Source of the DNA: Candidatus Cloacimonadota bacterium
GTDB taxonomy: Bacteria > Cloacimonadota > Cloacimonadia > JGIOTU-2
Assembly: GCA_049903315.1 (NCBI GenBank)
Contig: JBNGBT010000002.1
Span: forward strand, 160,001 to 224,000
Direction of reading: 5' to 3'
DNA: 64,000 nt
A model generated the notes under the pieces. The model did no database searches, had not been told where the DNA came from, and worked only from the letters and a program-made list of their open reading frames with translations. Position 1 is the stretch's first letter; each line of letters starts with the position of its first letter. Positions 1-64,000 of the stretch are shown in pieces. Both the position numbers and the translations under genes were made by a program.

Positions 1-76
1 TCTTGTCGCTTATAGGAATTGGAAAAACAAGCATTCGGAGAATAAGCGCCGAAGAGTATAATCTCAAGCTTGTATC

Positions 77-616
77 GTGCATATTATATCAGGAACTTAT
101 AAAGGGCACAACATATCTGTTCCAAAGAGTGCTGTTCGCCCAACTATGGATAAGGTTCGGGAAGCGATATTTGCAATTATCCGAAGTGAAGTGGCATACG
201 CCAGAGTCCTTGATCTTTTTGCAGGGAGTGGCAGTCTTGGATTAGAAGCACTCAGCGAAGGCGCAGAACGATGCGATTTTGTGGAAAACTCATACCAGGT
301 TATTAAAATTCTACAAAAAAATATCACTGCTCTTACTCTTGAAAAAGTTTCCCAAATTCATAATTGTTCTGTTTTCAGCTATCTCAATCATTGTACTAAA
401 ATATACGACTTGATTCTCTTTGATCCTCCATATAAAAGAGAATTTGCATGCCAGATTATAAAAGCAATATATGAGAACAATATACTTTCTGATGAAGGAA
501 TCATTGTTGCAGAAACAGGTAAGAGCGAAGATATTTTAGAATTCGAGAAGTTTATTATAAAAGAAAAAATTTATGGCGACACAAAAGTGACAATATTAAA
601 GAAAGGAACAGTATGA
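77..616 (+). CDS. rsmD: 16S rRNA m2G966 methyltransferase RsmD
   Basis: VRPTMDKVREAIF, LDLFAGSGSLGLEALS and DPPY motifs; GTG start. Confidence 0.92.
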   Translation: MHIISGTYKGHNISVPKSAVRPTMDKVREAIFAIIRSEVAYARVLDLFAGSGSLGLEALSEGAERCDFVENSYQVIKILQKNITALTLEKVSQIHNCSVFSYLNHCTKIYDLILFDPPYKREFACQIIKAIYENNILSDEGIIVAETGKSEDILEFEKFIIKEKIYGDTKVTILKKGTV

Positions 617-2034
617 GTCTTACTCTGTATAATACATTAACTCGTAAAAAAGAAGAATTTAAATCCATCAGAAAAGACGATGTTGGGCTTTATACGTGTG
701 GACTTACTGTTTATAATTACGCACATATTGGGAATCTGCGCACCTATATTTTTGAGGATATTCTCAAGCGGGTGCTTTTGTATGATGGGTACAAAGTCAC
801 TCATGTGATGAACATTACTGATATTGGGCACCTCACATCCGATGCTGATACCGGTGAAGACAAGATGGTCAAGGAAGCAAAAAAAGAAGGGAAGACAGTG
901 TGGGAAATCGCTGAACATTATACAACTGCTTTTGAAAATGATCTTGCTCAGCTCAATATCCTTCCCCCGGATCATCATGTCAAAGCCACTGCGCATATTC
1001 AACAGATGATCGATCTTATTAAACGATTGGAAGAAAAGGGATTTACCTATATTGCAGATGGGAATGTGTATTTTGATATTTCAAAATTTCCCGAATATGG
1101 AAAATTGGGAAGAATAAATATGGAGAGTTTGAAGGCAGGGGCACGTATTGAGGTCGATTCTGCAAAAAAAAATCCCTTCGATTTTGTACTTTGGTTCACT
1201 AAATCAAAATTTGATGACCAAGAAATGAAATGGGACAGCCCATGGGGAAGAGGATATCCCGGCTGGCATGTCGAATGTTCTGCCATTTCCATGTGCTATC
1301 TCGGAGAAACATTTGATATTCATTGTGGCGGGATCGATCATATTCGCGTTCATCATACAAATGAGATTGCGCAAAGTGAAGCTGCAACAGGCAAAAAATG
1401 GGTTAACTATTGGCTTCATGCTGAATTTCTTATAATGAATGAAGAGAAGATGAGTAAGTCCAAAGGTGGTTTTCTCACTTTATCCAAACTTGAAGAAATG
1501 GGATACTCTCCAATGGTGTATAGATATTTTTGTCTTGGTGCACATTACAGGCAGCCATTAACTTTCAGTGATGAAGCGATTGAAACAGCAAAATCTGCGT
1601 ATAATCGTTTGATAAATATTTTTATTGATATTAAGAAAAATCGTGCGGAAAGCATACCTAATCTTGAATTTGTAAATAAGATGAAGCAACTTTTCAGTAA
1701 GAAAGTTAATAATGATCTGAATATGCCGGAAGCACTCGCAGTTTTGTGGCAGGTGCTTCGCACAGAGGAAATCGGTTATTTAGAGAAGTATGATCTTATA
1801 CTTGAATTTGATAGAATATTAGGCTTGAATTTGAATAAAGCAGAGCAAGTTCTTGAGGATGAAGCTCAGCTAAAAGTCGATGTCCAGCTTGTCGAACAGC
1901 TCATAAAGGAACGGGAGGATGCGAGAAAGAATAAAAATTGGGCAAAATCTGATGAAATCCGAGACAAATTGAGTGATATGGGGGTAGAGGTTCGTGATAG
2001 CTCAGGGGGTACATTCTGGCGTATCAAATCATAA
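613..2034 (+). CDS. cysS: Cysteine--tRNA ligase
   Basis: CGLTVY..HIGN, PGWHVECS, DIHCGG, HHTNE and KMSKS motifs; ATGA overlap with rsmD. Confidence 0.97.
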   Translation: MSLTLYNTLTRKKEEFKSIRKDDVGLYTCGLTVYNYAHIGNLRTYIFEDILKRVLLYDGYKVTHVMNITDIGHLTSDADTGEDKMVKEAKKEGKTVWEIAEHYTTAFENDLAQLNILPPDHHVKATAHIQQMIDLIKRLEEKGFTYIADGNVYFDISKFPEYGKLGRINMESLKAGARIEVDSAKKNPFDFVLWFTKSKFDDQEMKWDSPWGRGYPGWHVECSAISMCYLGETFDIHCGGIDHIRVHHTNEIAQSEAATGKKWVNYWLHAEFLIMNEEKMSKSKGGFLTLSKLEEMGYSPMVYRYFCLGAHYRQPLTFSDEAIETAKSAYNRLINIFIDIKKNRAESIPNLEFVNKMKQLFSKKVNNDLNMPEALAVLWQVLRTEEIGYLEKYDLILEFDRILGLNLNKAEQVLEDEAQLKVDVQLVEQLIKEREDARKNKNWAKSDEIRDKLSDMGVEVRDSSGGTFWRIKS

Positions 2035-2125
2035 TATAGATTTTCTGTTATATTATCCAAAATTCATGATATTTTCATATATGTAATAAATTCATATTTA
2101 AATAATATAAAAAAGCATAAAAAAT

Positions 2126-2131
2126 TTGACA
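2126..2131 (+). promoter_or_regulatory. Probable -35 hexamer of the tRNA-tuf operon promoter
   Basis: TTGACA preceded by an A-tract (UP-like), 70 nt before the first tRNA; -10 not clear. Confidence 0.55.
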
Positions 2132-2201
2132 GTATTTTTGCAATTTCGGCAATCTGTATTTTCTAAGTATAGAGTGGTATAAAAGTGTGAAAAATATAGT
2201 A

Positions 2202-2276
2202 GCCACCATAGCTCAGGGGTAGAGCAGGGGTTTTGTAAACCTCTGGTCGGGGGTTCAAATCCCTCTGGTGGCTCCA
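2202..2276 (+). tRNA. tRNA-Thr(UGU)
   Basis: Cloverleaf GCCACCA/TGGTGGC, anticodon loop TTTGTAA, GGTTCAAATC T-arm, encoded CCA. Confidence 0.95.
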
Positions 2277-2291
2277 GAATTTATTTTAAGT

Positions 2292-2376
2292 GGGGAGATA
2301 CCCTAGTGGTCAAAGGGAGCAGACTGTAAATCTGCCGGCGAAGCCTTCGGAGGTTCAAATCCTTCTCTCCCCACCA
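2292..2376 (+). tRNA. tRNA-Tyr(GUA)
   Basis: Anticodon arm GCAGA-CTGTAAA-TCTGC, long variable arm, encoded CCA. Confidence 0.96.
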
Positions 2377-2382
2377 TATATT

Positions 2383-2459
2383 GCGGGAATAGCTCAGCTG
2401 GCTAGAGCATTAGCCTTCCAAGCTAAGGGTCGCGGGTTCGAACCCCGTTTCCCGCTCCA
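2383..2459 (+). tRNA. tRNA-Gly(UCC)
   Basis: GCGGGAA/TTCCCGC acceptor, TTAGC-CTTCCAA-GCTAA anticodon arm, CCA. Confidence 0.96.
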
Positions 2460-2460
2460 T

Positions 2461-2536
2461 GCTCATGTAGCTCAGTCGGTAGAGCACATCCTTGGTAAGG
2501 ATGAGGTCACCGGTTCAATCCCGGTCATGAGCTCCA
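2461..2536 (+). tRNA. tRNA-Thr(GGU)
   Basis: GCTCATG/CATGAGC acceptor, CATCC-TTGGTAA-GGATG anticodon arm, CCA; classic Thr-Tyr-Gly-Thr-tuf order. Confidence 0.96.
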
Positions 2537-2563
2537 ATGAAATGTATAATAACAGGAGGATAC

Positions 2564-3754
2564 ATGGCAAAGGAAACTTATAAGAGAACAAAACCGCATG
2601 TTAATGTTGGTACTATCGGTCATATCGACCATGGTAAGACCACATTAACCGCTGCAATGACACTTGTTCTTTCAAAAAAGGGGCAGGCAAATTATGTCTC
2701 TTTCGATCAAATCGATAATGCCCCGGAAGAAAAAGAACGTGGTATCACTATTGCAACTGCTCATGTTGAGTATGAGAGTGCAAATCGACACTACGCACAC
2801 GTAGACTGTCCAGGTCATGCTGACTATATCAAGAACATGATCACCGGTGCAGCCCAAATGGATGGCACGATCTTGGTCGTGAGTGCTGCTGATGGTGTTA
2901 TGCCTCAGACAAGAGAACATATTCTTCTTGCAAAGCAAGTGAATGTTCCTTACGTTGTGGTATTCTTGAACAAGACAGATATGGTTGATGATCCTGAACT
3001 CATTGAATTAGTAGAACTTGAAGTTCGTGATCTTCTCAATGATTATGATTTCCCCGGAGACGAAGTCCCGATCGTTCAGGGCAGTGCTCTTGAAGCATTG
3101 AATAACCCTGATGATGCTGAAAAAACAAAATGTATTCATGAACTGATCGATGCGATCGATGATTACATTCCTCTTCCAGAAAGAAAGACAGATCAACCTT
3201 TCTTGATGCCTATTGAAGACATTTTCAGTATTCCCGGACGTGGAACAGTTTCTACAGGAAGAATCGAACGTGGTGTTGTCAAAGTTGGAGACAAAGTTGA
3301 ACGTGTAGGAATCAGAGAAACCCGTGAAATCGTTGTGACCGGTGTCGAAATGTTCAGAAAACTTCTGGATCGTGGAGAAGCTGGTGATAACGTTGGTGTG
3401 TTACTCCGTGGTATTGCAAAAGACGATGTTGAACGCGGCATGGTCCTTGCCAAGCCAGGTAGTATTACCCCTCACAAGAAATTCAAAGGCGAAACCTATA
3501 TTCTTACAAAAGATGAAGGTGGAAGACACAAACCTTTCTTCTCTGGTTACAGACCTCAATTCTATTTCAGAACTACTGACGTGACTGGTACATTATCACT
3601 TCCTGAAGGAACAGATATGGTAATGCCAGGCGATAGAGTGATCATGGAAATTGATCTTCTTACACCTATTGCTATGGAAAAAGGTCTTCGTTTCGCTATT
3701 CGTGAAGGTGGACGTACAGTCGGTGCTGGAGTTGTCACAGAGATAATCGAATAA
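2564..3754 (+). CDS. tuf: Elongation factor Tu
   Basis: [21 protein letters not shown]; start moved to ATG 2564 after AGGAGG. Confidence 0.99.
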
Positions 3755-3763
3755 GGACAATAA

Positions 3764-3913
3764 ATGAGAATCTATATTAAGCTTGCCTGTTCTGAGTGTA
3801 AATCGCGCAATTATACGACCACAAAGAACAAACAGACTCATCCTAATAAGCTGGAGTCAAAAAAGTATTGTCCGAAATGTAGAAAGCATACACTTCACAA
3901 AGAAACTAAATAA
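3764..3913 (+). CDS. rpmG: 50S ribosomal protein L33 (Zn-binding type)
   Basis: Translated by hand: [23 protein letters not shown]...[17 protein letters not shown] (49 aa; not in the ORF track). Confidence 0.96.
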
Positions 3914-3923
3914 TTCAATGTGT

Positions 3924-3999
3924 AGGGCTGTAGCTTAATTGGCAAAGCGGCGGTCTCCAAAACCGAAGAGTGCGGGTTCAATTCCTGCCAGCCCTGCCA
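3924..3999 (+). tRNA. tRNA-Trp(CCA)
   Basis: AGGGCTG/CAGCCCT acceptor, CGGT-CTCCAAA-ACCG anticodon arm, CCA; conserved rpmG-trnW-secE position. Confidence 0.95.
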
Positions 4000-4020
4000 T
4001 TATTTTCTGGATAGAAATTT

Positions 4021-4209
4021 ATGTTTAAAAAAATAGCAAAGTTCTTAAAAGAAGTTCGCCAGGAACTACGTAACGTTGTTTGGCCAACAAAAGCAGACCT
4101 CAAAGAAGGTACTACTGTGGTAATTGCTTTCTCTGTACTCCTGGGTATCTTTATTTGGATCATTGATAATATTTTCACGCAAGTAGTGAATCTGGTGTTG
4201 TTTAGATAA
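4021..4209 (+). CDS. secE: Preprotein translocase subunit SecE
   Basis: FLKEVRQELRNVVWP plus one TM helix; synteny. Confidence 0.95.
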   Translation: MFKKIAKFLKEVRQELRNVVWPTKADLKEGTTVVIAFSVLLGIFIWIIDNIFTQVVNLVLFR

Positions 4210-4739
4210 TGGAAAAAAAATGGTATGTGCTCCACACGTATGTGGGCAAAGAGAAAAAAGTCAAAGAAGCGATCGAGAAGTTTCTTGAAGATAGTGATCT
4301 TAAAGAGTACTTTGGCGAGATCATCATACCTTCTCATAAGACCTTTGTTATCAGAGATGGCAAAAAGGTTGTGAAAGAGAAGAAGATCTTTCCAAATTAT
4401 ATTCTGATGGAAATGAACATGACTCCTGAAACCTATCAGTTCGTACTTCGACTTCCTGCCACAACAAAATTTTTGGGTGGCAATAAAACCCCTAAACCAT
4501 TATCTGAAAAAGAAGTAAACAGAATTCTTGGAGTGAAGCGAGATAAAGACTCTGTGTCCAGCGGAATGAAATACATTGTCGGTGACCGTATAAAGATCAT
4601 AGACGGACCCTTTGATGATTTTGAGGGTGGAATAGAGAGAATTATCGAAGACAAAGAAAAACTTGTTGTGAATGTGACCGTTTTTGGTCGTATCACACCG
4701 GTCGAGGTCGGTTTCAGTCAAGTAGAAAAGCTCGATTAA
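4209..4739 (+). CDS. nusG: Transcription factor NusG
   Basis: [32 protein letters not shown]. Confidence 0.97.
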
Positions 4740-4753
4740 AGGTTAGTAATATA

Positions 4754-5188
4754 ATGGCAAAAAAAGTTTTAGCAAAAATTAAGATACAATTGGCTGCAGG
4801 TCAGGCAACTCCTGCTCCTCCGGTTGGTCCAGCTTTGGGTCAGCATGGTGTGAATATTGGTGAGTTCTGCAAGCAGTTCAATGATAAGACAAAAGATCAA
4901 CCGGGAATGATCATTCCTGCAGTGATCACTGTCTGGGCAGATAGAACATTCAGTTTTATTACAAAAACACCTCCTGCAGCAGTTTTGATAAAAAAAGAAG
5001 CTGGTTTAGCAAAAGGTTCTGGTGTACCCAATAGAGAAAAGATCGGCTCAATCACAGAAGAGCAGATCGAAAAGATCGCAAAGATCAAAATGGAAGATTT
5101 GAATGCTGCAGACATCGAAGCTGCAAAAAAAATGGTCGCTGGAACTGCTCGTAGCATGGGTATCACCATTCAGCATAAAGTGAAATAG
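4754..5188 (+). CDS. rplK: 50S ribosomal protein L11
   Basis: [18 protein letters not shown]. Confidence 0.99.
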
Positions 5189-5201
5189 AGGAGCATACTT
5201 C

Positions 5202-5909
5202 ATGAAAAGAGGTAAGAAATATAATCAGGGTCTAGAGAAGATTGAAGCTGATAAAGCCTACGGGCTTGCTGAATCTCTGAATCTACTGAAAGAAATTGCG
5301 AATAAAGATTTCGATGAAACCGTTGAGGTTCACGTTCGCTTAGGTGTAGATCCTAAAAAGGCAAACCAGATGGTTCGTGGTACAGTTGTGCTTCCTCATG
5401 GAACCGGTAAAGATGTAAAAGTGCTTGTCTTTGCAGAAGGTGATAAAGTTGAAGAAGCAAAGAATGCCGGCGCAGACTATGTCGGTATGGATGATCTCGC
5501 AGAAAAGATACAGGGAGGTTGGACTGATTTTGATGTTGCAATCGCAACTCCTAATATGATGGGTAAGGTTGGTAAGCTGGCTCGTATCCTTGGACCCAGA
5601 AAATTGATGCCCAATCCAAAAACCGGCACAATTACCACTGATCTTGAAAAAGCAGTCAAAGAAGCAAAAGCAGGGAAGGTTGAGTATCGTATTGACAAAT
5701 TTGCAAATATTCATGTTCCTATTGGAAAAGTCTCATTTGAAAATGAAAAATTGTCAGAGAATTCAAACGTATTAATGCGTGCGATACTTCGTGATAGACC
5801 TGCATCATCTAAGGGTCGATATGTAAGAAACGTTACCCTGTGCTCAACTATGAGCCCCGGCATTAAAATAGATTCAGTCGGTTACATCAAAGAAATTCAA
5901 GCGAAATAA
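5202..5909 (+). CDS. rplA: 50S ribosomal protein L1
   Basis: [28 protein letters not shown]. Confidence 0.99.
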
Positions 5910-5921
5910 ATAGGAAATTAT

Positions 5922-6464
5922 ATGGAACAGAAAGCTGTAAATCCAAAAAACATTGAAAATGTTCATCAGTTAAAAGAACGTTTGGATGAAGCAAAAGCCA
6001 TAGTGCTTGTTGATTATAAAGGAATATCTGTTCAGGAAGATACAGATCTGAGATGCAAATTTAGAGATAATAAGGTTGATTACTTTGTTGCAAAAAATAC
6101 ACTGTTGAAATTAGCTGCAAAAGACTTATCCATAGAAGGTCTTGATGAATATCTTGTTGGTCCTACTGCTGTAGCAGTATCAAAGGAAGATGAAATCATT
6201 CCTTCGAAATTAATTTCGGATTTTATGAAGAGTCTTCCTGACGAAAAAGATTTTTTCAAATTTAAAGTCGGGATAATTGATAACCAGTTAATGAATGTTC
6301 AGGCACTTGAAAAAATAGTGAACCTACCTTCTAAACAGGAATTACTTGCGAAAGTGGTCGGAAGTCTCAATTCACCTATCTTTGGATTAGTATATACACT
6401 AAACAGTATTTTGCAGAAGTTGGTTCTTGTACTCAATGAGATCAAGAATAAACAGCAATCATAA
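5922..6464 (+). CDS. rplJ: 50S ribosomal protein L10
   Basis: VDYKG, VAKNTL, LPSKQELLA; synteny. Confidence 0.96.
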   Translation: MEQKAVNPKNIENVHQLKERLDEAKAIVLVDYKGISVQEDTDLRCKFRDNKVDYFVAKNTLLKLAAKDLSIEGLDEYLVGPTAVAVSKEDEIIPSKLISDFMKSLPDEKDFFKFKVGIIDNQLMNVQALEKIVNLPSKQELLAKVVGSLNSPIFGLVYTLNSILQKLVLVLNEIKNKQQS

Positions 6465-6535
6465 ACGTATTTAACTGCATTTTGAAATAATTATAATAAA
6501 ATAAATGATAGTATGCTTAATTATAGGAGGATATA

Positions 6536-6922
6536 ATGGCAGAAGGCAGCAAAAAAGATAAGATCATTGAGCTTGTAAAAGAACTCAATGTAATGGAATT
6601 AGCAGAATTAGTAAAAGCGTTAGAAGAAGAATTTGGTGTGTCAGCTGCTGCACCAGTCGCCGCGGTTGCTGGTCCTGTTGCAGGCGAAGCCGCAAAAGAA
6701 GAAGAAGAGCAAACAGAGTTTGACGTGATCTTAACAAATTCCGGAGCAAAGAAGATCCAGGTTATTAAGGTTGTCCGTCAGATTACAAAATTAGGATTGA
6801 AAGAATCCAAAGCCCTCGTAGATGAAGCACCAAAACCAGTAGCAGAAGGTGTTTCAAAAGATGAAGCGCAGTCAATTAAAGAGAAGATCGAAGCTGAAGG
6901 TGGCTCTGTAGAGATTAAGTAA
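6536..6922 (+). CDS. rplL: 50S ribosomal protein L7/L12
   Basis: [34 protein letters not shown]. Confidence 0.98.
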
Positions 6923-6963
6923 ATAATGACGTGTTCAATAACACATTTCATTCAAACACTAAT

Positions 6964-6997
6964 AGACTCTTCATTCATACGAATGAAGATGTCTTTT
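6964..6997 (+). terminator. rplL-rpoB intergenic terminator/attenuator hairpin
   Basis: AGACTCTTCATTC-ATAC-GAATGAAGATGTCT then TTT; same position as the E. coli rplL-rpoB attenuator. Confidence 0.6.
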
Positions 6998-7013
6998 GCT
7001 AAATAAGGAGCAC

Positions 7014-10000
7014 ATGAAGGAAAGAAATAGCTTTTCCAAAATGGCTGAACATCTTCATGGATTTGAACTGCCTGAAGTAGAGATCCCCAATCTGCTCACA
7101 ATGCAGAAAGGGTCATATGCAAAATTTCTGCAAAAGGACGTTCTTCCTGAAAAGAGAGAAGATAAAGGCTTGCAGGAAGTATTTAATAATCACTTCCCTG
7201 TAGAGGATACGCAAGGTCAATTCTTGCTAGAGTTCGTTCAATATACTGTTCTTAAGGAGAAATATACTCCTGACGAATGTATTGAACGAAATCTTACCTA
7301 TAGTTCTCCATTGAAAGTTAAATTCCGTTTAACAACCTTTGAGAAAACTGTTGAAGGTGAGCAGCAAAGAATTAAAAGCGTAAAAGAAAAAGACCTTTTT
7401 CTCGGTGAGATTCCAATGATTACCGATAGGGGAACCTTCATCATCAATGGTGAGGAGCGTGTGATAATTAGTCAGCTCCACCGCTCGCCGGGTGTCACTT
7501 TTACCAGTGAAACTCATGGAAGCGGCAAAGTTCTCTACAATGCAAAGGTCATTCCTGTTCAGGGTTCATGGTTCCAATTTCTTACAGACACTCAAGATGT
7601 CATCTATGTTCTTATAGATAAACGCCACAAAGTACCTGTGACAACAATTCTGCGCTGTCAAGGGCTGTCCGATAATAATTCGATAAGGAAAACGTTTTAC
7701 ACTCCTCAAGAAATCGACCTTACAAAAGATGAATTTATTGAAAGAGTACTTTTTGAAGATATTATCGATAAAAAGAGTGGCGAAGTAATTGCAGAAGGCG
7801 GTGCACTTCTTACAGAAGGTCTTGTTGATAAGATATTAAAAGTTAAGTTCAAAAAAGTACAGGTTATCCACGAAAGCCAGGACGATGAGAGAAGAATCGT
7901 GGAAAGCACGCTTGCAAAAGACCCGACAGCATCTGAAGAAGAAGCACTCAAATTCATCTATAATATTATTCGTCCCGGAGAAGAACCTCCGATTGATACT
8001 GCGCGGGAACTTATCGAAAGAATATTCTTCAACCCTAAGAGATATAGTCTCGGCGAGGTTGGAAGGTATAAACTAAACAGACGGCTTCATCTCGAAATTC
8101 CAATTGAAACACAAATACTAACGAAAGATGATTTCATTGCAATTATTAATGAAATGGTCCGTTTATACAAAGGGATCAGTACGACAGATGATATTGATCA
8201 CCTCAGTAATAGACGCGTTAGTGGTGTAGGTGAACTTGTCGCCAACCAATTTTCAATTGGGCTTTCAAGAGTAGCAAGAATTGCACGTGAAAGAATGACC
8301 CTCAGTTCCAGTGATGATGCATCAGTACTTGGTTTAGTAAATACTAATGCCTTGATGGCAGTGGTGAATTCCTTCTTTCTTACTGGCGAACTATCTCAAT
8401 TTATGGAACAAACAAATCCTCTTGCAGCTATCACTCACATGCGACGTTTGAGTGCTTTAGGTCCAGGTGGATTAACCAGAGAGCGAGCGGGTTTTGAAGT
8501 GCGAGATGTGCACTATTCACATTATGGAAGGATCTGCCCAATCGAAACTCCAGAAGGACCGAATATTGGTCTTTTAACTTCACCGGCTATTTATGCACGA
8601 GTGAATCAGTTTGGTTTTTTAGAGACTCCTTATATCAAGGTTGATAACGGCAGAGTTACTCATCAAGTCGATTATCTCGATCCTACACAGGAAGAGAATA
8701 TGAAAATCGCACAAGCAGGCATTGAAGTTGATAAAAATGGAAACATTATCAAAGAGCGTGTATTCTGCCTTTCTGGTGGTGACTTTGTTCTCGTTCCAAA
8801 AGAAGAAGTTGATTATATCGACTCTTCCAGACAGCAGATCGTAAGTGTTTCTGCCGGTCTTGTACCTTTCCTCGATCACGATGATGCAAATAGAGCATTG
8901 ATGGGATCCAACATGCAGCGGCAAGCGGTACCTCTTATAAAACCAAGACCACCAATTGTCGCCACCGGAATTGAGAAATTAGTTGCTCAGGATTCTGAAC
9001 TTGCAATAAAAGCTCCATTCAATGGGGAAGTTGAAAAGGTTTCTTCAGATGAGATCGTGCTGAAAAGAATATTTGAAGATGGTGAGAAAGAATCGATTTC
9101 TGCTTTGGAAGATAAAAGAGTTTTTAAACTGAAAAAATTCCAGCGAACTAACCAGGAAACCTGTATTAATCAGCATCCTGAAGTTATCGTCGGACAGAAA
9201 ATCAAAAAAGGTGAATTGATCACTGATGGTCCTGCTATCAAAGATGGCGAACTTGCCCTTGGTACGAATATGCTTGTTGCATTTATGCCATGGTACGGAT
9301 ACAACTATGAAGATGCGATCATCATCAGTGAAAAAGTTGCCCGTGAAGATGAGCTGACCTCGATTTATATTGAAGAGCTCGAGGTGCTCGTACGCAGCAC
9401 CCGCGAAGGTGATGAAGAACTCACTGACGATATTCCCAATGTGCCAAAATTCGCATTAAGAAATCTTGATGCTACAGGTGTGGTCCGCGTTGGCTCTCAT
9501 GTTAAATCTGGCGACATATTAGTTGGAAAGATAACTCCGAAATCATCAAATGTGGATCTGTCGCCTGAAGAAAAGTTGATGCGTGCTTTATTTGGAGAAC
9601 GTGCGGGTGATTTTTCTGATACATCATTAAAGGCAAAACCTGGTATGGAAGGTGTGGTTGTTGATGTAAAAGTTTTCTCAAAAGCTGAAAGCGACGAATT
9701 CTCAGAACAAGAAAAAGAAGAAAAACTTTCAAAGCTGAAAGCGAAATTTGATGCGGAAAATAAGAAAATATTTAAATTCCTCAAAACTAAGTTGACAGAC
9801 TTATTGCTTGGTGAAACTGCATATAGAATCACTGAAGAGAAAACAGGACGTTTCTTTATCCCACCCAATAAAAAAATTACTGATGAAGAATTGAAAAAAA
9901 TCTCATTTAGAAAATTGAATCTTGAAAATAAACTTACTGAAGATGAGAAAAAAAATGAGCAGATCTACGAAGATATAATTGTCGATGTAAAAAATGCTCT

Positions 10001-10832
10001 TGATGAAAATGATAATAATTATAAGAAACTCAAAGACCGTGTTAAATATGGAGATGAACTTCCTTCTGGTGTATTGAAAATGGTGAAGATCTTCATCGCT
10101 AAAAAACGACAGGTTGAAGTCGGCGACAAAATGGCAGGACGTCATGGTAATAAAGGCGTAATCGCAAAGATCGCTCCTATTCAAGATATGCCTTTTATCG
10201 AAGACGGAACTCCTGTTGATATTATTCTTAATCCACTCGGTGTGCCTTCTCGTATGAATATTGGACAAATTCTAGAAACTCACCTTGGTTGGGCTGCCAG
10301 AGCTCTAGGATACGAAGTAGAAACTCCGGTTTTTGACAGCGCAACGATCCAGGAAATCACAGATGAACTCAAAAAAGCAGATTTAACTGAAGATGGGAAA
10401 GTTGTACTTTATGATGGAAAGACTGGTGAAGCAATGCACGAACGCGTCACAGTTGGTGTGATATATATGATGAAATTGAACCACCTTGTTGTTGATAAAA
10501 TGCATGCTCGTTCAACTGGACCTTATTCACTTGTCACTCAGCAGCCTCTCGGAGGTAAAGCACAACATGGCGGACAGCGACTCGGTGAAATGGAAGTCTG
10601 GGCTTTAGAAGCTTATGGCGCATCTCGCCTTCTTCAGGAAATGCTCACAGTAAAATCTGATGATGTTGATGGTAGAAATCAAACATATGAAGCGATCACA
10701 AAAGGTAAGGAATTACCAGCTCCTGGTATTCCTGAATCATTTAATGTTCTTGCAAGCGAGCTAAAGAGTCTTTGTTTGGATTTCGATCTGCTTTCAGACA
10801 AATCTGAAAGCTCAACCGTGAATAATAAGTAA
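7014..10832 (+). CDS. rpoB: RNA polymerase beta subunit
   Basis: GDKMAGRHGNKG, RALMGSNMQRQA, GGQRLGEMEVWA; start placed at ATG 7014 after AAGGAG. Confidence 0.99.
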   Translation: MKERNSFSKMAEHLHGFELPEVEIPNLLTMQKGSYAKFLQKDVLPEKREDKGLQEVFNNHFPVEDTQGQFLLEFVQYTVLKEKYTPDECIERNLTYSSPLKVKFRLTTFEKTVEGEQQRIKSVKEKDLFLGEIPMITDRGTFIINGEERVIISQLHRSPGVTFTSETHGSGKVLYNAKVIPVQGSWFQFLTDTQDVIYVLIDKRHKVPVTTILRCQGLSDNNSIRKTFYTPQEIDLTKDEFIERVLFEDIIDKKSGEVIAEGGALLTEGLVDKILKVKFKKVQVIHESQDDERRIVESTLAKDPTASEEEALKFIYNIIRPGEEPPIDTARELIERIFFNPKRYSLGEVGRYKLNRRLHLEIPIETQILTKDDFIAIINEMVRLYKGISTTDDIDHLSNRRVSGVGELVANQFSIGLSRVARIARERMTLSSSDDASVLGLVNTNALMAVVNSFFLTGELSQFMEQTNPLAAITHMRRLSALGPGGLTRERAGFEVRDVHYSHYGRICPIETPEGPNIGLLTSPAIYARVNQFGFLETPYIKVDNGRVTHQVDYLDPTQEENMKIAQAGIEVDKNGNIIKERVFCLSGGDFVLVPKEEVDYIDSSRQQIVSVSAGLVPFLDHDDANRALMGSNMQRQAVPLIKPRPPIVATGIEKLVAQDSELAIKAPFNGEVEKVSSDEIVLKRIFEDGEKESISALEDKRVFKLKKFQRTNQETCINQHPEVIVGQKIKKGELITDGPAIKDGELALGTNMLVAFMPWYGYNYEDAIIISEKVAREDELTSIYIEELEVLVRSTREGDEELTDDIPNVPKFALRNLDATGVVRVGSHVKSGDILVGKITPKSSNVDLSPEEKLMRALFGERAGDFSDTSLKAKPGMEGVVVDVKVFSKAESDEFSEQEKEEKLSKLKAKFDAENKKIFKFLKTKLTDLLLGETAYRITEEKTGRFFIPPNKKITDEELKKISFRKLNLENKLTEDEKKNEQIYEDIIVDVKNALDENDNNYKKLKDRVKYGDELPSGVLKMVKIFIAKKRQVEVGDKMAGRHGNKGVIAKIAPIQDMPFIEDGTPVDIILNPLGVPSRMNIGQILETHLGWAARALGYEVETPVFDSATIQEITDELKKADLTEDGKVVLYDGKTGEAMHERVTVGVIYMMKLNHLVVDKMHARSTGPYSLVTQQPLGGKAQHGGQRLGEMEVWALEAYGASRLLQEMLTVKSDDVDGRNQTYEAITKGKELPAPGIPESFNVLASELKSLCLDFDLLSDKSESSTVNNK

Positions 10833-10855
10833 CACCCCAAACATGAGGGTCATAC

Positions 10856-13800
10856 ATGATTAGAGAATTAAAAAGAGATAAGATTGTAAAAGATTACGAT
10901 TATGTAAGCATAAAGATTGCTTCTCCCGAGAAGGTCCGTGACTGGTCTTACGGAGAAGTGACCAGACCTGAAACGATAAATTACAGAACACTCAAGCCAG
11001 AGAAAGATGGTTTGTTTTGTGAAAGGATATTCGGACCAGAAAAGGACTACGAATGTTCTTGCGGCAAGTATAAGAAATATCGTTTCAAGGGCTTGATCTG
11101 TGACCGCTGTGGTGTAGAAGTTACTTCCTCGAAAGTTCGTCGCCAGAGAATGGGACATATCGAGCTTGCAGTACCGGTAGCCCACATATGGTTTGTGAAG
11201 CAAATACCCAGTCCAATTCAGCTTCTACTTGATCTGAAATCGAAAGAATTAGATCGTGTTCTTTATTATGAATCTTATATTGTTCTCAATCCTGGTGCAT
11301 CTGAATATAATGTCGGTGATGTTATTGATGAAGAATCCTATCAGCAAGCAAAAGAGAAATATCCTACCGCCTTTGAAGCTGAGATGGGTGCGGAACCGAT
11401 CAGAAAACTCCTCTCTGAAATTGAACTGAATGATGAAGTAGATAAACTCCGAACTTCAATAAAATTTGAAACTAAACAAGCAAAAGCCAAACTTATAAAA
11501 AAACTGAAAATTGTCGATGCATTTTTAAATTCTGGTAACCGACCGGAATGGATGATACTTGAGACAATCCCAGTCATGCCCCCTGACCTGAGACCCCTTG
11601 TATATCTTGAGGGTGGAAGTTTTGCAACTGCTGATTTCAATGATCTTTATAGAAGGGTCATTACTCGAAATAACCGTCTTAAAGCACTTATAGAAGGACA
11701 TGCTCCTGAGGTTATCCTGCGTAATGAAAAGAGAATTCTCCAAGAAGCAGTTGATGCACTTTTGGATAACGGTAGAAAATCCAGACCTGTGAAGGGGAGA
11801 GGAAACAGACCTCTTAAATCATTAAGCGATCAGCTCAAAGGTAAAAAAGGTCGATTTCGACAGAATCTTCTTGGAAAACGTGTTGATTATTCTGGTCGAT
11901 CAGTTATTGTTATTGGTCCCGACTTGCAGCTTAATCAGTGCGGGTTACCCAAGAAAATGGCACTCGAGCTCTTCAAACCTTACATCATTGAAAGAATAGA
12001 GAAATTCGAAGGTGTCAGCACAACCAAGCAGGCAAAACGTCTCATGGAAGAGAAAAAGCCCGAAGTATGGAAGATACTTGAAGAAGTAATAAAGGATTAT
12101 CCTGTTCTTTTAAACAGAGCTCCTACTCTTCATAGATTGAGCATGCAGGCATTTATACCAGTACTCATTGAAGAAAAAGCCATCCAACTTCATCCACTCC
12201 TATGTTATCCCTTCAATGCTGACTTTGATGGTGACCAGATGGCTGTGCATATTCCACTTTCTGGCGAAGCACAAATGGAAGCTCGTGCACTCATGACTCC
12301 TGTGAATAATATTCTCTCTCCAGCGAACGGAAAACCGGTGCTCATGGCGAGTCAGGACATTGTGCTTGGAGTATATTTCCTCACAACTGCAACGACAGAA
12401 GAACCTGAAGATGTTAAGAAACTCCCTAAATTCAATTCTACTGAAGAAGTGCTTATTGCATATGAACTTAACGGCAATAAATCATATCAAAAATATGAAG
12501 TGTCAGAAGAAGATACAGGTTTGCACATTCATTCGTGGATCGAATATAAGTGTCCGGGTTCAGGAAAGCGTATAATTACTACTGTCGGAAGAGTTATCTT
12601 CAACCAAATTATCCCCAAGGATATTAGTTTCAAGAATTATAATTTTGATAAAGGTAAGATTAACCAACTCACCTATGAAGTATATGAGAAGTATGGCGCA
12701 GAGCGAACTGCATATTATCTCGATGACTTAAAAAACATTGGTTTTCAATATGCAACAAAATCTGGGACGACCTTTGGTATGGTTGATGTTATTGTTCCCA
12801 AAGAAAAAGTGAGTATCCTCGGACGTTCCGAAGACGGAGTATTGGAAATTCAAGATGAGTATGATACCGGTATTATTACGGAAAGTGAACGCTATGACCG
12901 TCTGATCGACCAGTGGAAAATCGCAACTGAAGAGATCACTGACAGGATGATGGAGGAACTCAAGTTGGACAGGCAGGGATTCAACCCTATCTGGATTATG
13001 GCTGTATCCGGTGCACGTGGTGGAAGAGATCAGATCAAACAACTCGGCGCAATGAGAGGTTTGATGGAGAAGCCATCACGAAAACTTACTGGTGAAATGG
13101 GCGAGATTATAGAAAACCCGATCAAATCAAACTTTAAAGAAGGGTTGAGTATTCTTGAATACTTCATTTCCACACACGGTGCTCGTAAAGGATTGGCTGA
13201 TACTGCGTTGAAAACAGCTGATGCCGGTTATCTGACTCGTCGTCTTGTTGATGTTGCACAATCAGTTGTTATCTCGACCATCGATTGCGGAACCATGCAG
13301 GGTGTAGATATGACTTCACTCAAAGAAGGTAATAAAACTATTGAGCCCTTGAGTGATCGAATTAAAGGTCGTACTGCTGTTGAAGAAGTTGTCGATCCAG
13401 TAAGCGGAGAGATAATCGTAGAAGCCGGCGAGACCATCTCTGACGCTAAAGCAAATCTTATTCAAAAGCATGGTATCAGAGTAGTTCGAATTCGTTCTGT
13501 CCTGACTTGTGAAGCAGATAAGGGTATTTGTGCGAAATGCTATGGAAGAAATCTTTCTACAGGAAAACCGGCTACGATCGGTGAACCTGTTGGCGTGATC
13601 GCAGCACAGAGTATTGGTGAGCCGGGAACACAGCTTACACTACGTACTTTCCATATTGGAGGTGCAGCAAGCACGATGGTGGAAGAAGCAGAAGTTAATG
13701 CTGAAAAAGATGGTATCGTTAAATATGACAGATTAGATTATGTCGTAAACAGGGATAATCAAAAGATAGCCTCAAGTTATCAGGGAAAAATCCGTGTTAT

Positions 13801-15037
13801 TGATCCGGAATCAAAAGAAGAGCTCAGTCATTACAATGTTGAGTATGGCGCTACTATCTTTGTTTCTGAAGATCAAAAAGTTGTGAAAGACACTCTCTTA
13901 TTTAGCTGGGATAACTATAATACGCCATTGATATCAACTGCTGAAGGAACTGTGCACTATGATGATTTTATAACTGACGAAACATATAAAACAGAATTCA
14001 ATGAACTGACGGGACGAACAGAGATGACAATTCTTGAATCAAGAGATGTCGGAAAACAGGCAACACTCATCATTGAAACCGATAAAAAGAAAAAAATTAA
14101 AGTACCATTACCTGCTGGACTTAATCTTGAAATCGAAGAAGGATCACGAGTATTTCCTGGCGAAATTCTAGGTAAAACCTCCCGTGTAACAGTGAAACAG
14201 AGAGATATCACAGGTGGTCTTCCACGTGTGGTAGAGCTTTTTGAAGCTCGCTCCCCTTCAAGTAAGGCAGTTATTAGTGAAATCGATGGTGTGGTAAAAA
14301 TCGGAAAACTGACTCGTCTTGGAAGAAAAGTTACAATCTCCTCTGAAGCATCAGGTATTGACCAAGACTACACTATTCCTTATGGACGTAGAATCATTGT
14401 CCACGAGGGAGATGTCGTTGAAAATGGAGATCCATTATCAGATGGACCTCTTGATCCGCATGATATTCTCACTGCAAAAGGTGTGGTCGCAACTCAGGAA
14501 TTTATCACAAATGAAGTTCTAGAAATATATCGTAAGCAGGGTGTGGATATCAATGACAAGCACATTCGTGTGATCGTTCGCCAGATGATGCAGAAAGTAA
14601 AAATACTCGATCCTGGTGATACAATTTTCCTTGAGGGTGAGATCGTTGATAAGCTTCATGTGAAGAAAGTGAATATCCAAGCTGAACAGGACGGCGGCAA
14701 GGTCGCGACATTTGAACAGCTTCTCATGGGTATTACAAAATCTGCGCTGATCACAGAAAGCTTTATATCTGCAGCTTCATTCCAGAATACGACAAAAGTG
14801 CTGACAGAAGCAGCAGTATATGGTAAAGTGGATACCTTGGAAGGGCTGAAGGAAAGTGTGATCATTGGTCACAGAATTCCTGCCGGAACTGGCACGAAAT
14901 ATTGGCGTAAGATGGTAAAAGATACACTTGATGAAGAATTGAGTTTAAAGAAAACAGTTGATAAATTACTTCCAAGAAACAAGATTCCTATTCAGGAAAA
15001 AGATTTTAAAAACAATATACAAGAACAGGAGGCGTAA
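10856..15037 (+). CDS. rpoC: RNA polymerase beta' subunit
   Basis: [13 protein letters not shown]-terminal Zn finger, [13 protein letters not shown]. Confidence 0.99.
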
Positions 15038-15418
15038 GTGCCTACAATTTCACAACTTATAAGAAAGGGCAGACAGAAGCAGAAGAAGGCAAAAAAGAAT
15101 AAAGCCTTGCAGGGTTGTCCTCAAAAAAGAGGTGTGTGCACAAGAGTGTATACAACGACTCCCAAAAAACCTAACTCTGCTCTGCGTAAAGTTGCCCGTG
15201 TGCGTCTTTCAAATGGGATTGAAGTAACAAGCTATATTCCAGGTGAAGGTCACAATTTACAGGAACACTCCATTGTCTTGATAAGAGGTGGTCGTGTAAA
15301 GGACTTGCCAGGTGTACGTTACCACGTTATTCGTGGAACTCTCGATGCAAGTGGAGTGGATAGTAGAAAGAAAAGCCGTTCGAAGTACGGAACGAAGAAA
15401 ACCAAGAAATTAGGATAG
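15038..15418 (+). CDS. rpsL: 30S ribosomal protein S12
   Basis: [26 protein letters not shown] start. Confidence 0.99.
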
Positions 15419-15427
15419 TGGGTTTAA

Positions 15428-15898
15428 ATGTCTAGAAGAAAGAAAGCTCAAAAAAGACAGATACTTCCTGATCCAAAATATGGTGATATCATTGTTGCGA
15501 AATTTATCAACCAGATGATGGTGCGTGGGAAGAAAAGTCTTGCTGAACGTAAATTTTATCACGCTTTGGATATCATACAGAAGAAGACGCAGGAAGATCC
15601 GATCAAAGTTTTCAAGCAAGCCCTTGAGAACGTGAAGCCAAAAGTTGAAGTGAAAACTCGTAGAATCGGTGGTGCAAACTACCAGGTTCCAATGGAAGTC
15701 GCAAGAGATAGACAGCAAGCACTTGCTTTCAGATGGATCGTTAATTTTTCGCGAAAGCGCCATGAAAAGACTATTGATGAAAAACTTGCTGGTGAGCTTA
15801 TTGCTGCATACAAGAACGAGGGCTCATCAATCAAGAAACGTGAAGAAGTCTGGAGAATGGCAGAAGCGAACAAAGCATTTGCACATTTTAGAATCTAA
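15428..15898 (+). CDS. rpsG: 30S ribosomal protein S7
   Basis: [21 protein letters not shown]. Confidence 0.99.
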
Positions 15899-15900
15899 CG

Positions 15901-18015
15901 ATGCAACAAAAACACTATGACCTGGAAAATATCCGCAATATCGGGCTTATCGCTCATATTGATGCGGGAAAAACGACCGTTACAGAGCGGATCTTATTCT
16001 ATACAGGCATAGTGCACCAAATGGGAGAAGTACACGAAGGTACAGCAACAATGGATTGGATGGTTCAGGAAAAAGAACGCGGTATAACAATTACTTCCGC
16101 AGCAACTACTTGCTTCTGGAAAGATAATAGGATAAATATTATCGATACTCCGGGGCATGTTGATTTTACTGTTGAAGTGGAGCGTTCTCTCCGCGTGCTT
16201 GATGGTGCTGTGGTAATTTTCTGCGGTGTCGGAGGTGTGGAACCTCAATCTGAAACTGTCTGGCATCAAGCAGATCGATATCATGTTCCGAGAATTGCTT
16301 TCATCAACAAGCTGGATAGGATCGGAGCTGATTTTGATTATGCAGTGAAAACCATCCGAACAAAACTACAACCTAATGCAGTTCCTATACAACTTCCAAT
16401 CATGTATAATGATGAATTCATTGGCATTGTCAGTCTGGTTAATCAGAATGCATACATCTATGATAAAGATGATGAGGGTTTGGAATTTTCGACCGTACCC
16501 CTTGATGATGAAAGGATTTCTCCTGAATTGGTTGAAAATATTGCGGAAAGCAGAATCAAGCTCATTGAAAAATTGGCTGAATTCGATGAAGTTATTCTTC
16601 AAAAGTACATTGATGATGAAATCATAACCGAAAACGATATTGATGTATCATTACGGAAAGTAACATTGTCCTCAGAATTCGTACCGATCCTCTGTGGAGC
16701 TGCATTGAGAAATAGAGGAATTCAACCTTTGATTGATGCAATTGTAAAATATCTTCCTTCTCCAAAAGATGTTCCTGAGATCAATGCTATTGATCCAGTA
16801 ACAGGTGAGGAAATAAAGATCAAAGTTGATGAATCATTACCCTTCTCTTCACTCGCTTTCAAAATTCAAGTGAATCCCTATGTGGGTAAACTGACGTATC
16901 TTAGGGCATACTCCGGGAAAATCAATAAAGGTGATCATGTCCTGAATGTTAACTCTGGAAAAAAGGAAAGAATTACACGCATCATGCACATGCATGCGAA
17001 TAAATCTGTGAATGTAGACAGCATTTTTGCAGGGGAAATTTCAGCAGTAGCTGGTTTGAACGAAACAGTATCCGGAGACAGCATTACAGCAATTCAAAAT
17101 CCTGTATTGCTTGAACGCATCAATTTTGCTGATCCGGTTATGTCAGTTGCAATAGAACCGAAAACAAAAGCCGATCAGGAGAATCTTAAAGATACATTAC
17201 CTCGTCTTCTCGAAGAAGATCCCACGTATATTATTACTGAAGATAAAGATACCGGACAGACCCTCATCTATGGCATGGGGGAATTGCACCTGGATATCCT
17301 TGTTGATAGACTCAAACGTGAATTCAAGATAAACGTAAATGTAGGTAAGCCCAGGGTTAATTATAAAGAAACTATAGTGGATGAAGCTGATGGTATTGCA
17401 ACGCTCGATAGAAACATCGGTGCACACGGTCAATTTGCAGAAGTAAAATTGCATCTTGAGCCCTATCACAATGATTCTGAAGAAATTACAAAGAAAATAC
17501 TGATCGAAAATCATGCATCAGAAGAAGAGATTCCTAAAGGTTTTATCCAGGCTGTAGAAAACGGCATTATGGAATCTGCATTGAGTGGACCTCTCACCGG
17601 GAATAGGATGGAAAATATCAAAGTTCTTATATCGGGTGGTTCATTCAGTCCTATTGATTCGTCAGAAATTGCTTTCAAGATTGCCGCTTCAATGGCATTT
17701 TCAAAAGCGATTCAACATGCAAAATATGCATTGCTTGAACCCATTATGAACATCACGATCATCACGCCAGAAGAGTATATGGGCAATGTGATAAATGACC
17801 TTAACAGCCGTCGTGGCAAGATTTTAGAAGTTAAAGACAAAGACTCAATAAAAATATTAAGTGGCTTGGTTCCATTAAGTGAAACTTTTGGATATACGAC
17901 TACTCTCCGTTCAGCATCTCAAGGAAGAGCATCCTATTCAATGGAGTTCAAAGAGTATGAAATGGTTCCTGAAAATATTTCAAATCAAATTATAAACAAA
18001 ATGCGCGGTTATTAG
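15901..18015 (+). CDS. fusA: Elongation factor G family GTPase (str-operon copy, divergent domain IV)
   Basis: [40 protein letters not shown]; position after rpsG. Confidence 0.95.
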
Positions 18016-18027
18016 AATTGAGGAGAT

Positions 18028-18330
18028 ATGAATAAGATAAGAATCAAATTAAAAGCGTATGATCATTTTCTGTTGGATAAGTCCGTTGTGGAGATCATAA
18101 GAAACACAAAAGGAACAGGAGCGAAAATAGTCGGTCCTATTCCGCTGCCAACCAGACGCAGATTATACACGGTGTTGCGTTCACCCCATGTCGATAAGAA
18201 GTCTCGCGAGCAATTCGAAATGAAGATTTATAAGAGAATTATTGACATAGAAAACCCAACTCCAAAAACAACGGACGCGATCAAGAATTTGAACATACCT
18301 GCTGGTGTTCATATAGAAATCAAAACCTAA
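18028..18330 (+). CDS. rpsJ: 30S ribosomal protein S10
   Basis: [32 protein letters not shown]. Confidence 0.99.
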
Positions 18331-18363
18331 ACTATATTTAAATATAAATTTTTAGGAGTAAAA

Positions 18364-18993
18364 ATGTTAGGCTTAATTGGTAAAAAGATTGGAATGACTC
18401 GTTTATTCACAGAAAATGGCGACTCAGTTGCCGTGACTCTAATTGAAGCGGGTCCATGTACTGTTACCAGTCATAAAACCAACGAGAAAGATAATTATTG
18501 TGCACTTCAACTTGGATTTCAGGAAGTTCCTGAGAAAAAACTCACTAAACCTCTGGTGGGACATTTCAAGAAAAACAATGTCTCACTTTTCAAGATCATG
18601 AAAGAGTTTAGAGTAAATGAAGATGTGATGAATGATTACTCTCCTGGTGCAGAAATGAAAGTGAATATTTTCAAACCAAAAGATAAAATTCATGTGACTG
18701 GAATTTCAAAAGGAAAAGGATTTTCTGGTGTGATAAAACGCCATAATTACCATGGAAAAAGTGCTACACACGGTACTCACGAGAGTTTTCGTGGAACAGG
18801 TTCTGTGGGTATGTGTGCATCACCCTCCAAAATTCAACGTGGCAAAAAGATGCCCGGTCAATATGGTAATGGACAGGTAACTGTACGTAATCTCACTGTA
18901 TATAAGATCGATGAAGAAAGAAACCTCCTTATGGTACGAGGTGCTATTCCAGGTCATAGAAACAGTGTTGTAATGATTCAAAAAACTAAGTAA
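18364..18993 (+). CDS. rplC: 50S ribosomal protein L3
   Basis: GKKIGMT, SKGKGFSG, GKKMPGQYG. Confidence 0.98.
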   Translation: MLGLIGKKIGMTRLFTENGDSVAVTLIEAGPCTVTSHKTNEKDNYCALQLGFQEVPEKKLTKPLVGHFKKNNVSLFKIMKEFRVNEDVMNDYSPGAEMKVNIFKPKDKIHVTGISKGKGFSGVIKRHNYHGKSATHGTHESFRGTGSVGMCASPSKIQRGKKMPGQYGNGQVTVRNLTVYKIDEERNLLMVRGAIPGHRNSVVMIQKTK

Positions 18994-19004
18994 AAGGTTT
19001 TGTT

Positions 19005-19622
19005 ATGGAAGCAATAAAGTATTCAAAAACAGGTGAAGAAATAGGAAAAGTTACATTGCCGGAACATCTCTTTGATACAGAAATAAATCAGGCTGTTCTT
19101 CATGAAGTGATCAAATTTCTCAGGCAGAATCAACGTTTGGGAACTGCATGTGTCAAAGGGCGTTCTGAGATCAGAGGTTCCACACGAAAATTATATCGCC
19201 AAAAAGGAACAGGCAGAGCAAGAGCTGGCAGTAAAAAAAGTCCTATCAGAGTCGGTGGCGGAGTTGCATTCGGACCTCGCCCAAAGGACTGGCATATATC
19301 TATTCCTAAAAAGAAAAAGAGAATTGCATTAAAATCAGCACTCAGCAGCAGAAAAGACCATATTGCAGTCATCGAAGATATCGTAATGGAAAATCCCAGT
19401 GTGAAGACTGCTAAGGATATTCTTAATGCGACAAAGATAGCTTATACACGCTGCCTTTTCGTGATGTCCGACAACGAACCCAACATGGTTCGTTCATTGA
19501 GAAATATTAAAAATGTTTCCAGTATACGTGCCGAAGATCTCAATGCCTATGACATCATTCATGCGACTGATATGATCATAACTGAAAAGGCATTGGAGAA
19601 AATGCAAGAGGTGTTCAAATGA
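19005..19622 (+). CDS. rplD: 50S ribosomal protein L4
   Basis: RQKGTGRARAGS, GGGVAFGPRP. Confidence 0.98.
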   Translation: MEAIKYSKTGEEIGKVTLPEHLFDTEINQAVLHEVIKFLRQNQRLGTACVKGRSEIRGSTRKLYRQKGTGRARAGSKKSPIRVGGGVAFGPRPKDWHISIPKKKKRIALKSALSSRKDHIAVIEDIVMENPSVKTAKDILNATKIAYTRCLFVMSDNEPNMVRSLRNIKNVSSIRAEDLNAYDIIHATDMIITEKALEKMQEVFK

Positions 19623-19915
19623 GCAAGGATCCAAGACAAATTATTATTCATCCGTTCATAACTGAAAAAGGAACTCATATTCAGGAAGAAGCTGGCGGCT
19701 ATGTATTCAAGGTGCAGCTAGGTTCTAATAAGATAGAAATTCGAAACGCAGTACAGGAAATTTTTAAAGTACACGTTCGCAAAGTTAACACCATTAATTG
19801 CAAAGGTAAACCAAAGAATCTTGGACGTTATCAGGGCAGAAGATCTGACTGGAAAAAAGCCATTGTTTACCTCGCAAAAGGTGAGTCTATAAGCGAATTT
19901 GAAGTGATGCAGTAA
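19619..19915 (+). CDS. rplW: 50S ribosomal protein L23
   Basis: PFITEK, WKKAIVYL. Confidence 0.97.
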   Translation: MSKDPRQIIIHPFITEKGTHIQEEAGGYVFKVQLGSNKIEIRNAVQEIFKVHVRKVNTINCKGKPKNLGRYQGRRSDWKKAIVYLAKGESISEFEVMQ

Positions 19916-20003
19916 AAAATGTTTAGTGCTTCTTATTTTAATTGACATAAAATATTAACTGTTAGGTTTTTAACACCTATTCCCTAAAATGGAGATGTAG
20001 TTC

Positions 20004-20834
20004 ATGGCATTAAAGAAATATAAGCCTATAACACCCGCTAGACGGTATTATACTGGTTACTCCTTTGATGAAATCACAAAGGATAAACCAGAGAAATCTT
20101 TGATCGTGCCGGCAAAGAAAACAGCCGGAAGAAACAATCAAGGAAGGATCACTATACGTCATCGCGGTGGAGGTCATAAACGTTTTTATAGAATTATAGA
20201 TTTTAAAAGACATGATAAGAAAGGGATCGAAGCACGAGTGCACTCAATAGAGTACGATCCTAACCGTTCAGCACGCATTGCTTTGCTTTACTATGCTGAT
20301 GGTGAAAAAAGATATATTATTGCACCTGATAAGCTGCAGGTAAATGATGTAGTCATGATCGGTGAAAATGTAGAGATCAAACCCGGAAACTCACTTCCAA
20401 TAAAGAAGATCCCGATCGGAACTATGATCCATAATATCGAGTTTAAACCCGGTCGCGGCGCTCAGATAGCCCGTAGCGCAGGCGTCAGTGCAGAGGTTGT
20501 CGCAAAAGAAGGCGGATATGTTCACGTAAAAATGCCTTCCGGCACTATTCAGCTTCTTCGCTGGGACTGTTACGCAACCATAGGACAGGTCAGTAATATT
20601 GACCATTCAAAGATTTCTTATGGTAAAGCAGGCCGAAAACGTTGGCTTGGACATCGTCCTCATGTCAGAGGTGTTGCCATGAATCCTGTTGATCATCCAA
20701 TGGGTGGTGGTGAAGGTAAATCATCTGGTGGTCGTCATCCTGTTTCTCCGTGGGGTACACCCGCAAAGGGATTCAAAACCAGAAAGAAAAAGAAATATTC
20801 TGATCCCTACGTGATTAAGAAGAAACGGAAATAA
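20004..20834 (+). CDS. rplB: 50S ribosomal protein L2
   Basis: [30 protein letters not shown]. Confidence 0.99.
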
Positions 20835-20849
20835 GCGGAGGATTTGTTA

Positions 20850-21137
20850 ATGGCAAGGTCACTCAAAAAAGGACCCTTTTACGATGAGCATCTCATGCTT
20901 AAAGTAGAAAAGTTAAATGAACAGAATAAGAAACAAGTCATTAAGACTTGGTCACGTCGTTCTACTGTTATGCCCGAATTTGTCGGACATACCTTTGCAG
21001 TTCATAATGGCAAAAAATTCGTACCCGTCTTTGTGACAGAATCAATGGTTGGGCATAAGCTTGGAGAATTCTCTCCTACTAGGACATTCCGTGGTCATAA
21101 GGACAAGAAAGAAAAACTTGCAAGGAAACGTGGTTAA
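20850..21137 (+). CDS. rpsS: 30S ribosomal protein S19
   Basis: [27 protein letters not shown]; start at ATG 20850. Confidence 0.98.
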
Positions 21138-21139
21138 TT

Positions 21140-21484
21140 ATGGAAGCGATCGCGCGAATAAAAAATCAAAGAGGTTCAGCAAGAAAAGTGCGTCTTGTGG
21201 CAGATTTAATTCGTAAAAAACGGGTTGACGATGCGAGAGATATTCTGAACTTCTCAAAAAAGCGTGCTGCACGCAGTATCCTGAAAATACTCGATTCTGC
21301 GGTGGCAAATGCTGCAACCAAATCAGGTAAAGTCGAAATCGATAAATTATATATAAATAAGATCACCGTGGATGAGGGCATCACTATGAAACGTTGGCGT
21401 TCTCGTGCAATGGGTCGAGCTGATATGATCTTCAAAAGAACTCATCATATTGCTTTGTCCGTAACAGATGAAATGGAAGATTAG
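21140..21484 (+). CDS. rplV: 50S ribosomal protein L22
   Basis: SARKVRLVADLIR, SAVANA, RAMGRA. Confidence 0.98.
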   Translation: MEAIARIKNQRGSARKVRLVADLIRKKRVDDARDILNFSKKRAARSILKILDSAVANAATKSGKVEIDKLYINKITVDEGITMKRWRSRAMGRADMIFKRTHHIALSVTDEMED

Positions 21485-21492
21485 GAGGCACA

Positions 21493-22164
21493 TTGGGTCA
21501 AAAAACTAATCCCGTTGGTTTTCGAATAGGTTTTAATAAGGATTGGGAATCGATCTGGTTCGCAAATACTCGTAAAGAGTATGTAGAAACATTTTATGAA
21601 GATATGCGTATCAAGAATTATCTAAGTAAAAGATTATCAGACGCAATGGTCTCAAAAATAGAAATCTATCGTAAAAGTGATAAATTAACAGTTGTGATCC
21701 ATACTGCACGTCCGGGTATTGTCATCGGTAGAAAAGGTGCCGAGATAGAAAAAGTGAAGCAAGAGCTTATAACTTTTTTACACATGAATACCAAAAATGA
21801 CTATTCCAGACTTGCTATTGATGTACAGGAAATAAAAAGGCCTGAACTCGATGCTCGTCTTGTCGGTATGGATATCGCACGACAGATCGAAAATAGAATT
21901 TCTTACCGTAGAGCAATGAAAAGATCTATTGAACGCACAATGGCTGCTGGTGCAGAAGGCATCAAGATAAAAGCCAGCGGACGCCTTCACGGCGCTGAAA
22001 TTGCTCGAAGTGAAGAATATAAAGATGGTCGTACACCCCTTCATACCCTTCGTTCAAATATTGATTATGCAATATCCGAAGCTCATACACGCTATGGAAT
22101 AATCGGAATTAAAGTTTGGATCTGTAAGGGTGAACTGACGCAAAAAGAGCATCATCAATCATAA
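21493..22164 (+). CDS. rpsC: 30S ribosomal protein S3
   Basis: GQKTNPVGFRIG, ARPGIVIGRKG, GRTPLHTLR; TTG start after AGGAGG. Confidence 0.98.
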   Translation: MGQKTNPVGFRIGFNKDWESIWFANTRKEYVETFYEDMRIKNYLSKRLSDAMVSKIEIYRKSDKLTVVIHTARPGIVIGRKGAEIEKVKQELITFLHMNTKNDYSRLAIDVQEIKRPELDARLVGMDIARQIENRISYRRAMKRSIERTMAAGAEGIKIKASGRLHGAEIARSEEYKDGRTPLHTLRSNIDYAISEAHTRYGIIGIKVWICKGELTQKEHHQS

Positions 22165-22181
22165 AATAAGGTAATAGATAT

Positions 22182-22601
22182 ATGTTACAGCCAAGAAAAG
22201 TTAAACATCGTAAACAGCAGCGCGGAAAAAGACGCGGAAAAGCATATGCAGGCTCTAACCTTGATTTTGGGCAGTATGGTCTTGTCACTCTTGATACCGG
22301 CTGGATCACTGCACGCCAGATCGAGGCTGCTCGTGTGGCAATAACTCACTTCATGAAAAGAGTGGGAAAAGTCTGGATAAGAATATTTCCGGACAAACCC
22401 ATAACTCTTAAACCTGCAGAAACTCGTATGGGTAAAGGTAAAGGCGCTCCTGAATATTGGGTCGCTGTTGTGAAGCCTGGTCGCGTACTTTTTGAACTTG
22501 AAGGTGTTGATGAAAATATTGCAAAAAGAGCGTTGGAACTCGGAGGACATAAGCTCCCTGTAAAAACCAAATTCATAACTCGTGATGAGGTGAGAGGTTA
22601 A
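22182..22601 (+). CDS. rplP: 50S ribosomal protein L16
   Basis: [20 protein letters not shown]. Confidence 0.99.
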
Positions 22602-22602
22602 T

Positions 22603-22812
22603 ATGCTGAAACCAAATGAAATCAGAGAAATGAATCTTGTAGAACTGAAAATGAAAGAACAAGATCTTCAGGAAGAGTTTTTCAACCTTCGTTTCCAAAA
22701 GGTGACGAACAGATTGGAAAATCCTTGGAAGATTCACGAAGTTCGGAGAGATATTGCACGGGTAAAGACAATTATTCGTGAAAAGCAACAAATGGATAAT
22801 AAAGAAGAGTAG
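22603..22812 (+). CDS. rpmC: 50S ribosomal protein L29
   Basis: FNLRFQ, VRRDIARVKT. Confidence 0.96.
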   Translation: MLKPNEIREMNLVELKMKEQDLQEEFFNLRFQKVTNRLENPWKIHEVRRDIARVKTIIREKQQMDNKEE

Positions 22813-22821
22813 TAGGTCTCA

Positions 22822-23091
22822 ATGGATAAGGAAAAAATGTCAGCCCGTCATAAACCCACAAGAATCGGGATTGTTTTAAGTGATAAAATGGACAAAACAT
22901 TAGTGGTTCGTGTCGAACGCAAATATAAACACCCACTCTATGGAAAATATATTAGAAAACATAAAAAGTTTCATGTCCACGATGAGAATAATGAAGCCCA
23001 TATCGGCGATCAAGTAAAAATCGAAGAATTCCAACCAGTCAGTAAAACTAAAAGCTGGAAACTCATCGAGATCATTGAAAAAAGTAAGTAG
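22822..23091 (+). CDS. rpsQ: 30S ribosomal protein S17
   Basis: [21 protein letters not shown]. Confidence 0.97.
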
Positions 23092-23109
23092 GAAATCTAG
23101 GGAGTTCTA

Positions 23110-23478
23110 ATGATACAGCAGGAAACAGTTCTTAAAGTCGCAGATAATTCCGGTGCTAAAGTGGTGAAATGTATAAAGGTTTTAGGTGGTTCACGCCGTC
23201 GCTATGCTGGTCTTGGTGATGTAATCGTGATTTCTGTTAAATCTGCAATCCCTCACAGTGATGTGAAAAAAGGCAGCTTGCACAGGGGAGTGATCGTGCG
23301 TACAAAAAAAGCAGTTCGCCGTTCGGATGGTTCTTATATTCGTTTTGGTGATAACGCAGTAGTGCTCATCAATGAAATTTTGGAACCAAAAGGAACACGT
23401 ATTTTCGGTCCTGTTGCCCGTGAATTAAGAGAGAAAAAGTTCATGAAAATACTCTCTCTTGCCCCTGAGGTCGTGTAG
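23110..23478 (+). CDS. rplN: 50S ribosomal protein L14
   Basis: [21 protein letters not shown]. Confidence 0.99.
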
Positions 23479-23487
23479 GAGTTTTAT

Positions 23488-23796
23488 ATGAAAATTAAAA
23501 AAGATGATAAAGTAAGAATTATTACAGGCGAATATATAGGTGTAGAAGGTCATGTGTTAAAATCATTTCCCACAACGAACAAAATAATTGTGGAAAAAGT
23601 CAACTTCATGAAGAAACATCAGCGTCCCACTCAGCAGAATCCTTCCGGCGGCGTCATTGAGATGGAGGCACCTATCCATATTTCTAATGTACAATTCATA
23701 TGCCCGAAATGCGGAAAACCTTCAAAAGTAAAAATGAGAATTTTAGAAGATAAAAGTAGAATTCGATACTGCACTAAATGCGGTGACATGGTCTAA
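23488..23796 (+). CDS. rplX: 50S ribosomal protein L24
   Basis: KOW motif, EAPIHISNV, C-terminal CxxC pairs. Confidence 0.97.
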   Translation: MKIKKDDKVRIITGEYIGVEGHVLKSFPTTNKIIVEKVNFMKKHQRPTQQNPSGGVIEMEAPIHISNVQFICPKCGKPSKVKMRILEDKSRIRYCTKCGDMV

Positions 23797-23805
23797 CGAG
23801 GAACA

Positions 23806-24348
23806 ATGAGTAGATTACAAGATAAATTCAAAAAAGATATCATACCTGATCTTACGAAAAAACATAAGTATTCAAATGTGATGGACGTCCCCAGACTGAA
23901 AAAAATAACCGTTAATATCGGTGTGGGTGAAGCAACTGAAAATAGAGCATCGCTGGATAATGCGCGTAAAGAAATTGAAACCATCACAGGACAGCATGCA
24001 GTGATTACTCTAGCAAAGAAATCAATATCAAATTTTAAATTACGTAAAGGTATGCCTATCGGTTCGATGACTACCTTGCGCGGTGAAATGATGTATGAAT
24101 TCGCCGATAAACTGATCAGTATTGTGCTTCCACGTATCCGTGACTTTAATGGCGTATCACCTCATGGATTTGACGGTCGCGGTAATTATACATTGGGTAT
24201 CAAAGAGCAGACTGTGTTTCCTGAAATTGATTATGATAAAGTCGATAAAGTTCGTGGTTTAAATATCACTTTTGTGACAACTGCAAAGACTGATGAAGAG
24301 GGTTTCAATCTTCTGAAAGCTCTTGGCATGCCCTTTGCTCAGAAATAA
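23806..24348 (+). CDS. rplE: 50S ribosomal protein L5
   Basis: [26 protein letters not shown]. Confidence 0.99.
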
Positions 24349-24365
24349 AAATATTAAGGAATTGT

Positions 24366-24551
24366 ATGGCACGTAAAGCGTTAATTGTTAAATGTAAAAG
24401 AGAAAAAAAATTCAAAGTTCAAGATTATAATAGATGTGAACTGTGCGGAAGATCTCGTGCATATTTACGAGATTTTGGAATTTGCAGATTATGTTTTAGG
24501 AAACTTGCACTGGAAGGCAAAATTCCAGGCGTTAAAAAGGCTAGCTGGTAG
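24366..24551 (+). CDS. rpsN: 30S ribosomal protein S14, type Z (Zn-binding)
   Basis: 61 aa; [23 protein letters not shown]. Confidence 0.97.
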
Positions 24552-24562
24552 TCGGAGGATAT

Positions 24563-24976
24563 ATGGCAAATTCTGATCCAATCGCACAAATGCTCACAGT
24601 TATCCGTAATGGAATACAGGCAAAGAAGAAATTCGTTATTGTTGATTCTTCAAATTTAAAAAAAGATATAGTACGAATCCTTCACGAGGAGAATTTCATC
24701 ACAAAATATTCTGTCCTTGAGCCTTCTGAAAAAGATAATCGTAAATTCGAAGAGATAAAGATCTATCTTCGCTATATGAATGATTTTGAATCTGTTATCA
24801 AGGGATTGCAGAAAGTCAGCAAGCCAAGCAAACGCGTGTATGTCGATTCAAAAAACATTCCCGTTGTGTTAAATCATATAGGAATCGCAATTCTTTCCAC
24901 CAACAAAGGCGTTCTCATTGATAGAGATGCCAGAAAATACAATGTTGGCGGCGAATATATCTGTAAAATTTGGTAA
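24563..24976 (+). CDS. rpsH: 30S ribosomal protein S8
   Basis: DPIAQMLTVIRN, ILSTNKG, VGGEY. Confidence 0.97.
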   Translation: MANSDPIAQMLTVIRNGIQAKKKFVIVDSSNLKKDIVRILHEENFITKYSVLEPSEKDNRKFEEIKIYLRYMNDFESVIKGLQKVSKPSKRVYVDSKNIPVVLNHIGIAILSTNKGVLIDRDARKYNVGGEYICKIW

Positions 24977-24987
24977 AGGGGTAATCA

Positions 24988-25572
24988 ATGTCCAGAGTAG
25001 GTAAAGATCCAATTGTTATTCCCGAGAAGGTTACTGTCGATGTGAAGGGACGACATGTGAAAGTTACAGGTCCCCTTGGAACATTAGAACGCGATCTCAA
25101 TAATGGAATTTCTATAAAAATTAAAGATAATCAAATACTTGTTGCACGTAAAAATGACGAGAAGGAGATGCGAGGTCTCCACGGCTTGAACAGATCACTT
25201 ATTGCCAATATGGTCGAAGGTGTATCAAATGGGTATTTGAAAAAACTTATGATCGTTGGAACAGGTTATAAGGCAGAGCTTCAGGGTAAATGGCTTGTAC
25301 TCAGTCTTGGTTTCTCTCATGATGTTTATTTTGAAATTCCGAAAGAAGTGAAAACTGAAATTGAAAAAATAGGGCGTGCGGAAGCAAGTAGTATTCCTGG
25401 TCTGCAGGCGATCATTGATTTTCGCAGCCATGATAAAGAGATGCTTGGCTCAGTCTGTGCAACTATTCGTGATATAAAACCTCCGGAATCTTATAAAGGA
25501 AAAGGTATTCGTTATGCTGACGAGCATATCCGTATCAAACCGGGTAAAGTTGCTGGTGGAGCAGGTGCCTAA
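24988..25572 (+). CDS. rplF: 50S ribosomal protein L6
   Basis: MSRVGKDP, PPESYKGKGIRY. Confidence 0.98.
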   Translation: MSRVGKDPIVIPEKVTVDVKGRHVKVTGPLGTLERDLNNGISIKIKDNQILVARKNDEKEMRGLHGLNRSLIANMVEGVSNGYLKKLMIVGTGYKAELQGKWLVLSLGFSHDVYFEIPKEVKTEIEKIGRAEASSIPGLQAIIDFRSHDKEMLGSVCATIRDIKPPESYKGKGIRYADEHIRIKPGKVAGGAGA

Positions 25573-25581
25573 GGAGCAGAT

Positions 25582-25959
25582 ATGTTAAAGAAAAAAGTTA
25601 AAAAAAATATATTGTTAAGAAATCGTCGAAAAGTTGCTATCCGAAATAAAATTTCAGGAACAGCAGGAATGCCTCGTCTCAGCGTGTATAGAAGCTTGAA
25701 ACATATCTATGCTCAGGCAATTGATGATGATAACCAAGTGACACTTTGTGCGATTTCCAGTCTCAGTCCTGAGTATAAAGATAAGGCAAAAGAGGATATG
25801 AAACCTGTTGCAAAAGCGGGTCTTGTTGGCGAGCTCTTCGCCCAAAAATGTCTTAAGAAAAAGATTAAAAAAGTATGTTTTGACAGAAATGGTTTCAAGT
25901 ACCATGGTCGTGTAAAAGCCCTTGCAGAAGGTGCACGCAAAGCCGGTCTGGAATTCTAG
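25582..25959 (+). CDS. rplR: 50S ribosomal protein L18
   Basis: PRLSVYRS, FDRNGFKYHGRVKALA. Confidence 0.98.
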   Translation: MLKKKVKKNILLRNRRKVAIRNKISGTAGMPRLSVYRSLKHIYAQAIDDDNQVTLCAISSLSPEYKDKAKEDMKPVAKAGLVGELFAQKCLKKKIKKVCFDRNGFKYHGRVKALAEGARKAGLEF

Positions 25960-25969
25960 GAGTATTTAA

Positions 25970-26476
25970 ATGGAACGTGAAAGAAAACGTGACGAAAATG
26001 AATTAATATACGAGCAAGTCGTTGATACCAATCGTGTTTCCAAAGTTATTAAAGGTGGAAGACACTTCAGCTTTAATGCCACTGTTGTTGTTGGTGATAA
26101 AAACGGAAAAGTCGGTGTCGGAATGGGAAAAGCCAATGAAGTTATTCCCGCAATTAATAAAGCGAAGGATAAAGCAAGAAAATCTCTATTTGGTTTTCCG
26201 ATCCGTAATGGTACGATACCGCACATGATCGTTGGTAAATTCAGAGGTAGCAAAGTTCTTCTCAAGCCAGCGGCACCAGGTACAGGCGTTATCGCTGGCG
26301 GACCAATCCGTGCAATTCTTGAAGCTGCAGGTGTGGAAAATGTTCTGACCAAATCATTGGGATCAAGCACAAAGCACAATATGGTGAAAGCCACTGTTCG
26401 TGCTCTTCAAGCACTCCGATCTCATGAGGAAGTCGCAAAACTGCGTGGTAAAACTGTCGCAGAACTGGTATCATAA
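25970..26476 (+). CDS. rpsE: 30S ribosomal protein S5
   Basis: [19 protein letters not shown]. Confidence 0.98.
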
Positions 26477-26494
26477 ATAAAGGTTGATCAAGAA

Positions 26495-26689
26495 ATGAAA
26501 CTAAAAATAACATTAGTAAGAAGCCCGATCGGACAGAAGCCCAATACCAGAAAGACTGTTGAGGCATTAGGACTTCGCAAGCTCCATCATTCTGTTATTC
26601 AGAAAGATACACCTCCAATCTTGGGAATGATCAAAACTGTCCAACATCTCGTGGAAGTGGAAGAAATCAAAGGAAGAGGTTCCAAATGA
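26495..26689 (+). CDS. rpmD: 50S ribosomal protein L30
   Basis: ITLVRSPIG, ALGLRK. Confidence 0.96.
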   Translation: MKLKITLVRSPIGQKPNTRKTVEALGLRKLHHSVIQKDTPPILGMIKTVQHLVEVEEIKGRGSK

Positions 26690-27141
26690 AATTGAATGAA
26701 CTCAAACCTCCTCGAAATTCTCGTAAGAAGAAAACCCGTCTGGGCAAAGGTGATGGCTCCGGAAAAGGCAAAACAAGCGGTCACGGCATGAATGGACAAA
26801 AATGCAGAAGTGGTGCCAGCATTCCTAACTGGTTTGAAGGCGGGCAAATGCCTATTCATCGCAGGTTGCCTATGAAGGGCTTTAATAATAGTAAATTTTC
26901 AAAGAAATATAGAATAATTTCCTTGAATGCACTTGCAGAACTTGAAGATAGTATTATTGATATCGAAATCATGGAAAAACATGGCTTGATAGATACACAG
27001 AATCATAAAGTTCAAATGGTGAAAGTTTTAGCTAACAAGGAAAACAAATTTGATAAAAAGAAAGTAATCAAAGCCAACAGTTTTAGTAAATCTGCACTTG
27101 AAATCATCCAGAAAGTTGGCGGAAAAGCCGAGGTCGTATAG
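26686..27141 (+). CDS. rplO: 50S ribosomal protein L15
   Basis: GSGKGKTSGHG, FEGGQMPIHRRLP. Confidence 0.97.
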   Translation: MKLNELKPPRNSRKKKTRLGKGDGSGKGKTSGHGMNGQKCRSGASIPNWFEGGQMPIHRRLPMKGFNNSKFSKKYRIISLNALAELEDSIIDIEIMEKHGLIDTQNHKVQMVKVLANKENKFDKKKVIKANSFSKSALEIIQKVGGKAEVV

Positions 27142-28454
27142 TGCTAAAATCACTATTTAACGTCTTTAAAGTACCTGAACTCAAGAAGAAAGTTCTCTTT
27201 ACTCTTGGAATTCTTATTGTTTATCGATTGGGTAGCCATATTCCCACTCCGGGAATCAATACTTCAGCGCTTGGAGAATTTTTTGCAACTCAGGGTAATA
27301 CCATTTTTGGTATGATCGACCTCTTTGTGGGCGGAAACCTGAGCAAGGCAACAATCTTTGCCCTGGGTATCATGCCGTACATTACTGCTTCGATTGTGAT
27401 GCAGCTTCTTGGCGGAGTAATTCCGTTTTTTGAAAAGCTTAAAAAAGAAGGACCCGAGGGGCAGAAAAAAATTACTCAGTATACTCGTTACGGAACCCTC
27501 GTTATCGGTATTTTCAATGCATTCTGGATAACAACGTTCCTTGAGAGCATCACGGCTCCTTCCGGTGCAGCAGCAGTTCCTTTCCCGGGATTGATGTTCA
27601 AATTCGTAACCATACTCACGCTTGTGACCGGTACGATCCTCATCATGTGGCTAGGTGAACAGATCACAGAAAGAGGTATCGGAAACGGGATTTCGCTCAT
27701 CATCTTCATTGGTATTATTGCCCGCTATCCCAACGGGTTTATAAACATGTTCAAGATGGTGACGACAGGCACTCTTTCCATTCTCCTTGCTATCGGAGTA
27801 ATTGTATTTATGGTTCTGATCACTGCTGCGGTTATTCTTATCACAGAAGCGACCAGAAAGATCCCTGTGCAATATGCAAAGCGCGTCATAGGCAGGAAGA
27901 TCTATGGCGGACAAGCAACTCATATACCGCTTAAAGTAAACTCTGCTGGTGTTATCCCGATCATTTTTGCACAATCCGTACTCATGTTCCCCCAAACGAT
28001 CACGACGTTTTTTAAGAATAGTGATTTCATGCACACTCTCTCAAGCTGGCTTTCTCCTGGTGCATTTCTGCATACAACACTTTACGTAATCATGATCGTG
28101 TTCTTTGCCTACTTCTATACTGCTATTGTACTCAATCCCACAGAGATTGCAGAAAATATGAAAAAATATGGCGGCTTTATTCCCGGACGCAAGCCCGGAA
28201 AGAGAACTGCCGAATATATAAACAGTGTGATTGTTCGTATCACCTTACCAGGCGCAATATTCTTTGCATTCATCGCAGTTATACCAACATTCCTCATCAA
28301 ATATGCCAGGCTTCCATTCTATTTTGGAGGTACAGGCTTGATCATTATTGTCGGTGTAGCGCTTGATACTCTGAAGCAAATAGAATCTCACCTCGTTATG
28401 CGTCATTATGACGGATTTATGAAAAAAGGTAAATTGCGGGGTAGGTCAAGGTGA
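27141..28454 (+). CDS. secY: Preprotein translocase subunit SecY
   Basis: IFALGIMPYITASI, WLGEQITERGIGNGIS, FIPGRKPG. Confidence 0.99.
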   Translation: MLKSLFNVFKVPELKKKVLFTLGILIVYRLGSHIPTPGINTSALGEFFATQGNTIFGMIDLFVGGNLSKATIFALGIMPYITASIVMQLLGGVIPFFEKLKKEGPEGQKKITQYTRYGTLVIGIFNAFWITTFLESITAPSGAAAVPFPGLMFKFVTILTLVTGTILIMWLGEQITERGIGNGISLIIFIGIIARYPNGFINMFKMVTTGTLSILLAIGVIVFMVLITAAVILITEATRKIPVQYAKRVIGRKIYGGQATHIPLKVNSAGVIPIIFAQSVLMFPQTITTFFKNSDFMHTLSSWLSPGAFLHTTLYVIMIVFFAYFYTAIVLNPTEIAENMKKYGGFIPGRKPGKRTAEYINSVIVRITLPGAIFFAFIAVIPTFLIKYARLPFYFGGTGLIIIVGVALDTLKQIESHLVMRHYDGFMKKGKLRGRSR

Positions 28455-29122
28455 TCGACATGAAAAAACGCATAGTTGTGTTATTAGGTCCTCCAGGAGC
28501 AGGGAAGGGCACTCAGGCAGAATATATCAAAGAGAGATTTCATATTCCTCATATCTCAACAGGTGAAATACTGCGCGAGAACATTGATAAAGGTACACCC
28601 CTTGGTATCGAAGCAGATAAGTTCATGCACAAAGGCGATCTCGTTCCTGATGATCTTGTATTCGATATGTTAAAAGACCGCGTAAAGCAAAAGGATTGTG
28701 CTCCCGGTGCTTTGTTCGATGGATTCCCAAGGAATATTGACCAGGCGGAAATGTTCTTCAATATGGAATACGTTTCCTCAAATGCAAAAGTCAGTGCAAT
28801 TCTCATAGATATTCCTGATGACGAGGTCATTAAGCGCTTATCCAACAGACGATATTGCCCAAGTTGTAAAAGCATTTATAATCTGATTCATAAAGTGCCC
28901 AAGAAAAAAGCTGGAGATACCTTCCTCTGCGATAAATGTGGAACAGAACTTGAAATTCGTGATGATGATAAGGTCGAGACTATTAAGAATCGTTTGAAGG
29001 TTTTTCATAATGCTGCAGGACCACTCCTTGATTATTTCAGCAGAAAGAATGTTCTCCATAAAGTGAACGGCGCTACCTCTCTTGAGGAAGCTTCCAGTCA
29101 GATTGCTAAAATACTCGAATAA
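28451..29122 (+). CDS. adk: Adenylate kinase (Zn-binding LID)
   Basis: GPPGAGKGTQ, HISTGEILR, DGFPR; true start may be ATG 28460. Confidence 0.97.
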   Translation: MIDMKKRIVVLLGPPGAGKGTQAEYIKERFHIPHISTGEILRENIDKGTPLGIEADKFMHKGDLVPDDLVFDMLKDRVKQKDCAPGALFDGFPRNIDQAEMFFNMEYVSSNAKVSAILIDIPDDEVIKRLSNRRYCPSCKSIYNLIHKVPKKKAGDTFLCDKCGTELEIRDDDKVETIKNRLKVFHNAAGPLLDYFSRKNVLHKVNGATSLEEASSQIAKILE

Positions 29123-29124
29123 GT

Positions 29125-29892
29125 ATGATCACGATAAAGAATGCCCGGGAAATCAAACTCATGAGGGAGAGCAACGCTCTTGTTGCCCTCATACTTGATG
29201 AGTTGCATGATATGATCAAACCTGGCATGAATGCGTATGAACTGAATGAACGAGCAGAAGAGATTATTCGAGAGCATGGAGCAGTTTCGGCTTTCAAAGG
29301 CTATGAAATGGATGACCTTGATCCCTATGAATATTCGATCTGCTCATCGATCAACAGTGAGATCGTTCATGGGTATTCGACTAAAGATAAAATATTACAG
29401 AATGGTGATATAATCGGTATAGATGTGGGTGTTAAATTAAATGGTTTCTGCGGTGACGGAGCTCGGACTTTTGCAGTTGGAACGATTTCCAGAGAAGTTC
29501 AATTACTTCTCGATTGTACCAGAAAAGCCCTTGAAAATGGAATTGCACAGTGCACACCCGGCAAAAAAGTCGGAGATATTTCTGCAGCAGTAGAAAAAAC
29601 TGCTATGGATAACGGAGTATATGTCGCAGAATGGCTTACAGGACATGGAATCGGACGAGATTTGCACGAAGATCCGACAATACCAAACGTCGGCAAAAAA
29701 GGAACAGGACCTATGCTGAGACCTGGTATGACCATATCAATTGAGCCGATGTTCAATATTGGAACGTCAAAAGCTGTAGAAAAAGAATGGGTCTATTACA
29801 CGATGGATGGTTCACCATCTGCACATTTCGAAAACACCGTTCTTATTACAGAAAATGAACCAGAGATCTTAACGAAAACAAGGAGTTCGTAA
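29125..29892 (+). CDS. map: Methionine aminopeptidase type I
   Basis: [33 protein letters not shown]. Confidence 0.97.
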
Positions 29893-30110
29893 TGGCTAAA
29901 GACGGCCTCATAGAAGTTGACGGCACGGTCGTTGAAGCGCTTCCCGGCACGAAATTTATCGTGGAACTGGAAAACGGACATAAAGTTCATGCTCATATTT
30001 CAGGTAAGATGAGAATGCATTATATTCGTATTCTTGTCGGTGATAAGGTCAAAATGGAACTCTCTCCTTATGACCTGAATAAGGGTCGTATCGTTTATCG
30101 TTATAAATAA
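29892..30110 (+). CDS. infA: Translation initiation factor IF-1
   Basis: [20 protein letters not shown]. Confidence 0.99.
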
Positions 30111-30128
30111 ATTAAAGGAATTTTTATC

Positions 30129-30245
30129 ATGAAAGTTCGAGCATCAGTAAAGAAACTTTGTAAAGATTGTAAGATTGTCAAGCGCAAAGGGCGCATATAT
30201 GTAATTTGTTCATCAAATCCAAAACATAAACAGAGACAAGGCTAA
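30129..30245 (+). CDS. rpmJ: 50S ribosomal protein L36
   Basis: Translated by hand: [38 protein letters not shown]. Confidence 0.97.
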
Positions 30246-30257
30246 TTAGGAGGCACT

Positions 30258-30623
30258 TTGGCAAGAATAGCAGGTGTTGATTTACCGAATGAAAAGCGAA
30301 TTGAGATTGGCTTGACGTATATTTTTGGTATAGGTCGCTCAACCTCTAATGTGATACTGGAAAAAGCCGGTGTCGATAATAATAAAAAAGTAAAAGATCT
30401 TACTGACCAGGAAATCATTAAATTGCGTGATATCATCAGAGACGGTTATATAATCGAAGGTGATCTGCGCAAAGAAAGAACCATGAATGTCAAACGTCTC
30501 ATGGAGATTGGTTGCTATCGTGGTTTGCGTCATCGTATCGGTCTTCCTGTTCACGGACAGAGCACACACTCAAATGCCCGTACGAGAAAGGGACCACGAA
30601 GTAGCCGAGTCGGCAGAAAGTAA
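30258..30623 (+). CDS. rpsM: 30S ribosomal protein S13
   Basis: [26 protein letters not shown] start. Confidence 0.98.
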
Positions 30624-30634
30624 CAGGAGAAAAG

Positions 30635-31036
30635 ATGGCAGTAAAAGCAAAACAGAAAAAAACAGTAAGAAAAAAGAAAGTCCGCCTTCAAGAGACAGAC
30701 GGTATCGCTCATATCCAGGCAACTTTTAATAATACTATAATCACAATTACTGATAAAAAAGGTAATGTGATCGCCTGGTCAAGCTGTGGTAAAAATGGAT
30801 TCAAGAATTCAAAGAAAAGCACTTCATATGCAGCTCAACAGACTGCAAAAGATATCGCATCCACAGTATTGAACATGGGTTTAAGAAATATTCATGTGAG
30901 GGTGAGTGGACCTGGTTCCGGAAGAGATTCTGCAGTTCGTTCACTTCAGGGCGAAGGTTTGAATGTATTGTCAATTCTTGATACGACTCCCATTCCTCAT
31001 AATGGTTGTCGACCACCCAAACGAAGAAGAATATAA
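30635..31036 (+). CDS. rpsK: 30S ribosomal protein S11
   Basis: [27 protein letters not shown]. Confidence 0.99.
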
Positions 31037-31047
31037 GAGGATTCAGA

Positions 31048-31677
31048 ATGGCTAGATTTTTAGGCTCAAAATGTAAATTATGTAGAAGAGAAGGCGTAAA
31101 ACTCTTTTTAAAGGGTGCACGTTGTTACACTCAAAAGTGTAGTATTGAACGCAGAAATACTCCCCCTGGAGAGACCAAAAGAAGATATCGCGCAAAGTTA
31201 AGTGACTATGCAGTTCATCTTCGCGAAAAGCAAAAAGCAAAACGCACTTATGGTCTTCTTGAAAAGCAGTTTAAAAACTATTTCAAGAAAGCATCCCAAA
31301 TGAAGGGTGTTACAGGCGAAAATCTTTTGAGACTTCTCGAAATTCGATTAGATAATACTATCTATAGAATGGGATATGCAACCTCACGAAATGCTGCTCG
31401 ACAGCTTGTGAATCACGGACATGTGCTAGTTGATGGAAAAAAAGTAGATATTCCATCATTCCTTGTTGCACCCGGACAAAAGATCGAAATCAAAAGTAAA
31501 AGCAGACAAATACCCAATATCCACGAAGCAATGGAAGCTCACAAGTCACTTGACCAGTTCAACTGGCTTGAAGTTCATCCTGAAGAATTTTCTGGTTATG
31601 TGAAAGCACTGCCAACAGCTGACCAGCTTCCGCAGGATATTGATCATAGATTAATTATTGAATTCTACTCTAAATAA
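31048..31677 (+). CDS. rpsD: 30S ribosomal protein S4
   Basis: CKLCRREG, LREKQKAK, ARQLVNHGH; start at ATG 31048. Confidence 0.98.
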   Translation: MARFLGSKCKLCRREGVKLFLKGARCYTQKCSIERRNTPPGETKRRYRAKLSDYAVHLREKQKAKRTYGLLEKQFKNYFKKASQMKGVTGENLLRLLEIRLDNTIYRMGYATSRNAARQLVNHGHVLVDGKKVDIPSFLVAPGQKIEIKSKSRQIPNIHEAMEAHKSLDQFNWLEVHPEEFSGYVKALPTADQLPQDIDHRLIIEFYSK

Positions 31678-31692
31678 AAAATAGGAGTACAC

Positions 31693-32703
31693 ATGGTTGA
31701 TTTAGAACCAATCCAAATGCCAACATATATTAAGAAGGACGATAAGACCTATTCTGATACGTATGGCAAATTCACTATCGGTCCATTCGAGCAAGGGTTC
31801 GGCACAACGATCGCGAATTCTTTCCGTCGTGTGCTCTTGTCTTCAATACAGGGTGGAGCAGTCCGTTTTGTGAAGGTACATGGGCTTCAGCATCAATATG
31901 CTGCGATTCCTGGTTCGCGCGAAGACTATATCGAACTTATTCTCAACCTGAAAAATCTTGTACTTAAGATCAACAGCAATATAGAAGAGAAGCTCGAACT
32001 TTCTGTGAAAGGTCCCGGCAAGATCACTGCAGGACAGATCACTACTCCAAAGGATGTTGAGATCATAAATAAAGACCTGTATCTCCTTGAACTGGTCGAT
32101 GATGTTGAATTTCATATGGAACTCTGGGCTAATAACGGTATCGGCTATGTCCGCGAAAATGAGCATGATACCACTGATACACAAATAGGGGTTATTCCTA
32201 TTGATTCAATTTATTCTCCTATTCGCAAAGTGAATTTCACTATCGGAAGAGAAAGAGTTGACGAGAAGATAGATTATGATAAGATCAATCTCGAGATGTG
32301 GACTGATGGAAGTATTGTGCCTGAAGAAGCACTCAGTCTTTCTGCAAAGATATTAAAAGATTGTTTCCAGGCAATTATTCAATTTAAAGAAGAACCAAAA
32401 TATATCAAGAGAGAAAAGATCGATCCTGAACTGAAAAATCTTCAGAAACTTATGAAAATGAAGGTTACTGAACTAGAACTGAGTGTTCGATGCAGCAACT
32501 GTCTTGCAGCTTCCAAGATCGAATTTGTAAAAGAACTGGTTGCAAAATCAGAGAACCAGCTTCTTCGCTTACGAAATTTCGGCAAGAAGTCTCTCGATGA
32601 AGTCAAAACTGTGCTAGATCGCTATGGATTGAAACTTGGAATGGATATTGAAAAAATAGATGACCAACTTGACACTCTTAAAAAAATTGAGGAACAAAAA
32701 TGA
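31693..32703 (+). CDS. rpoA: RNA polymerase alpha subunit
   Basis: GFGTTIANSFRRVLLSS, ELELSVR, RNFGKKSLDE. Confidence 0.98.
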   Translation: MVDLEPIQMPTYIKKDDKTYSDTYGKFTIGPFEQGFGTTIANSFRRVLLSSIQGGAVRFVKVHGLQHQYAAIPGSREDYIELILNLKNLVLKINSNIEEKLELSVKGPGKITAGQITTPKDVEIINKDLYLLELVDDVEFHMELWANNGIGYVRENEHDTTDTQIGVIPIDSIYSPIRKVNFTIGRERVDEKIDYDKINLEMWTDGSIVPEEALSLSAKILKDCFQAIIQFKEEPKYIKREKIDPELKNLQKLMKMKVTELELSVRCSNCLAASKIEFVKELVAKSENQLLRLRNFGKKSLDEVKTVLDRYGLKLGMDIEKIDDQLDTLKKIEEQK

Positions 32704-33461
32704 GACATCACAGAAAAGGTACTTCATCATTTGGCAGACTATTAGGACCTAAAAAAGCACTTTTGAATAATCTCGTAAAATCACTTTTGCAAAATAGCAG
32801 AATCGAAACGACCTATCGTCGAGCAAAAGAAACAGGCCGTCTCGCAGAAAAACTGATCACTTATGGAAAAAAGGATACGGTTCATTCGCGCAGACAAGCA
32901 TATAAAGTTTTAAAAGACAGAGATCTGGTAAAGAAACTCTTTGATGAAATCGCACCTCTCTTTAAAAATAGAAATGGCGGCTATACTCGTGTCATTAAAA
33001 CAGGTTTTCGTATTGGTGACGCAGCTCCCACAGCTATTGTCGAATTTGTAGAAGAGGAGATTACTGATAAGAAGAAAAAGAAATCCAAAACAGATAAATC
33101 AAAAGGCGCAAAGAAACCTGTTGTAGAAAAGAAAAAAGCAGAAAAGCCAAAAACTGAGAAAAAAGAAGAAGTCAAAAAAGTTGTCGAAGAGATCGAAGCA
33201 GAACCTGAAATTGAAGAAACTCCCGTAACTATCGAACCTGAGGTTGAAGAAAAACAAGAAGATCTCGAAGAAGCAAAAGAAGAAGTGGAAGAAGCTTTGA
33301 ATGAGGAAGTTGCAGAAGAAGCTCCAGTTGAAATTGAAGAAGAAGTTGTAGAAAAAAAAGTTGAAGAAGAAGAGAAAGTCGAGTCTGAAACTGAAAAGGA
33401 AGCCGAACCGGTAAAAGAAGAAAAATCTGAAGAAGTAGTTGACAAAGAAAAATCTGAATAG
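32700..33461 (+). CDS. rplQ: 50S ribosomal protein L17 with long charged C-terminal tail
   Basis: MRH.., IETT, RNGGYTRVIK, GDAAP; then ~135 aa Lys/Glu-rich tail. Confidence 0.97.
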   Translation: MRHHRKGTSSFGRLLGPKKALLNNLVKSLLQNSRIETTYRRAKETGRLAEKLITYGKKDTVHSRRQAYKVLKDRDLVKKLFDEIAPLFKNRNGGYTRVIKTGFRIGDAAPTAIVEFVEEEITDKKKKKSKTDKSKGAKKPVVEKKKAEKPKTEKKEEVKKVVEEIEAEPEIEETPVTIEPEVEEKQEDLEEAKEEVEEALNEEVAEEAPVEIEEEVVEKKVEEEEKVESETEKEAEPVKEEKSEEVVDKEKSE

Positions 33462-33520
33462 TTAATTTTACATAAAGTTTTCCCCCTAAAGCGGTAGCTA
33501 TATCGCTTTAAAGACCTCCT

Positions 33521-33558
33521 CAGCCCAGGTGGCCTCCCCTCTGCCTGGGCTGTTTGTT
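33521..33558 (+). terminator. Intrinsic terminator ending the alpha operon
   Basis: CAGCCCAGGTGG-CCTCCCCT-CTGCCTGGGCTG followed by TTTGTT. Confidence 0.75.
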
Positions 33559-33604
33559 ATTGACTGAAAATTAAGTTGAGTTAATAAATTAATAAGGAGT
33601 AACT

Positions 33605-33811
33605 ATGCAAGATAAATGGGTATGCCCAAAATGTAAAAACAATCAATATGAAACCGACCAGTTCCAGGCAACCGGCGGTACTTTTACAAAACTGTTCAAC
33701 GTCCAATCCAAAAAATTCACAACAGTCACCTGCACACGCTGCAAATATACTGAAATCTATAAAGCTCCCACCAGTTCTTTGATTAATATCTTCGATTTCT
33801 TTACTAATTAG
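33605..33811 (+). CDS. Small zinc-ribbon protein (DUF2082/zinc_ribbon_13-like)
   Basis: CPKC...ATGG...FNVQSKKFTTVTCTRCKYTEIY; AAGGAG RBS. Confidence 0.8.
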   Translation: MQDKWVCPKCKNNQYETDQFQATGGTFTKLFNVQSKKFTTVTCTRCKYTEIYKAPTSSLINIFDFFTN

Positions 33812-33840
33812 AATTTCTACGATTCACAACCTTCATTATA

Positions 33841-33898
33841 GTTCAGGATAAACCTGAACCTACAAAAAAAATATGTGTAGCGACTGTTTATTCCGTCG
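33841..33898. repeat. Two divergent GTAG-type REP-like hairpins
   Basis: Minus strand GTAG-GTTCAGG-TTTAT-CCTGAAC (33841-33863); plus strand GTAG-CGAC-TGTTTATTCC-GTCG (33877-33898). Confidence 0.6.
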
Positions 33899-34245
33899 AT
33901 TGATTTAAGAATGAAGATTAAAGATAGATGATTTAAGATTTGTATAACGCGTTCAAGTGGGAGAAGTTACCTCTATATTCTTTAATAGCAGGAAGATTAA
34001 AATTTATAAATGATTATATCTTTGCGTTCTCTGCGTCTTTGCGATCTTTGCGAGAAAATATTTAGTGTGAAGAGATAGGTTCATCCCATTGATTGATTTA
34101 AGAATGAAGATTAACGATTGAAGATTTGAGATTTGTATAACACAATAACCGGAGAAGTTAACTCAATACATTTTAATAGTTCACAACAGAAATATACAAT
34201 TTCTTATATCTCTGTGAACTCTGTGCGCTCTGTGGTGTAACATTT
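33870..34245. repeat. Degenerate tandem duplication, ~193-nt unit
   Basis: GATTGATTTAAGAATGAAGATTAA identical at 33898 and 34091; shared downstream TTTGTATAAC, GGAGAAGTTA, TTTAATAG and TTATATC blocks. Confidence 0.8.
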
Positions 34246-34248
34246 AAA

Positions 34249-35142
34249 TTAGAATTTCTCCGTTTCCTGTAAAATTCCAAATTGTAATCCATAATCACTC
34301 GCAAAGATGTCCTTGATTCCAAGATATAAAAAAATGCTCTCGAGAAGTATCGTACCCGATAATAATACATCAGAGCGATGCGGATCAAAGGGAATGAGCA
34401 TTTCTATTTCTTCATAAGATAATTTTTTCCACAAATCCCTAAAATAATGTACATCATCCAAAGTAAGAACCTGTTTGTGCACTTTTTCCGAAATCCATGT
34501 TTTCAATCCCTGTTTTACTGCAACGAGATTCGTGACAGTGCCGCCTATGCCAACAACTTTATATGAAGATGGCACATGTTCCTTGATGTTTGAATGAGAT
34601 AAAACATCCTTACATAAAGAATACTTATCTTCATCAGATTCGAAAAGATTATTCAGTCTTCGGACTCCCATTTTTAAGCTGACTGAATAGGTTATTTCGC
34701 TGTCTTCAACGATAATAAATTCAGTGCTACCACCACCGATATCAAAGATGATAAGATTTTTATACTCTTCAAATTCACACTTGTTTGCAAGGTAGTCATA
34801 ATACAATTCCTGTTCCTCAGAAAGAACATGATAGGGAAGTCCGTACTGCTTTTTCAACCAATGAGAAATTACAGAAATATTTTTTGCCTCTCTCGATGCT
34901 GATGTGCCGGTAATAATTATCCTATCTGCTGAATACTTACGAGAAACCTGGATATATTTATCGAGAATTGTTTTTGCTCTTTCAATCCCTTCCTCAGTCA
35001 ATAGTCCGTTTTTCATGCCTTTGCCAAGTGAAGAGGTTTGTGCATCGCGATGAAGAACGTGCCATGAGTTGTTTGATCTTTCAGCAACAAGTAGTAAAAT
35101 TGAATTCGTGCCTACATCAATGACCGCGCAGATGGCTTTCAT
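34249..35142 (-). CDS. Ppx/GppA phosphatase family protein
   Basis: AVIDVGTNS, TSASREAKN, DIGGGSTE, GIGGT; start placed at MKAICAV just past the ispG stop. Confidence 0.9.
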   Translation of the reverse strand: MKAICAVIDVGTNSILLLVAERSNNSWHVLHRDAQTSSLGKGMKNGLLTEEGIERAKTILDKYIQVSRKYSADRIIITGTSASREAKNISVISHWLKKQYGLPYHVLSEEQELYYDYLANKCEFEEYKNLIIFDIGGGSTEFIIVEDSEITYSVSLKMGVRRLNNLFESDEDKYSLCKDVLSHSNIKEHVPSSYKVVGIGGTVTNLVAVKQGLKTWISEKVHKQVLTLDDVHYFRDLWKKLSYEEIEMLIPFDPHRSDVLLSGTILLESIFLYLGIKDIFASDYGLQFGILQETEKF

Positions 35143-35149
35143 ACAAGCA

Positions 35150-36205
35150 TTATAAAATCGATCGAATTTCCTTGAGAAGCTCAGCAATGATGTGCTTTTC
35201 AGGGATTTTTCTGATGATCTTTCCTTTCTTGAAAAGAACTGCCTGCCCTTTTCCTCCGGCAATGCCGATATCTGCTTCTTCAGCTTCTCCTGGTCCATTC
35301 ACGATGCATCCCATGACAGCGATGGAAATATTTTTCTCGATCTGCAATTTCTGAACTTCATCCTCAACTTTTCGTGCAATACCGATGATATCAATCTCTG
35401 TTCTTCCACAGGTGGGGCATACAATGAGGTGTGGACCCTTCCTGAGGTCGAGTGCCCGAAGTATCTCCAAACCGACTTTTACTTCCTCGACAGGATCATC
35501 TGCAAGCGATACACGCAGCGTATCGCCGATTCCTTCTGCAAGGAGTGTTCCGATGCCAATCGAGGACCGGATGGTGCCTGAGAACGCTGTACCGGCTTCT
35601 GTGACACCTAAATGCAAAGGAAAGTCACATTTCTCGCTGATCTTCCTGTAGGATTCGATCGTAAGCGGAACGGATGATGCTTTCAACGAGAGTTTTATGT
35701 TGTAAAAATTCTGAGATTCAAAAAAGCGTACATGACGCATAGCACTTTCCACAAGCGCATCCGCAGTGACGCCGTATTTCTTTTTTATATCCTTTTCAAG
35801 CGATCCTGCATTCACCCCGATGCGAATTGGAATATGAGCAATCTTTGCAGCCTCGATAATATATTTTACTTTATCATTACTTCCGATATTTCCGGGATTT
35901 ATGCGTATGCCATGCACACCTTTTTCAATTGCATGAATTGCCAGCTCATGATTGAAATGAATATCTCCGATAACAGGAATAGGGGATCCATCCAAAATTT
36001 TTGGCAGTGCATCCACAGCTTTCATGTCCGGTATTGCGACACGTATTATATCACATCCGTGAGCTGCACATTGCCTGATCTGTTCGAGTGTTTTCTCAGC
36101 ATCCCGGGTGTCCGTATTGGTCATGGACTGTACGGAAATGGGAGCATCACCACCGATTTTTACGTTACCAACTGCGATCTGCCGGGTTTTCTTCCTTGGG
36201 ATCAT
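35150..36205 (-). CDS. ispG: (E)-4-hydroxy-3-methylbut-2-enyl-diphosphate synthase
   Basis: VQSMTNT, RINPGNIG, HLGVTEAG, CPTCGR, MGCIVNGPGE. Confidence 0.98.
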   Translation of the reverse strand: MIPRKKTRQIAVGNVKIGGDAPISVQSMTNTDTRDAEKTLEQIRQCAAHGCDIIRVAIPDMKAVDALPKILDGSPIPVIGDIHFNHELAIHAIEKGVHGIRINPGNIGSNDKVKYIIEAAKIAHIPIRIGVNAGSLEKDIKKKYGVTADALVESAMRHVRFFESQNFYNIKLSLKASSVPLTIESYRKISEKCDFPLHLGVTEAGTAFSGTIRSSIGIGTLLAEGIGDTLRVSLADDPVEEVKVGLEILRALDLRKGPHLIVCPTCGRTEIDIIGIARKVEDEVQKLQIEKNISIAVMGCIVNGPGEAEEADIGIAGGKGQAVLFKKGKIIRKIPEKHIIAELLKEIRSIL

Positions 36206-36663
36206 AAATGCTTTTTCTCGAAGTCCAATAATTTTTGTTTCACATCGATACCACCGCCAAAACCTCCCAGCCCTTTATCCGTGCGTATCACACGATGGCA
36301 GGGAATCACAATAGGAATGGGATTCACATGATTAGCGTTACCGACTGCTCTGGATGATCTTGGGTGACCTATTCCTAGCGCGACATCGTGATAGGTTTGT
36401 GTTTTTCCATAGGGAATCTGCTGAAGATATTCCCAGACTTTAATCTGAAAAGGAGTACCCACAAGCACGAGGGGCAGATCAAAGGTTTTTCTCTTTCCAG
36501 AAAAATATTCTTCAAGCTGTTTCAGATACTTATTATCTTTTGAAAGCTCGAAGATCACATCCTTATCCTTGCAGTCGAACTGAATAGTGTGCAATCCTTC
36601 ATCAGAAAAGGTAAGTAGGATGTTCACGATATTGTTTTTTAGAATGCTTTGATATAATTTCAT
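36202..36663 (-). CDS. ogt: Methylated-DNA--protein-cysteine methyltransferase
   Basis: GTPFQ..VW, RAVGNA, IPCHRVI active site; start placed at MKLYQ. Confidence 0.93.
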   Translation of the reverse strand: MKLYQSILKNNIVNILLTFSDEGLHTIQFDCKDKDVIFELSKDNKYLKQLEEYFSGKRKTFDLPLVLVGTPFQIKVWEYLQQIPYGKTQTYHDVALGIGHPRSSRAVGNANHVNPIPIVIPCHRVIRTDKGLGGFGGGIDVKQKLLDFEKKHL

Positions 36664-36715
36664 AAATTTATGTAGACTGAACAAGCCAGCTTATTGTCAA
36701 TAATTTCTTATTTTA

Positions 36716-37951
36716 TTATTTACTATCCGAAATGACTACTTGTAGATGTCCGTGCTTTCGGAGTGCAGGGAGTACAAGCAGAAATCCTATCAGAGAAAGT
36801 GCCGTGATACAAGCACAAAACAGGAAGAATAGGCGGAAGTCACCAGTGCCGATGATCGCACCACCAATCATAGGACCAAGGAAAAAGCCACCGTCAACCA
36901 TTTCAGTGCCGAAATTCTGGTTCAATGCCTGAAGCCGCGGCGTGGAAATGCGGAAAAGAACCGCATGTAAAATCGGATGAGCCACTCCCCAGCATAATCC
37001 GCAGACCGGCGCGAGTGCATAGAACAGGATCGAGCCTTTGGTCAAAGCAAGACCTGCATAAGCGATCACCAATACTGCCAACGCCCAGCCGATAAGGCGT
37101 TCAGCTTTGAACTGATCCATGAACGGGCCGCCAACCAGGCGTACGAGTATCATCGTGACAATGGCAATAGTGAAAAACAGCCCGGGATTTGCTACACCGA
37201 TCGAAGCCCCAAATTGTGCGCAATACACAAAAGATGACGCAATACAAATGAAGAGGACCAATATTATGACCAGCACTATGATAAGTTTGGGGGTCGAGAG
37301 ATCCTTGAAAAACTCACGGTGAGAGATGTGCTTAAATTTTTTTTTCATTTCATTGCCCTCAGCATCCCGGGGACGTATCAAAAGAAGAAGCGGAAATATA
37401 ATGAGCATGAACAATCCCGTTGCTGCAATAACCTTATCAAATCCGCCAAGAAGCGTGGTAAGGGGTCCAAGCAAGGGCGGTATAACAGCCATGGGCAGGA
37501 GCATGCTTGCTGAGGTAATACTAAACGCAAGACTTGCTTTTTTAGGCGGGATGAACGCTACAATAAGTGACATCTTCGACGCTGCCATACAAACATATGC
37601 AGCACCATGCACAAACCGCAGTATGAGCAAAGGCCAGATCGTGCCGGCAACGAGGTAGAACAGAAGTGATGCTGTATCAACAACTGTACTAATAGCGATC
37701 CATCTTCGGGCATTTGAGGGGAAAAGAAAGGGACTGATCAGCGGTCTGAGTACCAAACCACTCAAGGAGAATATGCTGATAATAATGCCTATAATGCCCG
37801 GACTGAAACCCTTTGATGCGAGATAGGGGGCAAAGGTAAAAAATACTGCAAGATTCAAATACGCCATGAAGATCATGATGTTCAGCGCAATGAAATCTTT
37901 GCTCAGCAGTTTGTGCGTTCCTGTTGTCTCTGTCATGAAAGGATACTCCAT
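36716..37951 (-). CDS. MFS transporter
   Basis: ~12 hydrophobic segments, LRFVHG, GGPFMDQFKAER motif-A-like, GFFLGPMIGG. Confidence 0.85.
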   Translation of the reverse strand: MEYPFMTETTGTHKLLSKDFIALNIMIFMAYLNLAVFFTFAPYLASKGFSPGIIGIIISIFSLSGLVLRPLISPFLFPSNARRWIAISTVVDTASLLFYLVAGTIWPLLILRFVHGAAYVCMAASKMSLIVAFIPPKKASLAFSITSASMLLPMAVIPPLLGPLTTLLGGFDKVIAATGLFMLIIFPLLLLIRPRDAEGNEMKKKFKHISHREFFKDLSTPKLIIVLVIILVLFICIASSFVYCAQFGASIGVANPGLFFTIAIVTMILVRLVGGPFMDQFKAERLIGWALAVLVIAYAGLALTKGSILFYALAPVCGLCWGVAHPILHAVLFRISTPRLQALNQNFGTEMVDGGFFLGPMIGGAIIGTGDFRLFFLFCACITALSLIGFLLVLPALRKHGHLQVVISDSK

Positions 37952-38008
37952 TTTATTTTTACTGAAAAAAATATGTTAAAAATAAATAATGGATTGCTTA
38001 ATAAATTA

Positions 38009-38560
38009 TCAATTTTTCACGGAATGTGATCTCTCCACAGCCATTATATATCCTTGATCTTCGTTTACTGAAGTGACAGTTTTAATGTGTTGGAAACCAC
38101 ATTTTTCATAACATCGTATTGAACGTTTGTTATCAGGTGATGGAGCGAGTACACATCGTTCAGCATCCTCGTTTGAGAATATCAGTTCATTAAGTGATTG
38201 TTTAACGATCCTTGTGCCAAGTCCATGATTGAAAAGGTCTGGTTGACCAATAAAAAGATCGAGTCCATAATCTCCGGTTTTACCTGAGATTAGATCGCAC
38301 CAATCTGGATAATCCATAACGCGATAATATTGCAGATAGCCGATTGGTTGATCATTCAGAAGGATTATCATGCAATGAGTTCCTCCCTCGGGTTTTTCAA
38401 ATAAGTATTTTTTACGAAGCGCTTCTTCTGACGAAGTATATCCATTTCCATACCACCGCATGACCTCTTCGGTTGACAGCCACTTCTGCATAAAGGGGAT
38501 GTGCGATTCGTTAAGTGTGATAAATGTTATTGCCTTATCCAGTGGATGTGTCCCATTCAT
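38009..38560 (-). CDS. GNAT acetyltransferase, AAC(6')-Ib/Ie-like
   Basis: PIGYLQYY, GLDLFIGQP..HGLGT, PSPDNKRSIRCYEKCGF; start uncertain. Confidence 0.8.
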   Translation of the reverse strand: MNGTHPLDKAITFITLNESHIPFMQKWLSTEEVMRWYGNGYTSSEEALRKKYLFEKPEGGTHCMIILLNDQPIGYLQYYRVMDYPDWCDLISGKTGDYGLDLFIGQPDLFNHGLGTRIVKQSLNELIFSNEDAERCVLAPSPDNKRSIRCYEKCGFQHIKTVTSVNEDQGYIMAVERSHSVKN

Positions 38561-38591
38561 GAGAAGAGCTGTTGCCAACGATATATCTTTT

Positions 38592-38801
38592 TTACCAGGA
38601 CACAAGTCCGTAGAGCAATGCAGCAATACCTACCACAAAATACACGATTACATTAATCCAGAAGAGTGTTGGCTTCTCTTCTTTTGCTATGTTAAAGTCG
38701 CCCTTGATTCTTACCTTACCTTTGGTGATACCTTTGTACCCGAACCAGATAAGAGCAAAACCGATGATAGAAATCAGTAATTTAACAATACCATGGTTCA
38801 T
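38592..38801 (-). CDS. Small two-TM membrane protein
   Basis: 69 aa with two hydrophobic helices; GGAG upstream. Confidence 0.6.
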   Translation of the reverse strand: MNHGIVKLLISIIGFALIWFGYKGITKGKVRIKGDFNIAKEEKPTLFWINVIVYFVVGIAALLYGLVSW

Positions 38802-38964
38802 TATAGTCTCCAGTGGTTATAAATTTTCTATACATGGACACAGAGAACTACCAGATCCCTGTCAATAAATTTAACAAACTGCATTCGTCGGTAAAATCCA
38901 AACAACTTGACAAGTATAACTTTGAAATCATTAGAAAATTGAAACTTAATTCTCAGGAGATTAT

Positions 38965-40176
38965 ATGAAAAAATATATCATATTCTTTTTATTACTGTCA
39001 CTTACTTTATTCGGATGCTGTAAACTCACAAATCCCGACCTCAAAAAGAAATCATGGACTTTCATGTGGTATCTGGATGGGGATGAGGTCAGTATGCAGC
39101 AGGATTTTATTGCAGCATTCCATAATATCATCGCTTCAGGTGTAGGAAGCACCGACGAGATAAATATCATTATTCAGTTCGACAGGTACCCGCACATGGA
39201 TGATTTTGGCGGTTGGGAAATTGCAGAACGCTTTTATTACACGGCAGGTATGGAACCAACTCCTGAGAATGCAATTGCTGACTGGGGAGATGGTCAGGGC
39301 GGCAGAGAAGTGGATATGGCTGACCAGGAAACATTGCAGTCCTTTATCACATGGGCTGCTGCCAATTATCCCGCAGAACATTATGCGCTGATGCCGGCAG
39401 ATCATGGTTTTGGCTGGCAGGGGCTTATTATGGATATGACCAGCGATGGAAACTTCATGACGATCAGAGGACTGGTAGAAGCTCTGAATAATTCGGGAAT
39501 CCATTTTGACCTTCTGGCGCTCGATGCGTGCTCTATGCAGATGATCGAAGTGATGTATGAACTCAGAGATACCCCAATTGATATTATGGTAGGTTCGGAA
39601 AATCTCGGCACGACCTGGGCATTTACCCAGATACTGCAGGCGATCACCGATGATCCTGAGATCAGTGCAGCAAACCTCGGAAAAGAGATATGCGATTTTT
39701 ATTATGATATCCATAGTACGGATACCACTATCACACTCTCAACGGTACAATTCAATAAAGTGCCTGCGGTAACAGAAGCGGTTACAGACCTTGCAGTGAC
39801 CATTCTGGACAGTGTGCCATTTACTTCTGTGCAGACAAAAGCACAAATTGTGGTCGATGCGATCGATGATGCAGTCATTTATAAAAAGAATGGTTTGCAT
39901 TACGCATCTGCAGGAGGGATTTCAATCTACTGGCCTGCTTCCTTCCAGGGATACACCCCTGAAATGTTTTACTACAGCTACTTAGACGAGATCATTGATT
40001 TTCCCACGGACTCTTCCTGGCGTGAATTTCTCTACGTTTTCTACAATGTAATGCATTATGAAGGAGTGATCGAGCCGCAGATCTACGCAGTCAAAAATAC
40101 TCTTTCGTACTTCGACAGTACGAGTGTGGACCTTTATGATTTCTGTAAGGGCATTGTGGATTATCAAGCACCGTGA
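38965..40176 (+). CDS. Clostripain-family (C11) cysteine peptidase, probable lipoprotein
   Basis: Lipobox LFGC, WTFMWYLDGD, YPAEHYAL..DHGFGW, DACSM. Confidence 0.85.
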   Translation: MKKYIIFFLLLSLTLFGCCKLTNPDLKKKSWTFMWYLDGDEVSMQQDFIAAFHNIIASGVGSTDEINIIIQFDRYPHMDDFGGWEIAERFYYTAGMEPTPENAIADWGDGQGGREVDMADQETLQSFITWAAANYPAEHYALMPADHGFGWQGLIMDMTSDGNFMTIRGLVEALNNSGIHFDLLALDACSMQMIEVMYELRDTPIDIMVGSENLGTTWAFTQILQAITDDPEISAANLGKEICDFYYDIHSTDTTITLSTVQFNKVPAVTEAVTDLAVTILDSVPFTSVQTKAQIVVDAIDDAVIYKKNGLHYASAGGISIYWPASFQGYTPEMFYYSYLDEIIDFPTDSSWREFLYVFYNVMHYEGVIEPQIYAVKNTLSYFDSTSVDLYDFCKGIVDYQAP

Positions 40177-40246
40177 GAAATTTTACTGAGTTGTCACGGA
40201 CCATTCCGTGGTCGGATTGAAATTTTAAAATTTTAGGAGAATAACG

Positions 40247-42223
40247 ATGAAGAAAATTGTGCTATGTTTTGTGGTATGTATAATATTTACATGTTCATTA
40301 TCAGCCCAACCATGGTTGCAGAAGGATGAAGTATTCAACTCCAGCGGTGTGCCAAGTGTATCATTTTCGCAACCACGATTTGCAGACCTCGATGCTGATG
40401 GCGATCAGGATATGATCCTCGGAAATATTGATGATGCGCCAATCTATATTGAAAATATCGGTTCACCAACTATTCCTGTATTCACACCAGGTTCTGAAAT
40501 TTTTACCGGAACATCATCACTTGATGCGGAAATGGGAGTATGTGCAGACCTCGATAATGATGGAGATCTGGATTTTATCTCAGGCGGTTATACAGGTTTG
40601 AATTTTTTCGAAAATACCGGCACAATATACGTGCCTGTTTTCGAAAAAGTGAATAATTTCTTTGCAGGTTTGAGTGTCGGGCAGAATCCTGTACCTGATC
40701 TTGCAGATGTGGATGATGACAATGATCTGGATATGGTAGTCGGTTTCAGTGAGGATGGGAGTGTGAAGATATATTTGAACACAGGCACTCCGGAAACAGC
40801 TCAATTTTCAGAGGTGAATACTATCTCTATTGGAGATGTGGGCTTATATGCATATCCGAATTTCTGCGATCTCGATGCGGATAATGATCAGGATATTGTG
40901 GTTGGCAGAGATACTCACGGATTTGTCTATTATCAGAACAATGGAACTCCTCAGAGTGGTTTGTGGGAAGTGAATGCAAGTGTTTTCACAGGTATAGGAA
41001 GCGATTCCTACTGGAATTCACCCGGATTAACTGATCTGAACGGAGATGGAACAATCGACCTTATTTACGGCACTGCACAAGGTCCTCTGCATTATTACCA
41101 AAACAACGGAACACCAGCAGTACCTTCGTGGCTGGAGAACACGACACTTTTCGGCGGCGTGATCGATGTGGGGGGCGCGAGCAATCCATTCTTCTATGAT
41201 TTTGATGGAGACGGTGACTTTGATATGGTAAGCGGAAGCCAGCTTGGTGATATAAAATATTTTCAGAATGTTGGAACCGCATCTGCTTCTGCATGGGAAG
41301 AGGACAATGCCTATTTCGCAAGCATCGACCATTCAATTTATTCCTCGATCACACTTGGAGATGTATATAACAACGGGCTTGCAGATGCAATTGTAGGCGA
41401 TGTGAGCGGACATTTCTACTTCCATCGGAATACAGGTTTTAATTATGTTTTTGAAAGCGATGTACTCTCTTTTGTCAATTTGGGAGGATGGTCAGCTCCT
41501 CGTCTTGTTGACATGGATGATGACAATGACCTGGATATAGTTGCAGGAAATGAAGGAGGAAATTTATTCTATTTTGAAAACCAGGGCACACCATCTGCAC
41601 CGGATTGGGTCCAGGTAACAGGTTATTTCGGCAGCATCGATGTCGGCACTGATTGTGCTCCGACAGTAGGCGATCTCAGTATGAATAGCAGGTTGGATAT
41701 TGTAACCGGTGATATAAGCGGAGAGGTTCAATTTTTTGAAAATATCGAAGGTAACTGGACAGAGAATCCTTATTTCGTATCGGGAATTTCCGGAGATCAA
41801 AATACAACTCCCGCGCTTGTTGACTTGGATGGAGACGGCGATCTTGACCTAGTACTTGGGAATTACGGAGGCACTTTTAATTATTATGAAAACCAACATA
41901 TAATTGTGAGTGCTGATCCTGAAGTACAACAGACTAACTCATACAAGCTCAATAATTTCCCGAATCCGTTCAGACATTCAACAACAATTTCTTTTTCTGG
42001 AACCACTAATTTACACGAATTTTCACAAATTGATATTTACAATATTAGAGGACAACTTGTTCGCAAGCTTCGCCCTTTCACCTCTTCGCCAAGTCGCATT
42101 GTCGAAGTAAAATGGGATGGAAAAGATAATATGGGAAAAGAAATGAAACCGGGAATTTATTTCTATAAATTGAATGTAAATGACAAAACGGAAGCGGTGG
42201 AGAAATGTTTATTAATAAAATGA
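40247..42223 (+). CDS. Secreted FG-GAP/VCBS repeat protein with Por/T9SS-like (FlgD-Ig) C-terminal domain
   Basis: Signal peptide, many DLDxDGDxD repeats, NFPNPF..IYNIRGQLV..WDGKD..GIYFYKL tail. Confidence 0.85.
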   Translation: MKKIVLCFVVCIIFTCSLSAQPWLQKDEVFNSSGVPSVSFSQPRFADLDADGDQDMILGNIDDAPIYIENIGSPTIPVFTPGSEIFTGTSSLDAEMGVCADLDNDGDLDFISGGYTGLNFFENTGTIYVPVFEKVNNFFAGLSVGQNPVPDLADVDDDNDLDMVVGFSEDGSVKIYLNTGTPETAQFSEVNTISIGDVGLYAYPNFCDLDADNDQDIVVGRDTHGFVYYQNNGTPQSGLWEVNASVFTGIGSDSYWNSPGLTDLNGDGTIDLIYGTAQGPLHYYQNNGTPAVPSWLENTTLFGGVIDVGGASNPFFYDFDGDGDFDMVSGSQLGDIKYFQNVGTASASAWEEDNAYFASIDHSIYSSITLGDVYNNGLADAIVGDVSGHFYFHRNTGFNYVFESDVLSFVNLGGWSAPRLVDMDDDNDLDIVAGNEGGNLFYFENQGTPSAPDWVQVTGYFGSIDVGTDCAPTVGDLSMNSRLDIVTGDISGEVQFFENIEGNWTENPYFVSGISGDQNTTPALVDLDGDGDLDLVLGNYGGTFNYYENQHIIVSADPEVQQTNSYKLNNFPNPFRHSTTISFSGTTNLHEFSQIDIYNIRGQLVRKLRPFTSSPSRIVEVKWDGKDNMGKEMKPGIYFYKLNVNDKTEAVEKCLLIK

Positions 42224-42780
42224 AGAAGATCAAAGGGTTGGTAATAGCTGCCTTCCTCACTATAATTCTATGGGGATTACCAAATGCTCTATTTGCAGAA
42301 AATAATATGGATGTATCTTTTGGTGCAGGCATTCCGAAATTTATCAATATTGGACTGCGATACAATGCAGCACAAATGCAGGTGGGTTTGAGTTATGGTT
42401 TCCTGCCGCTTGAAAATGAGATCTGTACATCATTAACCGGCGATATCTTCCTCCATTTTGCAGGACACTCAGCCCTTACTACAAGAAAACCGTGGTATGC
42501 TAAGTTTGGAATCAGCTATGTTCGAGATAAGCAGGAAGATAACACTTCATCATATGTATATTCAAACTTTCGGATTGGACGGGAGTTCTTTATTTCAAAA
42601 AAATTTGGGGTTGGAGCTGACCTTGGAATCAGTTTTGAATTATCCAAAGAAATAGAGGATGAACAGGCAGCTTCCGGTTGGTTCAACCTTGATTTAGATT
42701 TCCCGGTATTGCCTTGCTTCGGGATAAACATATTCTATCATTTCGGCTTTTTACCGCGCAATAATAGAGGAGGAGCATAA
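42220..42780 (+). CDS. Hypothetical protein, possible outer-membrane beta-barrel
   Basis: Signal peptide, alternating aromatic/Gly strands; ATGA overlap with upstream gene. Confidence 0.6.
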   Translation: MKKIKGLVIAAFLTIILWGLPNALFAENNMDVSFGAGIPKFINIGLRYNAAQMQVGLSYGFLPLENEICTSLTGDIFLHFAGHSALTTRKPWYAKFGISYVRDKQEDNTSSYVYSNFRIGREFFISKKFGVGADLGISFELSKEIEDEQAASGWFNLDLDFPVLPCFGINIFYHFGFLPRNNRGGA

Positions 42781-43146
42781 ATGAAAAAAACTGATTGCTA
42801 CTGGTTTAGTCCATGTGGACTTTCCTGCGATAAATGCGGGATACATCTGCGAACACCTGAAGAACTCGCCTATTGGAAGAGTCAGAACGTCGATCATGAT
42901 AAGATAAAATGTGACGGATGCAGGTCGAGAGTGGACGGGAATCACTGGTCACCAAATTGCAGGATACTGGCGTGTTGTGTATATAAAAAAGAGTTATCCT
43001 TTTGTGCGCAATGTGATGAATTTCCATGCAAAATATTACTCAATTGGGCTGAGGAATATTCAGGACATGCAAAAGCTGTTGAGCGATTAAAGGAGATGAA
43101 AAAGCAAGGTGTTGTGCAATGGCTGGAAACGCATGGGTATGAGTAG
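42781..43146 (+). CDS. DUF3795-like Cys-rich protein
   Basis: SPCGLSCDKC, CDGCR, CRILACC, FCAQCDEFPC. Confidence 0.8.
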   Translation: MKKTDCYWFSPCGLSCDKCGIHLRTPEELAYWKSQNVDHDKIKCDGCRSRVDGNHWSPNCRILACCVYKKELSFCAQCDEFPCKILLNWAEEYSGHAKAVERLKEMKKQGVVQWLETHGYE

Positions 43147-43374
43147 GGGATTGATAATATTAACCGCGAAAAGCATAAAAAAATGTTGTGAGAAGAAATA
43201 ATATAAATTTGTTAAAATATATCTACATTAAATACTTCTTTTCAAATAATAATTTCATTTCAGTACTTTATGAATAAATTTAGAAATATTTTCTCATAAA
43301 ATTCTTAGTAGTAATTCTTGACATGTATGCGCTTTATTATTTTAGAAACAAGTAATTGATCAAGGCGGATTGAA

Positions 43375-44073
43375 TTGAATAAAAAGTTTTGGCTATATCT
43401 CATTATTTGTACGTGCTTATACTCCTTTAGTTTTGCACAGGAAGAATGTGTATGGACAAAAGATTTTATGGTGGAATCGCATCATTTTTCTTCAACGGGA
43501 AGCAATACTTATTTCATCCTTGAACCACATTATTATCTTATATTGGAAAATAATGATGTTGATGAGCGAGAGAGACTTGTCATTACTGTTCTTGATGAGA
43601 CAAAGCTAGTCGATGGTTTGGAGACGCGCATTGTCGAAGAAAGAGAATCAGTAAATGGTGAAATTATTGAAATTTCAAGAAATTATTTTGCCTTTGATAC
43701 GAACACGAGCAGTGTATTCTATTTTGGTGAGGAAGTTGATATACACAAGAACGGAGAGATAGTAAACCATCACGGAGCATGGGCTTCTGGTGAAAATGGT
43801 GCATTATTTGGTTTGATGATGCCAGGCGTTTTCCTACTCGGTGCGCGTTATTACCAGGAAATTGCTCCGGAAGTAGCTATGGATAGGGCAGAAATTCTCT
43901 CGATCTCAGATATATTAACCACTTCTTCAGAAAAATTTACAGATTGTCTGGTCGTCGAAGAAACGACCCCGCTTGAGCCAGAAGCGAAAGATTACAAGAT
44001 CTATGCACCCAGGATTGGTTTGATAAAAGACGGAGATCTTCTTTATGTGAAACATGGGTATAAGGAAGAATAA
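43375..44073 (+). CDS. Hypothetical exported protein
   Basis: 232-aa ORF, TTG start, signal peptide, upstream TTGACA. Confidence 0.7.
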   Translation: MNKKFWLYLIICTCLYSFSFAQEECVWTKDFMVESHHFSSTGSNTYFILEPHYYLILENNDVDERERLVITVLDETKLVDGLETRIVEERESVNGEIIEISRNYFAFDTNTSSVFYFGEEVDIHKNGEIVNHHGAWASGENGALFGLMMPGVFLLGARYYQEIAPEVAMDRAEILSISDILTTSSEKFTDCLVVEETTPLEPEAKDYKIYAPRIGLIKDGDLLYVKHGYKEE

Positions 44074-44158
44074 CATAGATGTTTTGCCAATATCGCAAAT
44101 TAAACTTTTTCAAAAATTATTACTCTAAACAAATGCAAAAATTTTTAAGGTGGTTAAA

Positions 44159-45286
44159 ATGAAAAAAAGAAAGGCAAGAAACTACGGTATTTTTACCATA
44201 TTTCTTATTGCATTTCTCTTCATCACTTCTCTTGCTATAGCTGGTCCGGGATCAAAAATACCTGCAAAAGCAAAAAACACAACCGAAAAGAAGGTCGCAG
44301 AAAATGTCACTGACAAGAAAGAGAAAGTAGAAACAACGCCTACCAAACAGAAGAATAAGACAACTGACGATGAAAAAGAGAAATCTGCCGTAAAAAAGAA
44401 GGTCGAAGTCATAACTGTTCCCAATAAGAAAAAAAGCGAAGATAAAACTCCGAATATTCAGATCGAGAAGACTAAAGTTGAACCTTCTTATGAAAAGAAA
44501 AATACAACTAGTTCAGATAAGATCTATGATAATCAACAATATCATCAGAATGCTGATAAGGATGTTTCTTCAAAGAATGATTTGATCATACATTCAAAAT
44601 CCTCAATCGATAAGAATACTGGTACTGATAGTGATATGATTGAGAACTATATCAAAGAAAAATCACACGGGATCCCTTCGAATTACATTTCTCCAAGGCA
44701 GATTCTCGAGCCTGAGGAGATTGAACACAACAATGATGTCCAGATCATAATCTACAATAATATTGAATATCGATGGTATTACGGATATTATTACGAGCCC
44801 TGGAATGGCTGCTATAGAAGAACATGGCCTTGTTTTGGATGGCGGATAAGCTGGCTCCCGCCATACTATTATACCTTCTGGTGGCGTGACATCGAGTATT
44901 ATTACTGTTGCAATGTCTATTATATATATTATGAAGATGAAGAAGAATATGTGGTTGTTCGTCCTCCGATTGGAGCGCTTGTCGAAACAATACCGGATTA
45001 CAGCGAGAAGCTCATCGTTGAAGGAGAAACGTACTTCATTGCTGATGGTATCCAATATAAAGCGGTTATAGTAAACGATGAAATTTGGTTCAAGGTCTTG
45101 AAATTCACTGAGAAAAACGAATATGCTGTCATTGAGCTGCCTGTTGGTTCACTCGTTGAGATTATACCTGGTGAGCGAGACTTGCTGTTTATTGATGGAG
45201 AAACCTACTACATTGCTGATAATGTCCAATATAAAGCAGTGATTGTGAATGACGAAATTTGGTTCAAGGTATTAAAAGTCGGATAG
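44159..45286 (+). CDS. Hypothetical exported protein with duplicated C-terminal (DUF6515-like) domain
   Basis: Signal peptide, K/E/T low-complexity tract, Y/W-rich tract, two PxGxLVExIP..GETYxIADxxQYKAVIVNDEIWFKVLK repeats. Confidence 0.7.
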   Translation: MKKRKARNYGIFTIFLIAFLFITSLAIAGPGSKIPAKAKNTTEKKVAENVTDKKEKVETTPTKQKNKTTDDEKEKSAVKKKVEVITVPNKKKSEDKTPNIQIEKTKVEPSYEKKNTTSSDKIYDNQQYHQNADKDVSSKNDLIIHSKSSIDKNTGTDSDMIENYIKEKSHGIPSNYISPRQILEPEEIEHNNDVQIIIYNNIEYRWYYGYYYEPWNGCYRRTWPCFGWRISWLPPYYYTFWWRDIEYYYCCNVYYIYYEDEEEYVVVRPPIGALVETIPDYSEKLIVEGETYFIADGIQYKAVIVNDEIWFKVLKFTEKNEYAVIELPVGSLVEIIPGERDLLFIDGETYYIADNVQYKAVIVNDEIWFKVLKVG

Positions 45287-45490
45287 AGTTCACATAGAAG
45301 GAAAACAATTTTTAGTCTCCTGTAGAATAGGATTTTTTTGAGAAAAAATGTGTAAGAAGTGAATTATTTGACAAATAATCCAACTCTAAACCTATTATCG
45401 AACTATCATAATTATTTAATGTGAGCATTACAACATGTGTTAATTAATGCTTAATGTATTTCATAAAATTACACTTAGTGAGGAGATATC

Positions 45491-46624
45491 GTGGATAGAT
45501 TAGTAGAGTATTTCATTTCGTTAGTGGAAATTGATAGTGAATCTAGAGATGAAAAGAGAGTAGCTGAGAAGATTGCAAATGATCTAACTGAAATGGGGGC
45601 AGAAGTTATTTTCGATCATGCACATCATGCCACAAAGGGAAATGTGGGAAATCTCATTGCTAATTTCAAAGGAAAAATAGATAAATCCCCTTTACTTCTA
45701 TGCGCTCATACAGATACCGTAAAACCGGGCATAGGAGTCAAAGCTATTATAAAAGACGGCTATATAACAACTGATGGATCAACAATCCTCGGCAGCGATG
45801 ATAAAGCTGGTATTGCTCAAATCGTTGAGGCGATAAAACGCCTTCATGAAGAAGGTTATGAATATGCTCCGTTACAGGTTCTGTTTACCATTTCTGAAGA
45901 GATCGGTCTGCTTGGCGCAAAGAATCTTGATTATTCTCTTATCGATGCTAAGGTCGGCTTTGCCCTTGACTGGCACGGAGTATGTTCCATTGTTACCCAT
46001 GCTCCTTCATTGAATATTTTTGAGATCGTTGTGAATGGAAAGGAAGCACACGCTGGCGGGTCTCCGGAAAAAGGCATCAATGCGATCCAGGTTGCCGGTG
46101 AAGCTATCGGTAAGCTAAAACTTGGAAGAATTGATTTTGAGACCACTGCAAATATTGGAAATATCAAAGGCGGACTTGCGCATAATATTGTCCCGAAAAC
46201 ATGTTTTGTCAGTGGTGAAGTCCGAAGCCATGATGAGGAAAAACTAGAGAAAATCACAAATAATATTATTAAGACATTTGAAAAAGTTGCTGCGAAGTAT
46301 AAGGTGAAGTTTGATTCGAATGTATTTCAGGCTTCCTCGCATGGACATGTATTAAAGGATTTCGTTGCTCTTCAGATCAGTGAAGACGAAGAGATCGTGA
46401 AAATTGCGGAGAAAGCAGCGCGAAATATCGGTGTCGAGCCAAAAATAGAAACTGGTGGTGGCGGGAGTGATGCAAATGTATTTGCTGAACATGGGCTTAC
46501 TGTCCCTATTATTGGCACAGGTATGAACGATGTGCATTCCACACACGAAAATATTAAAATTGATGATCTGGAAAAAGTAACTCAATGGGTTGTTGAAATA
46601 ATAAAAGAATATAGTAAAAAATAA
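45491..46624 (+). CDS. M20 family peptidase (peptidase T-like)
   Basis: AHTDTV, LGSDDKAG, SEEIGLLG, GGGSDAN, HSTHE. Confidence 0.9.
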   Translation: MDRLVEYFISLVEIDSESRDEKRVAEKIANDLTEMGAEVIFDHAHHATKGNVGNLIANFKGKIDKSPLLLCAHTDTVKPGIGVKAIIKDGYITTDGSTILGSDDKAGIAQIVEAIKRLHEEGYEYAPLQVLFTISEEIGLLGAKNLDYSLIDAKVGFALDWHGVCSIVTHAPSLNIFEIVVNGKEAHAGGSPEKGINAIQVAGEAIGKLKLGRIDFETTANIGNIKGGLAHNIVPKTCFVSGEVRSHDEEKLEKITNNIIKTFEKVAAKYKVKFDSNVFQASSHGHVLKDFVALQISEDEEIVKIAEKAARNIGVEPKIETGGGGSDANVFAEHGLTVPIIGTGMNDVHSTHENIKIDDLEKVTQWVVEIIKEYSKK

Positions 46625-46651
46625 ATACTTCTCAAAGAAGGGAGTAGCAGA

Positions 46652-47794
46652 ATGAAAAAATATTTATTAGCACCCGGTCCTACACCGGTTCCCGAACAAA
46701 TCCTGCAGGTTATCTCAGAGCCAATGGTTCATCACAGAACCCCTGCATTCAAAGCAAAAGTAGGAAAAGCGATCGAGGGTCTGAAATATATTTTCCAGAC
46801 CAAAAATGATGTATTGATTTTTACCGCAAGCGGCACTGGCGCAATGGAAGGAGCGATTTCCAATGTACTCAATCCCGGAGATAAGGCAATTATCATTCGC
46901 GGTGGGAAATTCGGTGAACGCTGGGGTGAGATCGCTGAGAAATTCGGTGTACAACCACTGTACATCGATATCGAGTGGGGGACTGCAGTTGATCCCGCTC
47001 TTGTAGAAAAACTCCTCGAAGAAAATCCTGATGTGAAGAGTGTGTACACTCAGCTTACAGAAACCTCGACTTGTAGTGTTCAACCGGTAAAAGAACTCGG
47101 TGAAATTGTGAGTAAAACAGACACATTACTCGTCATCGATGCGATTTCCGGTCTTGGCGGACAGGAATTCTATATGGATGACTGGAAGGTCGATATCTGC
47201 GTTGCGGGTTCTCAAAAGGGTCTGATGCTTCCTCCCGGACATGCATATGCGGCAGTGAGTGAGAAAGCATGGAAAATGATCGGTACATGTACTCAGCCGA
47301 ATTATTATTTTAATTGGAAAAAGTATCGCAAAAAACTTGCGGAAAACACGGATCCCTACACTGGTTCAGTAATCCACATCAATGGTTTACTCGTTGCAAT
47401 CGATATGATTAAAGAACGTGGACTTGAGAACATGTTCTATCAGTATCATGTGCTTGCAAAAGCAGTCCGTGCAGCAGTAGCAGCACTTGGATTGGAACTG
47501 TATGCAAATCCTTCCTGCGATGTCGCAACAGCGGTAAAAGTACCCGAGTCAGTAGATGGACTCGCACTTGTGAAAAATCTCCGTGATAAATATGGCTTTA
47601 CAATTGCAGGTGGACAAGCTCCCATCAAAGGCAAGATATTCCGCATCGCACACATGGGATATATTGAAATATTCGATATTGTTTCAGTTATTTCTGCCTT
47701 GGAAATCGTGCTCAACGAACTTGGATGGAAATTTACTTGGGGTGCAGGACTTGCTGCAGCTCAGGAAGTACTTGCAAAAGAATATAAATTCTAA
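46652..47794 (+). CDS. Class V PLP aminotransferase (alanine-glyoxylate/serine-pyruvate type)
   Basis: LAPGPTPVP, SGTGAME, DAISG, GSQKGLMLPPG, FRIAHMG. Confidence 0.92.
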   Translation: MKKYLLAPGPTPVPEQILQVISEPMVHHRTPAFKAKVGKAIEGLKYIFQTKNDVLIFTASGTGAMEGAISNVLNPGDKAIIIRGGKFGERWGEIAEKFGVQPLYIDIEWGTAVDPALVEKLLEENPDVKSVYTQLTETSTCSVQPVKELGEIVSKTDTLLVIDAISGLGGQEFYMDDWKVDICVAGSQKGLMLPPGHAYAAVSEKAWKMIGTCTQPNYYFNWKKYRKKLAENTDPYTGSVIHINGLLVAIDMIKERGLENMFYQYHVLAKAVRAAVAALGLELYANPSCDVATAVKVPESVDGLALVKNLRDKYGFTIAGGQAPIKGKIFRIAHMGYIEIFDIVSVISALEIVLNELGWKFTWGAGLAAAQEVLAKEYKF

Positions 47795-47810
47795 TATTGA
47801 ATAACAATAT

Positions 47811-47840
47811 AAGGCGGGATCATTCCCGCCTTTCTTATTT
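47811..47840 (+). terminator. Intrinsic terminator
   Basis: AAGGCGGGA-TCAT-TCCCGCCTT followed by TCTTATTT. Confidence 0.7.
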
Positions 47841-47842
47841 AT

Positions 47843-49054
47843 ATGTCTGTAAAAATACTATCAATACAACCTAATACCCTTGCGGAAGAAATCGGATTAC
47901 AATCGGAAGATATTCTCATTTCGATAAATGGTCACGAAATACAAGATGTGCTCGATTACATTTTTTATCAAGCTGAAGAGAAACTCACATTAAGAATACA
48001 GCGCGGAGAGCACACGTTCACTCATTTTTTCGAGAAGAAGATTGATGAAGATATCGGGCTTGAAATCTACCCGCTCAAGGTTCGAAAGTGCGGCTGCAAC
48101 TGCATCTTTTGCTTCGTTGATCAGATACATCCCGATGCACGAGCTTCATTAAAAGTAAAAGACGATGATTTCCGGCTTTCCTTTTTTCATGGGAATTTTA
48201 TTACACTTTCAAATATGACTGAGAAAGATTTTCAAAGGATCATCGAGCAGCATCTTTCGCCTTTGTATATTTCTGTGCATTCGACTAATGATGCGCTGCG
48301 CCAGAAGATCATGCGGTACAAACACGAGATATCAATAATGGATAAGCTCTCATTTTTCGCTAATAATGGCATTACTTTGCATACACAGATCGTGCTTGTT
48401 CCCGGCTGGAATGACAGAGACGAGTTAAGAAAAACGGTCTATGACCTTGCTTCTCTTTATCCGGCTGTGCAATCTATAGGCATCGTACCTGTTGGACTGA
48501 CCAAATTCCGAAATAATCTCCCCGAGCTTTCGAAGGTGAGTCCGTCTCAGGCAAAGGAAGTAATCGTACGGTCTGAAAAATGGAGAACGAACTTTAAAGA
48601 AAAATATGATTCCGGTATTGTTTCCCTTGCTGATGAATTCTATCTACTTGCTGGAGAGTCCATACCGGAATCGGACTATTATGAAGGATACCCGCAAATT
48701 GAGAACGGCATCGGCATGGTGAAAGAATTTATTGATAATTGGGATGAGTATTCCTCAAATTTACTTAAACAACAAAAGAATAAGAAAGTCCTTTTTGTGA
48801 CAGGAGTTGCATTTTATCCAATCTTGGAAAATCTGGTAATAACTTTCAACTCAAAGCATGATCAAAATTGGAAAGTCATTCAGGTTGAAAACGAATTTCT
48901 CGGCAAAGATGTAACAGTTGCGGGTTTGCTTGCAGGTCAGGATGTCATAAGAGCAATTCAAACAGAAAAATATGATGTACTCATGCTTCCTGAGGAGATG
49001 TTAAATGTAGATGGTGTGACGCTGGATGGAATGAAAATTGAGGATATCAAGTGA
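47843..49054 (+). CDS. PDZ + radical-SAM-like DUF512 protein
   Basis: N-terminal PDZ-like region, CGCNCIFCFVDQ, KDDDFRLSF, LYISVH, QIENGIGM, VTVAGLL. Confidence 0.85.
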   Translation: MSVKILSIQPNTLAEEIGLQSEDILISINGHEIQDVLDYIFYQAEEKLTLRIQRGEHTFTHFFEKKIDEDIGLEIYPLKVRKCGCNCIFCFVDQIHPDARASLKVKDDDFRLSFFHGNFITLSNMTEKDFQRIIEQHLSPLYISVHSTNDALRQKIMRYKHEISIMDKLSFFANNGITLHTQIVLVPGWNDRDELRKTVYDLASLYPAVQSIGIVPVGLTKFRNNLPELSKVSPSQAKEVIVRSEKWRTNFKEKYDSGIVSLADEFYLLAGESIPESDYYEGYPQIENGIGMVKEFIDNWDEYSSNLLKQQKNKKVLFVTGVAFYPILENLVITFNSKHDQNWKVIQVENEFLGKDVTVAGLLAGQDVIRAIQTEKYDVLMLPEEMLNVDGVTLDGMKIEDIK

Positions 49055-49062
49055 TACTTAAT

Positions 49063-49734
49063 TTATAGAAAATCATTTGAATGCTCAATAAGTTCAGGGT
49101 AATTATTCGCCGGAGAGTTAACCTCTTGCGAGACCTCATAAAAATCAAGATCACTGTGAGAATAGGGGACAAGCAATTGTTTCAATTCTTTTACATTACG
49201 ATTATTGAACCACATTGAAAAGTCACTTTCAGATAGGATGACAGGCATGCGCGGATGTATCGATTTGATAACTTGAGAAGCATCGGTTGTAATAATGCTG
49301 CACGAAATGACCTTCTCACCAACAGGGGATTTCCAATTATCATATATGCCTGCAAAGCAGAATGGTTTGTTATCCTTGAGATGGATGAAATAGGGGAATT
49401 TCTGCGTGCCACGCTTTTGCCACTCATAAAAACCGTTCGCAACTATAAGGCAACGCCTTTTCTGGAATGAGTGTTTGAAACTCGGTTTTTCATCAATCGT
49501 TTCAGAACGTGCATTGATAAGCTTGGAACCAATTGCAATATCCTTCGCCCAGAAGGGAATTAAGCCCCATCTCATCGCAGTAAGTTTTGAACCTCCATTT
49601 TCATCAAGTATCACAGCAACATCTTGAGTTGGAGCAATATTATTACTTGGTTCGAGTTCGATCTCAATTTGATCGAGATTAAATATTTCCTTTATCTCTT
49701 TTGCTGTGTTAATTCTGGCAAATCTTCCGCACAT
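49063..49734 (-). CDS. SOS-response-associated peptidase (SRAP; YedK/HMCES family)
   Basis: N-terminal MCGRF, NIAPTQ, WGLIPFW, INARSET, GFYEW, IHPRMPVIL. Confidence 0.93.
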   Translation of the reverse strand: MCGRFARINTAKEIKEIFNLDQIEIELEPSNNIAPTQDVAVILDENGGSKLTAMRWGLIPFWAKDIAIGSKLINARSETIDEKPSFKHSFQKRRCLIVANGFYEWQKRGTQKFPYFIHLKDNKPFCFAGIYDNWKSPVGEKVISCSIITTDASQVIKSIHPRMPVILSESDFSMWFNNRNVKELKQLLVPYSHSDLDFYEVSQEVNSPANNYPELIEHSNDFL

Positions 49735-49736
49735 TG

Positions 49737-51032
49737 TTACTCCTTATTGTCATCTGCTTTCACCACCCTGATTTGATCCCACTGCGTGGTAAAATGCGGT
49801 GATTTATGTGCTCGCTTCATCATCCATGGTTTTTTTATACCAGTTGCTGCGTAATGCAGAGTACTGCTGCCCCATTTCTTGTTTATATTGTCGATTATCT
49901 CCGTAAGCCGTTTGTTCCTGCTATGAAAGTATGATTCGGTAAAGAGATTCAATTGGTATTTATCCTGCTCGACAATGCCGCTTAACATAACTCCGGCTTT
50001 TTTGTAACGATATCCTTTCCGATAGATTCTTTTCAGATTTTCGTGTGCGTGTTTGATGAAATCCGCAGTACTGTCTGTCGCTTCCGGCAGTTCATACATA
50101 TAAGCATTTGAATATTGCGGTTCTTTTGGCTTGAATCTATTTGTCGCCACAAATACCTGAATGAAGGATGCAAGGCATTTCTGTCTTCTGAGTTTTTCTA
50201 AGGCAGTTGTAACATATGTCGCCACTGCTTCTTCCATTTCTTCAAGCGTCTCGACCGGACGCCCAAATGAGCGTGAACTTACAATCTCTTTTTTATGAGG
50301 AGCGACCTCTTCTAAATCGATGGAAGGGATACCTCGAAGTTCAAAAACAGTTGCAAGCCCCATGACAGTCATATTTTTCTTCACCCATTTATCTGGAGCA
50401 TATTTTAGATCATATGCAGTGTGAAAGTTATTGCGCTTCAAGAGCTTTTCGTATTGCCAGCCCACTCCCCAGATGTCTGACACATCTACCTTTCTCAGGA
50501 ATTCATCAATTTCATGTTCACTGAACGGGGTTATATCGAGCACTCCTTTATACTTCTTGCTCTTCTTTGCAAAACGGTTCGCTACTTTCGCCAGAGTTTT
50601 TGTTTCCGCAATACCAATAGTAACGGGAATGCCGGTCCAGTTCGTGACAGTATTTTTGATCTTCCATCCATACTCAGTGAGGTCTCTATCAGCAAAACCT
50701 GACAATCCGAGAAAAGCTTCATCGATTGAGTAAATCTCAAGGTCTGGACTGAATTGCTCAAGTGTTTGCATCACACGATGCGACATGTCGCCATAAAGAG
50801 CATAATTTGAAGAGAAAACATAAATATTATGTTTTTTAATAAGATACTCGGCTTCGAAGACAGGTTTGCCAAAAGGCATTCCAAACGCTTTTGCTTCGTT
50901 AGAACGAGCTACGACGCACCCGTCATTATTTGAGAGAACAATAATTGGTCTGCCCTCAAGGTCTGGTCTGAAGACTCGCTCGCAGGAAGCATAGAAATTA
51001 TTACAATCAACAAGTGCGACTATGTTTTTCAT
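49737..51032 (-). CDS. umuC: Y-family DNA polymerase V catalytic subunit
   Basis: VDCNNFYASCE, VLSNNDGC, YSIDEAF, C-terminal WMMKR..SPHFTT; start placed at MKNIVAL. Confidence 0.93.
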   Translation of the reverse strand: MKNIVALVDCNNFYASCERVFRPDLEGRPIIVLSNNDGCVVARSNEAKAFGMPFGKPVFEAEYLIKKHNIYVFSSNYALYGDMSHRVMQTLEQFSPDLEIYSIDEAFLGLSGFADRDLTEYGWKIKNTVTNWTGIPVTIGIAETKTLAKVANRFAKKSKKYKGVLDITPFSEHEIDEFLRKVDVSDIWGVGWQYEKLLKRNNFHTAYDLKYAPDKWVKKNMTVMGLATVFELRGIPSIDLEEVAPHKKEIVSSRSFGRPVETLEEMEEAVATYVTTALEKLRRQKCLASFIQVFVATNRFKPKEPQYSNAYMYELPEATDSTADFIKHAHENLKRIYRKGYRYKKAGVMLSGIVEQDKYQLNLFTESYFHSRNKRLTEIIDNINKKWGSSTLHYAATGIKKPWMMKRAHKSPHFTTQWDQIRVVKADDNKE

Positions 51033-51050
51033 ATTATAACAAAACAATTC

Positions 51051-51603
51051 AGAATAGCACGCAGATCCACGCAGATCGAGCAGATTTTCGCTGAAAAATT
51101 TTTCTTTTATATTTTTTAAGCATTTTTTTTATGTAGTATGATTCTACTTGATTTTATTTGAAAATATTTTTCTTCTTACTTCAGGTTTTTTCCCAAAGTT
51201 AAGAATGAGTCCAATTTCGTATTTTGTTGCCTTAAGATAGTTAATTATTTGAGTATCATCTTCTGGACTAAGAAATTTGTTAGCTTTTAATTCTATTAAA
51301 ATTTTATCTTCTACAACCAGATCTGCAAAATAGTCTCCAACCAACTTGTCCCGATAATATACTTTTATTGGTTTCTGTGATTCAACAGAGAAACCTTTTA
51401 ATTCCAATTCAAACTTGAGTGATTTTTCATATACTTTCTCTAAAAAGCCATATCCAAGTAGATTATACACTTTGAAGAAACAGTGAATAATATCATCTGT
51501 TAAATCAGAAAATTTATATTTCATCTATTTCATCCTTAGCATGTTTTTTATTTTCTTTATCAGCGCTTATCAGTATAATCAGTGTTCATCAGTGTCCCAT
51601 TCT
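51051..51603. mobile_element. Putative element: GxxExxY gene between 48-nt phased inverted arms
   Basis: Left arm 51051-51098 and reverse complement of right arm 51556-51603 align ungapped (31/48) with four CRCWGAT units in register; mobility is inferred. Confidence 0.6.
51144..51524 (-). CDS. GxxExxY protein (PD-(D/E)XK nuclease-like)
   Basis: 126 aa, GFLEKVY signature, ADLVVEDKILIELKA, QIINYLKAT..GLILNFG. Confidence 0.92.
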   Translation of the reverse strand: MKYKFSDLTDDIIHCFFKVYNLLGYGFLEKVYEKSLKFELELKGFSVESQKPIKVYYRDKLVGDYFADLVVEDKILIELKANKFLSPEDDTQIINYLKATKYEIGLILNFGKKPEVRRKIFSNKIK

Positions 51604-51605
51604 TT

Positions 51606-51747
51606 TTAATAGAAATCAGTTCCACGAAGATTAAGCAGATTCCCCTGATGGCGTATACAGATAAATATTTTATAATAAATTTTATTTATCATTTATTATT
51701 TTTTTAGTGTTCATCAGTTTGACCAGCGTTCATCTGCGTTCCATTCT
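51606..51747. repeat. Empty copy of the phased inverted-arm element
   Basis: Left arm 51606-51649 and right arm 51700-51747 align with the arms of 51051-51603; AT-rich filler between. Confidence 0.7.
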
Positions 51748-52217
51748 TATATCGGTTTGTGTATAACATAAGTAACCACGCCCCAGATGTGGAAATCCAT
51801 GTCATCAGTGATCTCGAGAGGTTTGAAATTGATATTGCTGGACTGCAGATAGAGTTTATCGTTTTGATGCCAGATCCTCTTCACGGTGAGTTCGCCATTC
51901 ACTGCTGCGATCACTATTTTTTGCTTTTCTGCTTGAACTGATCTGTCAACAATGAGTAAATCTCCGGAATGTATTGCAGCATCGATCATAGAATCACCTT
52001 CCACCCGGACAAAAAAAGTTGCTGCAGGATGCTTGATAAGGAATTTGTTCAAATCAAGTGTGGATTCGATATAGTCGCTTGCTGGAGAAGGGAATCCGGC
52101 TGTGATCTCCGATTTGTACATAGGAAGTTCGAGTTCTATGCCCTCTTCATAACTCATGATCTTCGCGATACCCTTTCCTCGTTTCAAGGGACGGATATTA
52201 TTATCTTTTTGCTTCAT
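51747..52217 (-). CDS. umuD: DNA polymerase V accessory subunit (S24 autopeptidase)
   Basis: TAGFPSPA cleavage site, HPAATFFVRVEGDSM, ELTVKR, WGVVT; start uncertain (52217 overlaps the yggS end). Confidence 0.92.
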   Translation of the reverse strand: MKQKDNNIRPLKRGKGIAKIMSYEEGIELELPMYKSEITAGFPSPASDYIESTLDLNKFLIKHPAATFFVRVEGDSMIDAAIHSGDLLIVDRSVQAEKQKIVIAAVNGELTVKRIWHQNDKLYLQSSNINFKPLEITDDMDFHIWGVVTYVIHKPI

Positions 52218-52881
52218 ATTTACACGCTCTTGCTCCAAATAATTTTGTGCCAATCCGTATGATATTCGCACCTTCTTCGATGGCAATTTTATAGGAATTG
52301 CTCATACCCATAGAAAGAAATTTCATTTCAATATTCGGAATGTCCAGCTTTGCAATATGATCGAAAATCTTCCGTGTTTCCACAAAATAGGAACGCGCAT
52401 CTTCAGGATCGCCGGTAAAAGGTCCCATAGTCATGAGTCCCATTATCTTTACGTGAGGAAGCAGTGCAATTTCTCTTATAAGTTGTTCAACATCTTCCGG
52501 CATCACGCCATTCTTCTGCGGTTCACGTCCGCTGTTTACCTCAATGAGGATAGACATAATTTTATTATTGAGCTCAGCATATTTATCAATTTTTCGTGCA
52601 AGTTTGAGGGTATCAACTGTCTCGATCATATCAAAAATTGGCACAACCTGTACAACTTTGTTACTTTGTAGATGTCCGATGAAATGCCACCGTGCTTTAT
52701 CACCAATTATTTCATGAACAGCAACTGCTTCCTGTACATAATTTTCACCAATTTTATTTATGCCTGCTTCTATTGCTTCAAGGATTTCCTCAGCAGTTCT
52801 CGTCTTGGCAGCAGCAACCAACTCGATGCCTTCAGGAATTTCGGAAAGTAAACGTTTAACATTCTCTGTTATTAAACTCAT
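52201..52881 (-). CDS. yggS: PLP homeostasis protein YggS/PROSC
   Basis: GENYVQE, WHFIGHLQSNK, GLMTM, LSMGMS, IRIGTKLFG. Confidence 0.95.
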   Translation of the reverse strand: MSLITENVKRLLSEIPEGIELVAAAKTRTAEEILEAIEAGINKIGENYVQEAVAVHEIIGDKARWHFIGHLQSNKVVQVVPIFDMIETVDTLKLARKIDKYAELNNKIMSILIEVNSGREPQKNGVMPEDVEQLIREIALLPHVKIMGLMTMGPFTGDPEDARSYFVETRKIFDHIAKLDIPNIEMKFLSMGMSNSYKIAIEEGANIIRIGTKLFGARACKYEAKR

Positions 52882-53027
52882 TATGTCCTTTCATAACTAA
52901 TCACACATTATGAACAACATTCATCTTGATGAACATTCCTTTGTCAACTCCTATCTCATTACATTGAATATCCAATATCCAGCAAGGAATGTTCAATGAT
53001 GAAGTATTTTTCAGGAAAATTACTTAA

Positions 53028-53076
53028 AAATCATCAATCTGAAATCAATAATCTTAAATCATAAATCTCCAATCTT
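53028..53076. repeat. 7-nt phased array (NAATCNN x7)
   Basis: AAATCAT CAATCTG AAATCAA TAATCTT AAATCAT AAATCTC CAATCTT. Confidence 0.8.
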
Positions 53077-53181
53077 ACAACATGCTCATTGTTCTTAATT
53101 TTCAAAACGATATTTATAAAAAAGTAAGTTGCTGTAACCAGCAGAGTTATTTCTGTTAGCACAGTTATTTTTTTTTATTTT

Positions 53182-53841
53182 TCAAAAAACTATTGATAAT
53201 TGTATATTACATATAAACATTTTTATTCCAAAATCAGCCGAAATACGAAAAAAAGAATTTTTACTGATTTTAAAGCTGTATCCTCCACCAACTGTAACAT
53301 TTGGTAAGAAACCCACATATGCTAAAGAAGCCACATAATCACACCCGAGATTTACCGTAGTATAATAGCCTTTTCTATCTAAGTTTTTAAAATTGTTTAT
53401 AGCTATTGATATTCCAGTAATACCGACAGCTCTAAGTGCATTAGCGTGTAAAACTATTATATTCTCTTTAATATAACTGCAACTGTCGCTTGTGATCCAA
53501 CCATAGCCAAGATATATTCCGGGAATCAAACCGGGTGACAGACTGGCAATATAGCAACCTTTCGAGGAACGAATTTTTTCTCCTAAAGACCTAGGTTTTT
53601 CATTATGTGTAATATTATTTTCATCATCTAGAACATTTTCAGATTCATTGTTCAATGAGTAAAGATACAAATGATTATTGCTTGATTTATTAGTAAGCAG
53701 CTTGTTATATTCAAGATCAATAATATAAGCATTTCCAAAGTTATTATTTGAATCTGTCACTGTTGTGATAAGATTTGCTTCAACAAATACTACTAAGAAC
53801 ACAATTAAACCTACGATAATACCCATCAGTTTTTTAAACAT
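53182..53841 (-). CDS. Hypothetical exported protein, possible beta-barrel C-terminal half
   Basis: Signal-like N-terminus, amphipathic strands, terminal Phe; very AT-rich. Confidence 0.6.
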   Translation of the reverse strand: MFKKLMGIIVGLIVFLVVFVEANLITTVTDSNNNFGNAYIIDLEYNKLLTNKSSNNHLYLYSLNNESENVLDDENNITHNEKPRSLGEKIRSSKGCYIASLSPGLIPGIYLGYGWITSDSCSYIKENIIVLHANALRAVGITGISIAINNFKNLDRKGYYTTVNLGCDYVASLAYVGFLPNVTVGGGYSFKISKNSFFRISADFGIKMFICNIQLSIVF

Positions 53842-53894
53842 TTTTTACTTCATACCCCCATTTTTAAATATAAGAATTCTTACTTTAAAGTTCA

Positions 53895-54119
53895 TCATAC
53901 ATTTTGAACAACATTCATCTTAATATACCTTCCTTTGTCAACTCCTATCTCATTTCCACATTGGCAGAGCACTTTATTGTTATTATAAATAGCGTCGTCT
54001 TCAATAATCCGCTTCTTATGGCAGCGTAGAATATGTCCTCGTCCTACTTTTTCATATTTGAATATTTTACTCTTGCATTTGTCGCACCTGATAATAATGA
54101 TGCGGGAACGGTCTGCCAT
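53895..54119 (-). CDS. Small Cys-rich (Zn-binding) hypothetical protein
   Basis: CDKC..YEKVGRGHILRCHKKRI..CQCG; starts 2 nt after the helicase stop. Confidence 0.7.
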   Translation of the reverse strand: MADRSRIIIIRCDKCKSKIFKYEKVGRGHILRCHKKRIIEDDAIYNNNKVLCQCGNEIGVDKGRYIKMNVVQNV

Positions 54120-54120
54120 A

Positions 54121-57100
54121 TTAGAAAAGCTCTTGCTGTGAGTGTGGAGTTGCGGGTTTTTTCTTTTTCTTGTACTCTATCTTCTTTTCTTCAAGGAGTT
54201 CCTGCTCGATCGCTGTTATGAAAGGAGATTGCTTTTGTACATAGGATTTTCCATAGAGAAAGCGGTTTTGGGCATGTGTCAGATAAAGCTGATCTCTTGC
54301 ACGGGTCATGCCGACATAGAATAATCTTCGCTCTTCATCGATGTCGCATTTCTTATCTTCAAATAATGAATAGGGAAGTATCCCATTTTCGCATCCTGCA
54401 ATAAAAACGCAGTCGAATTCAAGCCCTTTTGCAGAATGGAGGGTGAGGAGGTTCACTCGTTCAAGTGTGAAATCACTCGTGTCCACGCCGGAACCAAGTA
54501 CCGTAAATTTCAGAAATGCATCGAAACCATCTCCAAAATTCTCGGCATAGTTCATGAGCTTTCTTATAGATTCATCCAATCGAATTTTCTCTTTGAAGAA
54601 TTTCTTGATGATCATGTCGAGTGCCTGCTGCACATCATTCTCAATAAGACAGATTTTAAGTTCAGTGAGATCGGGGATGGTCAGAATATTTCGCTTTATC
54701 AGTTCATCTATGAGAAACATATTTCTTGGATTGAGTGCAAGACGCAGCACATCGAGGATGGATTTCACCGGTTCTTCAAAAAATAAGGAATTCTCTGTTA
54801 CTTTTTGATAGGGAATGGAGTGGTCATTGAGTGCTTTTTCCAATGCAGGCATCTGCGCTTTAAGACGGCAAAGGATCGCCACATCGGACAAACTTGTTAC
54901 CCTTGAGCCTTCGCTTCCATCGGTGATGGAGCTGTCCATTGAGAAGAATCGTACGCCGCCAATCAATTGTTCGATTTCACGGGCAATGAACTCAGCTTCG
55001 CTTTTATCTGTGCCGTGAGAAGTAATATTGATCTTCACACCTTCATGCAGTCCGGAGAGCATTTCCTGAGCTTCAATAACCTGGTTGGATGCGCTGAGAA
55101 TTGTGTTGGAGCAGCGATAACTTTGCAAAAGTGAAACGATATGGGCTTGTGGATAATCCTTCTGGAATTTCTTGATAAAACCGACATCCGCACCACGAAA
55201 GCCGTAAATCGCCTGGTTTGGATCTCCTATCGCAGTTATGTTTGCCAGTTTTTCCGGTTTGATGAGTTTTATAAGCTGATACTGCGCTGCATTAATATCC
55301 TGAAATTCATCAATGAGAATGAACTGCAATTTTTTCTGATAATGTTGCCGAATTTTCTGTTCACTCTTTAAAAGCATGACCGGTTTGTAGATCATATCTT
55401 CAATATCAAAAAGATTAAATTGAAGGAGCGCTTTCTCATATTGCATGAAATATTCTTTGGTCGAATTTTTTCTTATTTTTGATTGAGGAATCGCTTTCTG
55501 CTTGATACGTGAAATTTCCTCTGAGAGCTGCTTTGCATCTTTTTTATCACATCCTGCTTTTTCAATAAGGAAACGCTGCTTATCTTGTTCATCAAGGATG
55601 CCGAATTGGGAATCCCGTTTGAAATATGCTGCATGTTCTTTCAGGATCGAGTAACCAAAGGAGTGGAAGGTTGATACCTGCAGTTCCTCTTTTGAAGTGT
55701 TATCGAGTATGTTATCGAGGCGCTCTTTCATCTCTTCAGCAGCTTTGTTCGTGAAGGTTACTGCGAGAATATTCGCCGGTTTAATACCAAGCTGTTTGAT
55801 GAAGTAGGCAATCCGTGCAGTCAGAGTTCTTGTTTTACCTGTTCCCGGTCCTGCGAGGATGAGGAGTGGTCCCGGATAGTATTGTACTGCGAGTTTTTGA
55901 TCTTCGTTGAGTTCCTCAAGAAAATCAGAAGGAGTTTGTTGAATTACCCTTTTTTCTTCTTTTTTTTTGAAGAATTCGGGTTCGTCCTCTTTTGTATGCA
56001 ATTTCTGAAATGATGCGATGTCAAAATTTATCAGCGGTTTTGAAGATGGAGGTTTAATTTCTTTTTTGAGATCGGTAAAGAGTGCTTCCTGGTTTTGCAG
56101 ATCCTTTATTTCTTCCCTTGTGAAAGTTCTGATTTTGCCGTATTCACCGTCAAATCCTTCTTCGATATGCACCTGTCCATTGCGCATCCTTCTGATAGAT
56201 TCTGTAAGGATTTCATTGGTTTTTTTCTGTACTTCATCAAGAGGAGTGTGGAGGAGAATATCAAATTCAGAGTCAAATTTCTGCAGCAAAGCATCATATG
56301 CTTGTGTGACTTTTTTGGAATTCTTTCCTACACCCAAAATTTCCGAAAGGATCTCATCCAAAGTGATAAGAGAATGGAATGTATGCCTGTGTGGTCGTGC
56401 TTCAGGATCAGCTCTGTCTGCAAGCTGTGCAACGCGATTGAGCACGCCGACTGTTACTTTTTTTCCACATACAGGGCAAATTCCTTTATGTATTAGGGTT
56501 TGAACAGGATCCCAGCTTATGCCGCATTTTCGATGTCCGTCATAATGATATTTTCCTTCCTGTGGAAAGAACTCGACCGTACCTAAAAACTGATCCTTAT
56601 TTCCTGATTTCATTGCCTTGTGAATGGCTTCATAACTGAGTTCAGTGTCGAATAGATTTGCTTCTCTGCCGAGTTTTGAAGGTGAGTGTGCATCGGAGTT
56701 TGAGATAAGTGTATATTTATCCAGGAAAGAGCACACCCAATTCATAGGAGGATCGGAAGAAAGTCCTGTTTCAACTGCAAAGATGTGCTCTGCAAGGTCT
56801 TCGTAGCATTCCTCGATCGTGTCGAAGCCCGATTTTGAACCGAGTGCAGAAAACCACGGTGTCCAGATATGTGCAGGAACTAGAAACGCATCATCCGAGG
56901 TTTCGAGAACAATTTCAAGCAGATCGCGTGAGTCAAGCCCAAGTATCGGTCTGCCATCAGAGGTTATATTTCCGATTTGAGAAAGCTTGTTTTGTATTTT
57001 TTCGACCGTGACAAAATCCGGCGCAAAAAGCACATTATGCACTTTTCGGACTTTTCCATTTTTTTTATAGATATTACTTATTTCCGCAGTCAAAATAAAG

Positions 57101-57339
57101 CGGGTGAGATTATTGCTTTGTACTTTTTGAAATTCATTTTTAAGTGTAAAAAGTCCCTGTTCAGCAGGTTCGAGTTTTTCTCTGAGTTCCTTAAGCCATC
57201 CGGGGTGTGAGAAGTCACCGGTTCCGACAACTGTGATTCCTTTTTTCTGCGCCCATTTATCGAGTTCTTCCGGGATCAGGTCTTTGCTCGTGGCAATTGA
57301 AAAATGCGAGTGAATGTGGAAATCTGCGATAAATTTCAT
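54121..57339 (-). CDS. Endonuclease Q-like PHP domain fused to UvrD/Rep helicase
   Basis: N-term DFHIHSHFS, GTGDFSHP, PAHIWTPWFS, ETGLSSD, SNSDAHS, GKYHYDGHRKC, CPVC; C-term AGPGTGKT, TFTNKAA, DEFQD, GDPNQAIYGFRGA, TLHSAKGLEF, EERRLFYVGMTRA. Confidence 0.92.
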   Translation of the reverse strand: MKFIADFHIHSHFSIATSKDLIPEELDKWAQKKGITVVGTGDFSHPGWLKELREKLEPAEQGLFTLKNEFQKVQSNNLTRFILTAEISNIYKKNGKVRKVHNVLFAPDFVTVEKIQNKLSQIGNITSDGRPILGLDSRDLLEIVLETSDDAFLVPAHIWTPWFSALGSKSGFDTIEECYEDLAEHIFAVETGLSSDPPMNWVCSFLDKYTLISNSDAHSPSKLGREANLFDTELSYEAIHKAMKSGNKDQFLGTVEFFPQEGKYHYDGHRKCGISWDPVQTLIHKGICPVCGKKVTVGVLNRVAQLADRADPEARPHRHTFHSLITLDEILSEILGVGKNSKKVTQAYDALLQKFDSEFDILLHTPLDEVQKKTNEILTESIRRMRNGQVHIEEGFDGEYGKIRTFTREEIKDLQNQEALFTDLKKEIKPPSSKPLINFDIASFQKLHTKEDEPEFFKKKEEKRVIQQTPSDFLEELNEDQKLAVQYYPGPLLILAGPGTGKTRTLTARIAYFIKQLGIKPANILAVTFTNKAAEEMKERLDNILDNTSKEELQVSTFHSFGYSILKEHAAYFKRDSQFGILDEQDKQRFLIEKAGCDKKDAKQLSEEISRIKQKAIPQSKIRKNSTKEYFMQYEKALLQFNLFDIEDMIYKPVMLLKSEQKIRQHYQKKLQFILIDEFQDINAAQYQLIKLIKPEKLANITAIGDPNQAIYGFRGADVGFIKKFQKDYPQAHIVSLLQSYRCSNTILSASNQVIEAQEMLSGLHEGVKINITSHGTDKSEAEFIAREIEQLIGGVRFFSMDSSITDGSEGSRVTSLSDVAILCRLKAQMPALEKALNDHSIPYQKVTENSLFFEEPVKSILDVLRLALNPRNMFLIDELIKRNILTIPDLTELKICLIENDVQQALDMIIKKFFKEKIRLDESIRKLMNYAENFGDGFDAFLKFTVLGSGVDTSDFTLERVNLLTLHSAKGLEFDCVFIAGCENGILPYSLFEDKKCDIDEERRLFYVGMTRARDQLYLTHAQNRFLYGKSYVQKQSPFITAIEQELLEEKKIEYKKKKKPATPHSQQELF

Positions 57340-57343
57340 ACAA

Positions 57344-58453
57344 TTACGTCGCAGTTCGGAAAAGCCCAATCAAGCCGATAGTCCCAAATATAATATTCGC
57401 AAACCATGCAGCCATGACCGGTGAGAGCAATTCGTTATATCCGAGACTCTGTCCGAATCTCACCATTGAGATGTAAAAAAAACAGATCGCAATCGCTATC
57501 ACGAAGCTGATCCCGCGCGATTTTCCTCTTTTTGAGAGCGTTGCAAGGGGTATGCAGAACAGTATCATTATCATATTCACAAATGGATATGCTAATTTAA
57601 GATTCATTTCCACAAGTTCTTTCTGATGCTTTTCTCCGATCCTCCGCAAACGCTCCACATAATCCTGCAGCTCAAAAACGGTCATCTCATCTGGTTTTTT
57701 AGTACTCTTCACCAGATCCTGCGGCTGTATATGAATATCATCAAAAAACTGTTCCTCAAAATTTGTGAAGGATATGAGCTTGTTGTCTTCAAATTCACGA
57801 ATATACCCGTTATAAAAAGTGAGTTTCATCTCCTTACCATTCCTTATTGAATCAGCTTCCCAGAGTCCGTGCTCTGCGTGTATCTTTTTTATAATATGAT
57901 TATCATCATTAAAGATCGAGATGTCGATATTCTTTATTTTATCTTTATAGCCATCGAGAAAGCCGATGTAGTACAGTCGGTTTTTATCATCCTTATATTG
58001 AATATCGGAGCGGACACGGATATCGGATTTTTTTTGGTTTTTTATCTTAACTCTTTCGATATAAACACGCGTATCTTCTGCCCATGGCATGACAGTGTCT
58101 CCGAATACAAACAACAGGATTGTTACGAGAAATCCAAATGCAAAAAGCGGGACTGACATTCTTTTTATGCTGATGCCAGCGCTGCGGATTGCGACAGTTT
58201 CGTTATGTTTACCCATGTACTGCATCAGGAAAAGACCTGCAAGAAGGATAGCTACCGGTGAGGAGAGTACAACTATATAGGGAATTCGTAAGATAAAATA
58301 TGACACTACATCCCAGAATGCCGGCTCTTCACTGAAAAACCTACTCCATTTTTCAAAGAATTCTATCACCATAAATATCGCAGCAAAAGAAGCAAGAATG
58401 ACAAGGTAAAGACGGGCAAAACTTTTAAATAGATATTTATCAATTATTTTCAT
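57344..58453 (-). CDS. lptG: LPS export ABC permease LptG
   Basis: 3+3 TM YjgP/YjgQ layout, HNETVAIRSAGIS, SPVMAAWFANI; second of the pair. Confidence 0.85.
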   Translation of the reverse strand: MKIIDKYLFKSFARLYLVILASFAAIFMVIEFFEKWSRFFSEEPAFWDVVSYFILRIPYIVVLSSPVAILLAGLFLMQYMGKHNETVAIRSAGISIKRMSVPLFAFGFLVTILLFVFGDTVMPWAEDTRVYIERVKIKNQKKSDIRVRSDIQYKDDKNRLYYIGFLDGYKDKIKNIDISIFNDDNHIIKKIHAEHGLWEADSIRNGKEMKLTFYNGYIREFEDNKLISFTNFEEQFFDDIHIQPQDLVKSTKKPDEMTVFELQDYVERLRRIGEKHQKELVEMNLKLAYPFVNMIMILFCIPLATLSKRGKSRGISFVIAIAICFFYISMVRFGQSLGYNELLSPVMAAWFANIIFGTIGLIGLFRTAT

Positions 58454-59762
58454 AGGATGATTCTTTTTTCTGCTTACGCTTGAAGAAGTTCTTGAATTTT
58501 TCTATATGAATTACCTTTCTTTCGCGCATTGAATAGATCACAAGATAGATTCCGACCATAGTGAAAAGTATATTTGATATCCACATGCCGATAAAGGGTG
58601 AGATGATCATCTTGTCCGCAAGCTCCTCGCCAGCAAAAAGTGAGATATAATAAACAACAAACACGAGAGAACTTACAATGAAACCCATGCCAACGGAATT
58701 CGTCCTGGTCATCATGCCTATAGGTGCCCCAATGAGAATAAACACAAGGCAGGCAAAAGCGATGGAATATTTTTTATCGATCTCAACCTGGTATTTGCTG
58801 ATCTCTCTACTCAAGCTGTAAATGCGCTGGTCACGGACATTTATAAGATGTTTGAGTTTATTTATTTCTTCCTGAGTTCCCTGTTCGGGATTTTCTTCCA
58901 TTGCGAGAAGCTGCTCTTCATACTTCTGCTTATCATTGATCTTCTCCTGGCGCTGACGGTCGAGGTCTTCGATATGTAGCTTCATGTCTGAAGAACTCAT
59001 TTCCCTGTCACCGCGTTGCGCAAGATGTGCTTCACTTACGCCGATGCCGAGGTCGGGGATTTTTATTCTGTACTCTTTGAATACAATGGTTGTGTAATCC
59101 TGCGGATCATCTTTTGAAATTTCATGGATAAGTCCGTTGTACAATGTTGCATAAAGAGAGTTCCCACCATTGAATAATTCTATATTCCCGTACGCAGCGG
59201 TTATTGTTCTGGGATATTTGCCGTTGCTCTTATCATAAATGACAATGTCGTTGTATTTTTCACCATCTTCAGATTTGTCGTGATAATAGAAATTGTAATC
59301 TTTCAGTTCTGTAAAAAGTCCGGGCTTTAGTTCTGAAGTGGGTCTTCGCGTGCTTATTTTAATGAGGAGGTTTTTCAGTTCAAAATTGCTCTCCGGCAAA
59401 ATGTGGTCGTTGAAGTATATCATAAAAAGAGAGATGAGTATTGCAACGATCACGACCGGTTTCATCATTCTGTAAATATTGATGCCGCTTGCTTTGAAGG
59501 CGGTTATTTCGTTGTCGGATGAAAGCCGCCCAAAAGCCATAATGGTCGCAACGAGTACTGCCATAGGAATTGCGAGTGCAAGCATGAAAGGTAAACTTAA
59601 TACAAAAACCTGCGTGGTCGTCCAGAGGTCGAGGTGCTTGGTGATGATGAGATTCAGTAAATCAAGCACTCTGTCCAGCAGCATAATGAAGGTAATGACT
59701 ACGACGGATAGTACAAAGGGACCTGCATGCTCACGGAGAATGTATTTTGATAATATTTTCAT
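58440..59762 (-). CDS. lptF: LPS export ABC permease LptF
   Basis: FGRLSSDNEITAFKASGI, KYSIAFACLVFILIGAP; first of the pair. Confidence 0.85.
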   Translation of the reverse strand: MKILSKYILREHAGPFVLSVVVITFIMLLDRVLDLLNLIITKHLDLWTTTQVFVLSLPFMLALAIPMAVLVATIMAFGRLSSDNEITAFKASGINIYRMMKPVVIVAILISLFMIYFNDHILPESNFELKNLLIKISTRRPTSELKPGLFTELKDYNFYYHDKSEDGEKYNDIVIYDKSNGKYPRTITAAYGNIELFNGGNSLYATLYNGLIHEISKDDPQDYTTIVFKEYRIKIPDLGIGVSEAHLAQRGDREMSSSDMKLHIEDLDRQRQEKINDKQKYEEQLLAMEENPEQGTQEEINKLKHLINVRDQRIYSLSREISKYQVEIDKKYSIAFACLVFILIGAPIGMMTRTNSVGMGFIVSSLVFVVYYISLFAGEELADKMIISPFIGMWISNILFTMVGIYLVIYSMRERKVIHIEKFKNFFKRKQKKESSYENN

Positions 59763-59837
59763 TGAACGACCTTAGCTGTGCAGTTTTTGAGACGTGAGAA
59801 AATTGTCAATTTTTGGGAAAAAATAACAAAGGATATT

Positions 59838-60002
59838 AACCACCCGACTCCGTTCCGACATGTCTGGAACTACGCCGCGGCAGGCGAAAAACACGAAAAA
59901 ACACCAAACAAATACCACGCAAAGAGCGCAAAGAAAAGAAGACGCAAAGGACGCCCGGCTTCTTCCCGATGTGTCGGGACGGATACGCCGTGGCAAGCAG
60001 AG
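59838..60002. repeat. Phased CACGAAA and CGCAAAG arrays, each interrupted by a 42/44-nt hairpin unit
   Basis: Units 59844-59885 and 59955-59998 share CCGRCTYC...TACGCCGYGGCARGC ends. Confidence 0.7.
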
Positions 60003-60203
60003 ATTAACAATAATAACACAAAATATATCATTCCTGGGGAAGAATAAATACTGCATACTTCTAAGATCTAAAATCGTAGTTCGATATTCATTATTCGTAA
60101 ATATTATATTTTACATAGTGTTTGAAAAAAAGTAAAACAAAAAAATATAAATAAAGAAATTTTACTTTCATATCTTACCTTAGGTGAAATCCGTTTCATG
60201 TTC

Positions 60204-60262
60204 TTTATCTGCGTTCATCAGCATTAGCTGCGAAAGCCGTAAGGCGAATCTGCGTGCTATTC
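60204..60262. repeat. Orphan CRCWGAT arm with inserted GCC-GTAA-GGC hairpin
   Basis: Ends in ATCTGCGTGCTATTC, the exact reverse complement of 51052-51066. Confidence 0.7.
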
Positions 60263-60366
60263 CTATTTTAAGAATTCATGATGCATTTTTGTCTTGACAA
60301 GTTTCTGAGCAGATGATCCAATCATCATGAAACTGAAATAATTTCAGTTTTGTAAAGAGAGGTAAA

Positions 60367-62319
60367 ATGGAAAAAAAGTTATTTTTATTGGTTTTATCTT
60401 TATTATGTTCGGGAATAGTTAACGCTGCCATCCTCAACGTGCCGTCTGAATATTATTCAATCCAAGCAGGTATAGACTCTTCATCAGTTGGAGATACCGT
60501 CTTAGTCCAACCGGGAACCTATGTGGAGAATATTAACTACAATGGCAAAAATATTACAGTTGCTTCATTGTTTCTGACGACGCAGGATACTACATATATT
60601 TCACAGACGATTATTGATGGCAATCAAAACGGGAGTGTTGTTATTTTCGAGAATGGAGAAGATTCGACAGCGATTTTAAGTGGATTTACAATTACCAATG
60701 GATATGCCGACATTCCATATGAATATGGAGGTGGTATTAATTGTTCGCAGAATTCTTGCCCTGAACTGAGTAATTTACTGATTTTTTCAAATTATTCAAA
60801 AGGCTGGGGAGGGGGAATCAGTTGTTGGAATGGTTCGAATGTTTATTTAAAATCCTCTAAAATTTATGATAATCATGCAGATCATGGGGGCGGTGTTAGT
60901 TGTTATAATTCGAGTCCTAGCATTTCTGATGTTTTAATAAGTAATAATTCGTCTGAGTTTTTTGGAGGTGGTTTTTATTGTAAAGAGTATTCTTCTCCCA
61001 CATTTACTGATGTAGAAATATCCAATAATATTGCATATCTTTGTGGAGGAGGTATAGCTTTATACCGGAATTCATCCCCTACATTTAACCATGTACGCAT
61101 AAACAATAATTATTGTGAAGATGATGACGGTTTGGGGGGAGGTCTTTTTGTTACTCGTTCATCAGTAAGTTTGTTCTGCGCGACAATTAACCAAAATACA
61201 GCAGCCCATGGAGGTGCAATTCGTTGTGCATTAAATGCAATTGTTGAAATAAATGATTCACATTTTTATGAAAATATCTCCTATTGTAATGCAGGATGTA
61301 TTTCATGTGATGATTCAGATATATTTATGAAAAGTTGTACTATTAACAGTTCAAATGCGTTAAGTTATGCGGGTGCCTTGTATATTTGGGATAGTTCTTA
61401 TGTAAAATTGGATAGTGTGGCTTTACTGAATAATATCTCAAGTGTAGGTGGTGGAATAAATGTCGAAAATTCAACGCTTGATATTTACAGCAGTTATTTG
61501 TATAACAATTCTGCTTGCGATGGGGGAGCAATAATCAGTTTTAATTCTGATTTGAATATCTTCAATAGTCTTTTTGTTGAAAATGGAACGTATGAAGGTG
61601 GGAGTGCAATTGATGCAAGAAATAGTACAGATGTGTATTGTTGTAATCTCACAACAACCGATAATTATGCTCAAACAAGCTGTGGTGGCATCAAGTGTGA
61701 TTCAAGTTCTGAACTTGAGATGTATAATTCTATCTTGTGGAACGACACACAACCCGAAATTATTGGTAATAATGTATCAGTAATGAACTCTGATATACAA
61801 GGAGATTGGACAGGTGTGGGAAATATTGATATTGATCCCATGTTTGCAGACACGTTGAATGAAGATTATCGTTTGACTGAGAATTCTCAATGTATAGACG
61901 CAGGAATACCAGACACGACAGGACTGGACATTCCATCGTGGGATATGGATGGTAATATTCGAGTATGGGATGGGAATGGTGATGGAATAGCGATCATTGA
62001 CATGGGAGCGTATGAATATGGAGCACCATCTTATTCAATTGATCCTCCAGACATTCCGCATACTGCAATGATTTGGAATTTCCCAAATCCAACCAAAAAT
62101 TCAACCACAATACACTATTCTCTCAAACAAAATTCTCATGTAAAAATCAGCATTTACAACGTTAAAGGACAGTTAACTTCAATAATTGTGAATGAAGAAC
62201 AAATCAAAGGAGAACATTCAGTAATTTATAATACTGAAAAATTAAAATCTGGAGTGTATTTTTATAAGATTGAAGCTGGAGAATTGTCAGAAATTAAGAA
62301 GTTGGTTGTGATAAAATAA
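60367..62319 (+). CDS. Secreted right-handed beta-helix repeat protein with Por/T9SS-like C-terminal domain
   Basis: Signal peptide, SIQAGID..GDTVLVQPGTYVENI, repeated N-x-A..GGGI units, IDMGAYEY, NFPNP..IYNVKGQL..SGVYFYKI tail. Confidence 0.85.
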   Translation: MEKKLFLLVLSLLCSGIVNAAILNVPSEYYSIQAGIDSSSVGDTVLVQPGTYVENINYNGKNITVASLFLTTQDTTYISQTIIDGNQNGSVVIFENGEDSTAILSGFTITNGYADIPYEYGGGINCSQNSCPELSNLLIFSNYSKGWGGGISCWNGSNVYLKSSKIYDNHADHGGGVSCYNSSPSISDVLISNNSSEFFGGGFYCKEYSSPTFTDVEISNNIAYLCGGGIALYRNSSPTFNHVRINNNYCEDDDGLGGGLFVTRSSVSLFCATINQNTAAHGGAIRCALNAIVEINDSHFYENISYCNAGCISCDDSDIFMKSCTINSSNALSYAGALYIWDSSYVKLDSVALLNNISSVGGGINVENSTLDIYSSYLYNNSACDGGAIISFNSDLNIFNSLFVENGTYEGGSAIDARNSTDVYCCNLTTTDNYAQTSCGGIKCDSSSELEMYNSILWNDTQPEIIGNNVSVMNSDIQGDWTGVGNIDIDPMFADTLNEDYRLTENSQCIDAGIPDTTGLDIPSWDMDGNIRVWDGNGDGIAIIDMGAYEYGAPSYSIDPPDIPHTAMIWNFPNPTKNSTTIHYSLKQNSHVKISIYNVKGQLTSIIVNEEQIKGEHSVIYNTEKLKSGVYFYKIEAGELSEIKKLVVIK

Positions 62320-62320
62320 A

Positions 62321-62506
62321 TTAATAGGACGCTGATCCACGCAGATTGAACAGATTTTCGCAGATTAAGAATTTTATTTATTTTTTTCATTTTATTTTCT
62401 AAATCAGTGTTCACCCTGTGAAATAATCCCGATACATCGGGATTCCTGCTTTGCAGGATTTCGCGGGGTAAATCAGCATAATCTGTGTTCATCAGTGTTC
62501 TATTCT
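62321..62506. repeat. Empty copy of the phased inverted-arm element with a nested branched hairpin
   Basis: Left arm 62321-62368 is 39/48 identical to 51051-51098; right arm 62401-62506 interrupted by 62413-62469. Confidence 0.8.
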
Positions 62507-62585
62507 TCTGGTATTTTTCTAGATTATATCTATAAAAAATCCTTAAACTTGACAGCTCCATCCCTAAAGAACTTATTCCAAATAC

Positions 62586-63044
62586 ATGAAAAATGAAAAC
62601 AAAATTCTCAAAGAAGTTATCATCTATTGCGACGGCTCATGCAAAGGAAATCCCGGTCCTGGTGGGTGGGCATCAATACTTGTCTATCGTAGAAAAAGAA
62701 AAATTCTCACCGGTTTTGCCAGAGAAACGACCAACAACATCATGGAACTCACCTGCGCGGTCAAAGCGCTTGAAGCATTAAAAGAGCCATGCACAGTCGT
62801 AGTTTACTCGGACTCGACATATCTCGTGAAAGGCATGACTGAATGGTTACAGAACTGGAAAGAGAAGCAATGGAAAAATTCACAAAAAAAACTCATTAAG
62901 AATCTTGAATTATGGCAGCAGCTCGATAGATTCGCAAAGAAACACACGATATACTGGCAGTGGCTCAAAGGGCACGAAGGCCATCCTGAAAACGAAGAAT
63001 GTGACAGGTTGGCAAAAAATGAAATAAAAAAACGTTTAAAATAA
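62586..63044 (+). CDS. rnhA: Ribonuclease HI
   Basis: YCDGSCKGNPGPGGW, TTNNIMEL, SDSTY, WLKGHEGHPENEECDRLA. Confidence 0.96.
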   Translation: MKNENKILKEVIIYCDGSCKGNPGPGGWASILVYRRKRKILTGFARETTNNIMELTCAVKALEALKEPCTVVVYSDSTYLVKGMTEWLQNWKEKQWKNSQKKLIKNLELWQQLDRFAKKHTIYWQWLKGHEGHPENEECDRLAKNEIKKRLK

Positions 63045-63065
63045 TATGATCTATCAGGAGATTTA

Positions 63066-63572
63066 ATGAAAAAAATAATTTTACTTATGATTATTCCTTT
63101 GTTATTATTCGGCTGTAGTTTGCTTAAGAATGTTCCCAAAGAGCGTCTGCAAACTCAATTCCTTCCTGAATATGTGAAAAATCTCTATCTTGGCATGCCT
63201 CTCGAAGATTTTGAAGAGATCAAAGATATGAATACTATGATCGCTGAAAAGGGAATCTCATTTCGACATCAGTATGAAGAAGTTATCAATGATGACCGGC
63301 TTGAATCAATAGTGTATTACTTTGATGCGAATATTTCATCTCAACCCTTGTATGAAATGATCTTTATTTTCAAGCCGGATTTTAATGTAAAAACCTATGC
63401 CAATGAAATGTATGGCACACCTTCGGTTGATTTTCATTTACCATTTGACGAATGGTGCTGGCCGAGTGGGGAAGGTTTCCAGATCGTTGCATGGACTTTT
63501 GAAAACAAACTTGTTATCATCGGTACGATCAAGAAGACCGAATGGGGCGACCTTAATATTTGCGGAGAATAA
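63066..63572 (+). CDS. Hypothetical lipoprotein
   Basis: MKK.. hydrophobic stretch, lipobox LFGC; AGGAG RBS. Confidence 0.7.
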   Translation: MKKIILLMIIPLLLFGCSLLKNVPKERLQTQFLPEYVKNLYLGMPLEDFEEIKDMNTMIAEKGISFRHQYEEVINDDRLESIVYYFDANISSQPLYEMIFIFKPDFNVKTYANEMYGTPSVDFHLPFDEWCWPSGEGFQIVAWTFENKLVIIGTIKKTEWGDLNICGE

Positions 63573-64000
63573 TGGTTTTTGAAACACCTCGTTTGATCAT
63601 CAGAATTCCTACAACAAAAGATGAAGATGTGGATTTTTATTTCCAGCTCTGGAATGATCCGCGCGTGATGAAGAATGTCGGTTTTCCAAAAGGACTTATG
63701 AAGCGTAGGGAAGATATCATTGCACAACTTGCCCGAATCTATCCATCTGAATACGACCGTACTTTGATAGTGATAGAAAAACAGAGCAACAAACCGGTTG
63801 GAGAATGCAAGCTGGGTTCAGCAAACGAAGAAGGCGTTGCACATACTGATGTGAAATTAATACCTGAATTCTGGGGAAAGGGATTTGGTGTAGAGATTAA
63901 ACAAGCATTGGTTGATTATCTCTTTACCCATACAACTTGTAATTCGATAGAAGCATCTCCAAACAAAGAGAATATTGCGTCTCAGAAAATGCAGGAAAAA
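63572..64000 (+). CDS. RimJ/RimL-type GNAT acetyltransferase (3' truncated by window)
   Basis: Translated by hand: MVFETPRLIIR..WNDPRVMKNVGF..LIPEFWGKGFG..PNKENIASQKMQEK, open to the window end. Confidence 0.85.
   Translation, partial: MVFETPRLIIRIPTTKDEDVDFYFQLWNDPRVMKNVGFPKGLMKRREDIIAQLARIYPSEYDRTLIVIEKQSNKPVGECKLGSANEEGVAHTDVKLIPEFWGKGFGVEIKQALVDYLFTHTTCNSIEASPNKENIASQKMQEK

Follow-up and report, generated by a model that had tools for sequence, protein, structure and literature searches.

The window analysed here is a 64,000-nt stretch of a Candidatus Cloacimonadota genome (contig JBNGBT010000002.1, positions 160,001 to 224,000), in which the minus-strand host genes umuD (51747..52286; Peptidase_S24, NCBIfam UmuD above cut-off) and umuC (49737..51032; Pfam IMS, IMS_C and DUF4113, NCBIfam UmuC above cut-off) are separated by a gap of 714 nt, with an SRAP gene, assigned from profile matches, downstream of the pair. 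The sole open reading frame within the gap is a GxxExxY gene of 126 residues (51144..51524, minus strand; PF13366, TIGR04256, structure model and conservation), which has a predicted PD-(D/E)XK fold and runs in the direction of the operon. On its downstream side lies an inward-reading arm consisting of an AATRG terminus and four CRCDGAT-type words (51051..51098, plus strand; sequence and repeat analysis), and on its upstream side an inverted arm (51556..51603, minus strand) that matches the first, without gaps, at 31 of 48 positions. Fourteen G/C positions match in this pair, compared with 12 in the best inverted 48-nt window from 200 Markov shuffles of the gap. The initial annotation had described these elements accurately, the arm that it called left being the downstream arm of a minus-strand gene. 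Its picture of a single gene boxed by two arms did not hold, since a further arm (51700..51747, minus strand) overlaps the umuD stop codon at its final base and matches the arm at 51051 at 34 of 48 positions, better than the arms of the gene-bearing pair match each other. The gap is therefore an array of two arm pairs: a gene-less one, which begins at the umuD stop codon with this outer arm and continues through an AT-rich spacer (51654..51699) to a decayed inner arm (51606..51653, plus strand; 28/48 to the 51051 arm; repeat family D6), and the gene-bearing one.

Removal of both units would leave 18 nt (51033..51050), as had been calculated. This remainder is probably what is left of an additional, decayed arm end, and not the original umuD–umuC spacer: it aligns by eye with a relic arm end in two congeners, G001 and G005, and in the outgroup G020 the umuD stop codon is followed directly by ATG, a spacing shorter than the remainder. 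No Rfam match at E values up to 1 was obtained between positions 50500 and 52500. Promoter and terminator scans gave signals at chance level only.

Elsewhere in the window, the genome census located a gene-less sister pair of arms with the same word class (62330..62497). By eye, a hairpin repeat resembling the NTS/SRM consensus is nested within it (62400–62470), and similar NTS/SRM-like hairpin repeats lie inside arm pairs in the umuD–umuC gap of G004 (L002); junction hot spots are common to several repeat types. Two solo arms of other word classes occur at 33990–34240, where the congener G007 has a gene-bearing unit of the umuDC-locus class. Another intergenic segment (52965–53074) consists of sequence that other contigs from the same metagenomes also contain, followed by a repeat with a 14-nt period.

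Arms in relatives and across the source genome

A umuC match was found in seven of ten congeners, and all seven have arms of the umuDC class at the junction, one of them cut by a contig end; the gaps measured in six range from 142 to 747 nt. Among these congeners the gene itself is also present at the junction only in G001, with 75% amino-acid identity, and there it occupies the first unit of the array, while in the source genome it occupies the second. Four more distant genomes have arm-free junctions with gaps of 6, 8, 8 and 27 nt, and in two others the gaps of 201 and 355 nt are filled by other sequence. Arms in all seven of these congeners, together with arm-free junctions in distant genomes, indicate that the arms arrived here near the base of the genus and that the array has changed since. 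The search for an empty site proposed in the initial annotation thus returned arm-free alleles in outgroups and a gene whose presence is polymorphic among congeners, while the proposed search for excision junctions gave none: in four Logan metagenome contig sets, which may derive from the same source as this DNA and whose contigs drop rare variants, the unit is intact and no skipping or excision joint was found. The copy at the umuDC locus appears to be old and fixed. The nearest named homologues of its protein, at 84% and 75% identity, come from Candidatus Cloacimonadota records.

Six GxxExxY genes, of different word classes, occur in the source genome, together with 45 arms of at least three words, compared with one in each of two shuffles. 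Thirteen arm pairs face inward and one outward, with none in the shuffles, and 43 of the 45 arms lie outside long open reading frames, these covering 75% of the genome. Phased words adjoin all six GxxExxY genes on at least one side, and on both sides in three by strict count. The genome also contains five matches to small GIY-YIG genes and four to Y1 genes; phased words are found beside only one of these nine and beside none of the four Y1 genes. Three of the GIY-YIG genes (C55:56385, C2:60186 and C44:129051) lie, by eye, between tRNA-like sequences and partial copies of their own ends. When 47 congener loci were compared with the source genome, many proved to be at junctions that are armless, empty-paired or of another class in the latter, and several congener GxxExxY genes are internally deleted.

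The GxxExxY protein and its words

GxxExxY genes are associated with arms well beyond this genus, the word class is matched to the protein clade, and the active site is intact and under selection. Around the 80 nearest homologue loci, which come from 12 named phyla (51 are from Bacteroidota and two from congeners), arms are present on both sides in 50, while control windows for this set contain any arms in 7 of 138 cases. A pooled set of 251 GxxExxY genes included 229 with enough flank for a motif-free search, which recovered inverted phased words at 177, compared with 4 of 178 distal control windows, as the initial annotation had anticipated for other members of the family; many of the genes negative in this search show variant words on inspection. 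The direct-orientation control (109 of 229) is uninformative, because the arrays contain both orientations. Left and right arms belong to the same word class in 127 of 134 classifiable units, against a shuffled mean of 45. On a quick tree of 198 rows, which omits 52 unclassified rows and one unusable row, the class changes 21 times compared with 91 after shuffling, and the clustering of class by clade is overstated in this comparison, as the tree was seeded by two queries and contains near-copies. A strict class-B pattern gave one match in five genomes.

Over the 251 loci, words are spaced 8–11 nt apart with a mode of 9 (129, 415, 274 and 55 cases for 8, 9, 10 and 11 nt). The term helically phased, used when the arms were first noticed, is therefore only approximate, and the mode speaks against strict 10.5-nt phasing. 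Often the gene is not enclosed by an arm pair but lies beside one or between two, and the arms closest to it point inward in 97 of 157 cases. Of 104 arrays, 91 are located where both neighbouring genes run in the same direction, against a background of 1584 of 2228; the median distances are 13 nt past a stop codon and 21 nt ahead of a start codon. Among members of the CACGAAA class, the left arm usually encodes the N-terminus of the protein, with an ATG beside the upstream stop as its start (7 of 8; L107, L108, L124, L130, L132 and others), an arrangement that is rare in the class of the umuDC locus (7 of 57).

What might this small protein do? The ORF at the umuDC locus matched PF13366 alone in Pfam (E 3e-39; 134 bits against a curated cut-off of 22) and TIGR04256 in NCBIfam-type models (E 9e-38; 129 bits against a cut-off of 35), a very large family that is described as being of unknown function and multiply transferred in the accessible portion of PMC3424549, and of which 13,876 clusters at 50% identity were matched. 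Its structure model (pLDDT 94) has a generic PD-(D/E)XK fold. Putative active-site residues E29, D68, E78-x-K80 and Q92-xxx-Y96 correspond to the four motifs that define RecB-like PD-(D/E)XK nucleases, as far as the available text of PMC2602864 sets them out. In the 251 sequences, E78 is conserved in 251, K80 in 250, Q92 in 249, D68 in 245 and Y96 in 244; E29 was demanded by the sequence filter of this set, and the other active-site residues were not. Values of dN/dS between 0.06 and 0.33 across GxxExxY genes indicate purifying selection. The best Foldseek match was the Cas4 protein SSO0001 (E 5.4e-4), with Hjc at E 4e-3 and no clear winner, and a second fold search likewise gave a generic PD-(D/E)XK match (best Z 8.4, many ties). 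Neither these fold searches nor the profile matches to the unit revealed a transposase or a recombinase fold, in agreement with the earlier statement that the unit has no DDE, HUH or tyrosine/serine recombinase; no solved structure matching the protein by sequence was found.

Natural two-domain fusions may bear on the arrangement in which the protein acts. Exactly one complete active site is present in 15 of 16 such fusions and two in none, which hints at a possible dimer that would cut a single strand. The fused domains are arranged head to tail, with one live and one dead site in either order (P0001–P0005, P0015, P0017, P0045, P0066, P0082, P0087, P0091, P0092, P0135, P0136 and P0145). One natural fused protein was modelled, without a control, as two like domains (pTM 0.78), and we do not count this model as evidence. 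A residue code for word class was not seen across independent clades.

Array turnover and its possible causes

Arrays change by whole units, units have been copied between unrelated loci, the gene varies in its position and arm-free alleles exist. Over 166 nt, a umuDC unit of G009 shares 94.6% identity with an unrelated locus of the same genome, compared with 66–89% for orthologous gaps. At one site, entire units distinguish G001 from G005, whose flanks are 94–95% alike; between G001 and G009, one difference is a deletion between same-sense words. Two and three head-to-tail copies of the gene occur at two sites in G026, with one junction in common. A G008 gene shows dS values of 0.57–0.63 to copies at a different site and of 1.29 to the same-site copy of G004, where the reference is a single host gene, umuC, at 0.86. 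Unit copying, whole-unit differences, same-sense deletions, tandem copies and the closeness of this G008 gene to different-site copies are marks of recombination between arms. The two G026 sites lie 7.6 kb apart (L183:9700-10600 and 17100-18700), and their tandem copies contain the same truncated-arm junction, a possible trace of a circle or concatemer.

Some arm words are interrupted, directly after CAC, by a hairpin-like insert of 29–30 nt. Of 21 pattern matches, 15 show it by eye and 11 pass a strict rejoin test. Examples are G000:C22:135966, C44:257579, C55:194355, C55:210974 and C69:60973, with further cases at L110, L126, L128, L133, L346, L355, L359, L367, L373 and L387; G001 carries a nested double insert of 60 nt at a place where the word is unbroken in G005. 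These inserts may mark a cut position or may be parasites of the arms.

We propose the following model, to which we assign a probability of about one half: the words serve as binding sites at or near which the protein nicks DNA, and host repair moves the arms together with the gene. An arm is a run of two to four seven-base words at 8- to 11-nt spacing, and inverted arm pairs, either empty or gene-bearing, build arrays at the junctions of co-directed genes. The protein would attach to its cognate words in DNA, either as a dimer or as a short oligomer, and nick a single strand in or close to an arm. Recombination by the host between arms could then expand, collapse and export units, moving the gene in and out, while new junctions would be seeded by rare illegitimate repair, with only extragenic landings surviving. 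A counterpoint to nicking is that recombination between repeats needs no nuclease. More tentatively, we speculate that this is a minimal form of mobile DNA, in which a RecB/Cas4-like protein of about 125 residues assembles on tandem words of its own, nicks one strand by way of the single active site in each dimer and thereby lets host repair mobilize its gene as well as arm pairs without a gene, possibly by way of circles or concatemers, and of which nature may hold many orthogonal word–enzyme pairs.

The protein could instead serve its host in the manner of Ssn and NTS, by cutting word-marked DNA such as incoming single strands and thereby tuning gene exchange or defence, with the spread of arms as a by-product. 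The purifying selection on the gene would fit such a role, as would homologues on only 8 of 72,556 plasmids and 0 of 50,697 phages and a layout that is the same as NTS-ssnA-NTS, as presented in the available part of PMC11893778. We nevertheless consider it rather unlikely, because copy numbers vary from 0 to 19 per genome, many copies are broken or internally deleted, the gene has been gained and lost within one genus, and there was no PADLOC match below E 0.01.

Would the data be better explained by a genuine transposon, the main idea of the initial annotation, with defined ends and a new chemistry by which the GxxExxY protein mobilizes the entire element, the empty pairs being MITE-like derivatives? 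Arm-free orthologous junctions, one of which (the C6 site) has a 16-nt direct repeat, and internally deleted genes argue for it, and the junction common to the tandem copies might have come from a circle. Outside the arms, high-scoring direct repeats occur in 8 of 125 arrays, compared with a null mean of 3.5 and maximum of 7.1; the mean score over the same arrays, however, equals the null (7.96 versus 7.78), with no general excess. Of five empty-site cases, in which the insertions are old, only the C6 site stands out and the other four fall inside the mismatched range. A general target-site duplication had been seen by eye at several empty sites and was not upheld against the null. In recent copies, the end of homology does not coincide with a fixed arm boundary, and the protein has no recombinase fold, which makes this explanation improbable. 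The insertion unit of the initial annotation is thus recurrent and polymorphic in presence, but the lack of a general direct repeat and the frequent position of the gene between or beside arm pairs speak against a discrete element with fixed ends.

A further reading, in our view quite improbable, makes the arms operators of the gene or passive passengers beside it and credits their spread to other enzymes, or simply to recombination and slippage during replication. Arms occurring independently of the gene had been named at the outset as speaking against a linked unit, and this is partly what we see: the gene was found in 87 of the 121 genomes of the phylum, and 10 of the 34 genomes without a gene match have at least 25 arm matches. 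Overall, pattern matches reach 333 in one genome. In the 16 loci inspected out of 30 fetched from gene-less genomes, arms were often solo or in mosaic repeats, arms lie in mosaic intergenic hot spots beside other repeat types, and the GIY-YIG and Y1 matches of the source genome would offer other enzymes. Against this stand the correlation of arm count with gene count (rho 0.48 over 121 genomes, in which kin are not independent) and the presence of the gene in all 15 genomes with at least five class-A terminal matches. A PF13366 re-search of five arm-rich, gene-less genomes gave nothing over the cut-off, and these are assemblies of 80–310 contigs; their arms may be relics, reflect assembly losses or have spread without the enzyme. 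An operator role, moreover, leaves the invariant active site and dozens of distant arms unexplained. In two gene-less genomes, arms were observed within tandem mosaic repeats with 7-mer runs (L294 and L304 in G104; L285 and L310 in G055).

An RNA-level process, in which the arms would pair in the operon transcript as the long stem suggested by the initial annotation and the protein would process or excise it, is very improbable and was set aside: it accords with the strong co-direction with host operons, the pairing of arms in the lowest-energy fold of the unit and a weakly shared fold in tRNA splicing endonucleases (Z 5.3–5.8), but the sense strand has no G·U bias (47 compatible versus 52 incompatible changes, p 0.69), the fold is weak (z -1.64, with 8 of 100 shuffles equally good), Rfam gave no match, and the protein motifs are those of RecB-like DNases in the accessible text of PMC2602864.

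Comparison with known systems

A literature search, with subscription journals and supplements outside its scope, returned no description of the pairing of GxxExxY genes with arms. Prokaryotic MITEs and their insertion sequences have inverted ends in common, whether the gene is present, internally deleted or absent. GxxExxY units likewise come in gene-bearing, internally deleted and empty forms with inverted ends, but they lack a DDE transposase and a fixed target duplication, their ends are degenerate runs of words, and the gene varies in its position within arrays. Homing enzymes cut the gene-less allele and carry no repeated arms. Free-standing homing endonuclease genes resemble the present system as small nucleases amid conserved genes that plausibly spread by cut-and-repair gene conversion, the difference being that the presumed target travels with the GxxExxY gene. 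In the available text on Beggiatoaceae and their 7-mer direct repeats (PMC4679880), the word nuclease does not occur.

REPIN and BIME elements share with the arms an organization as inverted doublets with a spacer, an extragenic and chromosomal location and a tendency to form tandem clusters, and in REPIN/RAYT systems, too, each repeat group is tied to its own enzyme clade, according to the accessible parts of PMC3116915 and PMC5581495. As described there, RAYT is an HUH (Y1) transposase that is typically single-copy, and REPs are palindromic. GxxExxY genes, unlike RAYTs, occur several to a genome and have no Y1 domain, and their arms show neither an internal hairpin nor a pairing bias.

Among working analogues, Ssn and its NTS/SRM repeats come closest and REPIN/RAYT next; the GxxExxY enzyme differs in kind from the enzymes of both. 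Ssn nucleases are GIY-YIG proteins that recognise a hairpin of 20–50 nt in single-stranded DNA. In the portion of PMC11893778 available to us, that system, like the present one, has a small single-domain nuclease gene with its own repeats on both sides, many gene-less repeat copies genome-wide, diverging enzyme–repeat pairs and no transposase. GxxExxY proteins, putative nucleases, differ in having a predicted PD-(D/E)XK fold and no GIY-YIG domain; the arm differs from the repeats described there in being a non-palindromic run of seven-base words. The repeat system is apparently undescribed and appears to belong to no described family, though it is of the repeat-plus-small-enzyme kind. With the arms as the predicted DNA target of each clade, the question of the family's function becomes directly testable, and the system could yield very small sequence-specific nickases. 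If the proteins cut their own words, an abundant class of intergenic repeats would be accounted for, and REPIN/RAYT and Ssn/SRM would be joined by a third system that pairs repeats with a small enzyme, built on an unrelated fold.
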